A stretch of 47,600 bases of DNA, taken from IMG/VR virus record IMGVR_UViG_3300045988_132551. One strand, 5' to 3'. Numbering within the stretch: position 1 is the stretch's first letter; the number at the start of each line of letters is the position of its first letter. A program made the position numbers and the translations under genes. The notes below the pieces were generated by a model. That model saw only the letters and a program-made list of their open reading frames with translations. It had not been told where the DNA came from and searched no databases. The stretch comes from a virus. This document shows, in pieces, positions 1 to 47,600 of this stretch.

Positions 1-99
1 AGCTCCTTTTATAGTTTTTATAAGAGATGTTGTTTTAGACGTGCAGCTGTGATATATTATAAGTATAAAAGACGTTCAGTCGTACTTAATTTTAGAAAG
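1..99. repeat. terminal direct repeat, copy 1 (identical to 47502..47600); circular-closure overlap of the contig
   Basis: The string agctccttttatagtttttataagagatg...ttttagaaag is read at both ends of the window. Confidence 0.95.
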
Positions 100-108
100 T
101 ATATTGCT

Positions 109-504
109 ATGGAACTTGATACTAATAATCATTCAGTGTTCATGCTTAATTATCATTTAATTATGTGTGTCAAATACAGGAATAATGTTATTGATGATGC
201 GATCTCATTACGGCTTAAAGAGATATTTAAAAACATATGCCTTAATTATAATATTTCGTTGGAAGAATGGAATCACGATAAAGACCATGTTCATGTACTG
301 TTCAGAGGACAGCCTAATAGTGAGATTTCTAAATTTATCAATGCTTATAAATCAGCAAGCAGTAGACTTATAAAAAAAGAATATCCAGAAATCAAGAAAC
401 ATTTATGGAAGGATATGTTCTGGTCACAAAGCTATTGTTTGATATCTACAGGTGGGGTGACCGTAGATATTATTAAGGAATATATTCAAACGCAAGGAAG
501 GTAA
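109..504 (+). CDS. tnpA: IS200/IS605 Y1 (HUH) transposase TnpA
   Basis: HUH motif in DHVHVLF, C-terminal SQSYCLISTGG (catalytic Tyr region), size about 130 aa. ORF 49..504 trimmed to the ATG at 109. Confidence 0.9.
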   Translation: MELDTNNHSVFMLNYHLIMCVKYRNNVIDDAISLRLKEIFKNICLNYNISLEEWNHDKDHVHVLFRGQPNSEISKFINAYKSASSRLIKKEYPEIKKHLWKDMFWSQSYCLISTGGVTVDIIKEYIQTQGR

Positions 505-509
505 AATAT

Positions 510-1661
510 ATGTCAAAAGCAAACAAAAGTAACAAGGCAATTAAATATAGACTCTATCCAAATGATGAACAAAAAGTCATGTTTGCAAAAACTTTTGGTT
601 GCTGTCGTTTTGTCTATAACCAATTACTTGCCCTGCAAAAACAAAGATACAAAGATGGAGAATCCCATCTTTCTAAGCTTAAATCAAATGAGTTCGCTAC
701 TCGTACATTAAAAAAAGATTATGATTTTCTCAAAGAAATAGATAAATTTGCTGTTTCAAATGCCGTTTTTCATTTAGCAGACGCCTATGACAGATTTTTT
801 AAAAAACAAAATCATTTTCCTAAATTCAAAAGCAAAAGAAAATCTAAAAAGTCGTATACAACAAATTTTACAAACAACAATATTCTTATTGGTAAAAATG
901 TCATAAAGCTTCCTAAAGTTGGAATGGTCAAAGCTGTTATTCATAAGTTGCCTAAAGATGATTGGAAGCTTAAATCTGTTACTGTCTCTCAAGATAGTGT
1001 CGGTAACTATTTTGCTTCCGTTCTTTTTGAATATGAACAGGAAGACATTCCATCTGTTTCCAAATCAAGTACAAATGCTATTGGACTTGACTATAAATCC
1101 GATGGACTTTATATGGACAGTAATGGGAATAAAGCAGGAGTTCATAAATACTATCGAGAAAGTCATAAGAAGCTTGCTAAAGAACAAAGAAGACTTTTAC
1201 GAAAAGCGGGTTCTAAAAAGAATGAAACAAAATCAAGCAACTGTTTTAAACAAATGAGAAAAGTAAACAGAATCTATAGAAAAATAGCGAATCAACGTCT
1301 CGACAGTCTTCATAAGAAATCTACTGAGATAGCCAATCAGTATGATATCGTATGTGTCGAAGACTTAGATATGAAAGCTATTGGAAATAAAGGTTTTGGC
1401 AATGGAAAAGCGACCTTTGACAACGGTTATGGAATGTTTCTTAATATGCTTGAGTACAAGCTTAAAGAAAGAGGTAAATATTTTGTAAAAGTTGACAAGT
1501 GGTACCCTTCTAGCCAAATCTGTCATTGCTGTGGAAGTGTAAAAAAACTCGACCTAAAAGACCGAGTTTATACATGTGATTGTGGTTATACTGGAGACAG
1601 AGACCATAATGCAGCAATCAATATACTTACAGAAGGATTGAGGATTCTTCAGTCCTTATAG
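510..1661 (+). CDS. tnpB: TnpB (IS605 OrfB-family RNA-guided nuclease)
   Basis: N-terminal KYRLYPNDEQ signature, RuvC-like VCVEDLDMK, zinc ribbon CHCCG..CDCG, C-terminal DRDHNAAINI. SD aaggaagg lies upstream. Confidence 0.9.
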   Translation: MSKANKSNKAIKYRLYPNDEQKVMFAKTFGCCRFVYNQLLALQKQRYKDGESHLSKLKSNEFATRTLKKDYDFLKEIDKFAVSNAVFHLADAYDRFFKKQNHFPKFKSKRKSKKSYTTNFTNNNILIGKNVIKLPKVGMVKAVIHKLPKDDWKLKSVTVSQDSVGNYFASVLFEYEQEDIPSVSKSSTNAIGLDYKSDGLYMDSNGNKAGVHKYYRESHKKLAKEQRRLLRKAGSKKNETKSSNCFKQMRKVNRIYRKIANQRLDSLHKKSTEIANQYDIVCVEDLDMKAIGNKGFGNGKATFDNGYGMFLNMLEYKLKERGKYFVKVDKWYPSSQICHCCGSVKKLDLKDRVYTCDCGYTGDRDHNAAINILTEGLRILQSL

Positions 1662-1831
1662 ATAAATTATAAAAGTAGGCTTGGGACGAGCCAAACTTAT
1701 ACGCTTGTGGACACTGTGTAAGACCTATAATGTATTGTCATTAGAGGCTGTAGTGGTTGAAGCAAGAAGCTCCGACTTCTAAACGAAGTGTAAGTCGGAG
1801 TAGTTCACATATTATATCGGACATGGTTATC
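1600..1831 (+). ncRNA. putative TnpB omega/right-end RNA (scaffold from the tnpB 3' end and RE, plus a 16-nt guide 1816-1831 outside the element)
   Basis: Placement follows the known architecture of TnpB systems. The structured RE (hairpin 1770-1800) is read in the sequence. The 5' end is not determinable by eye. Confidence 0.4.
1770..1800 (+). other. IS right-end subterminal hairpin
   Basis: ctccgactt / aagtcggag, a perfect 9 bp. Loop ctaaacgaagtgt. Confidence 0.8.
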
Positions 1832-2031
1832 GATATATTGCTAGAGATAAGGATGAATTATTATTTGCTTGTGATATAAAACCACGTAAAATACAAGATA
1901 GATGGGATGTAATCGAAAGGGTAAAAAAAATTAACTTTAATGATTTATTTTCATTTATTAAATGGGAAGATAAAGAACCCTATCCTATCACATATATCTT
2001 GGATAATTGTGAGGTAGATGAAAATGTGTAA
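1816..2031 (+). pseudogene. C-terminal fragment of the IS-interrupted paralog-family gene
   Basis: The frame reads IGHGYRYIARDKDELLFACDIKPRKIQDRWDVIERVKKINFNDLFSFIKWEDKEPYPITYILDNCEVDENV*. This matches the C-terminal domain of the paralogs (..YICRD.., ..WE..P..I.D.L.NCE.VE..). Confidence 0.75.
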
Positions 2032-2098
2032 GAGTCACTTGTCATGTAGATATGGAATAATGTTAGATTATAAAATTATTAAAGAAGGAGAGAGAAAG

Positions 2099-2587
2099 AT
2101 GAAATATGAATTAAAAAATCCAGGTAAAAGCTGGTGGGTTAAAGGAATGGTTGTTGAAGGAGAAATTGATGGAAGAACTAAAATTTTAGAAGTCGACAGT
2201 ATTGATATTTGTAGATTGAACAAAGACATTATGACTAAAGAACAAATCATTGAATGTATGAAATATCCTAAATGTGGGTTTGGCAAAGACTATTTAAAGG
2301 AAATAAAACCTACTTTTACAATGCTAGAAAAATTACTTCTAGAACATCAATTAGAAATGGGGTACAAATATATTACACGTGATGCAACAGAAAATAGATT
2401 GAATTTTTTCAAAAATAAACCTGTATTTAATGGGGGTGCATGGTTTGGTAAAAATGAAGTTTACTACCCTGTTTTCGATATGTACCTTAAAGAGTTATAT
2501 CCTTTTGTTTCTTATGAGAATGAAGAACCTACTTTAATTCAAGATATTTTAGATAGATATGAGGTGATTGAAAATGAAAAAATTTAA
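2099..2587 (+). CDS. hypothetical protein, paralog family member 2
   Basis: SD gaaggagag precedes the ATG at 2099. Similar to 2574..3065 and to the split gene. Confidence 0.75.
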   Translation: MKYELKNPGKSWWVKGMVVEGEIDGRTKILEVDSIDICRLNKDIMTKEQIIECMKYPKCGFGKDYLKEIKPTFTMLEKLLLEHQLEMGYKYITRDATENRLNFFKNKPVFNGGAWFGKNEVYYPVFDMYLKELYPFVSYENEEPTLIQDILDRYEVIENEKI

Positions 2588-3065
2588 GTTAAAAGTTCCT
2601 AGATACACTTTCGACCATAAAGGTATGATTATTAGAGGAAAACTTCGTGATTGTGAACATATGGTAGATGTGCACGCTGGAGATTTATGCGATGATAATA
2701 TGGATATTATGAGTAAAGAGAACATCAGACAATGTATGATAAAAGGAGATGATTTTACATGGAGATATGAATTAGACGAATTAGAGTTTTTAGAGCCGAT
2801 TAAACTGACTCGTTTAGATTATGAAATGCTCAAATTTGTTCAAAAACAAGGTGCAAAATATATATGTAGAGACCAGAGCGGTCTTTTAAATTTATATGAA
2901 GAAGAGCCTCGTATTATGGGAGATGAGCCTACATGGTGGGCAGGAGGTGAATATTCTTATTTAAGTACTTTTACAAAGCAATTATTCCAATTCGTGACTT
3001 GGGAAAGTCGAAAATATTATATTATTGAAGATGTTTTAGAAAATTGTGAAATCGTGGAGGATTGA
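2574..3065 (+). CDS. hypothetical protein, paralog family member 3
   Basis: SD gaggtg lies 7 nt before the ATG at 2574. C-terminus ..WESRKYYIIEDVLENCEIVED. Confidence 0.75.
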   Translation: MKKFKLKVPRYTFDHKGMIIRGKLRDCEHMVDVHAGDLCDDNMDIMSKENIRQCMIKGDDFTWRYELDELEFLEPIKLTRLDYEMLKFVQKQGAKYICRDQSGLLNLYEEEPRIMGDEPTWWAGGEYSYLSTFTKQLFQFVTWESRKYYIIEDVLENCEIVED

Positions 3066-3070
3066 CAGAA

Positions 3071-3472
3071 ATGAAATATAGAGTCAAAGGAACGAACATC
3101 ACTATTGCTCGTTATGATTATGATGAACATAATGTAAATATAATATTAGTGAGTCCCAAACACTTATTAATCCGTAACTATGAGAACTTAACTAGTAAAC
3201 AGAGAGTGTATTATAACTCCATGGTCTATATGGGTAACAAAGTACCTTTCTCTTTAGATGATTTAGAGCCTTATGAAGAAGTTTTAATCAGTCATAATGC
3301 CAAAGTGTGTATAGTCTATGTTTTGTCCATCATATTGATTATTTCAGCCTTTATGTGGGCAATGGATTTATGTTATAACGTTAACTTATTTCTACCGTTG
3401 TTTGTGACTATATTATTTACATTAATCGTTATCATTGCAACGTGTCTAGCACTATGCGAATTGGAATTATGA
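3071..3472 (+). CDS. membrane protein (two C-terminal TM helices)
   Basis: SD gtggagga lies upstream of the ATG at 3071. Hydrophobic C-terminal half. Confidence 0.65.
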   Translation: MKYRVKGTNITIARYDYDEHNVNIILVSPKHLLIRNYENLTSKQRVYYNSMVYMGNKVPFSLDDLEPYEEVLISHNAKVCIVYVLSIILIISAFMWAMDLCYNVNLFLPLFVTILFTLIVIIATCLALCELEL

Positions 3473-3720
3473 TGAAAACACTAATGAGTTATACAATCAT
3501 TCTGGCATTTGACATACTAGTGTTTTATCTTTTGAGAGGTGGATTAGTCGTTTTCCAATATCTCAATAGAAAATGGAAAGGCAAACTCAATGAACAATAT
3601 ACAATGTATGCGATTACCAAATTGATTACATTGTTTGACCAACTTTTCAGTATCGAAATCATCATGCTGTTTATATTCATTGCTTTAGGCACTATAGAAA
3701 CGTTATTAAATGGATTTTAG
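3469..3720 (+). CDS. small membrane protein
   Basis: ATGA start/stop overlap with the preceding gene. Two or three hydrophobic segments. Confidence 0.6.
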   Translation: MMKTLMSYTIILAFDILVFYLLRGGLVVFQYLNRKWKGKLNEQYTMYAITKLITLFDQLFSIEIIMLFIFIALGTIETLLNGF

Positions 3721-3745
3721 AGTACCATATCGGTACTCTTTTTTA
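3719..3745 (+). terminator. rho-independent terminator
   Basis: gagtacc-atatc-ggtactc stem-loop followed by tttttt. Confidence 0.8.
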
Positions 3746-4160
3746 TGTCTTGGTGTTACGTCATATGTCCATGACGGTAGAATTTTTGTCCTGTCTTGCT
3801 CCTGTCTTATTTTGATGTCTTGCTGTCATAGTCTTTAGACATTGCTAGTAAGATATAGTTATGTACAGTTGACTATAGATACATATAGTTATGTTAAGAA
3901 ATGTTAAGAAATGTTAAGAGACTAGCACAGGAACAAGACGGTTATTAGCACATGAGTCTATACGTCCTGTCTCGCTTGAAACCATTGGTATATATAGACT
4001 TTTTTATATTACTAGACTATAAGACATCTTTTTATATATCTAAATAAATAATAAAATAATATATATAATATATAGTAAAGTATACAGTATAAAATGTAAT
4101 ATATTTTTTATAATATATAAAAGAGGTACTGTCTCCTGTCTTATCGTCTAGTCTTGTGAT
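3746..4160. repeat. non-coding repeat-dense block upstream of terS (candidate cos/pac or origin)
   Basis: Contains at least six CCTGTCT(T)/GTCTTG motifs, AGAC-containing motifs in both orientations, a 12-nt direct repeat atatagttatgt (3852 and 3883) and an almost pure A/T stretch at about 4030-4115. No ORF. Confidence 0.5.
3891..3920. repeat. 3 x 10-nt tandem repeat atgttaaga(a/g)
   Basis: Read directly. Confidence 0.95.
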
Positions 4161-4209
4161 TTTTAAAATTGAATGTTAGAATAGTGAAGAACAAGAAAGG
4201 AGTGTTAAT

Positions 4210-5091
4210 ATGGCAGGAGATAAATTCCATAGAAACGCTTTGAAACCTCAAAATATGGATTATGAAGAAAGAGTTAATAATATGAAAAATAATAAGAAAG
4301 GACACAATGGATTGATAACAAACAAAATATTTCCAGATGGAGATTTAAGTTTGAGCAATTCAATCAAACTTATGGAACATGGAAATACATTTGAACAACG
4401 CAATGGTAGACCATTAAGTTATGCTAGTGTAGATAGTTTTGATAGAGAAGTATTCGATTTTGCTAAATTTTGTGATGAAAACAAGGTGACACCAACGAGA
4501 CCTGCTATGGCATTATGGTTAGGGGTTACTTCTAACACTATAGCAAGGTGGAAGGAAGACAACACTAACCCATTCTCGACATCTATTAAAAAAGCCGAAG
4601 AATTATTCCATCAATTCATACTTGAAAAGACCATGCAAGGCTCAATCAATACGCTTTTATACTTCTTTTTAGGTAAGAACTGGTTTGGTATGCAAGACAA
4701 GACAGAAGTAGTCCATAAGTCGTCGTCAAACGTGATAGACTTGGATGAACAAGAAAGAATTATCAATTCTACACCTGGAATAGTCATAGACGCTGAATTT
4801 AAGCCCGTAGAGAGCGAAAAGCCAAAGGTAGGTGTAATTGATACCCCAAACGTAAACAACGCTCAAATCGAAAAAAATGAGGCTTCTAGAGGACTTGCAG
4901 ACTTACAGACTTCGAGGGGTGTAGACTTAGAGGACTTTGCAGACTTACTCGCAGGTGAAGACTTGCAGACTTTGAGCGACCATGTAGACTTGCGGACTTG
5001 CGGACTTGCGGACTTTGACCCCCACCCCCCTGCAGACTTACAGACACACACAAAAATCCCACCAGACACAGGGTGGGATGACGATTTATAA
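4210..5091 (+). CDS. terS: terminase small subunit (gp3/Terminase_2-like HTH core) with a repeat-encoded C-terminal tail
   Basis: PTRPAMALWLGVTSNTIARW..(helix)..LLYFFLGKNWFGMQDKTEV matches the conserved terS pattern P..gLa..LGvs..T...W....F.LkN.fGw.Dk.E. SD aaaggag. Confidence 0.7.
   Translation: MAGDKFHRNALKPQNMDYEERVNNMKNNKKGHNGLITNKIFPDGDLSLSNSIKLMEHGNTFEQRNGRPLSYASVDSFDREVFDFAKFCDENKVTPTRPAMALWLGVTSNTIARWKEDNTNPFSTSIKKAEELFHQFILEKTMQGSINTLLYFFLGKNWFGMQDKTEVVHKSSSNVIDLDEQERIINSTPGIVIDAEFKPVESEKPKVGVIDTPNVNNAQIEKNEASRGLADLQTSRGVDLEDFADLLAGEDLQTLSDHVDLRTCGLADFDPHPPADLQTHTKIPPDTGWDDDL
4891..5045. repeat. array of about 13 RGACTT-containing octamers inside the terS 3' end
   Basis: ggacttgc, agacttac, agacttcg, tagactta, ggactttg, agacttac, agacttgc, agactttg, tagacttgc, 3x ggacttgc/ggactttg in tandem, gcagactta. 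The region is locally GC-rich. Confidence 0.9.
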
Positions 5092-5140
5092 ATTATTATC
5101 AGTATGAGAAAATTTTATTATCATGAGAAAAGAGCGTACA

Positions 5141-5365
5141 TTAGTACGCTTTATCTACTCTCACAAGGGGCATGAGGTTGTACAAGTCGTCCTCGTAGTA
5201 CCACAAGAATTTTTGACCTTCAAATTTCAAGCACCCCATTTTGCATGGCGATGTTGCAATGATTTTCGGTGGCTTTCGTTTGTGCTCTTTGCAATAGGTG
5301 ACCATTTTTCTATAGTCACCTTGTGTATTTTGTATCATTTTTTTTACAAATTTATGTTTATCCAT
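5141..5365 (-). CDS. hypothetical protein (opposite-strand cassette, gene 2)
   Basis: Starts 3 nt after the stop of 5369..5590. The overlapping plus ORF 5123..5395 has no SD. Confidence 0.55.
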   Translation of the reverse strand: MDKHKFVKKMIQNTQGDYRKMVTYCKEHKRKPPKIIATSPCKMGCLKFEGQKFLWYYEDDLYNLMPLVRVDKAY

Positions 5366-5368
5366 TTT

Positions 5369-5590
5369 TTAGTCCTCTACAATTTTAGCTTTTAATTCAA
5401 TGTATAAATCATTACCGTCTATAAAACTATGATTGATATATAAATTCATCAAATCTAAAGTGGCTACGTTATATAAATTTTGTTTAGGAACTGCGCTCAT
5501 AATGAAGAAATCTCCTATATACAAATTGATATATTTGTATTCTCCTTTTATAGCATTTGGATTTTCGGCTAATGTTTTCAATTTAATCAT
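5369..5590 (-). CDS. hypothetical protein (opposite-strand cassette, gene 1)
   Basis: Strong initiation region AAAGAAAGGAAAATATAAAAATG on the minus strand. Confidence 0.65.
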   Translation of the reverse strand: MIKLKTLAENPNAIKGEYKYINLYIGDFFIMSAVPKQNLYNVATLDLMNLYINHSFIDGNDLYIELKAKIVED

Positions 5591-5611
5591 TTTTATATTT
5601 TCCTTTCTTTA
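5587..5611. repeat. 25-nt inverted repeat arm (partner 5764..5788) covering SD + start codon
   Basis: tcatttttatattttcctttcttta is the reverse complement of taaagaaaggaaaatataaaaatga. Confidence 0.9.
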
Positions 5612-5709
5612 ACTTCATATATAGTATATATCTTTTTTCTTTATTTGTCTAGTGTTTTCAGTAAATTAATTGATTTTTTTATTTTTTACATTAAATTGCT
5701 AAAAATGTC

Positions 5710-5738
5710 TTTACTTTACTGTTTATTAGTGATAATAT
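5710..5738 (+). promoter_or_regulatory. sigma70-type promoter TTTACT-N17-TAATAT preceded by AAAATGTC
   Basis: Hexamers and spacing read directly. A 17-mer aaaatgtctttacttta is shared with the early promoter at 46643-46659 (minus). Confidence 0.5.
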
Positions 5739-5763
5739 AATAGACGAGGAAAGGGCAACCCCC

Positions 5764-5788
5764 TAAAGAAAGGAAAATATAAAAATGA
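5764..5788. repeat. 25-nt inverted repeat arm (partner 5587..5611)
   Basis: Read directly. Confidence 0.9.
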
Positions 5789-6105
5789 AAGTTAGAAATT
5801 TAGAAGGTCAAAGCGGTAGAGCAGTAGTAAATCAATTTGTAATAGAAGACGATAATAGAAAGGTATTCCAATCATACGATAGCACCATTGTAGAAGTAAA
5901 ATGGCACGCTGATTTTTGTAAAGTGAATATCGGCTATGATTGGGATTATTCAAGAACTACAAGTAAGTATTTTAAAATATTCTTGACGGATGAGGTCGGA
6001 TTTACTGATAAAGAAGTAGAACAAATCAAGAAAGAATTGAGAAAAGGACACGATTATATCGTTATCGGTCGCTTTATCATTCATTATTGTGAGGGTATGC
6101 GATAA
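5785..6105 (+). CDS. hypothetical protein
   Basis: Strong SD/ATG. 106-aa ORF. Confidence 0.7.
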   Translation: MKVRNLEGQSGRAVVNQFVIEDDNRKVFQSYDSTIVEVKWHADFCKVNIGYDWDYSRTTSKYFKIFLTDEVGFTDKEVEQIKKELRKGHDYIVIGRFIIHYCEGMR

Positions 6106-6194
6106 TGATAAGAAAAGCATTATATTATATAGGTGTATTCCTATATGGTTTATTTAAAGGTTTGTTAGAAAGGAAATAGAAAGGAAATAGAAAA

Positions 6195-6290
6195 ATGAAG
6201 AAAAGAACATTAGTCGTACCGAATACGAACGATACAATTATAGCTTATGATGTCGATAATACTTACAGTATTATTATAGAATTTGCTTAA
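6195..6290 (+). CDS. small hypothetical protein (31 aa)
   Basis: ATG preceded by gaaaggaaatag; a terminator follows directly. Below the ORF-track cut-off. Confidence 0.3.
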   Translation: MKKRTLVVPNTNDTIIAYDVDNTYSIIIEFA

Positions 6291-6291
6291 T

Positions 6292-6316
6292 AACCTCAAT
6301 CGAGGTTATTTTTTTA
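6292..6316 (+). terminator. rho-independent terminator
   Basis: aacctc-aatc-gaggtt followed by attttttta. Confidence 0.75.
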
Positions 6317-6444
6317 TCTGGAAGTGATAAAGATTTTTTAGGTTGAGAATATTACTACGGGGTACCCCTATTCTGTCAGATACCCACCCTCGTTCTTTTT
6401 AACCGTCTCACCAAGTACAGTAATTTTTATTCCCCTACAACATA

Positions 6445-6473
6445 TTGTAATACCCACCATAATGTGATATAAT
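6445..6473 (+). promoter_or_regulatory. sigma70-type promoter TTGTAA-N17-TATAAT with extended -10 TG
   Basis: Read directly upstream of 6499. Confidence 0.55.
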
Positions 6474-6498
6474 AAACAAAAAAAAAGGAGGAATGATT

Positions 6499-7590
6499 AT
6501 GAAAAATCAAAATGCGATAGGAGAAAAATACAACCATTGGACAGTTATTGATGTAGTGATGAATGAAAAAAGACATGAATATGAATGGATATGTATGTGC
6601 GATTGTGGAAATATAGTTCAACAAAGAACATACAATGTAAAGAGTGGAAAATCAAAACAATGTAGAGAATGTTCTAGTAAAAATAAAGTCTCAAAAAATC
6701 CCAAAAAATTAAAAAGGGAAAACACTAGTATTTCATATATAGGTAAGCAATATGGGGAATTGATAGTAGAGGACGATTATTATGATAAAAAATTGAAATG
6801 TAGGATTTTCAAATGTAAATGTAGTTGTGGACAAACTAGATTGGCTAAAAGATATAAAGTCCTAAACGGAGAAATAACTCATTGTACTTCTAAAATTCAT
6901 AGGCTATCAAATAATAATACTAAATATATAGGATATAAAAGTGGTGATTTGACAGTTAAATCTTTTGTATATGATGAAAATTTACAAATGATAAAGTGGG
7001 TGTGTGAATGTTCGTGTGGAAAAACTAGAGAGGTTATACCTTATTTTATCAAACATAATTTAGCAACCGCTTGTATAGAATGTACTAATGAAAAGATAAG
7101 ATTACAAAACAAAGAAAATAATAAAACTCACGGCTTATCAAATGAAAGATTGTATAAAACATGGAGTGGAATGAAAGCAAGATGCTACAATCCTAAAAAT
7201 GAAAGTTACAAAAATTATGGAGGTCGAGGTATAAGTATTTGCGAAGAATGGAAAAATGATTTTTTACCATTTTATAATTGGGCAATGGATAATGGCTATG
7301 AAGATTATCTTACTATAGATAGGATAAACAACGATGGAAATTATGAACCTAATAATTGTAGATGGGCAACATACAAACAACAAGCTAACAATAAAAGAAA
7401 TCCAACTCCAAAATTATATTTAACCATTGATGGAGTTAAAAAACCTATAATAGAATGGGCGAAAGAGTCTGAATTTACAACTCCTGCTATAATGTATCGT
7501 TTAAATACCAAACATATGAGCGGAAAAGAAGCCGTGTTTGGTGAAAGAAAAGCTTATCAAAATTATGTAAAATGGGGAGAAGATTTATAA
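6499..7590 (+). CDS. HNH_3-like / homing-endonuclease-like DNA-binding protein with three N-terminal Cys-rich modules
   Basis: C-terminus THGLS..LYKTWSGMKARCYNPKN.SYKNYGGRGISICEEW..F..W..DNGY...LTIDRINNDGNYEPNNCRWAT..QQANNKR, a recurrent phage motif. The N-terminus carries three repeats of the type W(I/V)C.C.CG....C.EC. Confidence 0.45.
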   Translation: MKNQNAIGEKYNHWTVIDVVMNEKRHEYEWICMCDCGNIVQQRTYNVKSGKSKQCRECSSKNKVSKNPKKLKRENTSISYIGKQYGELIVEDDYYDKKLKCRIFKCKCSCGQTRLAKRYKVLNGEITHCTSKIHRLSNNNTKYIGYKSGDLTVKSFVYDENLQMIKWVCECSCGKTREVIPYFIKHNLATACIECTNEKIRLQNKENNKTHGLSNERLYKTWSGMKARCYNPKNESYKNYGGRGISICEEWKNDFLPFYNWAMDNGYEDYLTIDRINNDGNYEPNNCRWATYKQQANNKRNPTPKLYLTIDGVKKPIIEWAKESEFTTPAIMYRLNTKHMSGKEAVFGERKAYQNYVKWGEDL

Positions 7591-7608
7591 AATATTTTAC
7601 AAAAACTG

Positions 7609-7637
7609 TTGACATTCACTCTACGACATGGTAATAT
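7609..7637 (+). promoter_or_regulatory. strong sigma70-type promoter TTGACA-N17-TAATAT
   Basis: Consensus -35, 17-nt spacer ending ATGG, as at 10654 and 43335(-). Confidence 0.65.
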
Positions 7638-7643
7638 ATACTC

Positions 7644-7784
7644 GTGGTAAGGTAAACCACAGTAATTCTATTTAGCTTCCAGAAATAGTATTTGTAAATG
7701 GAAAATTCATCAAAATCAACCTTTTATTATTTAAGATTTTTTAATTGTTTGACACACGCCCCTAAATGGGGCACTTTTTTATTT
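7644..7784 (+). ncRNA. candidate small RNA (promoter-to-terminator unit without a credible ORF)
   Basis: Lies between promoter 7609 and terminator 7758-7784. Local hairpins gtggt-aaggtaa-accac and ctattt-agcttccag-aaatag. The only ATG ORF lacks an SD. Confidence 0.4.
7758..7784 (+). terminator. rho-independent terminator
   Basis: gcccc-taaat-ggggc followed by actttttta ttt. Confidence 0.7.
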
Positions 7785-7797
7785 AAAAAAATATTAA

Positions 7798-7826
7798 TTG
7801 ACACTAGCAATACTATGATATATACT
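7798..7826 (+). promoter_or_regulatory. sigma70-type promoter TTGACA-N17-TATACT
   Basis: Read directly upstream of 7852. Confidence 0.6.
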
Positions 7827-7851
7827 ATAATCATAAAAGGAGGGAAATATC

Positions 7852-8034
7852 ATGGCTTTATGTGGAGATTGTGAACACAAAAGAAAATTGAGACAGACAA
7901 CATATTTTGAATGTAAGAAATATAATGAAATTCTTACTACAAATCCTGCTGAAAAATGCCTTAAATGTTTAGCAGAAGATAACAGACCTAAACCAAAATC
8001 AAAAAATAAAAAAGATTTTATCGAGGTCAAGTAA
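7852..8034 (+). CDS. small zinc-ribbon-like protein
   Basis: CGDC..(14)..C and CLKC pairs. SD aaaggaggg. Confidence 0.6.
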   Translation: MALCGDCEHKRKLRQTTYFECKKYNEILTTNPAEKCLKCLAEDNRPKPKSKNKKDFIEVK

Positions 8035-8387
8035 TGGAGAAAATTATTAAAGAAGTGAATATTCTAGGTAGCACATGGAAGATAATCTTTGAGTCTACTG
8101 AAAACATTCAGTTCTACGAGCATCACAATGGTTGGTGTGATAATTCAACTAAAGAATGTCATATTGGTGTCCGTCCAGAGTTGGAGTACGGACAGAAAGA
8201 CCAATGTGAGTTTAGAAAAATGATAGCCAGACATGAAATCGTCCATGCGTTTTTATACGAAAGTGGTATCATATCGTCCCAACTCATTAGAACAAAGGAA
8301 TGGGCGGTGAATGAAACCATGATTGATTGGATGGCTATACAGACACCGAAGATATTCAAAGTATTTGAAGAAGTCGAGATTTTATAA
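8034..8387 (+). CDS. putative HExxH zinc metallopeptidase
   Basis: Motif ARHEIVHAFLYESG. Confidence 0.5.
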   Translation: MEKIIKEVNILGSTWKIIFESTENIQFYEHHNGWCDNSTKECHIGVRPELEYGQKDQCEFRKMIARHEIVHAFLYESGIISSQLIRTKEWAVNETMIDWMAIQTPKIFKVFEEVEIL

Positions 8388-8398
8388 GGAGAAAGATT

Positions 8399-8566
8399 AT
8401 GTTTGGTAGAAAAAGAGTAAATAAAGCGGTATTGTTTCACGTGGAACAGATTGAAAAATACATTGAAATGAGATTGAAAAGAGTGAAATGTACCAAAGGA
8501 GAAGAAACTGCTTTGAATAAAATCAAAGAGGAACTTCAAGGTTTGAAAGAAGAAGTGGAGGGGTAG
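8399..8566 (+). CDS. small hypothetical protein (55 aa)
   Basis: ATG at 8399 after aaggagaaag; it fills the gap between flanking genes. Below the ORF-track cut-off. Confidence 0.5.
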   Translation: MFGRKRVNKAVLFHVEQIEKYIEMRLKRVKCTKGEETALNKIKEELQGLKEEVEG

Positions 8567-8568
8567 TC

Positions 8569-8754
8569 ATGGGTCAAAAGGCAAATGCAGACCAAGTGTA
8601 TTTCAACTATCCTATTCCTAAAAGTGTCCATAAACAGGTCAAGCAACTGTCATTGGACACGAATATGAAGGTCAAGGATATTGTAGTCAATGCACTTGTA
8701 ATGTATATTTCTAGTTTTTATAAAGAAGATGAAAAAGTGGGGGATGATTTATGA
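8569..8754 (+). CDS. ribbon-helix-helix (CopG/Arc-like) protein
   Basis: VYFNYPIPKSVHKQVKQLSLDTNMKVKDIVVNALVMYI fits a beta-strand/helix/helix pattern. Confidence 0.45.
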   Translation: MGQKANADQVYFNYPIPKSVHKQVKQLSLDTNMKVKDIVVNALVMYISSFYKEDEKVGDDL

Positions 8755-8975
8755 GAATTATAAGTCAAGATGATAGGATTGATATTCCATACAGATTATG
8801 TTCTCTTGAAGAAGGAGAAAATGATGGAGGAACTTACACTATAGAAGCTGTTGTGTTTACATCAAGAATTTTTATGGGGAAATATGAAACAGAAGAACGT
8901 GCTAAAGAAATCATTCAAGAAATTAGAGAAAGATATAACATAGGTGCTAAATTCTATGTTATGCCTAAAGAATAA
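8751..8975 (+). CDS. hypothetical protein
   Basis: Translationally coupled ORF (ATGA overlap). Confidence 0.6.
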   Translation: MRIISQDDRIDIPYRLCSLEEGENDGGTYTIEAVVFTSRIFMGKYETEERAKEIIQEIRERYNIGAKFYVMPKE

Positions 8976-10651
8976 TGAACCAAAATGAAGAAAGTATAGC
9001 TATTCTTTTATCTCAATTAAAAGAAACAATGCCTTATTTCATGCGTATGGAGAAACTCAATCTTTTACGTGATTTATCTAAAAAAGAAAATAAGACTGAT
9101 GTTTTGAGAGCGACTTGCAGAGGGCAGATTAAACTTATAAATGCTCATATGAAAGATTTAAAAGATGATGAAAAACTCAAAGCCTACAATTTTTTACGTG
9201 ACGCACATACGGACAATGGGAGATACGATTTAGAGTCGTATCTTATTGCTATGGAGTGGGATAGAAAACCAGAGAAAAGATTTTATCAACCTCGTATGAA
9301 AGTCCTCCATCCTGTCATGAAGGATTTACAGGATTTAGGGGACGGGGTCATTGACATATATTTATTGTCCATGCCACCAAGAATAGGTAAAAGTACTATT
9401 GGTTTATTCTTTATGTCGTGGTTGGCAGGGCGTTATCCAAATGAACATATCTTTGGAGCTGGTTATGCTAGTGGATTGGTAAATACCTTTTGTAAAGGGG
9501 TATTGGATTTCATAGACAGTGAAGAATATCGTTTTTATGAGATATTTCCAGAAGCTAGAGGTAAATTGACTACCTCCGCTAAAGATATGACAATCGACAT
9601 ATGGGAGAATGAGCGTTATAAGACACTTACGTTCCGTTCGATTGATGGGCAGATTACAGGTGCGTTAGAGGCTGAAAGTCTGTTGTATCTAGATGATATG
9701 TGCTCTGGTATTGAAGAAGCTATGAATATTGACCGACTAGAAAAGCTATGGTCAAAAGTAACTGTTGATTTAATGCAAAGACGTGTCATGAATAAAAGAA
9801 CAGGACGATTAGCACCTATTCTAGGTATCGGCACTATATGGTCAGTACATGACCCAATTTCTAGATTGGAAAGAAAATATGGCAAGACAAAGAGATTTCG
9901 CTCTCGTAAGATGCCAGCTTTGAATTTAGATGGTAAAAGTAACTTTGACTATGACTATAATGTAGGATATACAACATCTATGTATCAAGAATTGAAAAGC
10001 AATATGGATGAAGTATCATGGGAATGTGTATATCAACAAAACCCTATGGAACGTGATGGTTTATTATTCCCTGGTAGTGAATTGAAAAGATACTTGTCAT
10101 TACCTAACAAAAAACCAGATGCTATTATTGCTCATTGTGACGTCGCCTTTGGTGGTGACGATTTCATCAACTTCCCTGTGGGGTATATTTATGGTGAGGA
10201 TTGCTATGTCGTAGATACAGTATTTAGATGTAAAGCTGACTATAAAGTAACTGAACCTATGGTTGCAGGTAAGATAGTACAACATGAAGTACAGATGGCT
10301 CACTTTGAAGCAGATAGAGGTGGGGATTTCTATGCACGTGATGTAGACGATATGGTGAAAAAAGGTAGCAAACACAGGTGCAACATTACATGGAGTTCTG
10401 CAGGTACTAAACAAAGCAAGTTGGTACGTATCATTCAGTATGCACCAGATATTAAGCGAATGTACTTCAAAGACCCATCATTGTATAAGCCAACGGACGA
10501 TTATGGTAGAATGATGTCCAATGTCACGACATTTGTTCAAACAGGCTCATCATTGCATGATGATGGTCCAGATGGTTTAGCTGGTTTAGCCAAATTATTC
10601 AAGCAACCTATGATAGGAGCTGTAAGTTCTCCATTTAAAAGACCATTTTAG
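8975..10651 (+). CDS. terL: terminase large subunit
   Basis: Walker A PPRIGKST, Walker B LLYLDD, C-terminal nuclease-like acidic motifs (HCDVAFGGDD, LHDDGPD). 558 aa, upstream of the portal gene. Confidence 0.85.
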   Translation: MNQNEESIAILLSQLKETMPYFMRMEKLNLLRDLSKKENKTDVLRATCRGQIKLINAHMKDLKDDEKLKAYNFLRDAHTDNGRYDLESYLIAMEWDRKPEKRFYQPRMKVLHPVMKDLQDLGDGVIDIYLLSMPPRIGKSTIGLFFMSWLAGRYPNEHIFGAGYASGLVNTFCKGVLDFIDSEEYRFYEIFPEARGKLTTSAKDMTIDIWENERYKTLTFRSIDGQITGALEAESLLYLDDMCSGIEEAMNIDRLEKLWSKVTVDLMQRRVMNKRTGRLAPILGIGTIWSVHDPISRLERKYGKTKRFRSRKMPALNLDGKSNFDYDYNVGYTTSMYQELKSNMDEVSWECVYQQNPMERDGLLFPGSELKRYLSLPNKKPDAIIAHCDVAFGGDDFINFPVGYIYGEDCYVVDTVFRCKADYKVTEPMVAGKIVQHEVQMAHFEADRGGDFYARDVDDMVKKGSKHRCNITWSSAGTKQSKLVRIIQYAPDIKRMYFKDPSLYKPTDDYGRMMSNVTTFVQTGSSLHDDGPDGLAGLAKLFKQPMIGAVSSPFKRPF

Positions 10652-10653
10652 TG

Positions 10654-10682
10654 TTGACATATGACGAAACAAATGGTAATAT
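10654..10682 (+). promoter_or_regulatory. strong sigma70-type promoter TTGACA-N17-TAATAT
   Basis: Consensus hexamers; the spacer ends ATGG as at 7609. Confidence 0.65.
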
Positions 10683-10886
10683 AATAGTGTACTGAATAAG
10701 TAGGTAATTTCTTTTGATAGACATTTTTATATTTCCTTTATAATAAATAGTCCCTAGTTGGTACGCTAGGTTGCTTTCAAAGTGCGTTAGGTAGTCGCAA
10801 AGGGTTAGCGTAAAAAAGATAATTACTGCCTATACTAGTTTTTTTTGTAAAATTGATTTCAAGTTACCCGCTGGGGCTTGAAACAT

Positions 10887-10966
10887 GCCAATTTAGTTTC
10901 AATCAGGTAAAATGTTCTCTAGATGGTGCATAGAGAAAGATGCAGGTTCAAATCCTGTAATTGGCA
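10887..10966 (+). tRNA. tRNA-like gene 1 with a non-canonical (13-nt) anticodon loop
   Basis: Acceptor GCCAATT/AATTGGC + A. D arm GTTT-caatcaggta-AAAT. Stem TTCTC/GAGAA enclosing tagatggtgcata (or a 7-bp stem + 9-nt loop). Variable AGAT. T arm GCAGG-TTCAAAT-CCTGT. Confidence 0.6.
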
Positions 10967-11041
10967 CATTTATTATATGCGGATTTTGCCATCTTGCTTG
11001 TAGGTTTTCACCATTGTACCTATTTAATCAATGGTTTAAAT

Positions 11042-11120
11042 GTCAGTTTAGTTTTAATTGGATAAAAATGTTCTCTAAACAATGTCGAGAAAGATACAAG
11101 TTCAAATCTTGTAACTGACA
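11042..11120 (+). tRNA. tRNA-like gene 2 with a non-canonical (11-nt) anticodon loop
   Basis: Acceptor GTCAGTT/AACTGAC + A. D arm GTTT-taattggataa-AAAT. Stem TTCTC/GAGAA enclosing taaacaatgtc. Variable AGAT. T arm ACAAG-TTCAAAT-CTTGT. Stem changes relative to gene 1 are compensatory. Confidence 0.6.
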
Positions 11121-11169
11121 TCCATCACGATTTATTCTCATAGAATTAACACCTTAACTATAGGAGAAG

Positions 11170-11204
11170 GACACATCACAAATGGTTGATGTGTCTTTTT
11201 CTTT
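11170..11204 (+). terminator. rho-independent terminator
   Basis: gacacatca-caaatggt-tgatgtgtc followed by tttttcttt. Confidence 0.8.
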
Positions 11205-11234
11205 ATGATAAAATCAAACAAGAGAGGTGATAAC

Positions 11235-12974
11235 ATGGATGAACCAACTGTAGACCAAGAAAAAGAAAGAGAGAAGATGGAGAGTTTAGTAAGTGACCTT
11301 ATTCAAGGTGTCGCTCCTGCTACTCAACCAATTCCTATTTTTAAAGGTCGAAAGAAAATATATACAAATTACATCAATAAAGAGCAGGTTGGTGATGAAA
11401 TGACAGGATTTAAGAAACTCGATAAAAATAATATCGTAAGAGCATTAAATCTAGCATTAAAGACACATTATAAAAATGCCTATGAAATTAGATTTTTAAG
11501 AGATTATCACAATGGTGTGCAAAGCATCTTTAATCGTGTAAAGGATATTAGACCAGACGTGGATAATAAAGTGGTAATTAATTATGCTAGTACGTTTACT
11601 AGAGATATTATCGGTTATACTTTTGGTAAACCTATGCAATATGTAGCTAGAAGAACTGATAATGAGGATACAAATGGCTCAAACCCTATCAAAGAAGAAG
11701 TTCGTTTATTGAATGACTATGCTGAAATGAATGACAAGCCATCAAGTGACCAAGAAAAAGCTACTGATTGTAGTATCTTTGGTATTTCTCATAGAGGGGT
11801 TTTTCCTAATAGAGTAGAAAATGAAGATGAAGCGCCTTATTATTATTTGAATTTAGATAGTGAATGTACATTTGTAGCCTATTCTTCTCAATTAAGACGA
11901 GACCCTGTATTTGCGGTCACATATACAAAAAGTTGGGGAGAAAATGAAGATGACTATGTTCTCATGACAGTTTATACTATGAGTGAAATTTATATGTTTA
12001 AAATCCCATTTTCTAGCACAACTGATTACAATGGATATATTGGTGTGACAGTTACAGATGGTAATTTAGTTACAGGCTATCCTAAACCAAATCCTTTAGG
12101 TGTGTTACCTATCGTTGAATGTGAAAACAATCAATTTAGAATGGGACATTGGGAAACTGCTATTACATTGATGGATGCTATCAATAAAGTAGGAAGTGAT
12201 AGTGTCAATGACGTAGAACAATTCGTAAATTCTATTTTAGTAGCTATAAATGCTGAATTTACTGAAAAAGAAATGAACAATGTAAAATCTAACAAGTTCG
12301 CCCAAATTCGTTCCCCACAAGGATTGAACTGCGATTTAAAATATATCCAAGCACAATTGGACGGTACTTCCGTAGAACAGTTAAGACAATATCTAGAAGA
12401 TAGTTTAAGGGCTGTCGTAGGTATTCCAGACCGTAAAACACGCGGTGGAGGCGGGGGAGATACAGGTGACGCTGTAAAACTCCGTGACGGATGGGCAGAC
12501 ATGGAAGTAGTGGCACGTACTACTGAAACATTTAATAAGAAATCTGAAAAGAAAGAATTGCGTGTTATATTAAAAATATTACGTGACTTGAAAAAAATTT
12601 CTAAAACGAGTATGATAAACGTAGATATTAAATACCCACGTAACAAAACAGACAATTTGAATAGCAAAGTAACTGCTATGGCAACTATGTTAAATACACA
12701 AGTAATGGCGCCAAGTGACGTACTCGATATAGTGGACATCACAAGTGACAATACAGAAGTAATCGAACGTGGTGAGGAGTATTGGAAAAAGAAAAAAGAA
12801 GAAAATTTCGAGGAGCAACAACGACAACTTCAACTCACTCAACAAATGAGTCAAGGTGACGATAATACTACTCGAGGAGGAGGAAACAAAGATGGACAAC
12901 CAAACTCAACAAAATCAAGCGAGTCAACAAGGGACTCAAAATCAAACAGTGGTAAATCAACAAACACAAAATAA
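11235..12974 (+). CDS. portal protein
   Basis: About 580 aa, immediately after the terL unit. SD agagaggtga before the ATG at 11235. Low-complexity basic/polar C-terminus. Confidence 0.75.
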   Translation: MDEPTVDQEKEREKMESLVSDLIQGVAPATQPIPIFKGRKKIYTNYINKEQVGDEMTGFKKLDKNNIVRALNLALKTHYKNAYEIRFLRDYHNGVQSIFNRVKDIRPDVDNKVVINYASTFTRDIIGYTFGKPMQYVARRTDNEDTNGSNPIKEEVRLLNDYAEMNDKPSSDQEKATDCSIFGISHRGVFPNRVENEDEAPYYYLNLDSECTFVAYSSQLRRDPVFAVTYTKSWGENEDDYVLMTVYTMSEIYMFKIPFSSTTDYNGYIGVTVTDGNLVTGYPKPNPLGVLPIVECENNQFRMGHWETAITLMDAINKVGSDSVNDVEQFVNSILVAINAEFTEKEMNNVKSNKFAQIRSPQGLNCDLKYIQAQLDGTSVEQLRQYLEDSLRAVVGIPDRKTRGGGGGDTGDAVKLRDGWADMEVVARTTETFNKKSEKKELRVILKILRDLKKISKTSMINVDIKYPRNKTDNLNSKVTAMATMLNTQVMAPSDVLDIVDITSDNTEVIERGEEYWKKKKEENFEEQQRQLQLTQQMSQGDDNTTRGGGNKDGQPNSTKSSESTRDSKSNSGKSTNTK

Positions 12975-13548
12975 TTCAACAAATACACAACAAAATGTCG
13001 AATTAGACATTCATAACTTACCACCAGAATTTCAAAGATATTTAGACCAAGAAAGAACTCGTGCAAGTCAAACTGCTCGTGCCAATGCTAGAAAAGAATT
13101 GGCACAAGACCAAGAATTTATCGCACAAGTAAGAAGCGGGTTTGAACAAGAAGTAAACCATACTGTAGAAGAACAAATCCAAGTATTAAATAAACGTATC
13201 TCTAGCGGTGACGTTAGAAACGTATTGATGCAAGGTGGAATTACTGATGCAGAAGATTTACAATATTACACAGACCTATTTGCTAGTGAAGATATTGACG
13301 GAAGTGTTGAGAAGGCAAAATCATTTGTTTCTCGATATAACAAATCATTACAAGACAGAATGGATAAAAAGCAACAACAATCCGTAAGAAATATGGATAC
13401 ACCTGCCACAAACCCATCTACTGTCAATGAAAAAGACTCACTTCAAGCACAATTAGATGAAGCTAGAAAAGATACATCTTATATGAGAGCTGTGAGAATT
13501 TCATCTATTATGCGACAAGCAAGTGAAAAAGGAATTACATTAAAATAG
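12892..13548 (+). CDS. scaffolding protein
   Basis: Lies between portal and capsid. Q-rich N-terminus and coiled-coil-like body. SD ggaggagga before the ATG at 12892. Overlaps the portal 3' end out of frame. Confidence 0.65.
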   Translation: MDNQTQQNQASQQGTQNQTVVNQQTQNNSTNTQQNVELDIHNLPPEFQRYLDQERTRASQTARANARKELAQDQEFIAQVRSGFEQEVNHTVEEQIQVLNKRISSGDVRNVLMQGGITDAEDLQYYTDLFASEDIDGSVEKAKSFVSRYNKSLQDRMDKKQQQSVRNMDTPATNPSTVNEKDSLQAQLDEARKDTSYMRAVRISSIMRQASEKGITLK

Positions 13549-13560
13549 GAGGAATTTTAT

Positions 13561-14556
13561 ATGCCAACAGGAACAGCGCAATCGTTTGGAGTCCTTAACT
13601 ATAGTGGACAAATTTTCGATAAAGCAAATATTGATACACCTTTAGTATCAATGTTACCAAGACGTAACACATCATCTGTAGAGTTCGTTGTAAATTCTAC
13701 TTATGCAAGTGAAAGTGCTTCTATGCCAGAAATTAGTGAAACAGCTTCATTAACTGCACCAGAACCAACTTATGTAACACGTGAACAAGAAACAAATGTA
13801 GTACAAATTTTCCAATATACTACTGCTGTATCTTATCAAAAACAAGCCAATACAGGAACATTAGCAGGGGTTAATATTGCTGGACAAGCTAATAACGTCC
13901 CTAACGAATTTGACTTCCAAATGGCTCAAAAAACTAAAAAAGCTAGAAAAGATTTAGAATTAACATTAGTTCAATCTACTTATCAAAAAGCAACAACTGA
14001 TGCCAAAGTAAATAAGACTAGAGGTTTAGTTGAAGCCATCAAAACTACAACTAAAGTTTTAGAAAATAAAGAGTTAGATTATGACAATATTAGTGAAGTA
14101 TTAAGAGCAATGTCTAAAGCTGGAGCAGACATGAACGGTTTAGTTATCATGTGTGATGCTATCGGTAAAGCACAAATTACTAATAACTTCTCTAAATTAC
14201 CTGGTTTCTATTTACCACAATCACGTACAGTAGGTGGTATCAATATTGACCAAATCGTTACACCTGCAGGGACAGTAGGGGTAATGCAATATGATAATTT
14301 CTTACCAGAAGGTACAGCTTTAATTGTCAATTTAGGTGTGTTATCAATTGTTGAAATGCCTATGTCAAATAAAGGTAACTTTTTCTGGGAACCATTAGCA
14401 AAAGCAGGAGCAGGTGACAAAGGTATGTTATATGGTACTGCAGGGTTAGATTATGGACCAGAATGGTATCATGCTAAAATTACAGGAATTTCTACTACTG
14501 TAACACCATTAACACCTAGTACTGTAACTAGCGAAGCTTTAAATATTCAAAAATAG
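13561..14556 (+). CDS. major capsid protein
   Basis: 331 aa, strong SD, located after the scaffold gene. Confidence 0.75.
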   Translation: MPTGTAQSFGVLNYSGQIFDKANIDTPLVSMLPRRNTSSVEFVVNSTYASESASMPEISETASLTAPEPTYVTREQETNVVQIFQYTTAVSYQKQANTGTLAGVNIAGQANNVPNEFDFQMAQKTKKARKDLELTLVQSTYQKATTDAKVNKTRGLVEAIKTTTKVLENKELDYDNISEVLRAMSKAGADMNGLVIMCDAIGKAQITNNFSKLPGFYLPQSRTVGGINIDQIVTPAGTVGVMQYDNFLPEGTALIVNLGVLSIVEMPMSNKGNFFWEPLAKAGAGDKGMLYGTAGLDYGPEWYHAKITGISTTVTPLTPSTVTSEALNIQK

Positions 14557-14568
14557 GAGGAAATAACC

Positions 14569-14892
14569 ATGTATGATATAGACAAACAAAAATCCAAAGT
14601 AAAAATCAAATATCCAGAGGCGAGTGATGCTCAAATCGAATTGGAATTAGATATGGCTAAAGATACTATCAATGACATACGTGGTTATATTCCTACTGAT
14701 GAACAACCTATTGAGGATAGATACCTTAACTTACAAATAAACATGGTAGTTGAGGCTCTATCTAAATATGGTGCAGAAGGTGAAAAATCTCATAGTGATA
14801 ATGGGGTATCAAGAGTTTATGATAATGCTTCTCCATATTCCAAGGCGCTATTGAGTAGAATTATTCCGTTAGGAACTTCTTTCAAGTCATGA
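14569..14892 (+). CDS. head-tail connector (gp6-like)
   Basis: Size and position. Typical pattern ..IRGYIP..YLNLQI..VEAL. Confidence 0.55.
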   Translation: MYDIDKQKSKVKIKYPEASDAQIELELDMAKDTINDIRGYIPTDEQPIEDRYLNLQINMVVEALSKYGAEGEKSHSDNGVSRVYDNASPYSKALLSRIIPLGTSFKS

Positions 14893-15236
14893 GAACGCTT
14901 GAAAGAGATAAAAAAGCATTATATATTTGTGAGAAGATTAAGGATAGTGACCCTGTTCAATTTAAGCCACCTGTAGAGGTCAAATTGAATGTTGTAGCAA
15001 CAACAAGTGAAGCTGATATAGTAGCCTTTGGTGACAGCTATAAAGAATATCGTAGAGCTAAAATCTCCGTCAATGAACTTGACAAATTTAATGAGGGGGA
15101 TAGAGCTTATATCTATGTAGCTCCGCCATTAGTTCATGATGTATTATGTGATACTGCTGATTTTGAAATCAAATCGGTATCTGACAGTATTTCACAAGCT
15201 TCAATTTTATTCAAGAGATTGCAAATTGGCAAATAA
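14889..15236 (+). CDS. head closure / head-tail adaptor protein
   Basis: Position in the morphogenesis operon; coupled start. Confidence 0.45.
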   Translation: MRTLERDKKALYICEKIKDSDPVQFKPPVEVKLNVVATTSEADIVAFGDSYKEYRRAKISVNELDKFNEGDRAYIYVAPPLVHDVLCDTADFEIKSVSDSISQASILFKRLQIGK

Positions 15237-15750
15237 GGTTAGAACAATTTCTCTTGACAGACAAGAGATAAAGAAAACTATCCAAGACCTTCAAAATATG
15301 AAGAAAACGATAAAAGGTTTTCCATCTGATATTGAGTCCATATTGGATGAAGCCGTATTGTATTGCCAATCTTTAACCCCTATTTCAGACGGACAAGGAC
15401 GACACCTAGTCTACAATACATATTGGACAAAGACCCCTAGTGGCTATAGAATAGTTCAAGAGGGAGAAAATGTTCTTTATGTAGAGTTTGGTACAGGTCA
15501 AGTAGGAAGTGAAACTCCCCATGAGTTAGCCAATAAATTAGGTTGGGTGTATGGTATAGGTGAACATATCTTTACCACTAAAGATGGTAAAGTAGGTTGG
15601 TTTTTTCCTACCGACAGTACAAGAACCGAGTATCGTTTTACACAAGGTCAAAGAGCTAATATGCAAATGTATAAGACTGCTCAATGGCTTTCTAAAAAAT
15701 TAAATGTAGAAGTTAAATTGTTTGTAGAGAAGGTGAAACAACAATGGTGA
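15226..15750 (+). CDS. HK97 gp10-like tail-completion protein (start uncertain: TTG 15226 or ATG 15298)
   Basis: The LYVEFGTG motif is typical of the gp10 family. The ORF-track start 15136 overlaps the preceding gene by 100 nt. Confidence 0.5.
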   Translation: MANKVRTISLDRQEIKKTIQDLQNMKKTIKGFPSDIESILDEAVLYCQSLTPISDGQGRHLVYNTYWTKTPSGYRIVQEGENVLYVEFGTGQVGSETPHELANKLGWVYGIGEHIFTTKDGKVGWFFPTDSTRTEYRFTQGQRANMQMYKTAQWLSKKLNVEVKLFVEKVKQQW

Positions 15751-16163
15751 GTATATTAGATGAAATCATGGAAAAGATTAAAAATAGTACATTTACTGTG
15801 CCTTTTAAGGATATTAGAGAACCTTATTCTACTAAACAACCTGTATATCCTATGATTACTGTTGAGGAAATTACAAATACTCCACAACAACAAATCAATG
15901 GAAAAATCATTAGAACTAATTTACATTATCGTTTTGAAATTTATGGGAGAGATATTTCTCATGAAGGACAACTGATAAACAAACGTAAATTAGTTACTAC
16001 ATTAGGAAATGAATTAGATACTATTATGAGAGAAACTTATGGTATGAAAATGATAGGTACATATCAAATCTTGCCATATGCCTCTGATAACAGTATTTTA
16101 CGTTATATCGTTACCTATGGTGGTATCATAGATAATGAAACAATGATTATTTATCAATTATAG
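15744..16163 (+). CDS. tail terminator-like protein
   Basis: Position directly upstream of the major tail protein. Confidence 0.4.
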   Translation: MVSILDEIMEKIKNSTFTVPFKDIREPYSTKQPVYPMITVEEITNTPQQQINGKIIRTNLHYRFEIYGRDISHEGQLINKRKLVTTLGNELDTIMRETYGMKMIGTYQILPYASDNSILRYIVTYGGIIDNETMIIYQL

Positions 16164-16175
16164 GAGGTCAACTGT

Positions 16176-16622
16176 ATGGCACAATTAACGAAAGGTTTAA
16201 CTTTAGAATGGGTTAAAAATGCTGATGGTAATGTACCAACAACTGGTTGGGCAAAAGTACCAGATGTTATCAAAATCCCTTCATTAGTTGGTACACCATC
16301 TACACATGATGTTACGACTATTTATGATAACATGAAAGTGTATATCGAAGGTTTAACTGACAACGGAGGTACATTAGGTTTCGGTGTCAACTTCACACCA
16401 GAAGTATTTGCAGAAGTTGGAAAAATTCAAACTGAACAAGCTAAAGATGACGTATGGTTTAGAGTAGGTATGCCTAAACCATTAAACAAAGCCTATGTAT
16501 TTAGAGGTACAGCTTCAATTTTAGCAAATGATGAATGGACACCAGATAATCCAATGCAAGGTACTTTAAATCTTACTGCTACTTCAAGTGTAGAATTAAC
16601 AGATTATACACCAGGTGAATAA
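16176..16622 (+). CDS. major tail protein
   Basis: 148 aa, strong SD, immediately upstream of the chaperone pair and tape measure. Confidence 0.65.
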   Translation: MAQLTKGLTLEWVKNADGNVPTTGWAKVPDVIKIPSLVGTPSTHDVTTIYDNMKVYIEGLTDNGGTLGFGVNFTPEVFAEVGKIQTEQAKDDVWFRVGMPKPLNKAYVFRGTASILANDEWTPDNPMQGTLNLTATSSVELTDYTPGE

Positions 16623-16645
16623 AATATCAAACAGGAGGACATGAC

Positions 16646-16978
16646 ATGAGTTACATTGATGTAGAAAGAACTATTGGTGATAAAACCAAAACAATTAGAT
16701 TAGAATATGATAGAGCATCTATCGTAGAAATGGAAAAGATGGGTTACAATGCGGTCAACCCTTCTGAAAAATTATATACTAATTTTGAAATTTTAATTTA
16801 TGGTGGTATGCTTAAACATCAACCTAAAACAACATGGAAAGATGCTATTGATTTTGCAGAGTTCATGAAAGAAGAATATGGTATGATGGAAGTAATCGAA
16901 AACCTAAATGAAATGGTAAATGAAGTTTTTATATTAGAGGGAAAGACAGGAAAAAAACTAATTCGCAAAGGGAAGTAG
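16646..16978 (+). CDS. tail assembly chaperone (G-like, zero-frame product)
   Basis: Position before the TMP. Contains the slippery A_AAA_AAA near its 3' end. Confidence 0.75.
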   Translation: MSYIDVERTIGDKTKTIRLEYDRASIVEMEKMGYNAVNPSEKLYTNFEILIYGGMLKHQPKTTWKDAIDFAEFMKEEYGMMEVIENLNEMVNEVFILEGKTGKKLIRKGK

Positions 16979-17409
16979 AAGAAACTGAAAAACCCTCATA
17001 TGAAAATGCGAGTGAATTATTTAATGAACTGTTCACTCAATCTATTATTATTGATATGCCCTATGATTTATTTTGGCATGGTGAACCATCACTATACTAC
17101 AACTATCTTGATGCTTATGAACAAAAATTAGAGGATAAAGAAAAGGCATTTGTTCATAAAGAGAATTGGAAAGCATGGTTGCAAGGATTGTATATAGACC
17201 ACGCTCTAGCTTGTAATCAACTTTTTAAGAAACAACCTTACTTTAAAGAACCTTTAAAATTTGATGATAAGGAAGTTGAAGAACAAGAAGAAATTAAAGA
17301 TAGTGATGAATTAACTAAAGTCGAAGAACAACAAGCTATAGCACAGTTTATGGCTTTTGGACAATTAGTAGAAGCAATGAATAATAAACGTAAAGAGAAC
17401 GGTAACTAA
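16646..17409 (+). CDS. tail assembly chaperone GT-like frameshift fusion, join(16646..16957,16957..17409)
   Basis: The -1 frame is continuous with ORF 17056..17409. This arrangement upstream of tape-measure genes is conserved. Confidence 0.65.
16951..16957 (+). promoter_or_regulatory. -1 programmed ribosomal frameshift slippery heptamer A_AAA_AAA
   Basis: Zero frame gga aaa aaa cta. The -1 frame is open from 16924 through 17409. Confidence 0.7.
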
Positions 17410-17447
17410 ATCGTTCTCTATTTTATTTTTAGAAAGGAGTGGACTGA

Positions 17448-20400
17448 ATGGCAGAGGTAGATAAATTAACATTAGAGATTGAAGATAAAGCTAGTAAATC
17501 TACTGATGGAATAGATACTCTTATTACTAAATTAGAAAAATTAGAAAAACAAATGGATGGTACAATCCCTAAAATGCAAAAATTAGCAAATAGTTTTGAG
17601 GGATTGAATACAACTACTAAAAAAGCACCAAATTTGACACCTAGTCAGCAACAAGGTACTGATATGTCAAATACATCCGCTTTGAATAAATTGAGCAGAG
17701 CGGTCAATTTTACGGCTCTTACCGCAGGTGCTTATAAAGCTGGCCAAGCTTTTTCAAAATTATTAGGAACTGCAAATGATTATATCGAGACCCAAAACCT
17801 CTTTGAAGTTGTTATGGGGGACTCAACGAGACAAGCATGGAATTTCGTAGAGTCACTTGAAAGTATCGGTGTCAATCAAGAAGAAGCTATGAGTTATCAA
17901 GCATCTTTTTATGATTTAGCAAATTCATTAGGTGTTTCGTCTAAAAATGCCTATACATTATCTACACAATTTACTAAATTAGCATACGACTATGCTTCTT
18001 TATATAATAAGGACCCAGATGCTATGTTCCAAAAATTACAAGCTGGTATCACAGGTACTGTAGAACCATTGCGTAGATTAGGTAAGGATGTTTCAGAAGT
18101 AAGATTACAAGAAACAGCTAGACGTTTAGGTATTCAAGAAAGTGTTCGTGATATGACACAAGCACAAAAAACTGAATTACGTTTCATAGCTATCATGGAA
18201 CAATCAAAGAGTGCTATGAACGACATGGAGCGTACAATCGATCAACCTGCAAACGCATTAAGAGTATTGAGAGCGCAATTAACTTCTTTAGCTAGGGAGT
18301 TAGGCTCTTTATTTATTCCTGCTTTAAGTGCCGTATTACCTTATTTGATTGCATTTGTTAAATTCATAAGAACGATTGTAGCTGAAATCGCAGGCTTCTT
18401 TGGAGTAAAATTAAAAGCTATTGATTTTAGTGGAGTCAATTCACAAATCAATAATACTGCCAAAGGTACAGGAGATACAGCGAAAAATCTTAAAAAATCG
18501 GCTGATAATGCGAAGAAATTGAAAGATTATATTCTAGGTATTGATGAATTGAATGTATTGAATGATGATGGTACTGTAAGTCGTGACACAGGAGCAAGTG
18601 GTAGCGGTTCTGGTGGAGGAGTAGGAGATTTAGGACTAGATTTAAGTAAATATGGATATGATGATTTACTTAAAAATATCAATTCAAAAGCAAACCAAAT
18701 TTATGAGACATTCATGAAATGGAAAAAACCTTTAATGATTATAGCTGGTATTTTAGCAGGTATCTGGGCAATAGGCAAAATCACTAACTTTATTAGAGCA
18801 TTAAAAGGTGTTCAAACAACATCCAACTTTGTAGCAGGTTTACAAGGTATTGGCGGATTGGCAAGAGCGTTCTTTAACCTAGCAGGCTCAGGTGGTATAT
18901 TAGGTACAGTAGCTACAGCTTTTGTGGGACTAGGAGATACAATTCTTACTTCTATGGGAGTTATCACAGGTAGTACATTGGTTGCAGGACTTACAGGTTT
19001 AGGTGTTGTATTAGCAGGAGTTGCCGTAGCAGGAGTTGCCGTCCATGAAGGTATGAAACCTGCGGTAGATACTGTAGATGAATTCAGTAATGGAGTTTAC
19101 AAAGTAAGTGAAACTACAAAATCAAAATTAGAACCTGTCGTTCAAGAATGGGAAAACGCAGGTAAGAGATTAGCTAAAATTGATTTCAAAGGTATTATTA
19201 CTGATAAGGATATTAGCTATTTGACTAAACAAGCCACAAAAATGAAAGAAGCGGTTTTAAATGAATTGAGTAGTGATAGAAACAGTGAATTGAAAGACCT
19301 TGATATGATGAAAGGTTTAAAAACTGTAACAGCCGAAGAATATACTGAAATGTTGAATTCTACTAATACTTACTATGATGAAACTCAAAAGAAAGTAGAT
19401 GACACTTACGCTCGTATTAGTGAAATTACAGCAAAATACAAAGGTAAGAATATGCCTATGACACAAGAGGATTTAAACGAGTTACAAAGTTTATACGACC
19501 AATTAGGAGAAATAGGTGTAACTGCTATGAGTGAAAGTGAACAAGAACAAACATTTATTCTCAATAGATTGAAATATAATCAAAAACAACTTACAATAGA
19601 AGCAGGTAGTGAAATGCTTGTAGAAGCAAAGAAAAACCATAAGAAATCTATTGAAGAAGCAGACCAATGGCATGCAGACCAATTAGCATCCCTTGAAAAG
19701 AGATATGCCAATGGTAATGGTATGACTAAAGAAGAATACGAAAAACAAAAAGGTATTATTGATAAGGCATACCAAGAACAAATCGCCAATGCTGATGCTT
19801 CTTATAACGACATCAATACAAGAGTTAAAAATAAGTTAGGTGAACAATACGGTTATATTGATGAAAGCACAGGCAAAATCAAAACCAAATGGCAAATTGC
19901 ATGGGACAAAATGTGGGGTGTAGTAAGTACAGTTACAGGCGCTATTACAAGTGGTGTTAGTGATTTTGCAAACGGTATATGGGGCATATTTACAGGCTTA
20001 TATGATAGCATTATAGGTTTCCAAAAATGGTTTGATAGGAAAGTCAAAGAAATTTTTGGTGGATTAGGTAAATATGCTAAACAATTCAAATGGAATGACC
20101 CTAGCACATGGATTTCATGGAGTAGTATGGACTCTGATACGGGAGTAGACATTCCTGTAACTTATTACGGTACTAATTCTATGCAAAATCCAACAGTTAC
20201 AGCTTTTGCTAGAGGTGGTTTCGTTCCTGCCAATGCAAGTTTCGTATCACCTAGCCAAAGCCTATGGACGGCCGGGGAAGCTGGAAAAGAAATCGTAGGA
20301 AGCTATCAAGGCAAGACTACAGTTATGCCACTTGAAAATACAAGTTTCGTTCAATCAATGAAAGAAGCTGTTCGTGAAGGTGTGATTTATGCTATGAGAG

Positions 20401-20522
20401 AAGCAAATAGAGAAAATCCTATAAGGGTTGAAAACAAAGTATATCTTGACAGTAGAGAAATCAAAAGTGCTAACAATACGCAAGATGTCATTCAATCTAA
20501 TGGATTTATCAAAAGAAGATAG
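17448..20522 (+). CDS. tape measure protein
   Basis: 1024 aa, coiled-coil-rich, with central Gly-rich/TM-like segments. Follows the chaperones. Confidence 0.85.
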   Translation: MAEVDKLTLEIEDKASKSTDGIDTLITKLEKLEKQMDGTIPKMQKLANSFEGLNTTTKKAPNLTPSQQQGTDMSNTSALNKLSRAVNFTALTAGAYKAGQAFSKLLGTANDYIETQNLFEVVMGDSTRQAWNFVESLESIGVNQEEAMSYQASFYDLANSLGVSSKNAYTLSTQFTKLAYDYASLYNKDPDAMFQKLQAGITGTVEPLRRLGKDVSEVRLQETARRLGIQESVRDMTQAQKTELRFIAIMEQSKSAMNDMERTIDQPANALRVLRAQLTSLARELGSLFIPALSAVLPYLIAFVKFIRTIVAEIAGFFGVKLKAIDFSGVNSQINNTAKGTGDTAKNLKKSADNAKKLKDYILGIDELNVLNDDGTVSRDTGASGSGSGGGVGDLGLDLSKYGYDDLLKNINSKANQIYETFMKWKKPLMIIAGILAGIWAIGKITNFIRALKGVQTTSNFVAGLQGIGGLARAFFNLAGSGGILGTVATAFVGLGDTILTSMGVITGSTLVAGLTGLGVVLAGVAVAGVAVHEGMKPAVDTVDEFSNGVYKVSETTKSKLEPVVQEWENAGKRLAKIDFKGIITDKDISYLTKQATKMKEAVLNELSSDRNSELKDLDMMKGLKTVTAEEYTEMLNSTNTYYDETQKKVDDTYARISEITAKYKGKNMPMTQEDLNELQSLYDQLGEIGVTAMSESEQEQTFILNRLKYNQKQLTIEAGSEMLVEAKKNHKKSIEEADQWHADQLASLEKRYANGNGMTKEEYEKQKGIIDKAYQEQIANADASYNDINTRVKNKLGEQYGYIDESTGKIKTKWQIAWDKMWGVVSTVTGAITSGVSDFANGIWGIFTGLYDSIIGFQKWFDRKVKEIFGGLGKYAKQFKWNDPSTWISWSSMDSDTGVDIPVTYYGTNSMQNPTVTAFARGGFVPANASFVSPSQSLWTAGEAGKEIVGSYQGKTTVMPLENTSFVQSMKEAVREGVIYAMREANRENPIRVENKVYLDSREIKSANNTQDVIQSNGFIKRR

Positions 20523-20533
20523 GAGGAATGGTT

Positions 20534-20914
20534 ATGAGTGCACCCTTTATTAAAATAAATGGAGTGCCTCTACCTGCCCCTAAACAAGGTTTAGAATACA
20601 CAGTTACTACAACTGTTGACTCTGGCCGTAACGCTAACGCACAAGTTACAGGTAGTAAGGTAGGTAGAGACCAATTAAAATTGAGCAATTTAGAATGGGC
20701 ACATTTGGATGCCCAAACATGGAGTAGAGCATTAAGAGAATTTGAAAAATTCAAGTGTTATATTGAAGTTATAGACCCTGTCACCCTTGCATGGATTGGC
20801 CGTTATTTCTATCCTGGCGATAGGACATTTAAGCTTTGGAAAGTAGATAAGGAAACGGGTATGCCATTGGAATATATAGATTGTAAATGTAACTTGATTG
20901 ATATGGGGTATTAA
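20534..20914 (+). CDS. tail component (distal-tail-protein position)
   Basis: SD aggagg lies 7 nt before the ATG at 20534. Immediately after the TMP. Confidence 0.45.
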   Translation: MSAPFIKINGVPLPAPKQGLEYTVTTTVDSGRNANAQVTGSKVGRDQLKLSNLEWAHLDAQTWSRALREFEKFKCYIEVIDPVTLAWIGRYFYPGDRTFKLWKVDKETGMPLEYIDCKCNLIDMGY

Positions 20915-20916
20915 AT

Positions 20917-23259
20917 ATGAAAGAAGCAAGTCAAAAATTTATAAGTGAAATGAACGAACCATTTAAAAACAAATGGCTTGTTAAAGTAATGATAGGGGCG
21001 GTAAACAATACATTACAATCCTTCGGTAACATAACTACTGATGAAGAATTGAATTCTTTATCTTCACCTATCAATGATTTACTTTTGAATAAAACATATA
21101 CTCCTATTGCTTTATTTGAAAGAGAAACTACATTAGCCGATGGTACACCTATATTTTATTCTAAAGAGAATTATAGCGGAGTTGCATTTAAGAGAGAAAT
21201 TAATAAAGACACATCTATTACTTTTAAATATTCTATTGATGAAAGCTATGTTGATAGAACTGTTGATGAATTAATTCTTGATTTTGATGTCAACTATCCT
21301 AAAACTATTAAAATAAAATATGACACTAAAGTATCGCCTTATTATGAAATATTGACTTTTGAAAATGAAGGATATAGATTTCAAACCAAAGAGTCTTTTA
21401 AAGATATTACTTATTTAGAAATTACAATGAGTGATTTTGCAAATGATAAAATGCTTATTATGAAATCCATGTTTTTTGGAGAAGTTTTGATTTATGACAA
21501 TGAAGATTTAACAGATGGAAATGCTTTATCTTATAGTGAAGCTACTTTCTTTAAAAGTGATGAATTACCTTATAAGAAAGCCAATATTGTTATCAACAAT
21601 CAAAATGATAGATTTAATATTGAAAATCCAGATAATGAATTGAAATTACTTGATAAAGGTCAAACAGTATATTTTATGGTAGGGTATGAATTTTCAGATG
21701 GAACACAAGAATATGTTCAAGGGCAAAAACTTATTCTTGACAGTTGGACAGTAGACGAGCAACATTTAACATTGAACGTTATAGATAAATTAAATTGTAT
21801 TAATGATAGTGTAGACATTGACAGTATAAATGTGAATATGAGCTATCGTAAATATCTGAATAGAGTATTGTCAGAAGGATATGAAGATATATTTGATTTA
21901 AGAACATATGATAAATTCATTCCACAAGGTTTCCCTGTAATCTATAAAGGGTACAGAAAAGAAGCCTTATTAATGATGGCTAATGCCTTTCAAGAAATAT
22001 TGACTATTGACACCGAAGATAAGATACATTCCAAAGGCTCATTTACTCAACTAGATATGCCGTTAAATGTAAATATGGCTGATATATCAAATGAAAACAG
22101 TTTGATTGATTATTATGATACTGATGAAAACCAATGGAGAAATTATGCTACGTTTGAAAAAGATTATGTAAAAGCAGATGGTAGCTTTGTATTTCCTATG
22201 AAAAACAGTAATGAATTTACAGGATTGATAGGCAATCAAATGTGTGATGAAGATGGGAATATTGAAGAAAATATGTCATTTAGATTAGCTTTTTGGAACA
22301 GACCACCAGAATATTTCTCAATGGTATTTGTTCATAGACATACTCCTCAAAGTTACAAATATAAGATATTAAATCCCAATACAGGGAAGTCTTATTATGA
22401 AAGTAATGAATTGTATCATGACGTTAGGGAAACTGACACAATCGTGTTAAATCTTAAAAATGATATTCCTAATTTTGACAATTTAGATTTATGTTCTATA
22501 GAAGTCACATTCTTATCGGTGAATTGGACAGTGCCTTACAATACAATTCATTTAAAATACATTAAAATGGAAAATATGAACGCATATGAGTTGAATGAAA
22601 ATCAATATGTGGATTATTACCCTCATGTTGAAATTCAAACTCCTATTAGAAATATGATTATCAAGGTAGACAAATATCAACCTGAACAACAAAGAGGGAA
22701 GATATTTGAACAAACTGTTACATTCCCTTCTCTAGGCTCTAGTGTAGAAGTAGAAATCAATTCACCATGTTTTGACATAGGAACAGGAAACCAATGGGAC
22801 GTAGGATTTAATGAAAGTGGTACATTGTCTCTTGACAATGGGGAAGTGACAGTTTCGGCGATAAGTGGTAGAATTAAACATGTAAGATTAACTCTTAAAT
22901 CTAATGCTAGTAGTTTAACTCAACCTATCACATTATATGCCGTAGGCTCTCAAACTATTTCAACACAAGATGAATACCAATTAGCTAAAGTAGGAGATAC
23001 ATTAGAAATGTCCAATAATCTATTGCCTATGGCTTATGGAGGGGCATGGACAAGTGACATAGCTGAATGGTATGCTAGAGAAGAAGTAAAAGATAAATTG
23101 TATTCTTTCAACTATATGGGAAATCCTATATTGGAAACAGGAGATAACATCAAAATTCTAAACAAATTAGGTGATGAAATCATCATTAGAATTGAGAAGC
23201 ATGAGTTGACGTTTAGTGCAGGAGGATTAAGAGGTTATATAGAAGGGAGAAAGATATAA
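20917..23259 (+). CDS. tail-associated / baseplate hub protein (Tal-like)
   Basis: 780 aa, second gene after the TMP. Confidence 0.55.
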   Translation: MKEASQKFISEMNEPFKNKWLVKVMIGAVNNTLQSFGNITTDEELNSLSSPINDLLLNKTYTPIALFERETTLADGTPIFYSKENYSGVAFKREINKDTSITFKYSIDESYVDRTVDELILDFDVNYPKTIKIKYDTKVSPYYEILTFENEGYRFQTKESFKDITYLEITMSDFANDKMLIMKSMFFGEVLIYDNEDLTDGNALSYSEATFFKSDELPYKKANIVINNQNDRFNIENPDNELKLLDKGQTVYFMVGYEFSDGTQEYVQGQKLILDSWTVDEQHLTLNVIDKLNCINDSVDIDSINVNMSYRKYLNRVLSEGYEDIFDLRTYDKFIPQGFPVIYKGYRKEALLMMANAFQEILTIDTEDKIHSKGSFTQLDMPLNVNMADISNENSLIDYYDTDENQWRNYATFEKDYVKADGSFVFPMKNSNEFTGLIGNQMCDEDGNIEENMSFRLAFWNRPPEYFSMVFVHRHTPQSYKYKILNPNTGKSYYESNELYHDVRETDTIVLNLKNDIPNFDNLDLCSIEVTFLSVNWTVPYNTIHLKYIKMENMNAYELNENQYVDYYPHVEIQTPIRNMIIKVDKYQPEQQRGKIFEQTVTFPSLGSSVEVEINSPCFDIGTGNQWDVGFNESGTLSLDNGEVTVSAISGRIKHVRLTLKSNASSLTQPITLYAVGSQTISTQDEYQLAKVGDTLEMSNNLLPMAYGGAWTSDIAEWYAREEVKDKLYSFNYMGNPILETGDNIKILNKLGDEIIIRIEKHELTFSAGGLRGYIEGRKI

Positions 23260-23699
23260 TGGCTAATATGATACCACCAGAAGCTAATTGGACAGCTTCT
23301 AGCTATATTAACGCTGATGATTATAATAATTTTTGTGTTCATATATATTATATATCTCAAGAATTGGACGCATTTTTTCCTATAGGCGATAAATTCGACG
23401 ATATGGACACAAGTCATAACAACGAAAACCCTCCTACTGTTTCTTACAATGATTTTCCTACACCAGACAGATGGAATTTGATTGAAGATAAGATTGAGTT
23501 ATTAGACAATCTTACGGGTAACATTGTAGGGATAGGAGAAAAGAAAACATTTCAAGAGGGAGACAAATATATTGACTATATTGAATTGAATAGATTGACA
23601 AATGCTATTAGAGGGTTTTATAATTTAATGGAACAATTATGGAATGGTAGAACTGAATTGCCATTTACTTTAGGAAATTATGGAGGTTTTGAAGTATGA
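23259..23699 (+). CDS. hypothetical tail/baseplate protein
   Basis: Coupled ORF within the tail module. Confidence 0.45.
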   Translation: MANMIPPEANWTASSYINADDYNNFCVHIYYISQELDAFFPIGDKFDDMDTSHNNENPPTVSYNDFPTPDRWNLIEDKIELLDNLTGNIVGIGEKKTFQEGDKYIDYIELNRLTNAIRGFYNLMEQLWNGRTELPFTLGNYGGFEV

Positions 23700-24241
23700 G
23701 TTTAAAAACTAATTATAAAGACGAAATGTTAAAAAGTGGAGAGCAGAGAAGATATAATTTAGTGGCTAGTAATGGTTCCACTCTTTATTCCAATGTTAGA
23801 TTAGAAAAAGCCTATACACCACAGGTTGAAGGCGACAAATTTAGTGCCAAAGACATTAATGATACAAACAAAGCCATCAACGATATAAACGATAGTATGA
23901 AATATTCTTTATCGGCTGAACAATATACAGGTCAAAGATGGTTAAATGGGGAAAAGATATATCGTAAAATCATAACATGGAATAATATAACATCTGGTGT
24001 TAAAAATGTAGCGCATGGCATCAGTAATATTAAAGAATTTGTCAATTATGATGTAACTCTAAATGATAATAAGACATTTTATAAATTACCTATTGTTTAT
24101 TATTCAAATGCCGATTCTGGTACATTCTATGATATATATGCTAGAATTAATAATACTAATATTGAAATTATTAGTAATTCAAATTGGTCTAATTATAAAG
24201 TAACAGCTATCCTATATTATACTAAAACAGTGGATAAATAG
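23696..24241 (+). CDS. putative receptor-binding / tail fibre protein
   Basis: Last structural gene before lysis. C-terminal beta-rich domain ending ..LYYTKTV, as in many Firmicutes phage RBP-like proteins (recollection, not searched). Confidence 0.4.
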   Translation: MSLKTNYKDEMLKSGEQRRYNLVASNGSTLYSNVRLEKAYTPQVEGDKFSAKDINDTNKAINDINDSMKYSLSAEQYTGQRWLNGEKIYRKIITWNNITSGVKNVAHGISNIKEFVNYDVTLNDNKTFYKLPIVYYSNADSGTFYDIYARINNTNIEIISNSNWSNYKVTAILYYTKTVDK

Positions 24242-24255
24242 GAGGTGTAGTTTCT

Positions 24256-24537
24256 ATGGACGATGCGACAATTTCATGGACAGTTATTCTATCTTTGGCA
24301 ACTATCGTAGGACTATTCTTCACAGTTGGGAAGCCTATCATTAATCTTAATTCTACAATTACTGAATTGATTACTCGTCTTAAACGTATGGAGCATGATT
24401 TAGATGAATTTAAAGTTCACAATCATGAGGCGCATAAGAAACTCCATGATAGAATAGATGAAGTAGAAGATGATGTAAATGGTATCAAGCAAGGCGTAGA
24501 AAATATTAAAAGAGACGTGATTATGATTACTAAATAA
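24256..24537 (+). CDS. BhlA/UviB- or XhlA-like membrane protein (holin accessory)
   Basis: N-terminal TM (WTVILSLATIVGLFFTV) followed by a coiled coil. First gene of the lysis cassette. Confidence 0.5.
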   Translation: MDDATISWTVILSLATIVGLFFTVGKPIINLNSTITELITRLKRMEHDLDEFKVHNHEAHKKLHDRIDEVEDDVNGIKQGVENIKRDVIMITK

Positions 24538-24565
24538 AAAGCACCTTTACATGGGTGCTTTTTAG
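24536..24565 (+). terminator. rho-independent terminator (possibly partial read-through)
   Basis: aaagcacc-tttacatg-ggtgcttt followed by ttt. Confidence 0.6.
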
Positions 24566-24600
24566 GTGCTATAATACAAATATGGAAAGGAGGTATTTAT

Positions 24601-24804
24601 ATGTTAAAGTTAACAAACAAAACATATGATATTCTTAAATATATCGCCCAATATGTACTACCAGCTTGTGGTACTTTATATTTTGCTCTAGCAGGTATCT
24701 GGAATTTACCATATGGTGAACAAATCGTAGGTACTATCACAGCCATAGATACATTTTTAGGAGTGTTATTAGGAATTAGCACAAATACCTATAATAAAAA
24801 ATAA
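24601..24804 (+). CDS. holin (Dp-1-like family)
   Basis: 67 aa, two TM segments, YIAQYVLPACGTLYFALAGIW pattern. Directly upstream of the endolysin. Confidence 0.65.
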   Translation: MLKLTNKTYDILKYIAQYVLPACGTLYFALAGIWNLPYGEQIVGTITAIDTFLGVLLGISTNTYNKK

Positions 24805-24816
24805 AGGAGAAATTTT

Positions 24817-25689
24817 ATGAGTAATATTGAAAAAGCTGTCTCATTCATGATTGACATTGCAAAAGATGATAGCCATGGATATGACCAAATCCATAGAACA
24901 GGTGGAACTGATTATGATTGTTCTTCATTAGTAGGTACTGCATTAAACCAAGCAGGATTTAATGTCAAGAAGTCGTCTACTACTAGAACATTGAGAGCAC
25001 AATTATTAGCTTGTGGATTTAAAACTGTTTCAGTAGGCGGTGCTCGTAAACGTGGTGACATTTTCTTAAAAGAAGGACATCATGTCGTTATGTGTACGGG
25101 TACAAATAATATCGTCCACGCATCTATCAATGAAAAAGGAAAGACAACAGGTGGTAAACCAGGGGATCAAACAGGCAAGGAAATATGTGTTAGAAGTTTC
25201 TACAATTACAAAGGTGGTTGGGATTATCATTTTAGATTTAGTGATGCTATCTCAACTCAACCAGCAACTAAACCTAGCGCAACTCCTAAAAATGATTTAG
25301 TCGCTTTAGGACAACAACATACTATCAACTATACAGGACATAGTATTACAGTTGACGGTATTAACGGTAGAAATACAAAAGCTAATATTGTTAGATGTTT
25401 TCAAGTAGCTATGAACCATGATTATGGTAGTAGACTAAAAGTTGATGGTGCTTGTGGTAAAAACACAATCAATGCTCTAGGGAAACATTATGTTAAACAT
25501 GGTGAAACCCAAGAAATGGTAAGAGCGGTACAAGTTGCTTTATACTGTTATGGTTTCAATCCTGGTAATACAGATGCAATCTTTGGTGACAATACTAAAT
25601 TAGCTGTAATACAATTTCAAAGAGCTAAAGGCTTGACTGCTGATGGTATCGCAGGTAAGAATACAATTAAGGCTTTAATGGGAATATAA
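24817..25689 (+). CDS. endolysin: NlpC/P60-like Cys peptidase domain + two PG_binding_1 repeats
   Basis: The catalytic context YDCSSLV and GHHVVMC, plus GDQTGKE. C-terminal repeats VDGI.G..T / ADGIAGKNTIKAL. Confidence 0.8.
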   Translation: MSNIEKAVSFMIDIAKDDSHGYDQIHRTGGTDYDCSSLVGTALNQAGFNVKKSSTTRTLRAQLLACGFKTVSVGGARKRGDIFLKEGHHVVMCTGTNNIVHASINEKGKTTGGKPGDQTGKEICVRSFYNYKGGWDYHFRFSDAISTQPATKPSATPKNDLVALGQQHTINYTGHSITVDGINGRNTKANIVRCFQVAMNHDYGSRLKVDGACGKNTINALGKHYVKHGETQEMVRAVQVALYCYGFNPGNTDAIFGDNTKLAVIQFQRAKGLTADGIAGKNTIKALMGI

Positions 25690-25814
25690 GTTAAAAGAAA
25701 GATGGGTAATTGTTATGAAAAACAAAATATTATATGAGCGTTCTTTACGAACGTGTATCATTATGTTAGTAGTATGTATCGTGTTTAAGCTATTCGGTGT
25801 AATATTGGTTTGAC

Positions 25815-26369
25815 TTGAACACGAGCATACCAATATTACAAAAGTTAGATAATCTAATAAGTAATAATTTGATATTATCATTTGTCTTTACATTGATAAT
25901 TAAGAATATCAATGGAATACTGATATTTTCTATAATTAGTAAAAATATGAAATTCGCTTTGAAACATTTGAAATTAATAATTTTATCCAATATTTTAAAT
26001 ATTTGTGTATGTTATTTCATGGGAGAATGTATTTCTTTCATTATTGATATAATATTTGTATTGATTATTGGTTGCAAAGTGTTAAATATTAATTTTAAAG
26101 AAACATTATTGTGTATTCCACTGAATATAATTTATCAAATGATTTCATTATTTATTAGAAATATTAGTTTAGGATTTAGATACTATGGATTTATAGAAAA
26201 TCAATTATTGTGTTTAGATTATTATATCTTACTATTAATAACTTATTTATTCTTAAATAAAGGAGGGTATACATTATGTGGGGAAATCCATCATATTTTT
26301 TCTTTCCTAGTCACAAAGCTATGGAAAAAGCATTCAAAAAATTATTCAGAAAATAAAGGAGACAATTAA
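25815..26369 (+). CDS. polytopic membrane protein (probably starts at ATG 25715; apparent +1 frame break at TTT 25809-25811)
   Basis: The TTG at 25815 has no SD. The upstream 32-codon ORF 25715..25813 encodes a TM-containing N-terminus. Removing one T joins the two frames. Confidence 0.5.
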   Translation: MNTSIPILQKLDNLISNNLILSFVFTLIIKNINGILIFSIISKNMKFALKHLKLIILSNILNICVCYFMGECISFIIDIIFVLIIGCKVLNINFKETLLCIPLNIIYQMISLFIRNISLGFRYYGFIENQLLCLDYYILLLITYLFLNKGGYTLCGEIHHIFSFLVTKLWKKHSKNYSENKGDN

Positions 26370-26370
26370 G

Positions 26371-26943
26371 ATGGGTAAACGTGAAAAAGTGATGTTTACG
26401 ATATTCGTAGTCATTGTTCAAGTTTTACAGTTTCTATTAGTTTACTCGATAGCATGGTTGAATAACCGAACTATTGAGTTTTTATTTATATTTTTCAGTT
26501 TTCAAATGAATAGAATGGTATTCGGTAAATCTTATCATGCGAATAGCTTATCTAAATGTACATTGATTACATTAGTAACATTCTATCTATTAATCAAAGG
26601 AGTCATTCCTTTAAATATATCATTATTTGCCACTCCTCTCTTTGGAGTATATCTATCATACGTACTGAACATTATACAGGAATTGATAGACAATCAAGAA
26701 GTTCCTAAACCATTCGTAAAGAAGAGATTGAGAGAACAAATCATAGAGATACTAGGAGAAGACTTAAGTGAAGAACACATAAATGAAATTTGTAGAGTGA
26801 AAGGTATCAATCCTAAAGTAGCTGAAACTGTTTATCTCTATATTGACAATTCAAAAGATGAAGTAGCGGATATATTGGATATTCAAGGTACGACAGTTAT
26901 TAGGAGATTGAAAAAGTTTATAGAAAAAGCGACTTTAAAATAA
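26371..26943 (+). CDS. membrane protein with AgrB-like H-x7-C motif and a C-terminal sigma70-region-4-like HTH
   Basis: FGKSYHANSLSKCTLITL compared with the AgrB consensus GG.HA.s...C.i.S. C-terminus DEVADILDIQGTTVIRRLKKFIEKA. SD aaaggag. Confidence 0.6.
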   Translation: MGKREKVMFTIFVVIVQVLQFLLVYSIAWLNNRTIEFLFIFFSFQMNRMVFGKSYHANSLSKCTLITLVTFYLLIKGVIPLNISLFATPLFGVYLSYVLNIIQELIDNQEVPKPFVKKRLREQIIEILGEDLSEEHINEICRVKGINPKVAETVYLYIDNSKDEVADILDIQGTTVIRRLKKFIEKATLK

Positions 26944-26955
26944 GTCGTTTTTATT
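26927..26955 (+). terminator. weak rho-independent terminator
   Basis: cgactt-taaaat-aagtcg followed by ttttta. Confidence 0.45.
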
Positions 26956-27063
26956 GTATAATTTGAATGAGGTGAGTTTATATGATAAAAAAAAATCAAG
27001 ATTTACGCTGATAAAAGCGTTTATCCTTCAGATTTAATTATTGGCAACGAAGGCGAAAAAGGT

Positions 27064-27300
27064 GTGAATACTTTAAATTTCGATATAGAAACAAATATCC
27101 CATCTATGAAATGGTATTTAATTTTTGATAATAAAGCTTATCCTATCAATAATAACAAATTAGTAGTCAATGAAACTATGACAATTAAAGGAGCACATAT
27201 TTGTTATGTTGTTGGTAGCGATGCTAGACCAGGCCAAAAAATCAATGAAGGAACATTATATTTTAGAACAAATAAAATTATTATGAGAGTAGGTGAATAG
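27064..27300 (+). CDS. hypothetical protein of the second fibre module (likely begins at ATG 26982; frame broken in an A9 run)
   Basis: The frame is open from 26989. ATG 26982 has SD gaggtgag. Reading the run as A8 gives MIKKIKIYADKSVYPSDLIIGNEGEKGVNTLNF... Confidence 0.5.
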   Translation: MNTLNFDIETNIPSMKWYLIFDNKAYPINNNKLVVNETMTIKGAHICYVVGSDARPGQKINEGTLYFRTNKIIMRVGE

Positions 27301-27302
27301 AC

Positions 27303-28547
27303 ATGGATTTAGATAATATTGTTGTACCAGATGATATTTCGGTACAAAGTAATGAAGAAAGAATTGTAATTGACCCAATTACAAGGGTTATCAATATTCC
27401 AGGAGATTATATAATCGGTGTTGAAAGTGATGAAAAATCAGATAGAATGTATTTTCAATGTCCTAAAATTGTAGGTGACAATGTAGATTTAAGCAAATTG
27501 AAACTATATGTCAATTTTGAAAATGCAAATAAAGAAAGAGATAATTATTTTGTTGATGATGTTACTGTAAATGAAGGAAATATTTTATTCTCATGGTTAT
27601 TCAGTAGAAAAGTAACAAAATACAAGGGTGATGTTAAATTCATTGTATGTGCTAAAAAATCAGAAGATAATCTTACATTAGAATGGAATACTACGGTAGC
27701 TAAAGGACTTTCATTAGAAGGTATCGAAGTCGAATTAAGTGACGAAGAACAATCAATTGCTAGTGATTATTTAATTCAATTAGAAAAAGAATTATCGGCA
27801 TTGGCTGAAACCGAAAATAACAGATTACTTACTACCTCAAGTAATCAAATCACAAACATCACAAATAAAGGCTCTGAACAAGTCCAATTAGTGGAAAATA
27901 CAGCCAAAAAAGCTTTAGATAGTATTCCATCTACTTATACAGATTTACAAAAACAAGTTAATGAAGTAGAAGACCGTGAGTTAAAGGATGCAAATGGTAT
28001 TACTCAAGAATTGACTATTACGGATGGTTATGTTCAATTAACAGATACTGCTACGAAAAGATTGGATAGTTTAGTTATTAAAGGCAACACCGTTCAAAAT
28101 AGTACTAAAGGGCTTAACTTGATTAATTGCACTCCTAAAACGGCTACTATAAATGGTATTACTATGGTTAATAATGGTGATGGTACTTATACTGTAAATG
28201 GTACAGCTACGGATGATTTTGATATCGCTCTTGCGCCATATACAACAAAACAAAATATTTATTATACTTTAAGTGGTTGTCCTTCTGGCGGGTCAAAAAC
28301 TACCTATTATTTAAACCCACGTGGATATGATTATGATACGGGCAGAGGAATTACTATTATAAATCAAAATGAAGATTTTAGTAATTATATTAGAATTGTA
28401 ATTAAGAAAGATGTAACTGTAAATAACTTGTTATTTAAACCAATGTTCAATGAGGGCAAACAGCTCAACCATTCGAACCATATACAGGTGGTAAACCTTC
28501 ACCTAATCCTGAATATCCACAAGAAATTAAAGCGGTTAATAAATTGA
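27303..28547 (+). CDS. tail fibre / receptor-binding protein, N-terminal segment (frame breaks near 28454)
   Basis: The last about 30 residues of this ORF look like out-of-frame sequence. The -1 frame continues with a recognisable fibre motif. Confidence 0.6.
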   Translation: MDLDNIVVPDDISVQSNEERIVIDPITRVINIPGDYIIGVESDEKSDRMYFQCPKIVGDNVDLSKLKLYVNFENANKERDNYFVDDVTVNEGNILFSWLFSRKVTKYKGDVKFIVCAKKSEDNLTLEWNTTVAKGLSLEGIEVELSDEEQSIASDYLIQLEKELSALAETENNRLLTTSSNQITNITNKGSEQVQLVENTAKKALDSIPSTYTDLQKQVNEVEDRELKDANGITQELTITDGYVQLTDTATKRLDSLVIKGNTVQNSTKGLNLINCTPKTATINGITMVNNGDGTYTVNGTATDDFDIALAPYTTKQNIYYTLSGCPSGGSKTTYYLNPRGYDYDTGRGITIINQNEDFSNYIRIVIKKDVTVNNLLFKPMFNEGKQLNHSNHIQVVNLHLILNIHKKLKRLIN

Positions 28548-29476
28548 GTGGAGTTATGTGTGGAAAAAATTTATTTAATTACAATACTTATATAAAAAAT
28601 AATAAACAATTAAAAATTATCATCAAAGGTGGAAAGACATTGTTTAGAAACAATAGTATTTCTAGTGGATTAAATTATAAAATATATGATATAAATAACA
28701 ATATTTTGGGGACTTTTATCAGTTTAAATTTTACAGCGACAAATCCGTTAAAATTACCAACAAATGCATCATATATTGAGATAAAATCTGATAATCCTTT
28801 TAGAAATTTATATATTGGGTATAGTTCAAACACCACTTATGAACCTTATATTGGTAGTATTTTAAATTACACTCTTCAAAATCCTCTTTATAAAATTGGT
28901 GATGTATATGATTACATTGATTTTAACAGGGGCAAGATTGTAAGAAATATAGGTGTAATAACTTTTGATGGAAGTGATGATGAAAATTGGACAATATATG
29001 GTAATAATACAAATATGAGTGGCTATACGATAAATATCAGTAATGCAATAGATACTACTCCATGTATTTGCAATAAACTTTTAACCACAGATGCTATTTC
29101 TACTACATTGGAAGAAGCAATAAAAGTTTTAGATAACGCTATGCATGTTGTATTAAATAAAATAAGAGGTCTAAATACTACTGAGCTATTTAAAAGTTGG
29201 CTTCAATCAAACCCAATAACAGTTTATTATCAACTTTCAACACCAACTGAAGAAGATATTCCAACTGAACTTTTAACTCAATTAAAACAATTACAAACAT
29301 ACTCAGGTGAAACAAATATTTCATTTGAAGCAAGTGATGTCTACCCTACTATTGACCTAGAATATATTAAAGATACTAAAAAATATATTGAAAGTAAAGA
29401 AGAACTTGACAATCAAAGCATCATTGATATTGATTATAGAGTTACTTGTTTAGAATTAGATATGGAGGAACAATAA
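28544..29476 (+). CDS. tail fibre / receptor-binding protein, C-terminal segment (frame open from 28454)
   Basis: The frame reads GQTAQPFEPYTGGKPSPNPEYPQEIKAVNKLSGVMCGKNLFNY.. The P.P.YPQEI ... GKNLF motif is common in Firmicutes phage fibre proteins. Confidence 0.6.
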   Translation: MSGVMCGKNLFNYNTYIKNNKQLKIIIKGGKTLFRNNSISSGLNYKIYDINNNILGTFISLNFTATNPLKLPTNASYIEIKSDNPFRNLYIGYSSNTTYEPYIGSILNYTLQNPLYKIGDVYDYIDFNRGKIVRNIGVITFDGSDDENWTIYGNNTNMSGYTINISNAIDTTPCICNKLLTTDAISTTLEEAIKVLDNAMHVVLNKIRGLNTTELFKSWLQSNPITVYYQLSTPTEEDIPTELLTQLKQLQTYSGETNISFEASDVYPTIDLEYIKDTKKYIESKEELDNQSIIDIDYRVTCLELDMEEQ

Positions 29477-29477
29477 T

Positions 29478-29672
29478 ATGACTATTTATGAAAGATTGAA
29501 AAAAGGAATTAATTCTAAAATTAATAAGGGTTTATTAGATGATGCTTATGTTGAAAAAACTAAAAATCAATTAGATATTTTCTTCTATAGCGACCGCATC
29601 ACACAGGAACAATATAAAGAATTAATGGACTTAATTAATTCACATTTAAAAATAAACATTAAAAGAGCTTAA
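29478..29672 (+). CDS. hypothetical protein (fibre-module accessory)
   Basis: Coupled ORF with SD atggagga. Confidence 0.55.
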   Translation: MTIYERLKKGINSKINKGLLDDAYVEKTKNQLDIFFYSDRITQEQYKELMDLINSHLKINIKRA

Positions 29673-29761
29673 AAAACTCTTTTTATTTTAGAAATGATAC
29701 TAAAAAGATACTACATTCCATTTTAAAAAGTGTTATATTAATAGTCGAGGAGGGGATGAAC

Positions 29762-30235
29762 ATGAATAATTATTATAATCCCATGCAATCTAGAGTTGAC
29801 TCGTTGATGCAACAAAAAGCTATGATTGAACAACAATTACAATCATTACAGCAAATGAATGTTCCCAACATTAATATCAACAACATCCCATCAAATCCTA
29901 CACCGTCAAATTTTGACTTCAATGGTAAATGGGTAGATGGAGAAGAACAAGCAAGAAATGTAGCAAATAACAATCTTCCATTGATATTGTTTGATAACAA
30001 CAATCCTGTTTTCTATATGAAAAATATGGATGGCGCTTTCAAGAAATTCAAATTTGAAGAAATCAAAGAAGAAAAAGTTGAAAATACAAACAACGAACGT
30101 ATGGATATGTTAGAAGCTAAAATGGACACCATTTTAAAGGCATTACAAGGCGAACCTCAACAAGTACAACAAAATGTACCTAGTGAACAAAAACCTCCTC
30201 AAAACGCAAGAAAAGGGGGTAAAACAAATGGCTAA
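29762..30235 (+). CDS. Q/N-rich hypothetical protein
   Basis: SD gaggagggg. The second ATG (29762) has better spacing. Confidence 0.6.
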   Translation: MNNYYNPMQSRVDSLMQQKAMIEQQLQSLQQMNVPNININNIPSNPTPSNFDFNGKWVDGEEQARNVANNNLPLILFDNNNPVFYMKNMDGAFKKFKFEEIKEEKVENTNNERMDMLEAKMDTILKALQGEPQQVQQNVPSEQKPPQNARKGGKTNG

Positions 30236-30476
30236 CCCTTTAAAGTCTTTCATGGGTGGAGGTACAAATCCATTAGGGGGTATGATGAACCCTCAAAATA
30301 TGCTCATGAATATGCTAAAACAGCGTAACCCTCAAATGTTCAGTCAAATAAATCAAATGATGAACAGTGGAGTCAATCCAAATGATTTCATGAAACAAAT
30401 GGGAGTTACACCTCAACAAATGGAAATGGCTAAACAACAGGCTAAAAAGATGTTCGGTAACAACATTAAATTTTAA
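30228..30476 (+). CDS. Met/Asn/Gln/Pro-rich low-complexity protein (82 aa)
   Basis: SD aaggggg before the ATG at 30228. Met-rich (16 of 82 residues by my count). Confidence 0.55.
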   Translation: MANPLKSFMGGGTNPLGGMMNPQNMLMNMLKQRNPQMFSQINQMMNSGVNPNDFMKQMGVTPQQMEMAKQQAKKMFGNNIKF

Positions 30477-30515
30477 TGTGGTTATAAATATATTATAGAA
30501 AAGGAGAGAGGTCTT

Positions 30516-31154
30516 ATGACAGATGCAGGAATGGGTATTCAACCTACTTACAATCTAGCTGAAAGAGACAATGATGGTTTCGGTAATGGTTTTGGTGCAT
30601 GGTTCTGGGTTATCCTAATCTTATTATTTTGTAATAATGGTTGGGGTAACAATAATATCGCTAATGACACATTGCTTGATGATGAATTCATTAAACGTGA
30701 TATTTTTAATACTAACCAAAACGTTTCTAACTCTGCTTGTCAAACTCAACGTGATGTATTGGAAAGTCGCTATACTACTCAATTAGGTATGCAAAACCTA
30801 CAAGCTGGTCAACAAGAATGTTGTTGCACAACTCAACGTGCGATTGACAACGTAGTAGCACAAGATTATAAAAACACTTGTGAAATTACTACAGCAATCC
30901 ATGCGGAAGGTGAAGCAACTAGAGCCTTAATCAATGCTAACACAATGCAAGAATTAAGAGATAGATTAGCCGATAGAGATAGAGATTTATTAACTGCTAA
31001 TTTCCAATTATCTCAACAAGCACAATCAGCTAACATTATCAGTACATTACAACCTACACCTAAGCCAGCATATCTTACTTGCTCACCATATTATGCTTAT
31101 AATAGCGGTGCTTGTTTCGGTAATGGTTGCGGATGCAATGGAACAACTTTATAA
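30516..31154 (+). CDS. membrane-anchored Gln/Cys-rich protein (YjcZ-like GFGNGFG + TM N-terminus)
   Basis: NDGFGNGFGAWFWVILILLFCNNGWG, an internal ECCC, and a C-terminal CFGNGCGCNG. Confidence 0.6.
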   Translation: MTDAGMGIQPTYNLAERDNDGFGNGFGAWFWVILILLFCNNGWGNNNIANDTLLDDEFIKRDIFNTNQNVSNSACQTQRDVLESRYTTQLGMQNLQAGQQECCCTTQRAIDNVVAQDYKNTCEITTAIHAEGEATRALINANTMQELRDRLADRDRDLLTANFQLSQQAQSANIISTLQPTPKPAYLTCSPYYAYNSGACFGNGCGCNGTTL

Positions 31155-31205
31155 TCTAGTCGCATGGCGATATTAGGTTTTATCAAACCTTTGGATTTAA
31201 ACATT

Positions 31206-31241
31206 AAAAAGAACGGTTCAAAGGAACTGTTCTTTTTATTT
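31206..31241 (+). terminator. rho-independent terminator
   Basis: agaacggttc-aaag-gaactgttct followed by ttttatttt. Confidence 0.8.
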
Positions 31242-31259
31242 TAGAAAGGAGAAAATTAT

Positions 31260-31679
31260 ATGATTAATAGTATTGGAGTGGCTAGTCAAACAGTAGCCGT
31301 AGGACAAAACGTATTATTCCCAACGGATAGAGTAAGAACACGTTCTTGTCAATGTGCTTGTAAAGGATGGTTGGCACATGATTTAGGAAGTGGTTTATTT
31401 ACTTTAACTAAACCAGGTATTTATGAGGTAGAATATAGTGCTAACATCACATCTGCTACACTAGGCGAAGCTTCATTAGATTTAGAACTAGATGGTGAAA
31501 TCATTGGTGGAACTAGAAGTATCTATACAGTAGCTACAGCGAGTGCATTAGGAAACGTAGATGGTAGTACATTAGTACAAGTACCATGTGGTGCTTCATA
31601 CGTTATTTCATTGGGAAATAATTCAGCTTTACCTTTAACTGTTCAAGACGCAAATATCATTATCAAGAAGATTGCATAA
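31260..31679 (+). CDS. BclA-C-terminal/C1q-TNF-like jelly-roll protein (tentative)
   Basis: Beta-rich pattern ..GIYEVEYSANITSA..ASLDLELDGEIIGG..YVISLGN..LTVQDANIIIKKI. Recollection only. Confidence 0.55.
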   Translation: MINSIGVASQTVAVGQNVLFPTDRVRTRSCQCACKGWLAHDLGSGLFTLTKPGIYEVEYSANITSATLGEASLDLELDGEIIGGTRSIYTVATASALGNVDGSTLVQVPCGASYVISLGNNSALPLTVQDANIIIKKIA

Positions 31680-31900
31680 TGAATGAAAATTTAGATTTTC
31701 TAGACGCTATCACTCTTGCTTCTTTTATTCTTCAAGTACAAAACAATGATGAACTTCATAAACAAGCAAGTAATGATGAAGTCATAGAAAATCTTCATAA
31801 TGATATTATGTCTTTAATGATTGAAAACAGACAGTTATCTAAAAAGATAATAGAACAGAACGAAGAAATCATTAAATTGTTGAAGGAGGGTAAATTATGA
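31679..31900 (+). CDS. small coiled-coil protein
   Basis: Coupled ORF. Confidence 0.55.
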   Translation: MNENLDFLDAITLASFILQVQNNDELHKQASNDEVIENLHNDIMSLMIENRQLSKKIIEQNEEIIKLLKEGKL

Positions 31901-32361
31901 GTATGAAACATATGTATCAACAAGCAATGAACCATCCAGAAGTAATTGAAAAAATGATGGAGGACTTTGATATTGTCATGGATATTATCAAAGTGGAACA
32001 CCCAGAGCGTTATCGAGATATTAAAACAAATCTTTATATTTTAGTAAATGGGTATCATTTTGACGAGGACACATTGAATGACATTTATGAAGATATGGTA
32101 AATGATGATGGCTCAAGAGTTCCTAAATGGAGTGTAGAAGAAACAAACTCGGTAGCACGTAGTAATGGTATCTCTTTTAGGGACTTCAACGAATACGATT
32201 GGAATTATGCCATGAATATGATATATAGTGATTATTGCGAAGTGCTAGGAGATAACGTAACATCCTATGTCCGTATGGCGCACAAGTTCTTGAACGATAA
32301 AGATGCCCCAGATGGCAAAGCTTTAAGATACGCAATGTGCATGAAAAAAGACTACAAATAA
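31897..32361 (+). CDS. hypothetical protein
   Basis: SD aaggaggg. Last plus-strand gene before the convergent terminators. Confidence 0.6.
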   Translation: MSMKHMYQQAMNHPEVIEKMMEDFDIVMDIIKVEHPERYRDIKTNLYILVNGYHFDEDTLNDIYEDMVNDDGSRVPKWSVEETNSVARSNGISFRDFNEYDWNYAMNMIYSDYCEVLGDNVTSYVRMAHKFLNDKDAPDGKALRYAMCMKKDYK

Positions 32362-32375
32362 ATGTAGTCTTTTTG
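32345..32375 (+). terminator. rho-independent terminator
   Basis: agactaca-aataaa-tgtagtct followed by tttt. The stop codon lies in the loop. Confidence 0.75.
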
Positions 32376-32407
32376 CATATTCGCAACCAAAATGTTTTAA
32401 CGGAGAA

Positions 32408-32435
32408 GTGAGAGGTGATGGGTGGAACCTCTCAC
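32408..32435 (-). terminator. hairpin between convergent operons (probable terminator of the early arm)
   Basis: gtgagaggt / acctctcac, a 9-bp stem. The U-tract is poor. Confidence 0.4.
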
Positions 32436-32445
32436 ATATATTATT

Positions 32446-32784
32446 CTAACATACATATTTATTGTTGTAAACATTATTTAGCAATTTTTTTATTTGTTCA
32501 AAATCATTTGTAATGATTGCTATTCCACCTGCATTATTAATCTTTCTACATTCAATTTCCTGTTGTTTACTTGGTCGTCCTGTTCCATCTTCTCTTTTAA
32601 GTTCTAAACCTATCAATCTTCCATTGATACACACTAGTATATCTGGTACTCCGCTTCTTTGTGAAGCGTTACCACCGACATTTAAAAACCACGCTTTTTC
32701 TTTAAACGTGGTTTTAATATATGTTTCAACCTTCTTGACTAGGTTTGACTCTAAAGGCGACCTATTAAAGGTCATCTTCTTCAT
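32446..32784 (-). CDS. VRR-NUC domain nuclease
   Basis: GVPDILVCINGRLIGLELK....SKQQEIECRKINNAGG fits the PD-(D/E)xK VRR-NUC pattern. Confidence 0.65.
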   Translation of the reverse strand: MKKMTFNRSPLESNLVKKVETYIKTTFKEKAWFLNVGGNASQRSGVPDILVCINGRLIGLELKREDGTGRPSKQQEIECRKINNAGGIAIITNDFEQIKKLLNNVYNNKYVC

Positions 32785-33205
32785 CTTCTACTTCCTCAAC
32801 AGTTTCTTCATCTGCTAATCTAACAATTTTTTTAATGTTGGCATAAACATATCCGTTTTCATTATCTTTAGGGTCTGAATGTTTGACTTCACACACTAAA
32901 TTTTTGCCTACTAATTTTGGTAAATCTTTAGATAATGAGAAGTCTTCTAAAGAACTGTCTCCTAAAGCTGTTCTTGCTAAAATTGAGAACAATACTAAAC
33001 CAATAGGATTTTTATCTGTTTTCTTTAATTTTTTATTTAAGTCATAAGTTTGTTTGATTGTTCCACCGTTTGCATGAGTGAATACTACTTCGATTTTAGA
33101 TGGTTTTGCTTTAGGCATTGCCTTTGCACTTGTAATTCCTAAAACTACATCTTCTCCTGCAGGTACTAATGTAAAACTACTGTCTACTAATTGAATTGTG
33201 TCCAT
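32765..33205 (-). CDS. SSB-like / DUF669-like protein with an acidic tail
   Basis: Lies beside the exonuclease and annealase genes. C-terminus EETVEEVEDEEDDL. Confidence 0.4.
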   Translation of the reverse strand: MDTIQLVDSSFTLVPAGEDVVLGITSAKAMPKAKPSKIEVVFTHANGGTIKQTYDLNKKLKKTDKNPIGLVLFSILARTALGDSSLEDFSLSKDLPKLVGKNLVCEVKHSDPKDNENGYVYANIKKIVRLADEETVEEVEDEEDDL

Positions 33206-33225
33206 AATCTCTAATCTCTCTTTCT

Positions 33226-34335
33226 CTATTTTTTCTTTCTCAATGTTAATGTTTCTTTTGTTGATTTAATTTCATACTTGTCTAATACTCCGTCAAGTTC
33301 CATTGCTTCAACATCATAAGAAACAACTTCTTTAACTGTTTTAGATAATGTATAGTTACCTAAAACTGCTTTTGTATCGTTATCTCCCATTTGTGAAGAC
33401 AACTGTTCTTTGATACCCTTTTCACAAGCTTCTAATTGTTTTTCTAAATCCGCTAAACCTGTTTCTTTTTTAATGGTATCTATTTTAGCGATAAGTTCAT
33501 TAGCTTTAGCAACCAAATCGTTATCGTCTAAATCATTTTGAGGTTTTGAAGTTCTTAAAATATCTAAATATTCTTTGTCCTTCACTTCATCAAATACAGG
33601 ACTGAAACCTGTCTTGATATGTTCATCATACCACTTATTGGCTAATTCAATCAAGCCTTTAATGTTATAATGGTTTTTAGGAATTTTATCCCCTTTTTCT
33701 AAAACAACGATTTCCCCATCTGTAATGTCAATATAAGTTTTATTCACATCATATGTGAATATTTGTGTATTCGTATCATCTACTACAAAGTTTTGAGGAT
33801 TGTTATAATCGTTATCCTCTAAGAAAGAAACAATTAAATGAACCCTTTTAGCACCTTCCAAATAAGCATATTCTAATGCTTGACATAAGTAATAAACAGG
33901 CGGATGGTCTACCCAATCCTCTGCACGTTTGGTAGTCTTGTATTCAAAAATATCTGATACCTTACCGCTAGGACGAACAAGTTTACTATCCCACATACCA
34001 CCATAGATTTTTTCATTAGGATAGAAGTCATATTTGACCTCACTATATCTGTTACCGAAAAATTCTTCTGGTGATAATACGTTTTCACTAATTTGTTCTT
34101 TACTCCATTTAATTTGTTTTGGTTCAATAGCTTTACCAGCTAAAGTATAAATCGTATCTTCAAATGGAGGTCTAGCACATTTAGTAATTTCACACCACAT
34201 TTGAAATGGAGTGCTCCATTTATTCAATCCTAAAATTCCTGCTAGACGAGTACCTGTAACTTTTAATTTACTTCTTGGTTCTCCATCTACTAAAATAATT
34301 CTTTTCCCATCTTCACTGTATTTCCAATCTAACAT
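33226..34335 (-). CDS. YqaJ/lambda-exonuclease-like recombination exonuclease
   Basis: TGTRLAGILGLNKWSTPFQMWCEI is the YqaJ N-terminal signature. ATG 34335 has SD GAGAGGAG. The ORF-track start 34407 overlaps the upstream gene. Confidence 0.65.
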   Translation of the reverse strand: MLDWKYSEDGKRIILVDGEPRSKLKVTGTRLAGILGLNKWSTPFQMWCEITKCARPPFEDTIYTLAGKAIEPKQIKWSKEQISENVLSPEEFFGNRYSEVKYDFYPNEKIYGGMWDSKLVRPSGKVSDIFEYKTTKRAEDWVDHPPVYYLCQALEYAYLEGAKRVHLIVSFLEDNDYNNPQNFVVDDTNTQIFTYDVNKTYIDITDGEIVVLEKGDKIPKNHYNIKGLIELANKWYDEHIKTGFSPVFDEVKDKEYLDILRTSKPQNDLDDNDLVAKANELIAKIDTIKKETGLADLEKQLEACEKGIKEQLSSQMGDNDTKAVLGNYTLSKTVKEVVSYDVEAMELDGVLDKYEIKSTKETLTLRKKK

Positions 34336-34399
34336 TTTTATTCTCCTCTCATTGGTTGACTTACAAATAATCTTCTCATAATCATTTGAGAGTTGGGGT

Positions 34400-35167
34400 T
34401 TATTCAACCCCTAACTCGTCCGCCTTTTCTTCAATCTTTGTCATCATAGAAACTGCTTTTGTTTTAGTTAAAGCCATTTCGCCTTTTTTGAATTTTTCAA
34501 GGTTAGTTAAAGTTTTTTCGCCATATCCTGGTTTCTTTTCTTGACATTTCTTAATCAAGTCAATCATTTCATCTACATAAGCCATTGTCGGTTGGTCGTT
34601 GTTTACGACTTCTTGTTTAGCTTCTTCTCTTTCTTCTTTAGTTGGAGGAGGTGTAGGTTTAGATTTTTTAGGTTCATCCTTTGTTACATTTAAAGGTTTT
34701 TCTTCCGCTTTTCTATCTTCTTTAGCTGACTCTGGGTCGATTTCATCTTGTGTTTCTGGTAACAAGAAGTTATTTAACACAAAGTATTTGATAGCCATTG
34801 TTTCAGCTTTATAAATACCTTTATCTAAATTATCACTGCCTTCTGCAATAATTGGATAGTCTTCAAACTCACCTGTATCTGGGTCAATTAAACTCATATT
34901 TCCTTGAATAGTAATCAAGTTCATATTTTTAGTTTTTTCAAGAGGTGTGAATAATCTATTTACAATAGATAATTTGTAAATCAATCCAACTTCTCTACAT
35001 CCTTGTCCTAATACTTTACGATAGTAAGATGACTTGATGTATTCATATCCTTGTGCATCATTGTACCCATCTGTAATGTAAGGTTGTTTTGCTAAATATA
35101 GACCTAAATCAAAAATCTTTTTGTATAGAGCTGGTCTTGGCTCTAATTTTGTTTTAGCTACTGCCAT
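34400..35167 (-). CDS. ERF-like single-strand annealing protein (possible independent product from an internal ATG)
   Basis: Internal AAAGGAG-N10-ATG (MAVAKTK..) lies just downstream of the A8 run at 35193-35200. Confidence 0.45.
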   Translation of the reverse strand: MAVAKTKLEPRPALYKKIFDLGLYLAKQPYITDGYNDAQGYEYIKSSYYRKVLGQGCREVGLIYKLSIVNRLFTPLEKTKNMNLITIQGNMSLIDPDTGEFEDYPIIAEGSDNLDKGIYKAETMAIKYFVLNNFLLPETQDEIDPESAKEDRKAEEKPLNVTKDEPKKSKPTPPPTKEEREEAKQEVVNNDQPTMAYVDEMIDLIKKCQEKKPGYGEKTLTNLEKFKKGEMALTKTKAVSMMTKIEEKADELGVE

Positions 35168-37108
35168 TTTCTTTTTCTCCTTTGTTTTCTTATTTTTTTT
35201 AATGCCTAGAAAATCATTTATTCTTTTCTTTGCAAGATTAATATACCACTCTTTATCAATAGTGTCAATAGTAATTTTACAAGAATTGTCTATAAGTGCA
35301 TGTTGAGGACAATTTTGGATTGTGTCTTTTCTCATAAAGAAATCTCCCTTTTCGTCCGTTTCCCATACTCTCTTATAAGTTTTCTCTCCTTTTTGATTGA
35401 TATAATACCTTGCCCATTTTTCCTCAAAGTCTACTTCTTGAACCAATTCTTTGTCCAAATATGTTTTCTTTACTTTTTTAACTGTACCTAGAGTTTTATC
35501 TTTGACTGCATAGATACGATTTACCCTTTGTACTTCTATTTCTTCACCGTTTACATAATGAACTGTCTTATCGTAACTGCCTCCTGTTTTTCCAATCAAT
35601 TGAAATTGGAAAGGGTCATCACAAGCATTGATAGTATCTTCTACAGGTACATCATTGATAAAATAGTCAATGATAGCCTTTGCTACAATAGAAAATGAGT
35701 TATGCTTGAATGATGGTTTATAATCGCTCACATAAGCACCTTTTACTTTCAATGAACCATCTTCTTTTTCAAGGATATAATTATTCACATCTTTAATAAT
35801 ATAACGCTTGATACCTTCAACTTCCAACTCTAGACGTGTTCTCTTTTGCCATTCATCCATTACCGCATTGGCTATATCCATTTCGCTTTCATGAATAATA
35901 AAAGCGACACCATCTGTATTTACATTAGTAAGTCTAATTGTCTTACATTGTTTACATAACTCAATGCATAAGTCCGTCAATAGTAACTGTCCTGTCGCAC
36001 ATACTGAACGACCATTACGTGGGTCGTAGCAATCACTAAACTGTTGTAAGGAAATACCATAAACTGTATTGATAGGTACTTTAAGAGAATTTGCTACTCT
36101 CTTGTCACCTCTATGTTTAGCGTCAATACGTTCTTTCTTCATGTTGAAGAATTTGTTAGGGTCTGGTACTGCACGGCTCGTAAGTCCATATTCTTCCATC
36201 AATGATGGATATAGGGAAGTTACATCTGCAATCTTTTGAACATGTCCATCTTTGTTTACAATGATTTCATTTTGAACACTCGCATGAACACCTCCCCATG
36301 CGAATACCCATTCCAAACCTAAAAAATCAATTTTAAGTTTCTTATTGAAAAGTACCTCCGTAGGGATATTTTCATCAAAAGCTTGGTTAAAGAAGTCCTG
36401 CACTTCTTCAGGGATATTATTCCAATTTACAGTATCTGGAAACTGAATATCTCTTTCATCATTAAACTCACATCTTTCAGCACCTAAAGAGATACTCGCT
36501 AACTGCCCATTTGTTCGATATAAAGACTCTTCTGGTGTTAAACCTTCTCTCGTACCATTGAATACTTTAGCTTCTAGATAGTCCATTCTTTCGTCAATTA
36601 AACATGATGTAGCATCAACATCATGATGACAATAGAATAACATTTCGTCAAATTCTTCTTTAGTCCACGGATGGTCTATTTTGAAATCTACAGTTGACTC
36701 TTGAATGTCCATGAGCATATTACCTTCAAGTTCCTTTAAAGATTGTCTTAAAGGCATATCCAACATGAGATCACTGGTAGGTGGTATTTTGATATACGGT
36801 TGGTCGAATGGATATGTCCATCCATCTTGATGTTCTTCGATAATATAATCGTTAATATCCTTGATATAATCTGGTGTATAATGATTTAAAACACCTTTAA
36901 GGATATAATTATCATAATGTTTATTATTATATCCTACATAGATAAAATCATGCTTATTGATAAAATCCTCAACACCCTGTGGGTCATTGTGAAAATCATA
37001 AAATATACCCGTCTGTCTATCTTTGATGCATAGAAGCCAATCGTAAGCTGTAACTTCAAAGTCAAAAGCTACTAATCTACTTTTCCACCCATCATCTTGT
37101 TTTCCCAT
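34400..37108 (-). CDS. family-B DNA polymerase (3'-5' exo + pol) fused in frame to an ERF-like single-strand annealing domain
   Basis: Exo motifs FDFEVT, YNNKHYDNYIL, HHDVDAT. Pol motifs DVTSLYPS, KVPINTVYG, NVNTDGV. The C-terminal 256 aa have an ERF-like ..DKGIYKAETMAIKYFVLNNF. Confidence 0.75.
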   Translation of the reverse strand: MGKQDDGWKSRLVAFDFEVTAYDWLLCIKDRQTGIFYDFHNDPQGVEDFINKHDFIYVGYNNKHYDNYILKGVLNHYTPDYIKDINDYIIEEHQDGWTYPFDQPYIKIPPTSDLMLDMPLRQSLKELEGNMLMDIQESTVDFKIDHPWTKEEFDEMLFYCHHDVDATSCLIDERMDYLEAKVFNGTREGLTPEESLYRTNGQLASISLGAERCEFNDERDIQFPDTVNWNNIPEEVQDFFNQAFDENIPTEVLFNKKLKIDFLGLEWVFAWGGVHASVQNEIIVNKDGHVQKIADVTSLYPSLMEEYGLTSRAVPDPNKFFNMKKERIDAKHRGDKRVANSLKVPINTVYGISLQQFSDCYDPRNGRSVCATGQLLLTDLCIELCKQCKTIRLTNVNTDGVAFIIHESEMDIANAVMDEWQKRTRLELEVEGIKRYIIKDVNNYILEKEDGSLKVKGAYVSDYKPSFKHNSFSIVAKAIIDYFINDVPVEDTINACDDPFQFQLIGKTGGSYDKTVHYVNGEEIEVQRVNRIYAVKDKTLGTVKKVKKTYLDKELVQEVDFEEKWARYYINQKGEKTYKRVWETDEKGDFFMRKDTIQNCPQHALIDNSCKITIDTIDKEWYINLAKKRINDFLGIKKNKKTKEKKKMAVAKTKLEPRPALYKKIFDLGLYLAKQPYITDGYNDAQGYEYIKSSYYRKVLGQGCREVGLIYKLSIVNRLFTPLEKTKNMNLITIQGNMSLIDPDTGEFEDYPIIAEGSDNLDKGIYKAETMAIKYFVLNNFLLPETQDEIDPESAKEDRKAEEKPLNVTKDEPKKSKPTPPPTKEEREEAKQEVVNNDQPTMAYVDEMIDLIKKCQEKKPGYGEKTLTNLEKFKKGEMALTKTKAVSMMTKIEEKADELGVE

Positions 37109-37254
37109 TCTTCAATCTCCTCTTTATAAAAATAAATTCTACCATTTACAGGTAATTTATGATAAGGTAGCCCTTTCATATCTTTCCATCTGTCAAGGGT
37201 TCTTTCGCAGATGCCCCAACGTTTCTGTAAATCTTTTTTAGTCAATTTTTCCAT
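37072..37254 (-). CDS. excisionase/MerR-type HTH DNA-binding protein
   Basis: LQKRWGICERTLDRWKD..GLPYHKL..RIYFYKEEIEEW. Paralog of 45793..45969. Confidence 0.6.
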   Translation of the reverse strand: MEKLTKKDLQKRWGICERTLDRWKDMKGLPYHKLPVNGRIYFYKEEIEEWENKMMGGKVD

Positions 37255-37621
37255 TCAAATCATCCTTTCTATGTTTATTGAAATAATTTATATCAAATTC
37301 TTTTTTTCTAATTGTATATTTTCCTTTATACAATGTTTTTTCTCTACACGCTCTAGATACTTGCCCACCTGTAGTATCATACTCATACCCTATATCTTTA
37401 GGAATTCCTGTATAGACAACGTCTCCTTGTCTGTCAACAACTTCATAAGTTTCTTCTTTAGACGTTGGAGGTTTAAAATAATTTTCAGCTAGGAATGTAA
37501 TATAAGGACTCGTCTTATATGTACCTCCTAAAGCTTTGTATTCAGATGGTTTAGGTGAACGCATATAAAGTGCATAGAAATCTTCTATGATTTCTAATTG
37601 TTTTCTTTTACTCTCAATCAC
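37238..37621 (-). CDS. hypothetical protein
   Basis: Coupled ORF. Confidence 0.55.
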   Translation of the reverse strand: MIESKRKQLEIIEDFYALYMRSPKPSEYKALGGTYKTSPYITFLAENYFKPPTSKEETYEVVDRQGDVVYTGIPKDIGYEYDTTGGQVSRACREKTLYKGKYTIRKKEFDINYFNKHRKDDLNGKID

Positions 37622-38169
37622 AATATCTCTCCTTCCTTTATTTCATAGAATTTATAAGGCTCAATCTCAATAAAATCATCTACCACGATAAATTTGTATT
37701 CACATTTGATTGATAAATAAAGGTCTTTATCATCTACGAGAAACTCTCTTTCAAATTTACCTAAATCCTTGCCTTTGTTGTTGATACCAATATATTCGGC
37801 TATTTTAGGTTCGTCTAGAATTTTAAAATTATCATTAGCTTTCAATATATCCAACCACGATTGATAAAGTTTAGAATTAAGACGAATACCATAGAAGCCT
37901 TGACTATCTGGTTTCTTTAAATCCGTACCGAATTTCTTTTTGTCATGTGCTATTCTTCTATAGTCTTTGGTTGTAGCAATCTTTAAAGATTGCTTTTGAG
38001 TACGACTGTCTGTATAAGGAAGAATTAGTTCACATTGAATATCCTGTTCTTTTCTAAACTCTTTAAGTAATTTGATAGCTTGTTGAGTGTTATTCAGATA
38101 CCTAAAATAATCTGAATAAAGCCTGTGCCATGATGGTATCTTAAACGTTCTCTCTATCATTTTCATCAT
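37618..38169 (-). CDS. hypothetical protein (start uncertain: 38169/38166/38160)
   Basis: SD GGAAAGGA lies before the ATGATGAAAATG cluster. The ORF-track start 38199 lies inside the upstream small ORF. Confidence 0.5.
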   Translation of the reverse strand: MMKMIERTFKIPSWHRLYSDYFRYLNNTQQAIKLLKEFRKEQDIQCELILPYTDSRTQKQSLKIATTKDYRRIAHDKKKFGTDLKKPDSQGFYGIRLNSKLYQSWLDILKANDNFKILDEPKIAEYIGINNKGKDLGKFEREFLVDDKDLYLSIKCEYKFIVVDDFIEIEPYKFYEIKEGEIL

Positions 38170-38311
38170 CCTTTCCAGGACATCCAGAAAGAAGCTCATT
38201 AGGTATAAAATGCCTTGTACTATCCCCTTTCAATGTAATTTCAATTAATAAAAACTTTTCTCTACATTCTTGTAAATGTTCACAAAAATCACATCTAGCG
38301 AATTGTTCCAT
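38141..38311 (-). CDS. small Cys-containing protein (56 aa)
   Basis: MEQFARCDFCEHLQEC... fills the gap after the SNF2 gene. Below the ORF-track cut-off. Confidence 0.4.
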   Translation of the reverse strand: MEQFARCDFCEHLQECREKFLLIEITLKGDSTRHFIPNELLSGCPGKDDENDRENV

Positions 38312-38315
38312 TTTA

Positions 38316-39590
38316 TCACATCCTTTGTCTAAAATTATCTAAAGCTTCTACATTGAAGTCAATTCCATTTGAAACACGTTCGTAAATATCTTCTTCTACA
38401 GTATCTTTTGTAATCAGCCAATGGTAACTGCATTTACTAGTTTGTCCATTTCTATGTATACGTGCCATAGCTTGGTCGATAACTGTACTTGATTGGTTTG
38501 GCTCATAGAAAATCATATTACTAGAAGCAAACAAATCTATTCCTGCATTGGCGGAACGATATTGGCATACGATAACTTGAATATCCTCGTTTTCTTGAAA
38601 ATCTTTCCATATCGACTTGTTTCTTTGTTGCCCATCCAAAGTTACATACTTGATTTTCTTCTTCTCTAGAAGCTTATGAATTTGAGATAGAGAATAAGTA
38701 AATTCGGCAAAGATAACGAGTTTACCATTTAAACTGTCGATAAGTTCATCTAGCATTTTTATCTTCTCACATTTTAGTTCATGAAGTTCTTGGTAGTCAT
38801 CTATTACAAAACCACTGCATAACTGTCTTAACTTCACAATGACCGACATAGGATTTCCTATGTTCATATCAAATTCTTCTATAAAGTTTTCTAAAGCCTC
38901 TTTATACTTTTTCTTTTCTTTTAACTCACAATCAATGATGTTTGGAGGTAACATATCTGGCAAATCAAGACATGACTTCTTATCTATATAATACGCTTTT
39001 TCACTTATTTTGTCTAGTAGTTCTTGAACGTTTCTATACTTAACTATTATTTTCACATAAGTACCAGGTAATTGTCTTTGTACAGTATGATGTGCTAGAA
39101 ACTCATTATAAGTTCCTAAATAATTAGGAAGAATAAAATCAATTTGAGAATAATAATCTTCATAATGTCCATTGTGCATAGGTGTACCTGTCATAATATA
39201 CCTGTATTTGCTCATATTTTTAAGTTTATGAATAAATTTTGTACGTTTGGTATTTCTATGCGCTATACAATGTGACTCGTCTAATACAATACAATCCCAC
39301 GCTTTCTCATACTCTTTTCTTCTCCATACTGTATCATAAGATACGACAACTAAATTTTTAAGATGTTTTCTTTTTCTTTTTGGAAATTTTTCAATATCTC
39401 TATACCATGAACCTTTAGTTGAAGCAGGACATATAACTAAAGCGTTTTCTATTTCTCTAGCAATAAATAGGTTGCATAAATGATAAAGAACAGGTGCCGT
39501 TTTACCCGTACCCTGTTCAGCGAATACAGCGAATTGGTTATTATTTGTAAGTAAATGAAGTATTTGTTTTTGGTGTTTAAATAGTTTCAT
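38316..39590 (-). CDS. SNF2/Rad54-family helicase
   Basis: Motif I GTGKT, II VLDESH, III TGTP, VI QAMARIHRNGQ. Confidence 0.85.
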   Translation of the reverse strand: MKLFKHQKQILHLLTNNNQFAVFAEQGTGKTAPVLYHLCNLFIAREIENALVICPASTKGSWYRDIEKFPKRKRKHLKNLVVVSYDTVWRRKEYEKAWDCIVLDESHCIAHRNTKRTKFIHKLKNMSKYRYIMTGTPMHNGHYEDYYSQIDFILPNYLGTYNEFLAHHTVQRQLPGTYVKIIVKYRNVQELLDKISEKAYYIDKKSCLDLPDMLPPNIIDCELKEKKKYKEALENFIEEFDMNIGNPMSVIVKLRQLCSGFVIDDYQELHELKCEKIKMLDELIDSLNGKLVIFAEFTYSLSQIHKLLEKKKIKYVTLDGQQRNKSIWKDFQENEDIQVIVCQYRSANAGIDLFASSNMIFYEPNQSSTVIDQAMARIHRNGQTSKCSYHWLITKDTVEEDIYERVSNGIDFNVEALDNFRQRM

Positions 39591-39844
39591 TATTCATCTA
39601 ACCACCCTAATTCCTCAAACTGTTTATTGATAGCTCTTAACATTGCTTTATCCGTTTTAATTGCACTATTCCATGTGTTGTGATAAGTGAATTTTTTATC
39701 TTTGAATTCAACTGTAAATATGTCAAATCCGCAATCATCATCTTCACTGCCTATTGGTTTTTCGTAAACAACATGTTCTTTCCCATAACAAATTGATGTA
39801 TTTTTTCTAAAGCCTAATTTTTCAAACATTTCTTTCGCTGTCAT
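39590..39844 (-). CDS. hypothetical protein
   Basis: Coupled ORF. Confidence 0.55.
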   Translation of the reverse strand: MTAKEMFEKLGFRKNTSICYGKEHVVYEKPIGSEDDDCGFDIFTVEFKDKKFTYHNTWNSAIKTDKAMLRAINKQFEELGWLDE

Positions 39845-40233
39845 TATTTTTCACCTTCTGCTTTTGGTATTTGAATTGGATAAAATCTATTCTCTTCAAA
39901 ATTACACCATTCACAATTCGAATCTCTATTGCTCATTGGATATCTAATAATCATCATTTGATTATTAACAGTAAATTCTTCAATATAAATACAACATTTA
40001 TTTTTTACATCATAAACCCACATATTTTCATGAAGTTCTTCAAATTTAAGGGGTTGAGGATTAAAGTGTTCTTCAACTAAATCCCTAATAATTAAACTCT
40101 CATTTGTATTTTCAACACATTTCCAAGGGTTTATTTTAGTATCAAAACATTTGCAATCTTCACACTTTTTATTTCGTTTTGCTCCGCATTGAATACGACA
40201 TAAAGCCTTTAAACATTCTTCTTCAGTCAACAT
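39844..40233 (-). CDS. Cys-rich hypothetical protein
   Basis: Coupled ORF. N-terminal C..C(x)..C.DC.C cluster. Confidence 0.55.
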   Translation of the reverse strand: MLTEEECLKALCRIQCGAKRNKKCEDCKCFDTKINPWKCVENTNESLIIRDLVEEHFNPQPLKFEELHENMWVYDVKNKCCIYIEEFTVNNQMMIIRYPMSNRDSNCEWCNFEENRFYPIQIPKAEGEK

Positions 40234-40421
40234 TATTCATCCCCTCTTTTCATTAACTCTCTTGAAAATGTTTTTAATTCGTTTCTATGCTCTATTAATA
40301 CACTATCCCAAGGGTCGATATTAGGTATGAAGCTTAAAACAAAGCAGATAGTACGAAGTGTTTCAATTACTTCTATTAGAAGATGTTTGTAGAAGATGAT
40401 TTTCTTTTTAATCTTCTTCAT
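40233..40421 (-). CDS. small hypothetical protein
   Basis: Coupled ORF. Confidence 0.45.
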   Translation of the reverse strand: MKKIKKKIIFYKHLLIEVIETLRTICFVLSFIPNIDPWDSVLIEHRNELKTFSRELMKRGDE

Positions 40422-40638
40422 CTTTCATCAACTCCTCTTTCCATTGCTCTTTTGTAACTGTTGTATTGTCAAAATTATTAATATCCCATTTTTCTAATTC
40501 TTCACAAGCTTTATCAAATGCCTTTTCTAATTGGTCAACATATTTTTCTAATGCATCTATATATCTAGTAAAGTCAATAGTATAAATGCCTCCTATTTCT
40601 CTAATATCTTTTAATTCTTCTTTCTTAGGTCTATTCAT
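40408..40638 (-). CDS. hypothetical protein, paralog of 40631..40966
   Basis: Shared MNRPK.., ..YID.LE..L..A.D.ACE.L...D....KEQWKE..MKDE. Confidence 0.55.
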   Translation of the reverse strand: MNRPKKEELKDIREIGGIYTIDFTRYIDALEKYVDQLEKAFDKACEELEKWDINNFDNTTVTKEQWKEELMKDEED

Positions 40639-40966
40639 CTTTCATACACCACTCTTTCCATTGTTCTTTAGAAAATACTTCATCATCTTCATGGGTAGTT
40701 TCTTTGTCATACATTGATAACATTTCACACGCTCTATCTAACGCTTTATCTAATTCATTAACTTTTTTACAAAACAATTCATTTTGTTGATGCTCTACTT
40801 CATTTTTAACCTTAAGATTACTTAATTGTTCTTCTAAATAATCAATATATTCATTTAAAGCATTTTGATAAGACACCACATTAAGACTACCTATGTTAAT
40901 AACTGTACAATTTGGCAATTCACATTTTTCTATAAAATCTCTAATTTTAGGTCTATTCATCTTCAA
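40631..40966 (-). CDS. hypothetical protein, paralog of 40408..40638
   Basis: See the partner entry. Confidence 0.55.
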   Translation of the reverse strand: MKMNRPKIRDFIEKCELPNCTVINIGSLNVVSYQNALNEYIDYLEEQLSNLKVKNEVEHQQNELFCKKVNELDKALDRACEMLSMYDKETTHEDDEVFSKEQWKEWCMKDE

Positions 40967-41174
40967 TCACCCCACAATATTTAGTAATTTCGTATTTTTC
41001 AATCAATCCTTGCACGGTTTCATCATCTTTTGCATCTTGAAAATATTCTCTTTCTTTCATTTCACATAAAATAGGTACTCCACCAAAACGTACATTCACT
41101 TCGTAAAGTAATTCATCTACTGCTAACAATAAGTCTAATTCAAAATCTTTTTTAAATTTTTCTCTTTCATTCAT
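40953..41174 (-). CDS. hypothetical protein
   Basis: Coupled ORF. Confidence 0.5.
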   Translation of the reverse strand: MNEREKFKKDFELDLLLAVDELLYEVNVRFGGVPILCEMKEREYFQDAKDDETVQGLIEKYEITKYCGVIEDE

Positions 41175-41640
41175 CTTCTATTACCTCACAATTTTCTAAT
41201 AATTCTTTGATATTAGTTGGTTTTTCATCTTCCCAAGAAAGGAAATCGAATAATTCTTTTTTAAAAACATCGCTAAAACCAGCAATATCACCCTTACCAT
41301 ATACAGTCCACCTTTTGTTGTTATCTTGTGTATATTTTTCAGGCTTAAATTTATAACACCAAACAGTACCTTTTTCATCCTTGGCAATCCATTTATACTT
41401 ATTATTTAAACTTTCTAAAAAGTATTTAGTTGCTAAAGAAATTTTAACTTTTGGCTTTTTATATTCTTCATATAGCCATTCAAACATGTTTTTGGGACAA
41501 TATTCACTATTACCACTATTACTAAATTTACAATCCCTACAATAAAAACCAATACATGATACTAATTCATTGCTTTTATTTAGAGCAATTTCACCTTTTA
41601 ATTCTTTAATTTTATCTTCATAAACTTCAAAGTTTTTCAT
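41167..41640 (-). CDS. hypothetical protein sharing the C-terminal domain of the plus-strand paralog family
   Basis: ..KYKWIAKDEKG...LFDFLSWEDEKPTNIKELLENCEVIEDE compared with ..WESRKYYIIEDVLENCEIVED. Confidence 0.6.
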   Translation of the reverse strand: MKNFEVYEDKIKELKGEIALNKSNELVSCIGFYCRDCKFSNSGNSEYCPKNMFEWLYEEYKKPKVKISLATKYFLESLNNKYKWIAKDEKGTVWCYKFKPEKYTQDNNKRWTVYGKGDIAGFSDVFKKELFDFLSWEDEKPTNIKELLENCEVIEDE

Positions 41641-41903
41641 TATAAATCATCATCCTTCCATTTCAAATTCATTACTAATTCTTTAAATTCATTATAGAAA
41701 TCATCAAAGCTGTTCCAATCATAGAATTTTGTACTTCTTAAATGATATTTCCCTACAGCGTCTACAATGTAATAAAACCTATAATAGCTATTTTTGACAC
41801 CTACTTGAATATCATTTACGTCTTTAAAAATCAAAGTATTGCCATCTTTGAGACATTCGTCAAATCCTCTTTGGTTCATCCATTGTTTGTTTATCTCACC
41901 CAT
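41640..41903 (-). CDS. hypothetical protein
   Basis: Coupled ORF. Confidence 0.55.
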   Translation of the reverse strand: MGEINKQWMNQRGFDECLKDGNTLIFKDVNDIQVGVKNSYYRFYYIVDAVGKYHLRSTKFYDWNSFDDFYNEFKELVMNLKWKDDDL

Positions 41904-41904
41904 C

Positions 41905-42024
41905 TTAAATCACTCCCATCATTTTAAGTATGAACATCAATATTTCAACTATCGCCCATGAAAAACAAACTAGTATATCGATAACTAAAAATCCTTCTAA
42001 AAATTCTTTCATCTTTTCTTTCAT
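41905..42024 (-). CDS. small membrane protein (39 aa)
   Basis: MKEKMKEFLEGFLVIDILVCFSWAIVEILMFILKMMGVI. It exactly fills the gap between flanking genes. Below the cut-off. Confidence 0.4.
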   Translation of the reverse strand: MKEKMKEFLEGFLVIDILVCFSWAIVEILMFILKMMGVI

Positions 42025-42026
42025 TT

Positions 42027-42533
42027 TTAGTTCACTTCCTTATATACCTTTAAAGTTTCAGTTCCTTTTTCCAAAGTTTCTTCATGCGAAGATACATAAA
42101 CATCAATCTTGTTACCTATGATTTTATTTCCTGTGTCCTCGGCTGTGTATTCTATCCCTTCTATGATTACTTTACTATCAAGTGGTATTACATTAGGGTC
42201 TACTGCTATTGTGTGTTGAGGACGAGGAATTGTACCTCTATAGGTGATATTTCCCCATACACCGTTGCATACATCACAACCACAATAATAAGTAATTTTA
42301 AACTCTCCTATGCACTCTACAGTTTTGACTTCATGTACTACATAAGGCTCTTGATTTAACAGTATATGACACATAGTATCAACTGTCTTTTTCTCTTTCA
42401 TAATTTTGTTATATTTAGTAGTCAAATCATTATAATCTTCTACCAGATTGCTATGTTTATAACTGACAAAGATAAGAGAAAATAACATCATCCATGTTAC
42501 TATGGTTGATAAAACTTTTTCATATTTTCTCAT
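42027..42533 (-). CDS. membrane-anchored 3D-domain (MltA/YuiC-like) protein
   Basis: N-terminal TM. FKITYYCGCDVCNG...GT.P....IAVDPNVIPLDSKV.IEG..YTAEDTGNKI.GNKIDVY is the 3D-domain pattern. Confidence 0.7.
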   Translation of the reverse strand: MRKYEKVLSTIVTWMMLFSLIFVSYKHSNLVEDYNDLTTKYNKIMKEKKTVDTMCHILLNQEPYVVHEVKTVECIGEFKITYYCGCDVCNGVWGNITYRGTIPRPQHTIAVDPNVIPLDSKVIIEGIEYTAEDTGNKIIGNKIDVYVSSHEETLEKGTETLKVYKEVN

Positions 42534-42587
42534 AAATTATCACCCCATTTCTTGCCGTGTTATAAATTTTATTTACTTCTAACATAA

Positions 42588-43028
42588 CTAACCTCCTATG
42601 AACTCTTTCAATTTGTATTTTATAAAGCAAAGACTGACTTGTGGCTTAGCTACAGACTTACGAGGGTCAATCCTCATTTTATCTACAGTTCTCAACTCAC
42701 TAAAGTTCAATCTGGATTTTGTTTTCTTTCCATTGATAACTACACGTATATCCATTTCTGTAGATACCGTACAATCATCTTTGACACTTGTAGATGGGAT
42801 GACGAGCATTTTATCCCTGAACTTTTTCACTACATAACACCAATGACCGAAACACATTTCATGCGGAAAACCTACATCTAAATTGACATAAACCATATCC
42901 CCCTCATGAAACTCAATAGGTGGATTGTAAAACCATCTAGGGTCGTTATTAGAGTGTCTCCAATAAAAATCCCATTGAGAGGACGTATGCTTATAAGCAT
43001 ATTCTAAATTTTCTTTAGTTACTTCCAT
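42588..43028 (-). CDS. PemK/MazF-family toxin-like protein with an N-terminal extension
   Basis: GDMVYVNLD....E...GHW.YVV ...VIPSTS ... FSELRTVDKMRI parallels EndoA/MazF GDVYFADL..V.GSEQGG.RPVLV ... LLEQIRTIDKQRL. Confidence 0.65.
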   Translation of the reverse strand: MEVTKENLEYAYKHTSSQWDFYWRHSNNDPRWFYNPPIEFHEGDMVYVNLDVGFPHEMCFGHWCYVVKKFRDKMLVIPSTSVKDDCTVSTEMDIRVVINGKKTKSRLNFSELRTVDKMRIDPRKSVAKPQVSLCFIKYKLKEFIGG

Positions 43029-43245
43029 AAGCTAATCCCTCCAATTCTTCTAATCTTTCATTTAATTCATCCACTTCTGCAATCAAATCTTCCGCTTCTT
43101 CACTTTCTAAATCTGTTTCAGAAATTTCATCTTGAAGTTCTTCTAATTTTTCTTTAACTTCTTCAATTTCTTCTAAAACTCTTTGGTCTGGCTCATTATT
43201 GTAATAAGCTTCATTTGTGATTCTTTCCAAATAAGCATCAAACAT
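43015..43245 (-). CDS. highly acidic coiled-coil protein (candidate antitoxin or DNA mimic)
   Basis: 76 aa, very acidic (many D/E residues). Overlaps the MazF-like gene by 14 nt. Has its own promoter. Confidence 0.6.
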   Translation of the reverse strand: MFDAYLERITNEAYYNNEPDQRVLEEIEEVKEKLEELQDEISETDLESEEAEDLIAEVDELNERLEELEGLAYGSN

Positions 43246-43260
43246 TTTTATATTTCCTTT

Positions 43261-43293
43261 GATAACCTTTGGTTATCTCCTTTGGTTATCTCC
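43261..43293 (-). promoter_or_regulatory. 5' leader with the palindrome GATAACCAAAGGTTATC and a 2 x 13-nt tandem repeat (GGAGATAACCAAA)
   Basis: Read directly between promoter 43335 and the start codon at 43245. Confidence 0.6.
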
Positions 43294-43306
43294 TTTCCTT
43301 GACTAT

Positions 43307-43335
43307 ATATTACTATAGATTTCTAATAATGTCAA
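43307..43335 (-). promoter_or_regulatory. strong sigma70-type promoter TTGACA-N17-TAATAT (minus strand)
   Basis: Reverse complement of tgtcaa (43330-43335) and atatta (43307-43312), with a 17-nt spacer. Confidence 0.65.
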
Positions 43336-43345
43336 CAAATATATG

Positions 43346-43377
43346 AAAAAAGAGTAAAAATATTTTTACTCTTTTTC
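43346..43377. terminator. bidirectional rho-independent terminator
   Basis: aaaaa-agagtaaaa-(at)-ttttactct-ttttt. It overlaps the stop of 43366..43629. Confidence 0.65.
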
Positions 43378-43629
43378 TTCATCATATGTGCAAATTATAA
43401 ATTTTTCATTAAAAGTATCTGAATAACTCCATGCGTTATATGACACTAAACCATTTCCTTTCATTTCAATATCACCTGCGTCTAAATTTTTAACTTTCGT
43501 ATCTAGCAATTTTTCATTGCAAAAAGGTATCATGTTTCTAGATAAGACTAAATTAGTTCCTTCGATATTTTTAATATATAAAATCGACGCTCCACCTTTC
43601 ATATTTTCTAATACTTCTCTTACTGTCAT
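43366..43629 (-). CDS. hypothetical protein
   Basis: SD AAGGAGG before the ATG at 43629 (MTVREV..). Confidence 0.55.
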   Translation of the reverse strand: MTVREVLENMKGGASILYIKNIEGTNLVLSRNMIPFCNEKLLDTKVKNLDAGDIEMKGNGLVSYNAWSYSDTFNEKFIICTYDEEKE

Positions 43630-43642
43630 TTTCTTTTCCTCC

Positions 43643-45790
43643 TTATGCACTTACGGTGAATGATTTCTTATAGTTCTTCAATTTAATACCTACGACACCT
43701 CGAACTTGTTTTTTATTGATGTACACCTTTTCTTTTGAAATCAATTCATTTACCCTTTGTGGGTTCATTAATTTTTTGCTCAATGTACTCTTATATGTTC
43801 TTCTAATGGTTTTTCCGAAAGTGTTTTTATGAATAATTAAATAGCTATTATCTTGACACCAATTTTCATAAGCATCATATAATTGTTTAATTGATACTTT
43901 ATCTTCTTCATCAAATGTATAATCAATAAATTGTTCGTCATTCATAAATAATTGTATCGTATCACTGTTGTCTCTCAACGATTGAACCTCATCACTCATA
44001 CGTTTTGATGGCTCAATAATAAATCCATTCTTAACGACTCTGCACAATCCTTCTAACATCCAATTTATAATACCCGGTATTTCTTTGTCAAGCTGGTCAG
44101 ATAAAGTCCTATCCGGCTTGTCATAATGTACAGGACGAACTTTGCATAGTAATAGTCTACGATAGAACCCGTCTGTTCTATCAAATTTAGATTGAATGGC
44201 TCCATTTCCGCAACAAATTATCCTTGAATAAAGTTTAGTCTTGTATTTAGGCTTTCCTTTAACTTCTACTTCCATAGCTGTTTCAGCTGTCACTATCTTT
44301 TTGAAATTGGAAGTATCATCTAATGCCGTAAGCGTTAATTCATCATCCATAAACAACATTTGCTTGTCTAAAGATGATGTAGAGAATTTATCCTGTAGAC
44401 CTTCAAAATCACCTACAACGACGTTATCAGCTCCTATGATATGTTCCATTAGAACAGGTATTCTAGACTTACCTTCCCCACCCTCTCCTATAATGAATAA
44501 AGCTGTTTGAGCAAGAGTGTTCGGTACCAAACAATATCCTAAATATTCTTGAATGACAGGAATGTCCTCTTCATAGAAAAGGTTATTGATAAACCTTTTG
44601 AATTTAGGACAGTCCGCTTTAGCGTCATAATTGTGCGGTATCTGATGTAGTGTAAAAAAGGTGTCACATTCTTCAAGCTTTCCGTGTCGAACATCAAAAC
44701 TGATGTTATCGAACTGTACTTTATACTTGTCTGGTGCGTCTAGTTTAGTGAATGCTTCATTCTTGACACTCGCTAATAGAGACTCTACTTTAGCTGACAA
44801 ACGAGTTGTAATAATACCACCTATAATATTATGAATATTGTTTCTAAACTCATTATCGCTAATTTGACCATAACGTGTATAAAATCTATCATTGATACAA
44901 TAAAGTTCATTTCTTTTAACATACCATTCGGCAAATTTCTTGTCATTGATATTGACTGTTCCTGTTTCATCAAAAGAAATCCAGTCTACTTTCAAATCAT
45001 CTTCATTACTAGAGTCTAATTTTGACTCATTGATACTTTTTTCGACATTATTTGCTTTATTCGTCTTATCCGTTTTAATCATAGAGTCGACAATCGTTTT
45101 CACTTCATCTTCGTCAAGAGGTGGATTACACGACTCTTCATTATACTTCAAAGCTTTTTTCAATACTGTCGCTTTCTTTAATTTTTTGCCTAATAGAGAG
45201 CCGACATAACTCGCTAGGGTATTATTACGTCCACCTTCTTCGACCTCGCTAGGTGCTTCAAATGGCTTGTTTGAAAGTAACAATGTATCTTCATCTACTT
45301 CTTCACATAAATACTGTTTCCATTTTTGAGGTAGTTCCGCTATCTCATACTCAAATGGACTATTCACCCACTCGTAGTAAGTACCGTCAATTTGACTTGG
45401 TGCTTCTACTGTTTGAGTACCATCCGCCTGTATGTCAATCCCCTCACCGACATTCTTTCTATTTCTAATTCCTTTGACGTATTTGAAATAGTAATGAATA
45501 CCACCGCTAGGTGTTTCACTCATAACTGTTTGAGGAAGTTCTCCTAACTGTTCTTCTAATTTTTCTAGGGTAGCTACACCATCTGCATTTTTGACATCCA
45601 CGTCGATGCATACAAGATTGCTTGTCGCTCCCATGATGATACCTATGTTTGAGGTATCTTTGAATTTATCCAATGTTTCATCATTGGATTGTATTTTCGA
45701 CCAATTCTTGATGATAGGTCTTTTATCGTTTGGTTTGATGGGCATGACTACCCATCCCAATTTATCATAAGCTTTTGCATATTCTAGCAT
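43643..45790 (-). CDS. bifunctional prim-pol / D5-P4-type primase-helicase
   Basis: N-terminal prim-pol pattern (..VMPIKPNDKRP.., LVCIDVDV). P-loop GEGGEGKS, Walker B LFMDDE, D5/P4-family C-terminus. ATG 45790 preferred over GTG 45796 (SD AGGAGG spacing). Confidence 0.8.
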   Translation of the reverse strand: MLEYAKAYDKLGWVVMPIKPNDKRPIIKNWSKIQSNDETLDKFKDTSNIGIIMGATSNLVCIDVDVKNADGVATLEKLEEQLGELPQTVMSETPSGGIHYYFKYVKGIRNRKNVGEGIDIQADGTQTVEAPSQIDGTYYEWVNSPFEYEIAELPQKWKQYLCEEVDEDTLLLSNKPFEAPSEVEEGGRNNTLASYVGSLLGKKLKKATVLKKALKYNEESCNPPLDEDEVKTIVDSMIKTDKTNKANNVEKSINESKLDSSNEDDLKVDWISFDETGTVNINDKKFAEWYVKRNELYCINDRFYTRYGQISDNEFRNNIHNIIGGIITTRLSAKVESLLASVKNEAFTKLDAPDKYKVQFDNISFDVRHGKLEECDTFFTLHQIPHNYDAKADCPKFKRFINNLFYEEDIPVIQEYLGYCLVPNTLAQTALFIIGEGGEGKSRIPVLMEHIIGADNVVVGDFEGLQDKFSTSSLDKQMLFMDDELTLTALDDTSNFKKIVTAETAMEVEVKGKPKYKTKLYSRIICCGNGAIQSKFDRTDGFYRRLLLCKVRPVHYDKPDRTLSDQLDKEIPGIINWMLEGLCRVVKNGFIIEPSKRMSDEVQSLRDNSDTIQLFMNDEQFIDYTFDEEDKVSIKQLYDAYENWCQDNSYLIIHKNTFGKTIRRTYKSTLSKKLMNPQRVNELISKEKVYINKKQVRGVVGIKLKNYKKSFTVSA

Positions 45791-45792
45791 TA

Positions 45793-45969
45793 TCACTTCC
45801 TCCTGTTATCTACTTTATTTTGAAGCCACTCGTCAATTTCCTCCTTGAAACAGTGAGGGCGCTTACTTAAAGTATAATGCACAGGCATACCTTTGTCACG
45901 ATAAATATAGAATGTGCTCCGACCTATCTCTAGATAATTCATCACTTCTTTGATTGACATTCTTTTCAT
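45793..45969 (-). CDS. excisionase/MerR-type HTH protein (58 aa)
   Basis: MKRMSIKEVMNYLEIGRSTFYIYRDKGMPVHY..CFKEEIDEWL. Not in the ORF track (below the cut-off). Paralog of 37072..37254. Confidence 0.6.
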   Translation of the reverse strand: MKRMSIKEVMNYLEIGRSTFYIYRDKGMPVHYTLSKRPHCFKEEIDEWLQNKVDNRRK

Positions 45970-45980
45970 TAATCTTCCTC

Positions 45981-46229
45981 CTATCTAAAATCAATATTAC
46001 TTTCAATTAGAAAAGCTACTTCATATCCTTTTCTATTGATGATAATGTCATCCATATCATTAATTTCCATGGTGAGTTCTTTTAAATTGTATTTAGACTT
46101 ATTATATTCAATACTTTCTTTGAATAAATCAATTTCTAAATAGTCTTTAAAATCTTCTTCCTTGATATTCATTTGCTTTTTAATATATTGTCTAGCGACA
46201 TTTGTAATCCATACTTTTCTTTCTTCCAT
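45981..46229 (-). CDS. hypothetical early protein
   Basis: Initiation cassette GCTAAAGGAGGAAATATAAAAATG. Confidence 0.65.
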   Translation of the reverse strand: MEERKVWITNVARQYIKKQMNIKEEDFKDYLEIDLFKESIEYNKSKYNLKELTMEINDMDDIIINRKGYEVAFLIESNIDFR

Positions 46230-46273
46230 TTTTATATTTCCTCCTTTAGCTCACTTAAAAATATTAATCTTCA

Positions 46274-46594
46274 TCATTTTTTTAATTCACATTTTCGTTT
46301 ACAATTATCGCATCTTGCCGCATCTACCAATTCATTCAAAATATCGCTATAGGCAAAATATTTCCCTTCATCATCAAAATCATTATCATTTTCTAGCGCC
46401 ATTTGTAAGCTTTTTATTTCCTCATAATATGCACATTGTTTTCTTTCTTTAGCATGTTTTAAACACGCCCAATATCTAGGCTCACATCTAGGATTTATAG
46501 TCACACATTGTGTTCCTTTCTTAATTTTTTCACCACATATTTCACATATGCGGTCTTTTTTAACTCTAACGATACATTTGTTTTTATTTTTCAT
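46274..46594 (-). CDS. Cys-rich (zinc-finger-like) early protein
   Basis: CEICGEK...C, C..C pairs. Same 24-nt initiation cassette. First gene of the early arm. Confidence 0.65.
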   Translation of the reverse strand: MKNKNKCIVRVKKDRICEICGEKIKKGTQCVTINPRCEPRYWACLKHAKERKQCAYYEEIKSLQMALENDNDFDDEGKYFAYSDILNELVDAARCDNCKRKCELKK

Positions 46595-46622
46595 TTTTAT
46601 ATTTCCTCCTTTAGCAATACCT

Positions 46623-46651
46623 ATATTACACTAAAATTACACTAAAGTAAA
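46623..46651 (-). promoter_or_regulatory. early promoter TTTACT-N17-TAATAT (minus strand) embedded in tandem repeats
   Basis: Reverse complement reads aaaatgtctaaaatgtcTTTACTttagtgtaattttagtgTAATAT. Confidence 0.5.
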
Positions 46652-46698
46652 GACATTTTAGACATTTTAAACAAATTTAAAAAATATACAGAAAATTA

Positions 46699-46727
46699 TT
46701 GACATACCTAGACTATGGGTGTACAAT
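46699..46727 (+). promoter_or_regulatory. sigma70-type promoter TTGACA-N17-TACAAT (plus strand, divergent from the early promoter)
   Basis: Read directly. TG lies 1 nt upstream of the -10. Confidence 0.6.
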
Positions 46728-46755
46728 AAGGGTGTCAAATGAAGGAGGGATGAAA

Positions 46756-46983
46756 ATGAAAAAAAAAAAACAATTGGGCGACTATCTATATGAACTAGCA
46801 TTTCAAAAAAGAAATAGAAAGATATGGCATGTTTTTGACAACAACCATAACTTGATAGCAAGTGGTAATCCACTTGTTTTATGGATGGCATTAGGAGAAA
46901 TGTTCTCAAATAAACCTATTAAAAAAGTTTTAGATAATGGGAGAACAATAATTTTGGATTGTGAGGTGAAATTCAATGTTTAA
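46756..46983 (+). CDS. hypothetical protein with an A12 run directly after the start codon
   Basis: SD gaaggagg lies 7 nt before the ATG at 46756. MKKKKQLGDYLYELAF.. Confidence 0.6.
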   Translation: MKKKKQLGDYLYELAFQKRNRKIWHVFDNNHNLIASGNPLVLWMALGEMFSNKPIKKVLDNGRTIILDCEVKFNV

Positions 46984-47077
46984 TGCTGACGTAGGTTTAA
47001 TTTTATGTACACCGTTAATTATCTGGGGTGTAGCAATGTTGATGTATGATTTTTTAGGAGGTAATAAAGATGAATAG
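46976..47077 (+). CDS. small membrane protein (33 aa)
   Basis: SD gtgaggtga. MFNADVGLILCTPLIIWGVAMLMYDFLGGNKDE. Overlaps the next start. Confidence 0.4.
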   Translation: MFNADVGLILCTPLIIWGVAMLMYDFLGGNKDE

Positions 47078-47456
47078 TGATAAATTTGACGCTTTATTAT
47101 CTACACTCCCTAATTTACAAAATTTAGATTTTCATTTAACTAAAGTACCAAATGATAAAATTAATAGAAAAGAGGAAAAAGAAATGGAACGAACATTTAG
47201 ATTAAGAAAGAAAAATTTTAGTTTTGAGAAGAAAGGAATGATTTTGAAAGGTGAAGTATCTGACGATAATCAATATATTTTTGTGAGAGCATGGGATATA
47301 TATTTAAACAATAAAGACATCATGAGTGATGATGAAGTAGAATTTTGTTTGTCATATGGTATTAATCATAAATGGATGTATTTGATAAGCGAATTGGAGT
47401 CTTTAAATCCTATAATTCATTTATCAAAACTAGAATATGAATTGTTGAACAAAAAT
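47070..47456 (+). pseudogene. N-terminal fragment of a paralog-family gene interrupted by the IS
   Basis: ORF 47070..47480 aligns with the N-terminal two thirds of 2099..2587 and 2574..3065 up to ..LSKLEYELLNKN, then runs into IS sequence and stops. Confidence 0.75.
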
Positions 47457-47467
47457 AGGAGCGCAAT

Positions 47468-47498
47468 CCCCTTCCTCTAAGCGAAGCGTAGGGAGGGG
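47468..47498 (+). other. IS left-end subterminal hairpin
   Basis: ccccttcc / gggagggg, 8 bp with one G-T pair. The loop tctaagcgaagcgta resembles the right-end loop. Confidence 0.7.
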
Positions 47499-47501
47499 TC
47501 T

Positions 47502-47600
47502 AGCTCCTTTTATAGTTTTTATAAGAGATGTTGTTTTAGACGTGCAGCTGTGATATATTATAAGTATAAAAGACGTTCAGTCGTACTTAATTTTAGAAAG
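47502..47600. repeat. terminal direct repeat, copy 2 (identical to 1..99)
   Basis: Exact 99-nt match to the window start. Confidence 0.95.

Follow-up and report, generated by a model that had tools for sequence, protein, structure and literature searches.

An intact IS200/IS605-group insertion carrying tnpA, tnpB and a predicted ωRNA in a gene of a circular gut phage

Introduction

TnpB-bearing members of the IS200/IS605 family rank among the most common mobile elements, and phage families of both TnpA and TnpB are already represented in PHROGs. Members of this family transpose by a strand-specific, single-stranded "peel and paste" mechanism (PMC8612924). The closest described system with both genes is ISDra2 of Deinococcus radiodurans, whose target and TAM is TTGAT and which provides the rule that the guide is taken from the flank beside the right end (PMC8612924). 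The closest solved TnpA belongs to IS608 (ISHp608) of Helicobacter pylori. TnpB has been reported to make the ωRNA from its own mRNA by processing (PMC10278001). The idea that such a nuclease promotes the spread of its element has already been framed as "transposon non-restorative homing," and TnpB-dependent spread in a plasmid population has been reported (PMC13565253). A search for phage experiments on TnpB homing found none in the searchable literature. Here, we describe an IS605-group element in a phage genome from the human gut and compare it with these systems. The window that was analyzed is the whole stretch of 47,600 nucleotides.

Results

The first 99 nt of the window are identical to its last 99 nt, which gives a circular phage assembly of 47,501 nt in which position 47502 equals position 1 and positions 47502 to 47600 duplicate positions 1 to 99 as a terminal overlap. 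The identical ends also show that the element crosses the contig junction, as proposed in the first-pass annotation. The genome is that of a complete circular siphovirus-type gut phage with a low-GC gut Firmicute host. It contains genes for terminase, portal, major head protein, tape measure, endolysin, DNA polymerase, helicase, and primase, and it encodes a RecE-like exonuclease and an Erf-like annealing domain. When the structural module was compared with the phages in GenBank by megablast, no match was obtained.

The element spans 1,860 bp (positions 47450 to 47501 plus 1 to 1808), as set by copies that are 98 to 99% identical and by empty sites. At seven of seven independent insertion sites of these copies, the left boundary reads TTGAA followed directly by CAAAAATAGGAGC, and at the right, seven of seven independent copies diverge directly after GTAGTTCAC. 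The TTGAA motif (47445 to 47449, + strand) belongs to the flank and lies outside the element. It adjoins CAAAAAT in all seven contexts, with no conservation further left, and it is kept in the empty sites of related and near-identical phages, where GAATTGTTGAA is directly joined to ATATTATATCGGACATGG. The insertion point is the 3' side of TTGAA, and target duplication is absent, the empty sites continuing from TTGAA into ATATT. Homology to IS-free phages ends at 47449, and from 47450 onward the sequence is common to IS copies elsewhere. The left end starts with CAAAAATAGGAGCGCAAT, holds the left-end (LE) hairpin in its first part (47450 to 47501, + strand), and continues at 1 to 108 (+ strand) as a noncoding leader of tnpA that is kept in all IS copies. 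This leader is the presumed site of the tnpA promoter; a promoter scan confirmed none. TTCAC (1804 to 1808, + strand) forms the final 5 nt of the element and the putative right cleavage site, and it is the invariant terminus of the right end (RE) in 29 relatives. The termini, CAAAAAT and GTTCAC, show no inverted-repeat relation.

Both ends had first been placed 7 nt away from these positions, with CAAAAAT read as the TAM at the end of the left flank and positions 1816 to 1831 read as the guide. The left flank stops at 47449 and not 47456, and the right flank starts at 1809 and not 1816. Alignment to insertion-free phages, a check that the first-pass annotation had itself suggested, fixed the exact ends, with TTGAA kept and CAAAAAT absent, and related copies proved to have termini other than those assumed, so that the earlier boundaries fall. 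A left flank ending in CAAAAAT with a right flank beginning with ATCGGAC was rejected because CAAAAAT is present in every IS copy and missing from the empty sites; these 7 nt open the element itself, and the actual target is TTGAA. The rejected boundaries preserve the reading frame too, which is probably the source of the earlier misplacement. Assignment of the entire common 12-mer TTGAACAAAAAT to the element was likewise discarded, as the empty sites keep TTGAA. An inverted TTGAACAAAAAT located ~40 nt to the right of the RE in scaffold L001 has no adjoining IS sequence and was taken as chance or unrelated coding sequence.

The interrupted gene is split into a 5' part (47070 to 47449, + strand; codons 1 to 126 plus 2 nt) and a 3' part that includes the stop codon (1809 to 2031, + strand; phrog_22292, no assigned function). 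Joining 47449 to 1809 restores a 200-amino-acid open reading frame (ORF) that aligns without gaps at the junction with two downstream paralogues and with intact orthologues in phages L016 and L017, which bears out the proposal that the element sits in a phage gene. The interrupted gene is one of three tandem paralogues, and because two others remain and paralogue number differs between phages, the insertion is probably tolerated.

A metagenome assembler might instead have joined an element of the bacterial host into the phage contig via repeats. The element is indeed a multicopy repeat in the same microbial community, and scaffold L001 has the left flank of L004 and L011 with a different right flank, a pattern that is chimera-like or reflects recombination across IS copies. 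However, both junctions in the phage lie in one gene, at the same nucleotide, exactly 3' of TTGAA, and once the element is removed, the reading frame is whole again and the sequence is that of the empty site in the sister phages. A chimeric join would not yield such a precise two-sided insertion, and we consider an assembly artefact extremely improbable. The element is an intact, ordinary member of the well-known IS200/IS605 family, and its insertion into the phage is recent. Copies that are 98 to 99% identical in Faecalibacillus intestinalis, two related metagenome-assembled genomes (MAGs), and several viral contigs indicate that the element was recently active.

The gene calls agree with the tandem arrangement of tnpA and tnpB recognized in the first-pass annotation, both on the + strand. 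tnpA (109 to 504) encodes a Y1/HUH transposase of 131 amino acids with the motif H60-V-H62 and the catalytic tyrosine Y125. It matches Pfam Y1_Tnp (1.5e-43) and NCBIfam transpos_IS200 (1.1e-41, above the cutoff), and it aligns with the TnpA of ISHp608 (2a6m; E = 2e-23) with conservation of the HUH motif and the catalytic Tyr.

The subterminal imperfect hairpin at the LE (47468 to 47498, + strand) presents a GCGAAGC mini-hairpin at its tip and an outer AGGAGC/GCTCCT stem. The RE hairpin (1770 to 1800, + strand) is a predicted binding site of TnpA on single-stranded DNA (ssDNA) and also forms stem 4 of the predicted ωRNA. Both positions and the common loop core had been noted before and were confirmed by reading and by an LE/RE alignment, in which each hairpin has a 9-position stem and the loops are CTAAGCGAAGCGTA (LE) and CTAAACGAAGTGTA (RE). 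In ssDNA folding, the z score was −3.5 for the RE segment, a value equaled by 0 of 200 shuffles, and −2.1 for the LE segment, where 8 of 200 did as well, and the RE hairpin shows compensatory changes among relatives (helix 6). The distance from hairpin to cleavage site is 18 nt at the left and 8 nt at the right. The locus presents the IS200/IS605 hallmark, namely, the absence of terminal inverted repeats combined with an imperfect subterminal hairpin at each end, both on one strand. Covariation of TTGAA and TTCAC with the bases lying 5' of the respective hairpin, as modeled on IS608, was clean at the last position only (A-T at the left and C-G at the right), and no weight was placed on it. By family membership, TnpA would bind both hairpins as ssDNA of the + (top) strand, cut after TTGAA at the left and after TTCAC at the right, and move the element by peel-and-paste transposition without target duplication.

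tnpB (510 to 1661) encodes a predicted RNA-guided nuclease of 383 amino acids with matches to Pfam HTH_OrfB_IS605, OrfB_IS605, and Cas12f1-like_TNB and to NCBIfam guided_TnpB (5e-88). It aligns with ISDra2 TnpB (8h1j/8exa) across residues 8 to 377 (E = 2e-59), and the RuvC residues D194, E284, and D363/D365 correspond to D191, E278, and the DRD motif of ISDra2. The zinc finger is also present (C338-x-x-C341 and C356-x-C358). Inactivating RuvC substitutions, which the first-pass annotation had named as a possible refutation, were not found in this alignment, and TnpB is apparently catalytically intact. The residues through which ISDra2 TnpB touches the TT of its TAM (K76, F77, T123, and N124) are conserved, whereas the residues aligned with Y52 and Q80, which contact TAM positions −1 and −2 (PMC10097598), differ. 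This change fits a TAM of TTGAA rather than TTGAT, and TnpB would recognize TTGAA, judging only from the transposon target motif.

Domesticated derivatives of TnpB have been reported (bioRxiv 10.1101/2023.11.30.569447), and the protein could likewise have decayed to an inactive form or become, e.g., a regulator, with the conserved RNA serving another role. This is very unlikely, since TnpB retains its RuvC D/E/D residues and its zinc finger, tnpA and the two ends of the transposon are likewise intact, and near-identical copies at many different sites indicate that the element is mobile.

Downstream of tnpB, an alignment of 29 relatives analyzed with RNAalifold revealed a predicted ωRNA scaffold of ~135 nt (~1674 to 1808, + strand). 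The structure comprises 26 pairs in six helices, 13 of the pairs with compensatory changes. Cells of the alignment were paired in 96.5% of cases, versus 84% in shuffles and 34 to 58% in slid controls, and 0 of 500 shuffles were as good. Because of the many G-U pairs, the structure is specific to the + strand. It contains stem 1 (1675 to 1680 with 1690 to 1696), stem 2 (1704 to 1708 with 1762 to 1766), stem 3 (1712 to 1717 with 1750 to 1755 and 1724 to 1727 with 1744 to 1747), and stem 4, the RE hairpin. A candidate pseudoknot (1684 to 1687 with 1803 to 1806) is pairable in 100% of the sequences, and the order of stems and pseudoknot is that of the ISDra2 ωRNA. These data support a structured ωRNA at the 3' end of tnpB and the right end of the element that would run into the flank. 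An Rfam scan of positions 1 to 3000 (E ≤ 10) returned no family, only subthreshold snoRNA/sRNA noise; HPnc0580, placed on the ωRNA region at 1662 to 1741 (E = 9.2), was rejected as far below the Rfam threshold. A promoter scan for the predicted ωRNA turned up no convincing candidate of the sigma-70 type, although an origin of ωRNA in the tnpB mRNA itself has been reported (PMC10278001).

With the flank start set by the empty sites, the putative 16-nt guide and target is ATATTATATCGGACAT (1809 to 1824, + strand), with which the right flank begins. The predicted RNA partner of TnpB would be ~150 nt long, roughly 1674 to 1824, composed of the ~135-nt scaffold and these 16 nt. The complex would cut DNA reading TTGAA followed by ATATTATATCGGACAT, i.e., the empty site, whether left after excision or present in an IS-free coinfecting phage. 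Repair from an IS-bearing copy would then reinstate or spread the element. The reconstructed empty site reads GAATTGTTGAAATATTATATCGGACATGG. In the window, the sole near match to TAM plus guide is the occupied RE junction, with two mismatches that both fall in the TAM (TTCAC versus TTGAA), and no other site lies within three mismatches. The occupied site would escape predicted cutting by TnpB, as TTCAC stands in place of the TAM. The best explanation of the locus, in which we have high confidence, is an intact, recent IS605-group insertion with a TnpB that the ωRNA would direct to the empty site.

A perfect TTGAA plus target is found in three IS-free metagenome contigs (L057 to L059), the compared flanks of which are 95 to 100% identical; an exact empty-site search in IMG/VR gave 0 matches. 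The earlier proposal that the uninterrupted phage allele is the target of TnpB is in agreement with these contigs, although the TAM and guide sequences given for it were wrong. In phages L016 to L018, which are more distant, the orthologous sites carry three mismatches each to the 16-nt guide, two or three of them in the TAM-proximal 12 nt, and by the mismatch rule (PMC10097598) these alleles probably escape cutting.

The element may be a passive passenger, a bona fide IS605 that came from the host chromosome during infection, is neutral or slightly harmful in a redundant gene, has no homing or competitive role, and will be lost. The presence of 99% identical copies in bacterial genomes suggests a cellular source, the interrupted gene has two tandem paralogues, the number of which varies between phages, and three IS-free versions of the phage stand against a single IS-bearing one, so that there is no sign of a spread of the element among these phages. 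On the other hand, all parts for TnpB-guided cutting are intact, the exact target occurs in sister phages, the phage has its own recombination proteins, and TnpB-dependent spread is on record for plasmids (PMC13565253). We give the passenger reading somewhat less than even weight. Homing into coinfecting phages or the killing of competitors, as proposed in the first-pass annotation, would be plausible, given the perfect target alleles in near-identical phages and the RecE-like and Erf-like proteins. A full RNA-guided homing drive, in which TnpB-ωRNA cuts IS-free sister genomes that either receive the element by copying or are lost, is a tentative and rather unlikely reading; the RecE-like and Erf-like proteins could be the agents of the repair step. 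If it is true, either outcome would favor the IS-bearing phage, and the locus would represent natural "non-restorative" TnpB homing in a virus.

Discussion

The annotation of such an intact insertion is itself routine. The worth of the locus is that of a clean natural test case, in which the ends, the putative TAM (TTGAA), and the guide are nucleotide exact, and in which the IS-free target allele from near-identical phages, together with the recombination genes of the phage, makes homing and interference directly testable. Until now, the case for TnpB homing or interference between coinfecting phages has relied mostly on analogy and on work with plasmids. A further gain is a TnpB/ωRNA pair with a putative TAM of TTGAA from a phage of a human-gut Firmicute.

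The element resembles ISDra2 in gene order and orientation, in its Y1/HUH TnpA, and in the catalytic residues of TnpB. The predicted ωRNA is also similar, with ~150 nt including the guide, stems 1 to 4, and a pseudoknot in which the loop of stem 1 pairs with the bases that immediately precede the guide. However, nearly all of the scaffold follows the tnpB stop codon (1661), whereas the ISDra2 ωRNA overlaps the 3' end of tnpB. Unlike in ISDra2, tnpA and tnpB do not overlap, and the host is a phage of a low-GC gut Firmicute. The target/TAM motifs are 5 nt each and differ in the last base (TTGAT in ISDra2 versus TTGAA). With IS608 the element shares the subterminal imperfect hairpins at both ends and an insertion point, free of duplication, on the 3' side of a short fixed motif, but this motif is the 4-nt TTAC in IS608 (PMC8612924) and the 5-nt TTGAA here.

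Relatives with 53 to 60% TnpB identity occur in Lachnospiraceae, Erysipelotrichaceae, and other gut and rumen Firmicutes and in IMG/VR viral contigs (L005 to L010 and L028 to L056). They share the RE terminus GTAGTTCAC, the ωRNA architecture, and the gene order, whereas their hairpin sequences differ. Several of them (L005 to L007, L029, L033, and L035) have TTTAA instead of TTGAA at the left boundary, as read by position.

The arrangement is also comparable to that of phage homing endonucleases, in that a nuclease carried by one allele would cut the coinfecting allele that lacks the element, which would then acquire it through repair. The phage homing endonucleases recognize their target by protein, whereas recognition here would be through an RNA guide and a TAM.

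Boundaries of the element and the interrupted gene

The IS200/IS605 element was delimited, from shared copy limits and empty sites, to 1,860 bp (47450-47501 plus 1-1808), inserted 3' of TTGAA with no duplication. Across seven different left flanks, the common sequence starts at TTGAA-CAAAAATAGGAGC, with no conservation further left, and on the right side every copy diverges directly after ...GGAGTAGTTCAC. As comparison of copies alone cannot split TTGAACAAAAAT into target and element, empty sites were used instead. In three IMG/VR phages, the orthologous gene has ...GAATTGTTGAA followed directly by ATATT..., and the exact junction of TTGTTGAA with ATATTATATCGGACAT is present in three IS-free metagenome contigs, two of which (45,047 and 45,925 nt) are near the 45,641 nt expected for the phage minus the element. 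In these contigs, homology to the window ends at 47449 and restarts at the right-end junction, 1809, with 95 to 100% identity in the compared flanks. With both junctions this exact and placed at the target motif of the element itself, an assembly artefact is very unlikely. The first-pass annotation had placed both ends 7 nt off in the same direction, so that its left boundary fell within the element and its right boundary beyond it, in the flank; the shift keeps the reading frame, which is probably how the error arose.

Removal of the element in silico restores a 200-amino-acid open reading frame (ORF). Its alignment to two paralogues further downstream (2099-2587 and 2568-3065) runs through the junction with no gap there. 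The three genes are members of phrog_22292, a family without assigned function, and form a tandem array at 47070-3065. Nothing in the near-identical, IS-free contig L059 matches window positions ~2120-3035, so the number of paralogues seems to vary among sister phages. It is quite possible that the insertion is passive and tolerated, with no role in phage competition, given that the interrupted gene is one of three paralogues and that the IS-free form is commoner than the IS-bearing one among the phages seen.

Genes and hairpins of the element

The + strand carries tnpA (109-504) followed by tnpB (510-1661); as the first-pass annotation had proposed, the two genes are in tandem between hairpins of common architecture at 47468-47498 (left) and 1770-1800 (right). 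TnpA matches the Y1_Tnp and transpos_IS200 profiles and aligns with ISHp608 TnpA (E value of 2e-23), with H60-V-H62 and Y125 kept. TnpB contains HTH, OrfB_IS605, and TNB domains and aligns over residues 8 to 377 with ISDra2 TnpB (E value of 2e-59). In this alignment, D194, E284, and the D363-R-D365 motif fall on the catalytic residues of ISDra2 TnpB, which speaks against inactivating RuvC substitutions, and the zinc-finger cysteines are present.

The hairpin cores are CTAAGCGAAGCGTA on the left and CTAAACGAAGTGTA on the right; each hairpin combines a 9-position stem with an internal loop and a tip of C-GAA-G. The left tip, GCGAAGC (47481-47487), is the classic sequence of a very stable DNA mini-hairpin; the right variant is ACGAAGT (1783-1789), and a similar CGAAG/CAAAG tip is kept at the right end of three relatives (L037, L039, and L050). 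Folded as single-stranded DNA, the right-end segment scored better than every one of 200 shuffles (z = -3.5); for the left-end segment, 8 of 200 shuffles did as well (z = -2.1).

The element has copies of 98 to 99% identity at other locations, namely, in the Mexican gut-virome scaffold MT839778 (L001) and five more IMG/VR contigs (L002/L015, L003/L013, L004/L011, L012, and L014), where the right flank of L014 matches that of L004/L011. The left flank of L001 (MT839778.1, 1180-3160) is that of L004/L011, a small ORF hydrophobic at its N terminus, and the right flank of L004 continues this ORF; the right flank of L001 differs, so this scaffold looks recombinant or chimeric across IS copies. Faecalibacillus intestinalis SNUG30099 and two metagenome-assembled genomes (labelled Mollicutes and Acholeplasmataceae) also carry 98 to 99% identical copies; their TnpB is 99% identical, which hints at Faecalibacillus or a close Erysipelotrichales relative as the phage host. 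With these signs of recent mobility and the motifs intact, an inactive or domesticated TnpB is unlikely.

More distant relatives (TnpB identity of ~56 to 60%; L005-L007, L029, L033, and L035), whose left ends were inspected ~560 nt upstream of tnpB together with that of L028, have TTTAA in place of TTGAA ~17 nt before the left hairpin; L028 reads TTTTAA there. Judged by position, this suggests that these sister elements use a different target-adjacent motif (TAM).

Predicted ωRNA

The last 160 nt of the right end were aligned for the window and 28 relatives (TnpB identity of 53 to 60%, counted where the full protein was available), and RNAalifold predicted six helices in the 29 sequences, which place the ωRNA scaffold at ~1674-1808 on the + strand. 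In this alignment, 96.5% of cells pair, versus 84% in shuffles and 34 to 58% with slid partners; compensatory changes occur in 13 of 26 pairs, and none of 500 shuffles reached the observed covariation score. The window sequence forms all predicted pairs except one. Because G-U pairs are frequent, the structure is specific to the + strand, and this favours an RNA over a mere single-stranded DNA hairpin for TnpA; four of the six helices lie upstream of the hairpin that TnpA requires.

Four further pairs, joining 1684-1687 in the loop of stem 1 to 1803-1806 among the last bases of the element, can form in all 29 sequences. The changes in them are one-sided only, with the pair kept and the 3' partner almost invariant, which is compatible with, but does not prove, a candidate pseudoknot. 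The elements follow the same order as in the ISDra2 ωRNA (PMC10097598): stem 1, pseudoknot partner, stem 2, stem 3, stem 4, pseudoknot, and guide. With the flank starting at 1809, the ISDra2 rule (PMC8612924) would place the guide at 1809-1824, not at 1816-1831 as first annotated. No Rfam family matches the predicted ωRNA region. A sub-threshold match of 1662-1741 (+), on its 5' half, to the Helicobacter pylori small RNA HPnc0580 (18.8 bits, where the gathering score is 37; E value of 9.2) is probably due to chance.

Phage genome

By direct comparison, the first 99 nt of the window equal the last 99 nt (47502-47600 = 1-99), so the assembly closes into a circle of 47,501 nt (32% G+C) in which position 47502 is position 1. 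The element does cross this assembly junction, as first noted; features across position 1 are easily overlooked. Judged from sequence, this is a circular or terminally redundant genome and that of a complete tailed phage, with genes for the terminase large subunit, portal, major head protein, tape measure, endolysin, tail fibre, helicase, and primase. A megablast search with the structural module matched no phage in the GenBank phage set; related genomes were located in IMG/VR and gut metagenomes.

A family-A-type DNA polymerase ORF (34400-37108, - strand), whose residues 680 to 882 match Erf-like single-stranded-DNA-annealing proteins, adjoins a RecE-like exonuclease gene (33226-34407, - strand), giving the phage its own recombination module. 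An HNH endonuclease gene (6493-7590, + strand; phrog_374, 1.5e-79), ~1.4 kb upstream of the large terminase gene (8975-10651), could encode a packaging-associated or a free-standing homing enzyme. Near the start of the TTG-initiated ORF at 46699-46983, an in-frame internal ATG at 46756 is directly followed by a run of 11 A (ATG and run together, 46756-46769), a possible slippage or sequencing-error hotspot.

Target sites and proposed homing

The element has exact ends, a 5-nt target, intact catalytic motifs, and a conserved RNA structure. By the established mechanism of the family (PMC8612924, PMC13565253, and PMC10097598), TnpA would move the + strand as single-stranded DNA, TnpB-ωRNA would cut the empty site, and recombination with an IS-bearing copy would restore or spread the element, a repair step for which the phage has candidate proteins of its own (RecE-like and Erf-like). 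IS-free sister phages contain a perfect TAM and target (TTGAA plus the guide sequence). In the window, the sole site found with up to three mismatches is the occupied junction, which has TTCAC at the TTGAA position. The sites of three more distant IS-free phages (L016-L018) each have three mismatches to the 16-nt guide, of which two or three fall in the 12 nt nearest the TAM, and by the mismatch rule of PMC10097598 these alleles probably escape cutting, so any effect would be limited to close kin.

Relation to known systems

The TAM contacts known from the ISDra2 structure (PMC10097598) are partly retained: the residues contacting the TT (K76, F77, T123, and N124) are conserved in this TnpB, whereas those contacting positions -1 and -2 (Y52 and Q80) are not. 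This pattern would fit the last-base difference between TTGAT in ISDra2 and TTGAA here. The element as such belongs to a well-known family, and PHROGs already includes TnpA and TnpB families from phage genomes. TnpB homing into co-infecting phages is likewise a published concept (PMC13565253), of which we found no experimental test in phages in the literature searched; the main value of this element is as a natural, fully specified system for such a test.

What the first reader, a model, noticed from the sequence alone, without database searches (positions are those of the whole stretch)
10887..11120. Two covarying tRNA-like genes with 13-nt and 11-nt anticodon loops in their own transcription unit
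Two elements of about 80 nt lie 75 nt apart, and each folds into a near-perfect cloverleaf. Each has a 7-bp acceptor stem, a discriminator A, a U8-A9-like TA, a D arm with GG, a 4-nt variable region AGAT and a TTCAAAT T-loop. They are clearly paralogous. They differ by at least three fully compensatory base-pair changes: acceptor bp 2 C-G to T-A, acceptor bp 5 A-T to G-C, and T-stem bp 4 G-C to A-T. That pattern argues for selection on structure rather than decay.

In both, the 5-bp anticodon stem TTCTC/GAGAA encloses a loop far larger than the canonical 7 nt. The loops are tagatggtgcata (13 nt, or 2 extra bp plus a 9-nt loop) and taaacaatgtc (11 nt). I cannot draw a 7-nt loop with U33 for either. 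The loop sequence is the main difference between the two copies.

They sit between terL and the portal gene, behind a consensus TTGACA-N17-TAATAT promoter (10654) and ahead of a strong terminator (11170).

Possible roles, all inference: non-triplet or otherwise unusual decoding, decoys or baits for anticodon-loop nucleases and other tRNA-targeting host defences, or a tRNA-like structural or primer RNA.
Basis: partly seen in the sequence, partly recalled or inferred. Interest (0 to 1): 0.85.

Follow-up and report, generated by a model that had tools for sequence, protein, structure and literature searches.

The report
Non-decoding tRNA mimics in gut phage
An uncultured human-gut phage carries, between its terminase and portal genes, a small non-coding RNA operon with two well-preserved tRNA-shaped RNAs whose anticodon loops are far too large to read codons; they are probably accessory tRNA mimics, but what they do is untested.

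Summary
Window 10887-10966 (t1) and 11042-11120 (t2) both score above the Rfam tRNA threshold (43.7 and 41.7 bits; threshold 29). The model has to insert 13 and 11 nt in place of the 7-nt anticodon loop. ARAGORN with default settings finds no tRNA.

The cloverleaf is under selection. Of 210 pair cells in 10 variants, 99.5% are paired. Three pairs changed on both sides between the paralogs, and two more changed in a divergent t2. The G·U pairs fit only a + strand RNA.

It runs: conserved promoter, a ~100-nt nearly invariant leader core, a hairpin, t1, a conserved spacer, t2, and a strong terminator.

The cassette occurs only in one gut-phage species cluster (24 loci, 11 haplotypes). Four haplotypes carry a single copy. 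Relatives with 67-85% terL identity lack it and carry other cargo in the same slot.

The anticodon arm is the fast-evolving part. Loop types swap between copies, only the apical triplet varies, and one variant has a ~20-nt loop.

Decoding, mini-introns and aminoacylation are all disfavoured. Best reading: tRNA-derived, non-decoding mimics matured by host tRNA-processing enzymes, acting as accessory RNAs such as a decoy or inhibitor, or as processing modules. Function is unproven.

The parts
10654..10682 (+). Sigma-70-type promoter: TTGACA, 17-nt spacer, TAATAT, with TG upstream of the -10 hexamer. It starts 3 nt after the terL stop codon.
   Evidence: Found by the scan with 10 of 12 consensus matches. 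In L024/L043 both hexamers are kept while the spacer has diverged. A similar promoter sits after terL in L065, L067, L072 and L074, ahead of unrelated cargo.
10746..10848 (+). Leader core, nearly invariant. It contains the hairpin CCTAG-TTGGTACG-CTAGG (10753-10770), the helix AGGTAGT/ACTGCCT, and a T8 run (10839-10846). It could be an sRNA ending in a terminator or an attenuator-like leader. No Rfam family matches.
   Evidence: 8 of 103 columns vary across all 11 haplotypes, against 39-71% in the adjacent leader, hairpin and trailer. RNAalifold structure. An alternative fold is within 3 kcal/mol of the best one. No Rfam hit at E<10.
10854..10885 (+). Hairpin ending 1 nt before the 5' end of t1. 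Its structure is kept but its sequence is replaced in the divergent relative.
   Evidence: The window hairpin folds at -10.5 kcal/mol. L024 has a 10-bp hairpin of unrelated sequence at the same place.
10887..10966 (+). tRNA-like RNA t1 with a 13-nt anticodon loop (10920-10932) and a variable apex triplet at 10925-10927.
   Evidence: Rfam tRNA, 43.7 bits. Model R1 scores 105.6 bits. Pair counts. Loop variants.
10967..11041 (+). 75-nt spacer between the tRNA-likes, containing the hairpin CACCATTG...CAATGGT. It is conserved but absent from single-copy haplotypes.
   Evidence: 9 of 75 columns vary across all haplotypes. It is deleted together with t2 in 4 of 11 haplotypes. Fold.
11042..11120 (+). 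tRNA-like RNA t2 with an 11-nt anticodon loop (11076-11086) and an apex triplet at 11080-11082.
   Evidence: Rfam tRNA, 41.7 bits. Model R1 scores 95.8 bits. The L024 orthologue keeps the acceptor and T arm but has a CTCC/GGAG stem and a ~20-nt loop.
11162..11205 (+). Intrinsic terminator closing the unit: stem GACACATCA/TGATGTGTC followed by a T run.
   Evidence: Folds at -21.9 kcal/mol, z = -5.7. One haplotype group (L018/L059) changes both sides of a stem pair, C-G to T-A. The same terminator type is conserved in relatives that lack the cassette.

Best explanation
t1 and t2 are tRNA-derived, non-decoding tRNA mimics. They are expressed as part of an accessory non-coding RNA operon in a phage of low-G+C human-gut bacteria.

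Shown by the data:
- A complete tRNA body is preserved: 7-bp acceptor stem, U8/A9, a D loop with G18G19, T54-T55-C56, and A73.
- The body is under purifying selection at the RNA level.
- The anticodon arm is always kept as a stem-loop but is remodelled to 11, 13 or ~20 nt.
- That arm is the fastest-changing part.

Inferred steps:
1. The primary transcript runs from the promoter at 10654 to the terminator at 11162-11205.
2. Host RNase P and RNase Z cut out the tRNA-likes and the host enzyme adds CCA, because the acceptor/T/elbow features these enzymes recognise are intact.
3. The products cannot decode on the ribosome, since there is no 7-nt loop or canonical stem length. They are unlikely to be aminoacylated.
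4. They act through body mimicry on a host factor that binds tRNA. The enlarged, rapidly varying anticodon arm would be the specificity or evasion determinant.

The most plausible target is a tRNA-directed defence effector such as an anticodon-arm nuclease, with the mimic serving as a decoy or RNA inhibitor. Cleavage at the tRNA-likes would also define the ends of the conserved leader and spacer RNAs.
For: - tRNA homology with inserted loops. No canonical call from ARAGORN.
- Structure under selection. 99.5% of pair cells are paired, against 39-51% for slid registers. Three pairs changed on both sides between the paralogs. Two more, 27-43 and 30-40, changed in L024 t2 (read).
- Within-lineage stem substitutions only switch G·U with A-U and C-G with U·G.
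- The G·U pairs make sense only on the + strand RNA.
- In the most divergent haplotype the tRNA bodies, core, spacer and terminator stay conserved. The linkers between them diverge by 39-71%.
- The anticodon arm is the variable module:
  - 13-nt loops read TAGAT[GGT/AGC/AGT]GCATA.
  - 11-nt loops read TAAA[CAA/CAC/CCA/TAA]TGTC.
  - Loop types are swapped onto the t1 body in L056 and L024.
  - L024 t2 has a ~20-nt loop.
- Apex triplets vary at 4 of 6 positions, against 45 of 547 in the rest of the intergenic region (Fisher p = 7e-4, a post hoc test).
- The location is an accessory-cargo slot. Eight relatives with 67-85% terL identity carry other cargo or none.
- tRNA-targeting defences, and phage tRNAs shaped by them, are established (PMC10264068; PMC13056530).
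Against: - There are no expression, processing or binding data.
- A decoy must compete with a very large host tRNA pool. An enlarged loop does not resemble any real anticodon loop, so it may not be recognised by anticodon nucleases at all.
- The host and its defence systems are unknown.
- The excess of variation at the apex rests on few independent events, one of which is a whole-loop swap, and the test was chosen after seeing the data. An apical triloop may simply be unconstrained.
- The leader core is more conserved than the tRNA-likes, so the main functional RNA of the operon may be something else.
- No partner protein was found in the window.
Confidence: 0.35

Rival explanations
1. Processing or 'punctuation' modules. 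The tRNA-likes exist mainly as RNase P and RNase Z cleavage signals, and as folding or stability elements. They would define the 3' end of the conserved leader RNA and release the spacer RNA. Under this view the anticodon arm is functionally irrelevant, and the leader core or spacer is the real effector.
For: - The leader core and spacer are as conserved as the tRNA-likes or more so.
- A structurally conserved hairpin ends 1 nt before t1. It would protect the 3' end of an RNase P-released leader.
- RNase P and RNase Z do not need the anticodon arm (established knowledge), which fits its variability.
- Two other phage lineages carry different non-canonical tRNA-likes inside non-coding cargo in the same slot. 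L067 4975-5046 has an aberrant D arm. L035 5871-5941 has an aberrant T loop.
- Module boundaries fall at tRNA-like 3' ends.
Against: - The core carries its own stem plus T8 run, so it may not need a downstream cleavage site.
- Single-copy haplotypes lack the spacer altogether.
- The anticodon arm is never lost. It is rebuilt with compensatory changes in L024 t2.
- The D/T elbow and the anticodon stem are fully conserved, which is more than a minimal cleavage signal needs.
- Apex variability exceeds that of neighbouring unconstrained sequence.
Confidence: 0.25
2. Unusual decoders: frameshift, quadruplet or suppressor tRNAs, or tRNAs whose loops hold a mini-intron that is removed to give a normal anticodon loop.
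For: - The tRNA body is perfect.
- For t1 an extended stem leaves the loop AU-GGU-GC with U33.
- Relaxed ARAGORN offers Cys(GCA) with a 6-nt intron.
- Only the central triplet varies.
Against: - Orthologous loops are 11, 13 and ~20 nt, so no single geometry is conserved.
- The 11-nt loop cannot give U33 under any contiguous excision (read from sequence).
- The extended t1 stem would be 3 pairs too long for the ribosome.
- The inserts are far too short for a group I intron and there is no bulge-helix-bulge motif. Bacteria lack a splicing endonuclease (established knowledge).
- Known natural and engineered expanded loops are 8-9 nt.
- Phage ORFs read through normally with table 11.
Confidence: 0.04
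3. Aminoacylated carriers for a non-ribosomal reaction such as cell-wall, lipid or DNA modification. The anticodon arm would be disabled to keep them out of translation.
For: The acceptor stem and A73 are intact. Precedents exist for non-proteinogenic tRNAs and for tRNA-dependent phage DNA modification (PMC13219725).
Against: - None of the anticodon-independent identity sets is present. There is no G3·U70, as 3-70 is C-G. There is no long variable arm, as it is 4 nt. There is no G-1, as T precedes both genes.
- No aminoacyl-transferase-like gene was detected among the ORFs scanned.
Confidence: 0.05
4. Relics without function: decaying phage tRNA genes, or DNA-level features such as a recombination linker or an attachment site, that merely hitch-hike.
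For: - The cassette is restricted to one phage species cluster.
- Copy number is polymorphic.
- L024 t1 has a G1·A72 mismatch.
- Module boundaries coincide with tRNA-like ends.
Against: - Five compensatory double changes and no disruptive stem substitution apart from one cell.
- The G·U pairs are strand-specific.
- Conserved and diverged blocks alternate on a 30-100-nt scale that matches the RNA modules.
- The promoter and terminator are conserved.
- No integrase was detected among the window ORFs scanned (not every ORF was scanned).
Confidence: 0.08

Closest known systems
Canonical phage-encoded tRNAs, including those with anticodon-loop substitutions proposed to evade host anticodon nucleases (van den Berg et al. 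2023, PMC10264068)
   Same: They are phage-borne and have a full cloverleaf that matches the Rfam tRNA model. Change is concentrated in the anticodon loop. Both may be linked to tRNA-targeting defence.
   Different: Those tRNAs keep a 7-nt loop and decode. Here the loops are 11, 13 and ~20 nt with no canonical U33 geometry, so the RNAs cannot replace depleted tRNAs.
Viral tRNA-like RNAs of murine gammaherpesvirus 68 (vtRNAs linked to pre-miRNAs). This comparison rests on my own knowledge and was not checked here.
   Same: They are virus-encoded tRNA-shaped RNAs that are processed by host tRNA enzymes and receive CCA but are not aminoacylated. Their cleavage releases co-transcribed small RNAs.
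   Different: That is a eukaryotic Pol III system with miRNA hairpins. Here there is a bacterial sigma-70 promoter, different flanking RNAs and expanded anticodon loops.
Bacterial and phage Y RNAs (YrlA) with a tRNA-like domain bound by Ro60/Rsr (Sim & Wolin 2018, cited in PMC12135203)
   Same: They are non-decoding RNAs that mimic the tRNA acceptor/T/D part, and some are phage-encoded.
   Different: No Rfam Y-RNA family matched. No Ro60/TROVE gene was found among the ORFs scanned. In Y RNAs the Ro-binding stem formed by the RNA ends replaces the anticodon arm, which is a different architecture.
Frameshift-suppressor or quadruplet-decoding tRNAs with 8-9-nt anticodon loops
   Same: The anticodon loop is enlarged on an otherwise normal tRNA.
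   Different: The loops here are 11-20 nt and differ in length between orthologues. No recoding signal was found.
Stable RNAs co-transcribed with phage tRNA clusters (T4 species 1 and 2), and large phage ncRNAs found next to tRNAs (GOLLD, ROOL). This comparison rests on my own knowledge.
   Same: They are phage non-coding RNAs of unknown function, physically linked to tRNA or tRNA-like genes.
   Different: There is no sequence or Rfam match. The window leader core is only ~100 nt.

Membership tests
tRNA (Rfam RF00005), canonical decoding tRNA | Cloverleaf with a 7-bp acceptor stem, a D arm with G18G19, a T arm with T54-T55-C56, and a discriminator base | tested here: met
   The model aligns over its full length at 43.7 and 41.7 bits, above the gathering score of 29. 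99.5% of pair cells are paired.
tRNA (Rfam RF00005), canonical decoding tRNA | 5-bp anticodon stem closing a 7-nt loop with U33 and a purine at position 37 | tested here: not met
   The covariance model inserts 13 and 11 nt at the loop. ARAGORN with default settings finds no gene, and its relaxed calls contradict each other. An orthologue has a ~20-nt loop.
tRNA (Rfam RF00005), canonical decoding tRNA | Aminoacylation and delivery to the ribosome | not testable with these tools
   Sequence reading only: there is no G3·U70, no long variable arm and no G-1, and the anticodon identity elements are absent.
Intron-containing tRNA genes (bacterial group I intron, or archaeal bulge-helix-bulge intron) | An insert with a group I intron fold or a bulge-helix-bulge motif, whose removal leaves a canonical loop | tested here: not met
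   The inserts are 4-13 nt. No intron family appears in Rfam at E<10. No contiguous excision of the 11-nt loop yields U33 (read from sequence).
Expanded-anticodon (8-9-nt loop) frameshift suppressor tRNAs | A loop of 8 or 9 nt kept constant among orthologues | tested here: not met
   The loops are 11, 13 and ~20 nt, and loop types are swapped between orthologous bodies.
tmRNA | A tRNA-like domain together with a tag-peptide reading frame | tested here: not met
   ARAGORN finds no tmRNA in the window. Rfam shows no tmRNA hit.
Y RNA / YrlA with Ro60 (Rsr) | Match to the Y-RNA models, and a neighbouring TROVE/Ro60 gene | tested here: not met
   No Rfam hit. No TROVE domain in the ORFs scanned with Pfam or PHROGs. 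Not every small ORF was scanned.
T-box leader (considered for the conserved core at 10746-10848) | Stem I with a specifier loop, plus the T-box antiterminator and terminator; match to RF00230 | tested here: not met
   No RF00230 hit at E<10. The only resemblances are a UGGUAC hexamer and two competing folds, at -18.8 and -15.9 kcal/mol. The 5' leader is not conserved.

The most novel reading that the evidence does not exclude
The cassette is a new class of phage counter-defence or host-manipulating RNA. An intact tRNA body presents an extended, irregular anticodon arm whose fast-evolving apical triplet and exchangeable loop type set specificity. For example, it could act as an RNA inhibitor or bait for anticodon-arm-directed immune nucleases. 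Its expression would be gated by the invariant leader core acting as a novel attenuator. More broadly, the terL-portal slot in this phage group would be a hot spot where different 'crippled' tRNA mimics have been recruited independently at least three times.
Probability: 0.15. Interest if true: 0.85.

Novelty: new variant of a known kind. Interest (0 to 1): 0.55.

Why it matters
tRNAs are a main battlefield between bacteria and phages. Known examples include PrrC, PARIS, retron-associated nucleases, bacterial Schlafens, and Cas13 and Cas12a3. The known phage answers are functional replacement tRNAs and repair enzymes.

A structurally maintained, non-decoding tRNA mimic with a fast-evolving, enlarged anticodon arm would be a different kind of answer: an RNA decoy or inhibitor. 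Alternatively it would be a bacterial-virus counterpart of herpesvirus tRNA-like processing modules.

The element is small, sits in a widespread human-gut phage, and makes clear predictions about processing, lack of charging and binding partners. It can therefore be tested directly.

There is also a practical point. Standard tRNA finders miss or mislabel such genes, so similar elements may be under-counted in viromes.

Tried and rejected
1. DNA similarity of the intergenic region to 50,697 GenBank phages gave no match.
2. The portal protein matches isolated phages at only 36% identity or less (Eggerthella, Clostridium and Streptococcus phages). That gives no host assignment.
3. Pattern scans of IMG/VR, metagenome and GTDB genome collections found only the same phage cluster plus canonical tRNAs:
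   - Anaerococcus tRNA-Trp
   - a tRNA-Asp cluster
   - one 8-nt-loop tRNA
4. Model R1 was run on terL relatives with 38-85% identity and found no homologue of t1 or t2.
5. Antisense-guide idea, t1 loop: the window holds no perfect complement other than the loop itself.
6. Antisense-guide idea, t2 loop:
   - It has one exact 11-nt complement at 28636-28646, in a tail-fibre-like ORF.
   - No contig with the cassette matched the target pattern. Only two IMG/VR contigs without the cassette did.
   - I therefore judge the match to be chance.
7. The t1 loop could pair with the spacer sequence CACCATT, but the loop varies while the spacer does not, so this was rejected.
8. The 68-aa ORF at 10912-11118 was rejected as coding. 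It is mostly deleted in single-copy haplotypes and is frameshifted by the 2-nt loop deletion in L056 and L024.
9. A T-box reading of the leader core and a reading of the core as a third tRNA-like were both rejected, since Rfam shows no hit.
10. The attP/integration reading was set aside. No integrase was detected among the ORFs scanned, and the phage has its own DNA polymerase and primase, so it looks virulent.
11. Four literature searches for phage tRNA-likes with enlarged anticodon loops found no prior description.
12. Two further searches, on decoys against anticodon nucleases and on non-canonical phage tRNAs, also found none.
Full report
**Observation**

A scan of the whole window against Rfam at gathering thresholds returns one hit, tRNA RF00005 on t1 at 43.7 bits. 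A local scan also finds t2 at 41.7 bits; the gathering score is 29. Both alignments span the full model, positions 1-71. In place of the 7-nt anticodon loop the model has to insert 13 and 11 nt.

ARAGORN with default settings reports no tRNA or tmRNA anywhere in the window. With lowered thresholds and intron options its calls contradict each other: an undetermined tRNA with a 2-nt anticodon, Cys with a 6-nt intron, Phe, and mitochondrial Thr. The elements are therefore tRNA homologues with non-canonical anticodon loops, well beyond chance.

One nuance concerns t1. A 7-nt loop with U33 (AUGGUGC) can be drawn, but only by extending the stem with U-A, A-U and a G·A mismatch to eight pairs. That is still not a canonical arm. 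No such drawing exists for t2.

**Context**

The upstream ORF, 8975-10651, is a large terminase (PHROG 38, E = 7.7e-56). The downstream ORF, 11205-12974, is an SPP1-type portal, and an SU10-type capsid gene follows.

The window is a ~32% G+C tailed-phage genome. It has its own DNA polymerase, primase-helicase and SNF2 helicase, plus an IS200/IS605 TnpA-TnpB pair. No integrase, RNA ligase, CCA-adding enzyme or Ro60 was seen among the ORFs scanned.

The promoter is TTGACA-17-TAATAT at 10654-10682. The terminator at 11162-11203 folds at -21.9 kcal/mol with z = -5.7. Together they bracket a 550-nt non-coding unit.

**Relatives**

GenBank phages show no DNA match, and the portal has at most 36% identity to any isolated phage. 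IMG/VR and public metagenomes, including ones labelled human gut, hold the same phage at 96-99% terL identity. That gives 24 loci and 11 distinct haplotypes of the intergenic region.

Their alignment shows that the unit is modular. In the most divergent haplotype (L024/L043) the following diverge by 39-71%:
- the promoter spacer
- the 5' leader
- the hairpin before t1
- the D arm and anticodon arm of t2
- the trailer

The following stay conserved:
- the -35 and -10 hexamers
- a ~100-nt leader core (10746-10848; 8 of 103 columns vary)
- the body of t1
- the spacer
- the acceptor and T arm of t2
- the terminator

The hairpin that ends one base before t1 is replaced by an unrelated 10-bp hairpin. 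Conserved and free blocks alternate on a 30-100-nt scale that follows RNA modules. This points to selection rather than recombination mosaicism.

**Structure under selection**

On ten distinct tRNA-like sequences, 99.5% of 210 pair cells are standard pairs. When the partner columns are slid by one to three positions the figure falls to 39-51%. Three pairs changed on both sides between the paralogs: 2-71 CG/UA, 5-68 AU/GC, and the fourth T-stem pair GC/AU.

The L024 copy of t2 adds two more double changes in the anticodon stem: 27-43 UA to CG, and 30-40 UA to CG. I read these.

Within lineages the only stem substitutions are G·U to A-U and C-G to U·G. The single unpaired cell is G1·A72 in L024 t1. 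The invariant G10·U25 pair and the G·U variants in the T stem would be C·A mismatches on the other strand. The constrained molecule is therefore the + strand RNA.

**The anticodon arm is the variable module**

- The 13-nt loops read TAGAT[GGT/AGC/AGT]GCATA.
- The 11-nt loops read TAAA[CAA/CAC/CCA/TAA]TGTC.
- Only the central triplet varies.
- The t1 body carries the 13-nt type in most genomes and the 11-nt type in L056 and L024.
- L024 t2 has a different stem (CTCC/GGAG) and a ~20-nt loop.
- Four haplotypes have a single copy, with the boundary exactly at the tRNA 3' end.

Among the ten close haplotypes the apex triplets vary at 4 of 6 positions, against 45 of 547 elsewhere in the intergenic region (Fisher p = 7e-4). 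That test was chosen after seeing the data, and it rests on few events, one of which is a whole-loop swap.

Both loop types can be drawn as irregular helix extensions with a purine-purine mismatch, capped by the variable triplet. The variation could therefore reflect either an unconstrained apex or diversifying selection.

**What it is not**

*Decoding.* This is unlikely for three reasons:
- Orthologous loop lengths differ (11, 13 and ~20 nt).
- There is no canonical U33 geometry.
- The phage ORFs read normally in table 11.

*A mini-intron.* This is unlikely because the inserts are 4-13 nt. No intron family or bulge-helix-bulge motif is present. No excision of the 11-nt loop gives U33.

*Aminoacylation without an anticodon.* This is unlikely because none of the anticodon-independent identity sets is present. 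Pair 3-70 is C-G, the variable region is 4 nt, and a T precedes G1.

*An antisense-guide role.* I tested this as follows:
- The only exact complement of a loop lies at 28636-28646, in a tail-fibre-like ORF.
- No contig with the cassette matched the target pattern; only two phage contigs without the cassette did.
- The match is best explained by chance.

*A protein-coding reading.* The 68-aa ORF across t1-t2 is destroyed in several haplotypes.

**Distribution and the slot**

I fetched eight relatives with 67-85% terL identity through the protein collection. None has a t1/t2 homologue.

The simplest junction is just a terminator and the portal promoter (L071, L073). Others keep a promoter right after terL and carry unrelated cargo:
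- 110-200 nt of non-coding or small-peptide sequence (L065, L069, L072, L074)
- a 103-aa ORF (L066)
- ~690 nt of non-coding sequence plus small ORFs (L067)

The slot therefore holds accessory cargo.

Two other lineages carry different crippled tRNA-likes in this slot. L067 4975-5046 has a 7-bp acceptor stem, a canonical T arm, a 7-nt loop on a 4-bp stem, and an aberrant D arm. It gets no Rfam tRNA hit at E<5. L035 5871-5941 scores 51.7 bits with a Trp-like loop but has an aberrant T loop, and ARAGORN does not call it. It lies inside 1.5 kb of ORF-poor sequence.

**Origin**

The only matches to the body pattern among 185,579 species genomes are tRNA-Trp(CCA) genes of two Anaerococcus genomes. 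Their D arm, AGAT junction and T arm are almost identical to t1. The mimics probably descend from such a tRNA. This is also a weak hint that the host belongs to the Peptoniphilaceae. The tRNA-Trp identity features are gone: A73 replaces G73 and the anticodon is lost.

**Mechanism**

The data establish a maintained, + strand, tRNA-shaped RNA with an intact acceptor/T/D body and a remodelled anticodon arm. It lies in a promoter-terminator unit in an accessory slot.

The rest is inference. Maturation by RNase P, RNase Z and the CCA-adding enzyme is expected because their recognition features are intact. No decoding and no charging are expected. I give two models the most weight:

(a) The mimic engages a host factor that binds tRNA. 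The fast-changing arm would be the specificity or evasion element. The most plausible partner is a tRNA-targeting defence effector, given how common these are (PMC10264068, PMC13056530). Confidence 0.35.

(b) The tRNA-likes are processing and stability modules for the conserved leader and spacer RNAs. Confidence 0.25.

The two are not exclusive. Model (a) is favoured by the retention and rebuilding of the anticodon arm, the full conservation of the elbow, and the excess variation at the apex. Model (b) is favoured by the stronger conservation of the leader core, the hairpin abutting t1, and the recurrence of differently crippled tRNA-likes inside non-coding cargo.

**Novelty and score**

Six literature searches found no description of phage tRNA-likes with 11-20-nt anticodon loops.

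The kind is known. Non-decoding tRNA mimics include Y RNAs, herpesvirus vtRNAs and pseudo-tRNAs. This is a new variant, confined so far to one gut-phage species cluster. Interest is 0.55. The structure and its evolutionary pattern are clear and unusual, and the hypotheses are directly testable, but the function is unproven.

Noticed in passing
window 10746-10848 (+): The leader core upstream of t1 is the most conserved part of the intergenic region (8 of 103 columns vary across 11 haplotypes). It can fold as hairpin 10753-10770 plus the helix AGGTAGT/ACTGCCT followed by a T8 run (-18.8 kcal/mol). Alternatively UACGCUAG pairs with UUAGCGUA (-15.9 kcal/mol). It contains UGGUAC, which resembles the T-box bulge that pairs with NCCA, and both tRNA-likes have A73. 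No Rfam family matches. It may be a new sRNA or attenuator.
   Followed up: partly
window 10846-10853 (+): TGTAAAAT, an extended -10-like motif, lies directly after the T8 run. It may be a second promoter driving t1/t2 independently of the leader. It is only weakly kept in L024.
   Followed up: no
window 49-1661 (+): An IS200/IS605 element sits inside the phage genome: a Y1 transposase (TnpA, Pfam Y1_Tnp, 2e-43) followed by a TnpB/Cas12f-like protein (OrfB_IS605, Cas12f1-like_TNB). I did not look for its guide (omega) RNA downstream of 1661.
   Followed up: partly
window 26371-26943 (+): A phage ORF matches AgrB, the protein that processes the quorum-sensing peptide (Pfam PF04647, 7.5e-11).
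   Followed up: no
L035 5414-6929 (also L036-L040): A phage with 40% terL identity has 1.5 kb of ORF-poor sequence (53% G+C) between terL and portal, with a promoter-like start. It contains a tRNA-like at 5871-5941 (Rfam 51.7 bits, loop CUCCAAA, aberrant T loop; ARAGORN does not call it). Homology between L035 and L036-L038 is 98% up to position 5944 and breaks right after the tRNA-like 3' end. This may be a large structured ncRNA.
   Followed up: partly
L067 4690-5370: A relative with 75% terL identity keeps the promoter after terL but carries ~690 nt of unrelated non-coding sequence with several strong hairpins. It includes a cloverleaf-like element at 4975-5046 with a canonical T arm and acceptor stem and an aberrant D arm. 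Small ORFs follow.
   Followed up: partly
P0002, P0017, P0042 and other terL homologues; L071 3001-5688: Many terL homologues in this phage group are ~895 aa instead of 558 aa and hit LAGLIDADG_3, which suggests an intein or homing endonuclease inside the terminase. An HNH endonuclease gene also lies upstream of terL in the window (6493-7590).
   Followed up: no
L054 2034-2110 (JACCEA012482540.1): ARAGORN calls a tRNA of undetermined type here, with a 4-nt anticodon (ctaa) and an 8-nt loop on a 6-bp stem. Its body resembles t1 and t2. The organism is unknown.
   Followed up: no
window 28636-28646 (+): An exact 11-nt complement of the t2 loop lies inside a tail-fibre-like ORF. No contig with the cassette matched the target pattern, while two IMG/VR contigs without the cassette did, so I judge it to be chance.
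   Followed up: yes
L067 2371-2646; L072 2021-2266: Relatives carry a gene with the Pfam 'Sequestin' domain (PF21825) just upstream of the terminase genes. I did not look into its function.
   Followed up: no
L018/L002/L050/L052/L053/L057/L059 (single-copy haplotypes): Four of 11 haplotypes have one tRNA-like instead of two. The boundary falls exactly after ...AATTGGCA, the tRNA 3' end, with only a CA microhomology. So a unit of one tRNA-like plus the spacer (154 nt) was duplicated or deleted.
   Followed up: partly

What the first reader, a model, noticed from the sequence alone, without database searches (positions are those of the whole stretch)
42588..43335. Self-contained early module: strong promoter, palindromic repeat-bearing leader, acidic 76-aa protein and an overlapping MazF/PemK-like toxin
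The 146-aa protein carries the diagnostic PemK/MazF blocks: GDMVYVNLD, an E..(G)H..YVV strand, VIPSTS, and SELRTVDKMRI (compare EndoA EQIRTIDKQRL). It also has an N-terminal extension of about 40 aa.

Its gene overlaps by 14 nt an upstream gene for an extremely acidic coiled-coil protein. That is the antitoxin position, though the protein has no obvious DNA-binding fold.

The pair sits behind a bidirectional terminator (43346-43377) and its own consensus promoter (43335-43307). The leader contains a perfect palindrome GATAACCAAAGGTTATC and two tandem copies of GGAGATAACCAAA, each with an SD-like GGAG. These resemble an autoregulatory operator or a translational decoy.

In the early arm of an apparently non-integrating phage, this could be a host-shutoff RNase, an addiction module for a plasmid-like prophage state, or a counter-defence (the acidic protein acting as a DNA mimic).
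Basis: partly seen in the sequence, partly recalled or inferred. Interest (0 to 1): 0.7.

Follow-up and report, generated by a model that had tools for sequence, protein, structure and literature searches.

The report
Phage MazF-like protein with acidic partner
A gut phage carries a divergent MazF/PemK-fold protein, probably an RNA-cutting enzyme with a histidine where the usual catalytic arginine sits, always next to a tiny very acidic partner; this is a new variant of a well-known toxin family, and neither toxicity nor neutralisation has been shown.

Summary
Both minus-strand ORFs, their 14-nt overlap, the terminator, the promoter-like site, the palindrome and the tandem 13-mer are all at the stated coordinates.

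**The 146-aa protein has a MazF/PemK fold.**
- The AF2 model has pLDDT 84, and all 50 best PDB matches are MazF, EndoA or MoxT.
- A family profile against canonical MazF gives 96% probability (E 3e-9) in hhalign.
- 29 of 63 relatives hit PF02452. The window protein itself scores below Pfam's cut-off (19.6 against 23.1 bits).

**It belongs to an undescribed subfamily.**
- The subfamily has an N-terminal helical extension.
- An invariant His replaces the catalytic Arg, while the catalytic Thr is kept.
- Most members are solo chromosomal genes in housekeeping neighbourhoods of Erysipelotrichales and Cellulosilyticaceae, with no antitoxin.

**The acidic partner is confined to these phages.**
- Its net charge is -23. 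The model shows a helical hairpin and no DNA-binding fold.
- It accompanies the shortened phage form in every close relative checked, and survives as 28-55-aa acidic peptides in three more distant phage lineages.

**The leader is not a conserved regulatory site.**
- The tandem duplication occurs only in this window.
- The palindrome is deleted in one relative and absent from distant phages.

**The pair is not self-contained.** It heads a longer replication operon.

Best reading: a phage endoribonuclease restrained by an acidic peptide. This is inferred, not shown.

The parts
43346..43377 (-). Intrinsic terminator-like hairpin ending the upstream primase/94-aa unit. It is A-tract/T-tract flanked, so it could act in both directions.
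   Evidence: It is a 15+15-nt perfect inverted repeat. It is conserved in 25 close relatives. Analogous hairpins occupy the same place in L107, L109 and L111.
43307..43335 (-). Sigma-A/sigma-70-type promoter-like site, TTGACA-17-TAATAT.
   Evidence: It matches 10 of 12 consensus positions and is unique in the window. It is conserved in close relatives with only 1-2 substitutions. The match alone is not above chance in this AT-rich DNA.
43246..43300 (-). Inferred 5' leader. It holds the palindrome GATAACCAAAGGTTATC (43261-43277) and the window-specific tandem duplication of GGAGATAACCAAA (43268-43293).
   Evidence: The features are located. The RNA fold is -10.6 kcal/mol with z = -3.05. Copy number of the unit is 0 in L124, 1 in 24 relatives and 2 only in the window. 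Two of three arm variants keep G.U pairing in the sense RNA. No Rfam family matches.
43015..43245 (-). Gene for the 76-aa acidic protein (net charge -23). It has an invariant N-terminal motif MFDxYLERITNEAYYNNEPDQRVLE, a hypervariable acidic middle and a conserved C-terminal helix.
   Evidence: The ORF is. Its 38 homologue clusters all come from this phage clade. AF2 gives a helical hairpin (H21-43, H49-73) with a low-confidence N-terminus. Foldseek finds no match with E below 1.
43037..43042 (-). GGAGGG Shine-Dalgarno sequence for the MazF-like gene, inside the 3' end of the acidic gene. This is a translational-coupling arrangement.
   Evidence: Read directly from the sequence. The 14-nt overlap is kept in every close relative examined.
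42588..43028 (-). Gene for the 146-aa MazF/PemK-fold protein of the short phage form. His62 occupies the catalytic-Arg position and Thr80 the catalytic-Thr position.
   Evidence: Pfam PF02452 gives E 0.0011 and 19.6 bits, below the 23.1-bit cut-off. The AF2 model has pLDDT 83.8. Foldseek top hits are all MazF/EndoA/MoxT in the PDB and PemK-like phage proteins in BFVD. hhalign gives 96% probability.
42559..42585 (-). Relic of the first 9 codons (MLEVNKIYN) of an N6/N4 DNA methyltransferase gene. The full gene occupies this slot in relatives.
   Evidence: Comparison with L007, L094 and L096. The methyltransferase is called in L094 and L096 as PF01555.

Best explanation
This is the head of an early or middle replication-arm operon of a 47.5-kb, apparently virulent, human-gut phage.

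**Expression.** After a terminator, a sigma-A-type promoter makes a transcript whose first two cistrons are translationally coupled.

**The second cistron.** It encodes a MazF/PemK-fold protein (shown).
- I infer that it is a dimeric, sequence-specific endoribonuclease acting on single-stranded RNA. An invariant His62 would take the acid/base role of the canonical Arg, and Thr80 would stabilise the transition state.
- I infer that the phage uses it to cut host or its own early mRNAs, for shut-off or temporal switching. This would be analogous to T4 RegB, a phage RNase with a RelE/YoeB toxin fold.

**The first cistron.** It encodes a polyanionic peptide or protein with a short aromatic N-terminal motif ([FY]DxYL...[AT][DN]ExY) followed by an acidic tract.
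- I infer that it binds the basic RNA groove of the MazF-like dimer as an RNA mimic and restrains the enzyme. This is what the acidic C-terminal tail of MazE does.
- It has no DNA-binding domain, so it does not autoregulate transcription.

**The leader.** The palindrome is a dispensable 5'-UTR hairpin, not an operator.

**What is shown and what is inferred.** Shown: the fold, the residue pattern, the gene linkage and the operon position. Inferred: RNase activity, toxicity and binding between the two proteins.
For: **Fold and family**
- The AF2 model has pLDDT 83.8 and pTM 0.79.
- All 50 best PDB matches are MazF/EndoA/MoxT, with E down to 1.7e-4 and target-normalised TM-score mostly 0.6-0.7 for the Gram-positive MazF/EndoA/MoxT chains (0.51-0.60 for E. 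coli MazF).
- The best viral matches are PemK-like phage proteins.
- The family profile against PDB sequences hits only MazF/PemK at E 3e-4 to 1e-2.
- 29 of 63 family members hit PF02452, best E 1.6e-12.
- hhalign against canonical MazFs gives 96% probability and E 3.3e-9 over the whole domain.

**Active-site pattern**

| Window residue | B. subtilis MazF equivalent | Conservation in 63 sequences |
|---|---|---|
| E57 | E20 | 62 |
| H62 | R25 | 63 |
| T80 | T48 | 45 T + 7 S |
| R113 | R81 | 52 |
| R119 | R87 | 61 |

- Strict conservation of this set argues for retained chemistry.
- Active MazFs with Lys in place of the Arg, or Ser in place of the Thr, are reported in PMC7354611.

**Charge complementarity.** The MazF core has pI 9.25 and charge +6. 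The partner has charge -23.

**Linkage of the two genes**
- The pair with its 14-nt overlap is present in the close relatives reached through the MazF-like protein, the acidic protein or the primase, including all 9 primase loci. Flanking genes vary meanwhile.
- Phages whose MazF-like protein is only 31-47% identical still carry a small acidic ORF behind a terminator plus promoter upstream of it (L107, L109/L110, L111/L112).
- The L107 and L109 peptides match the N-terminal motif better than all 300 composition-matched shuffles.
- Long-form homologues, chromosomal or viral, lack any such partner.

**Shape of the partner.** The most conserved segment of the partner is its least confidently folded one. 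That fits a motif that folds on binding.

**Precedent.** T4 RegB is an early phage RNase with a toxin fold (PMC3014915).
Against: - No activity, toxicity or interaction data exist, and no complex could be modelled with these tools.
- The canonical catalytic Arg is missing.
- The window protein is below Pfam's cut-off.
- Most family members are solo chromosomal genes in conserved housekeeping synteny. This suggests the family is not intrinsically lethal and needs no dedicated antitoxin.
- Divergence of the two genes is only weakly correlated across relatives, r = 0.36. L010 has a 99% identical partner with a 66% identical MazF-like protein, and L094 has 63% against 90%. This is not the tight co-variation expected of cognate toxin-antitoxin pairs.
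- In L109 and L111 a small membrane ORF separates the two genes. In L108 a methyltransferase gene lies directly upstream and no acidic ORF is seen in that 842-nt contig.
- The MazF-like gene has the stronger ribosome-binding site (GGAGGG against AAGGA). In most type II modules the antitoxin is the better translated gene (own knowledge).
- Variable orphan DNA methyltransferases sit immediately downstream. This fits an anti-defence island as well as it fits an RNase module.
Confidence: 0.45

Rival explanations
1. The two proteins have separate jobs in an anti-defence or host-takeover island. The MazF-fold protein is a non-toxic RNA-binding or RNA-processing factor captured from the host lineage, where its relatives are solo housekeeping genes. 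The acidic protein is an independent DNA or RNA mimic that blocks a host nuclease or restriction system. Precedents are Ocr, ArdA and T7 Gp5.9. The neighbouring orphan methyltransferases serve the same purpose.
For: - Chromosomal homologues are solo in conserved glmS/ackA or purH neighbourhoods in 120 species genomes.
- Other viral homologues are solo as well.
- Variable C5 or N6/N4 methyltransferase cassettes lie directly downstream in relatives, and a relic remains in the window.
- The partner has an extreme negative charge and a helical hairpin.
- Its middle part is hypervariable, as expected for a protein in an arms race.
- Its divergence is nearly uncoupled from that of the MazF-like protein.
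Against: - The acidic ORF is found only with the short phage form of the MazF-like gene. It stays upstream of that gene across 31-47% identity.
- The conserved 14-nt overlap with an internal Shine-Dalgarno sequence points to coupled stoichiometry.
- There is no structural similarity to any known DNA mimic.
- In distant phages the partner shrinks to 28-33 aa, too short for a DNA-shaped mimic.
Confidence: 0.25
2. The phage protein is a decoy. It is an N-terminally shortened copy of the host's conserved solo MazF-like protein. It heterodimerises with the host protein or titrates its regulator, and so disables a host RNase that would otherwise abort infection. The acidic peptide helps to neutralise the host enzyme.
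For: - The phage form lacks the first helix of the chromosomal form but keeps the rest.
- Homologues are a conserved single-copy gene in Erysipelotrichales, the plausible host group. The host assignment is inferred only from homologue distribution and 32% GC.
- MazF proteins are obligate dimers (own knowledge).
Against: - The active-site residues H62, T80, R113 and R119 are as conserved in the phage clade as in the chromosomal genes. A pure decoy would not need them.
- Identity to chromosomal forms is only about 30-37%, which is low for heterodimer formation.
- The host of this phage is not established.
Confidence: 0.1
3. It is a classical type II addiction (post-segregational killing) module that stabilises a plasmid-like prophage. 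It would have a labile antitoxin, a stable toxin and operator-mediated autoregulation through the leader palindrome.
For: - The gene order is small upstream partner, then overlapping MazF-fold gene.
- The pair has its own promoter and a nearby palindrome.
Against: - The partner has no DNA-binding fold.
- The palindrome lies in the transcribed leader. It is deleted in L124 and absent from L107, L109 and L111.
- No terminator follows the pair, which heads an operon of replication genes.
- The phage encodes its own primase, SNF2 helicase, DNA polymerase and recombination exonuclease. No integrase was seen among the ORFs screened, and this screen was incomplete.
Confidence: 0.05

Closest known systems
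MazF/PemK/EndoA (NdoA) endoribonuclease toxins (Pfam PF02452; B. subtilis MazF 4MDX/4ME7, B. anthracis MoxT 4HKE, S. aureus MazF 4MZM)
   Same: - The fold is the same SH3-like barrel plus C-terminal helix, and all top PDB matches belong to this family.
- The sequence blocks are the same, including the RxxDxxR motif (R113..D116..R119), the conserved Glu (E57) and the catalytic Thr (T80).
- A small acidic partner gene lies upstream and overlaps.
   Different: - The catalytic Arg is replaced by an invariant His.
- There is an N-terminal helical extension of about 40 aa.
- The window protein is below Pfam's cut-off.
- The partner lacks the AbrB/RHH DNA-binding domain of MazE/PemI.
- Most family members have no partner at all.
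Solitary MazF-mx of Myxococcus xanthus (no adjacent antitoxin; regulated by MrpC encoded elsewhere)
   Same: It is a chromosomal MazF-fold gene without an adjacent antitoxin that has been recruited to a host programme (PMC2701414). The long-form chromosomal relatives of the window protein are likewise solo.
   Different: - MazF-mx keeps the canonical sequence type.
- The family described here has the His substitution and an N-terminal extension. It is conserved in synteny across whole bacterial orders.
- No regulator is known for it.
Phage T4 RegB, an early sequence-specific endoribonuclease with a RelE/YoeB toxin fold
   Same: It is a phage-encoded, early-expressed protein with the fold of a toxin-antitoxin RNase, used for mRNA inactivation rather than addiction (PMC3014915). 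This is the functional analogy I favour.
   Different: The fold is different (RelE/YoeB, not MazF). RegB has no known dedicated inhibitor and depends on ribosomal protein S1. No activity data exist for the protein described here.
Acidic C-terminal tail of MazE, and polyanionic phage mimic proteins (T7 Ocr, T7 Gp5.9, ArdA)
   Same: Strong negative charge on a small protein. The MazE tail occupies the RNA groove of MazF, and Ocr and Gp5.9 imitate nucleic acid (own knowledge). The window protein has charge -23 over 76 aa.
   Different: There is no sequence or structural similarity to any of them. The conserved core is a short aromatic motif plus an acidic tract, which is as small as 28 aa in L107.
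PHROG phrog_1412 ('antitoxin mazE-like') and 'PemK-like protein' entries of uncultured phages in BFVD
   Same: These are the best viral profile and fold matches (E 1e-5; E 1e-4). MazF-fold genes in phages are therefore already catalogued.
   Different: The PHROG label (antitoxin) conflicts with the fold evidence (toxin fold). The BFVD proteins share only 11-21% identity with the window protein. None has been characterised.

Membership tests
PemK/MazF superfamily (PF02452) | Significant match to the family profile | tested here: inconclusive
   The window protein gives E 0.0011 and 19.6 bits, below the 23.1-bit gathering score. At family level the match is clear: 29 of 63 relatives hit PF02452 with best E 1.6e-12, and hhalign of the family against canonical MazFs gives 96% probability and E 3.3e-9.
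PemK/MazF superfamily (PF02452) | SH3-like beta-barrel with a C-terminal helix (CcdB/MazF fold) | tested here: met
   The AF2 model has pLDDT 83.8. All 50 top PDB Foldseek hits are MazF/EndoA/MoxT, with target-normalised TM-score up to 0.70. Viral hits are PemK-like.
PemK/MazF superfamily (PF02452) | Catalytic arginine (Arg25 in B. subtilis/B. cereus MazF, Arg29 in E. coli MazF) | tested here: not met
   The aligned position is His62, invariant in 63 of 63 family members. The role of Arg25 is described in PMC7354611, which also reports a Lys variant.
PemK/MazF superfamily (PF02452) | Catalytic threonine (Thr48 in B. subtilis MazF) and the conserved Glu and RxxDxxR motif | tested here: met
   T80 is conserved as 45 T plus 7 S of 63. 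E57 is conserved in 62, R113 in 52, D116 in 51 and R119 in 61 of 63.
PemK/MazF superfamily (PF02452) | Sequence-specific endoribonuclease activity as a homodimer | not testable with these tools
   This needs purified protein, RNA cleavage assays and size-exclusion or crystallography.
Type II toxin-antitoxin module (MazEF/PemIK type) | Small partner gene immediately upstream, co-transcribed and translationally coupled | tested here: met
   A 14-nt overlap and an internal Shine-Dalgarno sequence are present. The arrangement is conserved in every close relative examined.
Type II toxin-antitoxin module (MazEF/PemIK type) | Antitoxin with a DNA-binding domain (AbrB/SpoVT, RHH, HTH) that represses the operon at a promoter-overlapping operator | tested here: not met
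   Pfam, NCBIfam and PADLOC give only coiled-coil noise. AF2 gives a helical hairpin. Foldseek finds no match with E below 1. The palindrome lies downstream of the promoter, is deleted in L124 and is absent from distant phages.
Type II toxin-antitoxin module (MazEF/PemIK type) | Toxin arrests growth, and the partner binds and neutralises it | not testable with these tools
The indirect evidence is mixed: linkage is strong but co-variation is weak (r = 0.36).
Phage DNA-mimic anti-restriction proteins (Ocr/ArdA/Gp5.9 type) | Structural or sequence similarity to a known mimic; polyanionic surface | tested here: inconclusive
   The charge criterion is met (-23.4). No sequence or fold similarity to any solved protein was found. 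Known mimics are not homologous to one another, so absence of similarity does not exclude the function.

The most novel reading that the evidence does not exclude
The 'His-type' MazF-fold proteins with an N-terminal helical extension would be a distinct, uncharacterised RNase family with two life styles.
- One is a vertically inherited solo housekeeping gene of Erysipelotrichales and Cellulosilyticaceae/Epulopiscium.
- The other is a shortened phage form gated by a minimal polyanionic peptide of 28-96 aa, with core motif [FY]DxYL...[AT][DN]ExY plus an acidic tract and no DNA-binding domain.

That would amount to a new, stripped-down toxin/inhibitor architecture used by virulent gut phages for mRNA control. 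The same peptide might also neutralise the host's own enzyme.
Probability: 0.3. Interest if true: 0.65.

Novelty: new variant of a known kind. Interest (0 to 1): 0.5.

Why it matters
MazF-fold genes are often annotated in phage genomes, but their role in virulent phages is unknown.

This case is an experimentally tractable pair with three unusual features:
- an Arg-to-His change at the catalytic site that is invariant across a whole subfamily;
- a partner that can be as small as 28 residues and has no DNA-binding domain;
- chromosomal relatives that behave like core genes of abundant human-gut Firmicutes rather than like selfish toxin-antitoxin loci.

If the protein is an active RNase, three things would follow:
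- it would extend the catalytic repertoire of MazF enzymes;
- it would give a Gram-positive counterpart to T4 RegB-type mRNA control;
- it would point to a conserved, unstudied RNase in Erysipelotrichales.

If it is inactive, it would be a rare example of a toxin fold re-used as a binding module.

The finding is not surprising at the level of 'a phage has a PemK-like gene'.

Tried and rejected
**Searches that found nothing useful**
- Megablast of 42000-44000 against 50,697 phage records gave no match.
- tblastn of the 146-aa protein against the same collection found one unannotated faecal contig at 32% identity.
- phmmer of the single protein against PDB sequences found nothing. NCBIfam found nothing.
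- PADLOC found nothing for the MazF-like protein or its chromosomal homologue, and only coiled-coil noise for the acidic protein.
- Rfam gave no credible family for the leader.
- Foldseek of the acidic-protein model gave only generic helical hairpins with E above 1.
- The broad alignment A2 was too divergent for the search for related loci.
- The one metagenome scan returned only close relatives.

**Gene-fission or frameshift idea, rejected**
- The idea was that the acidic protein's C-terminal helix plus the 146-aa protein equals the long chromosomal form.
- A virtual fusion gained 5.4 bits against the chromosomal HMM, but 2 of 200 composition-matched shuffles did as well or better.
- The acidic-family HMM finds nothing significant in the N-terminal extensions of long forms.

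**Other readings considered**
- Operator reading of the palindrome: rejected. It is unique in the genome, lies in the leader, is deleted in L124, and its arm variants keep G.U pairs in the RNA sense strand.
- CcdB-like gyrase poison: rejected. Every profile and fold hit is to the MazF/PemK branch.
- Tight co-evolution of the pair: not found (r = 0.36).
Full report
**1. The observation.**
- A 76-aa ORF lies at 43015-43245 and a 146-aa ORF at 42588-43028. They overlap by 14 nt, and a GGAGGG ribosome-binding site (43042-43037) sits inside the first gene.
- Upstream lie a 15+15-nt perfect hairpin with a T-run (43347-43376) and TTGACA-17-TAATAT (43335-43307).
- The leader holds the palindrome GATAACCAAAGGTTATC (43261-43277) and two exact tandem copies of GGAGATAACCAAA (43268-43293).
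- The acidic protein has 28 D+E against 5 K+R and a net charge of -23.4.
- Promoter-like hexamers are not enriched in this 32% GC genome: 88 were found against 80.9 +/- 7.7 expected. The promoter therefore rests on conservation rather than on the match.

**2. What the 146-aa protein is.**
- On its own it hits Pfam PemK_toxin at E 0.0011 and 19.6 bits, below the 23.1-bit cut-off. It hits nothing in NCBIfam, PADLOC or PDB sequences.
- Sixteen close homologues gave an AF2 model with pLDDT 83.8 and pTM 0.79. The model has helix 5-28, a beta-barrel and a C-terminal helix.
- All 50 best PDB matches to the model are MazF/EndoA/MoxT, with E down to 1.7e-4 and target-normalised TM-score mostly 0.6-0.7 for the Gram-positive MazF/EndoA/MoxT chains (0.51-0.60 for E. 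coli MazF). The best viral matches are 'PemK-like' proteins of uncultured phages.
- An exhaustive profile search found 99 clusters at E of 1e-3 or better.
- Of 63 full-length members, 29 hit PF02452, best E 1.6e-12.
- The family profile finds only MazF/PemK chains in the PDB at E of 0.013 or better.
- hhalign against five canonical MazF/Kid/ChpBK sequences gives 96% probability and E 3.3e-9 over the whole domain. Part of one close homologue, MoxT, appears in the output.
- The fold assignment is therefore secure.

**3. How it differs from canonical MazF.** In the profile alignment the window residues map onto B. subtilis MazF as follows.

| Window residue | B. subtilis MazF | Conservation in 63 sequences |
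|---|---|---|
| E57 | E20 | 62 |
| H62 | R25 | 63 (invariant) |
| T80 | T48 | 45 T + 7 S |
| R113 | R81 | 52 |
| R119 | R87 | 61 |
| P78 | A46 (not a conserved MazF residue) | 63 (invariant) |

- Arg25 and Thr48 are the experimentally established catalytic pair. Lys-for-Arg and Ser-for-Thr variants remain active (PMC7354611).
- An invariant His at the acid/base position is chemically plausible for an RNase, but I found no report of it.
- The family also has an N-terminal helical extension. It is one helix in the phage form and two in the 170-190-aa forms.

**4. Where the family lives.**
- A scan of one genome per species found 120 genomes with a long-form homologue.
- In Erysipelotrichales (Thomasclavelia, Massilimicrobiota, Catenibacterium, Faecalibacillus, Kandleria and others) the gene sits divergently next to glmS. 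It is followed by ackA or by two membrane-protein genes of 242 and 104 aa.
- In Cellulosilyticaceae/Epulopiscium it follows purH.
- Rfam confirms the glmS ribozyme and a ZMP riboswitch in the flanks. These leave no room for an antitoxin gene.
- Sources name these proteins 'hypothetical protein'.
- Long-form copies on other viral contigs are also solo (L003, L011-L013).
- This is the pattern of a vertically inherited core gene, not of a mobile toxin-antitoxin locus. The nearest precedent is the solitary MazF-mx of Myxococcus (PMC2701414).

**5. The acidic partner.**
- Its 38 homologue clusters all come from contigs of this phage type, about 44-47 kb.
- The first 30 residues (MFDAYLERITNEAYYNNEPDQRVLEEIE) are nearly invariant. 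The middle is hypervariable, with length classes of 76, 79, 83 and 96 aa. The C-terminal helix is conserved.
- AF2 gives a helical hairpin (H21-43, H49-73). Confidence is lowest over the conserved N-terminus. No structural match has E below 1.
- The pair with its 14-nt overlap is present in every close relative examined. These loci were reached through the MazF-like protein, the acidic protein or the primase, and some are the same contig fetched twice.
- Phages whose MazF-like protein is only 31-47% identical also have a small acidic ORF as the first gene behind a terminator and a TTGACA promoter:
  - L107, 28 aa: MFDQWLWDAADESYEERYLDDEELEDGE.
  - L109/L110, 33 aa: ..MFDEYLYGCADESYDARYGDEEEEDYE.
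  - L111/L112, 55 aa: MKEYDEYLWSVADRG...
- The L107 and L109 peptides score above all 300 composition-matched shuffles against the partner HMM, aligned to its N-terminal motif. The L111 peptide does not.
- Against tight coupling:
  - Divergence of the two genes correlates weakly, r = 0.36.
  - A small membrane ORF separates them in L109 and L111.
  - L108 shows a methyltransferase directly upstream of the MazF-like gene.

**6. The leader.**
- Terminator, promoter and leader are almost identical in the close relatives.
- The 13-bp duplication occurs only in the window. Of the 25 relatives, 24 have one copy, and L124 has lost the whole palindrome between two AAAGGA repeats.
- Two arm variants, A-to-G in L007/L116 and C-to-T in L118, keep G.U pairing in the sense RNA. 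One variant (L122) breaks the closing pair.
- The RNA hairpin is modestly stable: -10.6 kcal/mol, z = -3.05.
- The palindrome is unique in the genome and absent from L107, L109 and L111.
- I read it as a dispensable 5'-UTR hairpin in a slippage-prone repeat tract. With its 5' GGAG it may be a modest mRNA stabiliser of the kind known in Bacillus (own knowledge). It is not an operator or an essential decoy.

**7. Context.**
- The window's first and last 99 nt are identical, so it is a circularly closed assembly of 47,501 bp.
- The minus-strand arm runs as follows:
  - Prim-Pol/D5 primase-helicase;
  - a 94-aa gene;
  - terminator and promoter;
  - the acidic gene and the MazF-like gene;
  - a membrane 3D-domain protein;
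  - small genes;
  - an SNF2 helicase;
  - a DNA polymerase;
  - a RecE-like exonuclease;
  - an HNH endonuclease.
- No terminator-like site follows the pair on the minus strand before about 39500.
- No integrase was found among the roughly 30 ORFs screened. That screen was incomplete.
- In relatives a C5 or N6/N4 DNA methyltransferase sits between the MazF-like gene and the 3D gene. The window keeps only the first nine codons of the N6/N4 gene.

**8. Interpretation.**
- Shown: the MazF fold, the subfamily with His for Arg, the solo chromosomal relatives, the phage-specific acidic partner that is linked in evolution, the operon-head position and the non-conserved leader repeat.
- Inferred: RNase activity through His62/Thr80, and inhibition by the polyanionic partner acting as an RNA mimic in the basic groove. 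The core has pI 9.25 and the partner a charge of -23.
- Also inferred is a role in host or phage mRNA control, by analogy with T4 RegB, an early phage RNase with a RelE/YoeB toxin fold (PMC3014915).
- I put this reading at about 0.45.
- The main rival (0.25) treats the two proteins as independent members of an anti-defence island, together with the neighbouring methyltransferases.
- A decoy against the host homologue (0.1) and a classical addiction module (0.05) are less likely.

**9. Novelty and score.**
- PemK-like genes in phages are already catalogued, so the basic claim is ordinary.
- Three things appear new:
  - the invariant Arg-to-His subfamily with an N-terminal extension;
  - its core-gene behaviour in gut Firmicutes;
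  - the minimal acidic partner without a DNA-binding domain.
- Verdict: a new variant of a known kind, interest 0.5.

Noticed in passing
window 1-99 and 47502-47600: The first and last 99 nt are identical. The window is therefore a circularly closed assembly of a complete genome of about 47,501 bp with 32% GC.
   Followed up: yes
window 49-504 and 510-1661 (+): An IS200/IS605-type pair lies inside the phage genome. It consists of a TnpA-like transposase (phrog_2577, E 2.5e-43) and a 383-aa TnpB-like protein (phrog_506, E 1.8e-105).
   Followed up: partly
window 42559-42585 (-); L007, L094, L096, L001, L095, L111: The slot just after the MazF-like gene is a hot spot for orphan DNA methyltransferases. 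It holds a C5 or an N6/N4 gene in relatives, a truncated C5 gene in L006, and only a 9-codon relic of the N6/N4 gene in the window.
   Followed up: partly
window 34400-37108 (-): The 902-aa DNA polymerase (phrog_1252, residues 11-643) carries a C-terminal part matching Erf-like single-strand annealing proteins (phrog_155, residues 680-882, E 2.4e-10). This looks like an unusual fusion.
   Followed up: no
window 42027-42533 (-): The third gene of the operon encodes a 168-aa protein with an N-terminal hydrophobic segment and a 3D domain (PF06725, E 1.1e-12). This is a cell-wall-binding or lytic-type domain expressed from the replication arm rather than the lysis region.
   Followed up: no
window 10887-10966 (+): Rfam reports a tRNA match (43.7 bits, above gathering) but ARAGORN finds no tRNA in the window. 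It may be a degenerate or tRNA-like element.
   Followed up: partly
window 41167-41640 (-), 2018-2587 (+), 2568-3065 (+): Three paralogous genes of the unknown-function family phrog_22292 lie on both arms of the genome.
   Followed up: no
L109 1-1719: A related 50-kb phage contig carries a Ro60/TROVE-vWA protein and a Band_7 protein immediately upstream of its acidic-peptide/MazF-like unit. Ro60-type RNA-binding proteins next to a putative RNase may be worth a look.
   Followed up: no
L109 about 1910-2000; L111 1807-1995: In two divergent phage lineages a small hydrophobic (membrane) ORF is inserted between the acidic peptide gene and the MazF-like gene.
   Followed up: no
P0010, P0012, P0014 (relatives of the 146-aa protein): Three of the 16 close homologue clusters are disrupted alleles. 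One has an in-frame deletion of residues 43-73 that removes His62, and two have altered or truncated C-termini. These may be natural loss-of-function variants or assembly errors.
   Followed up: no
L014-L093 (bacterial genomes): The long-form homologue is a single-copy gene with conserved synteny across Erysipelotrichales (glmS ribozyme-glmS on one side, ackA or two membrane-protein genes on the other) and across Cellulosilyticaceae/Epulopiscium (ZMP riboswitch-purH upstream).
   Followed up: yes
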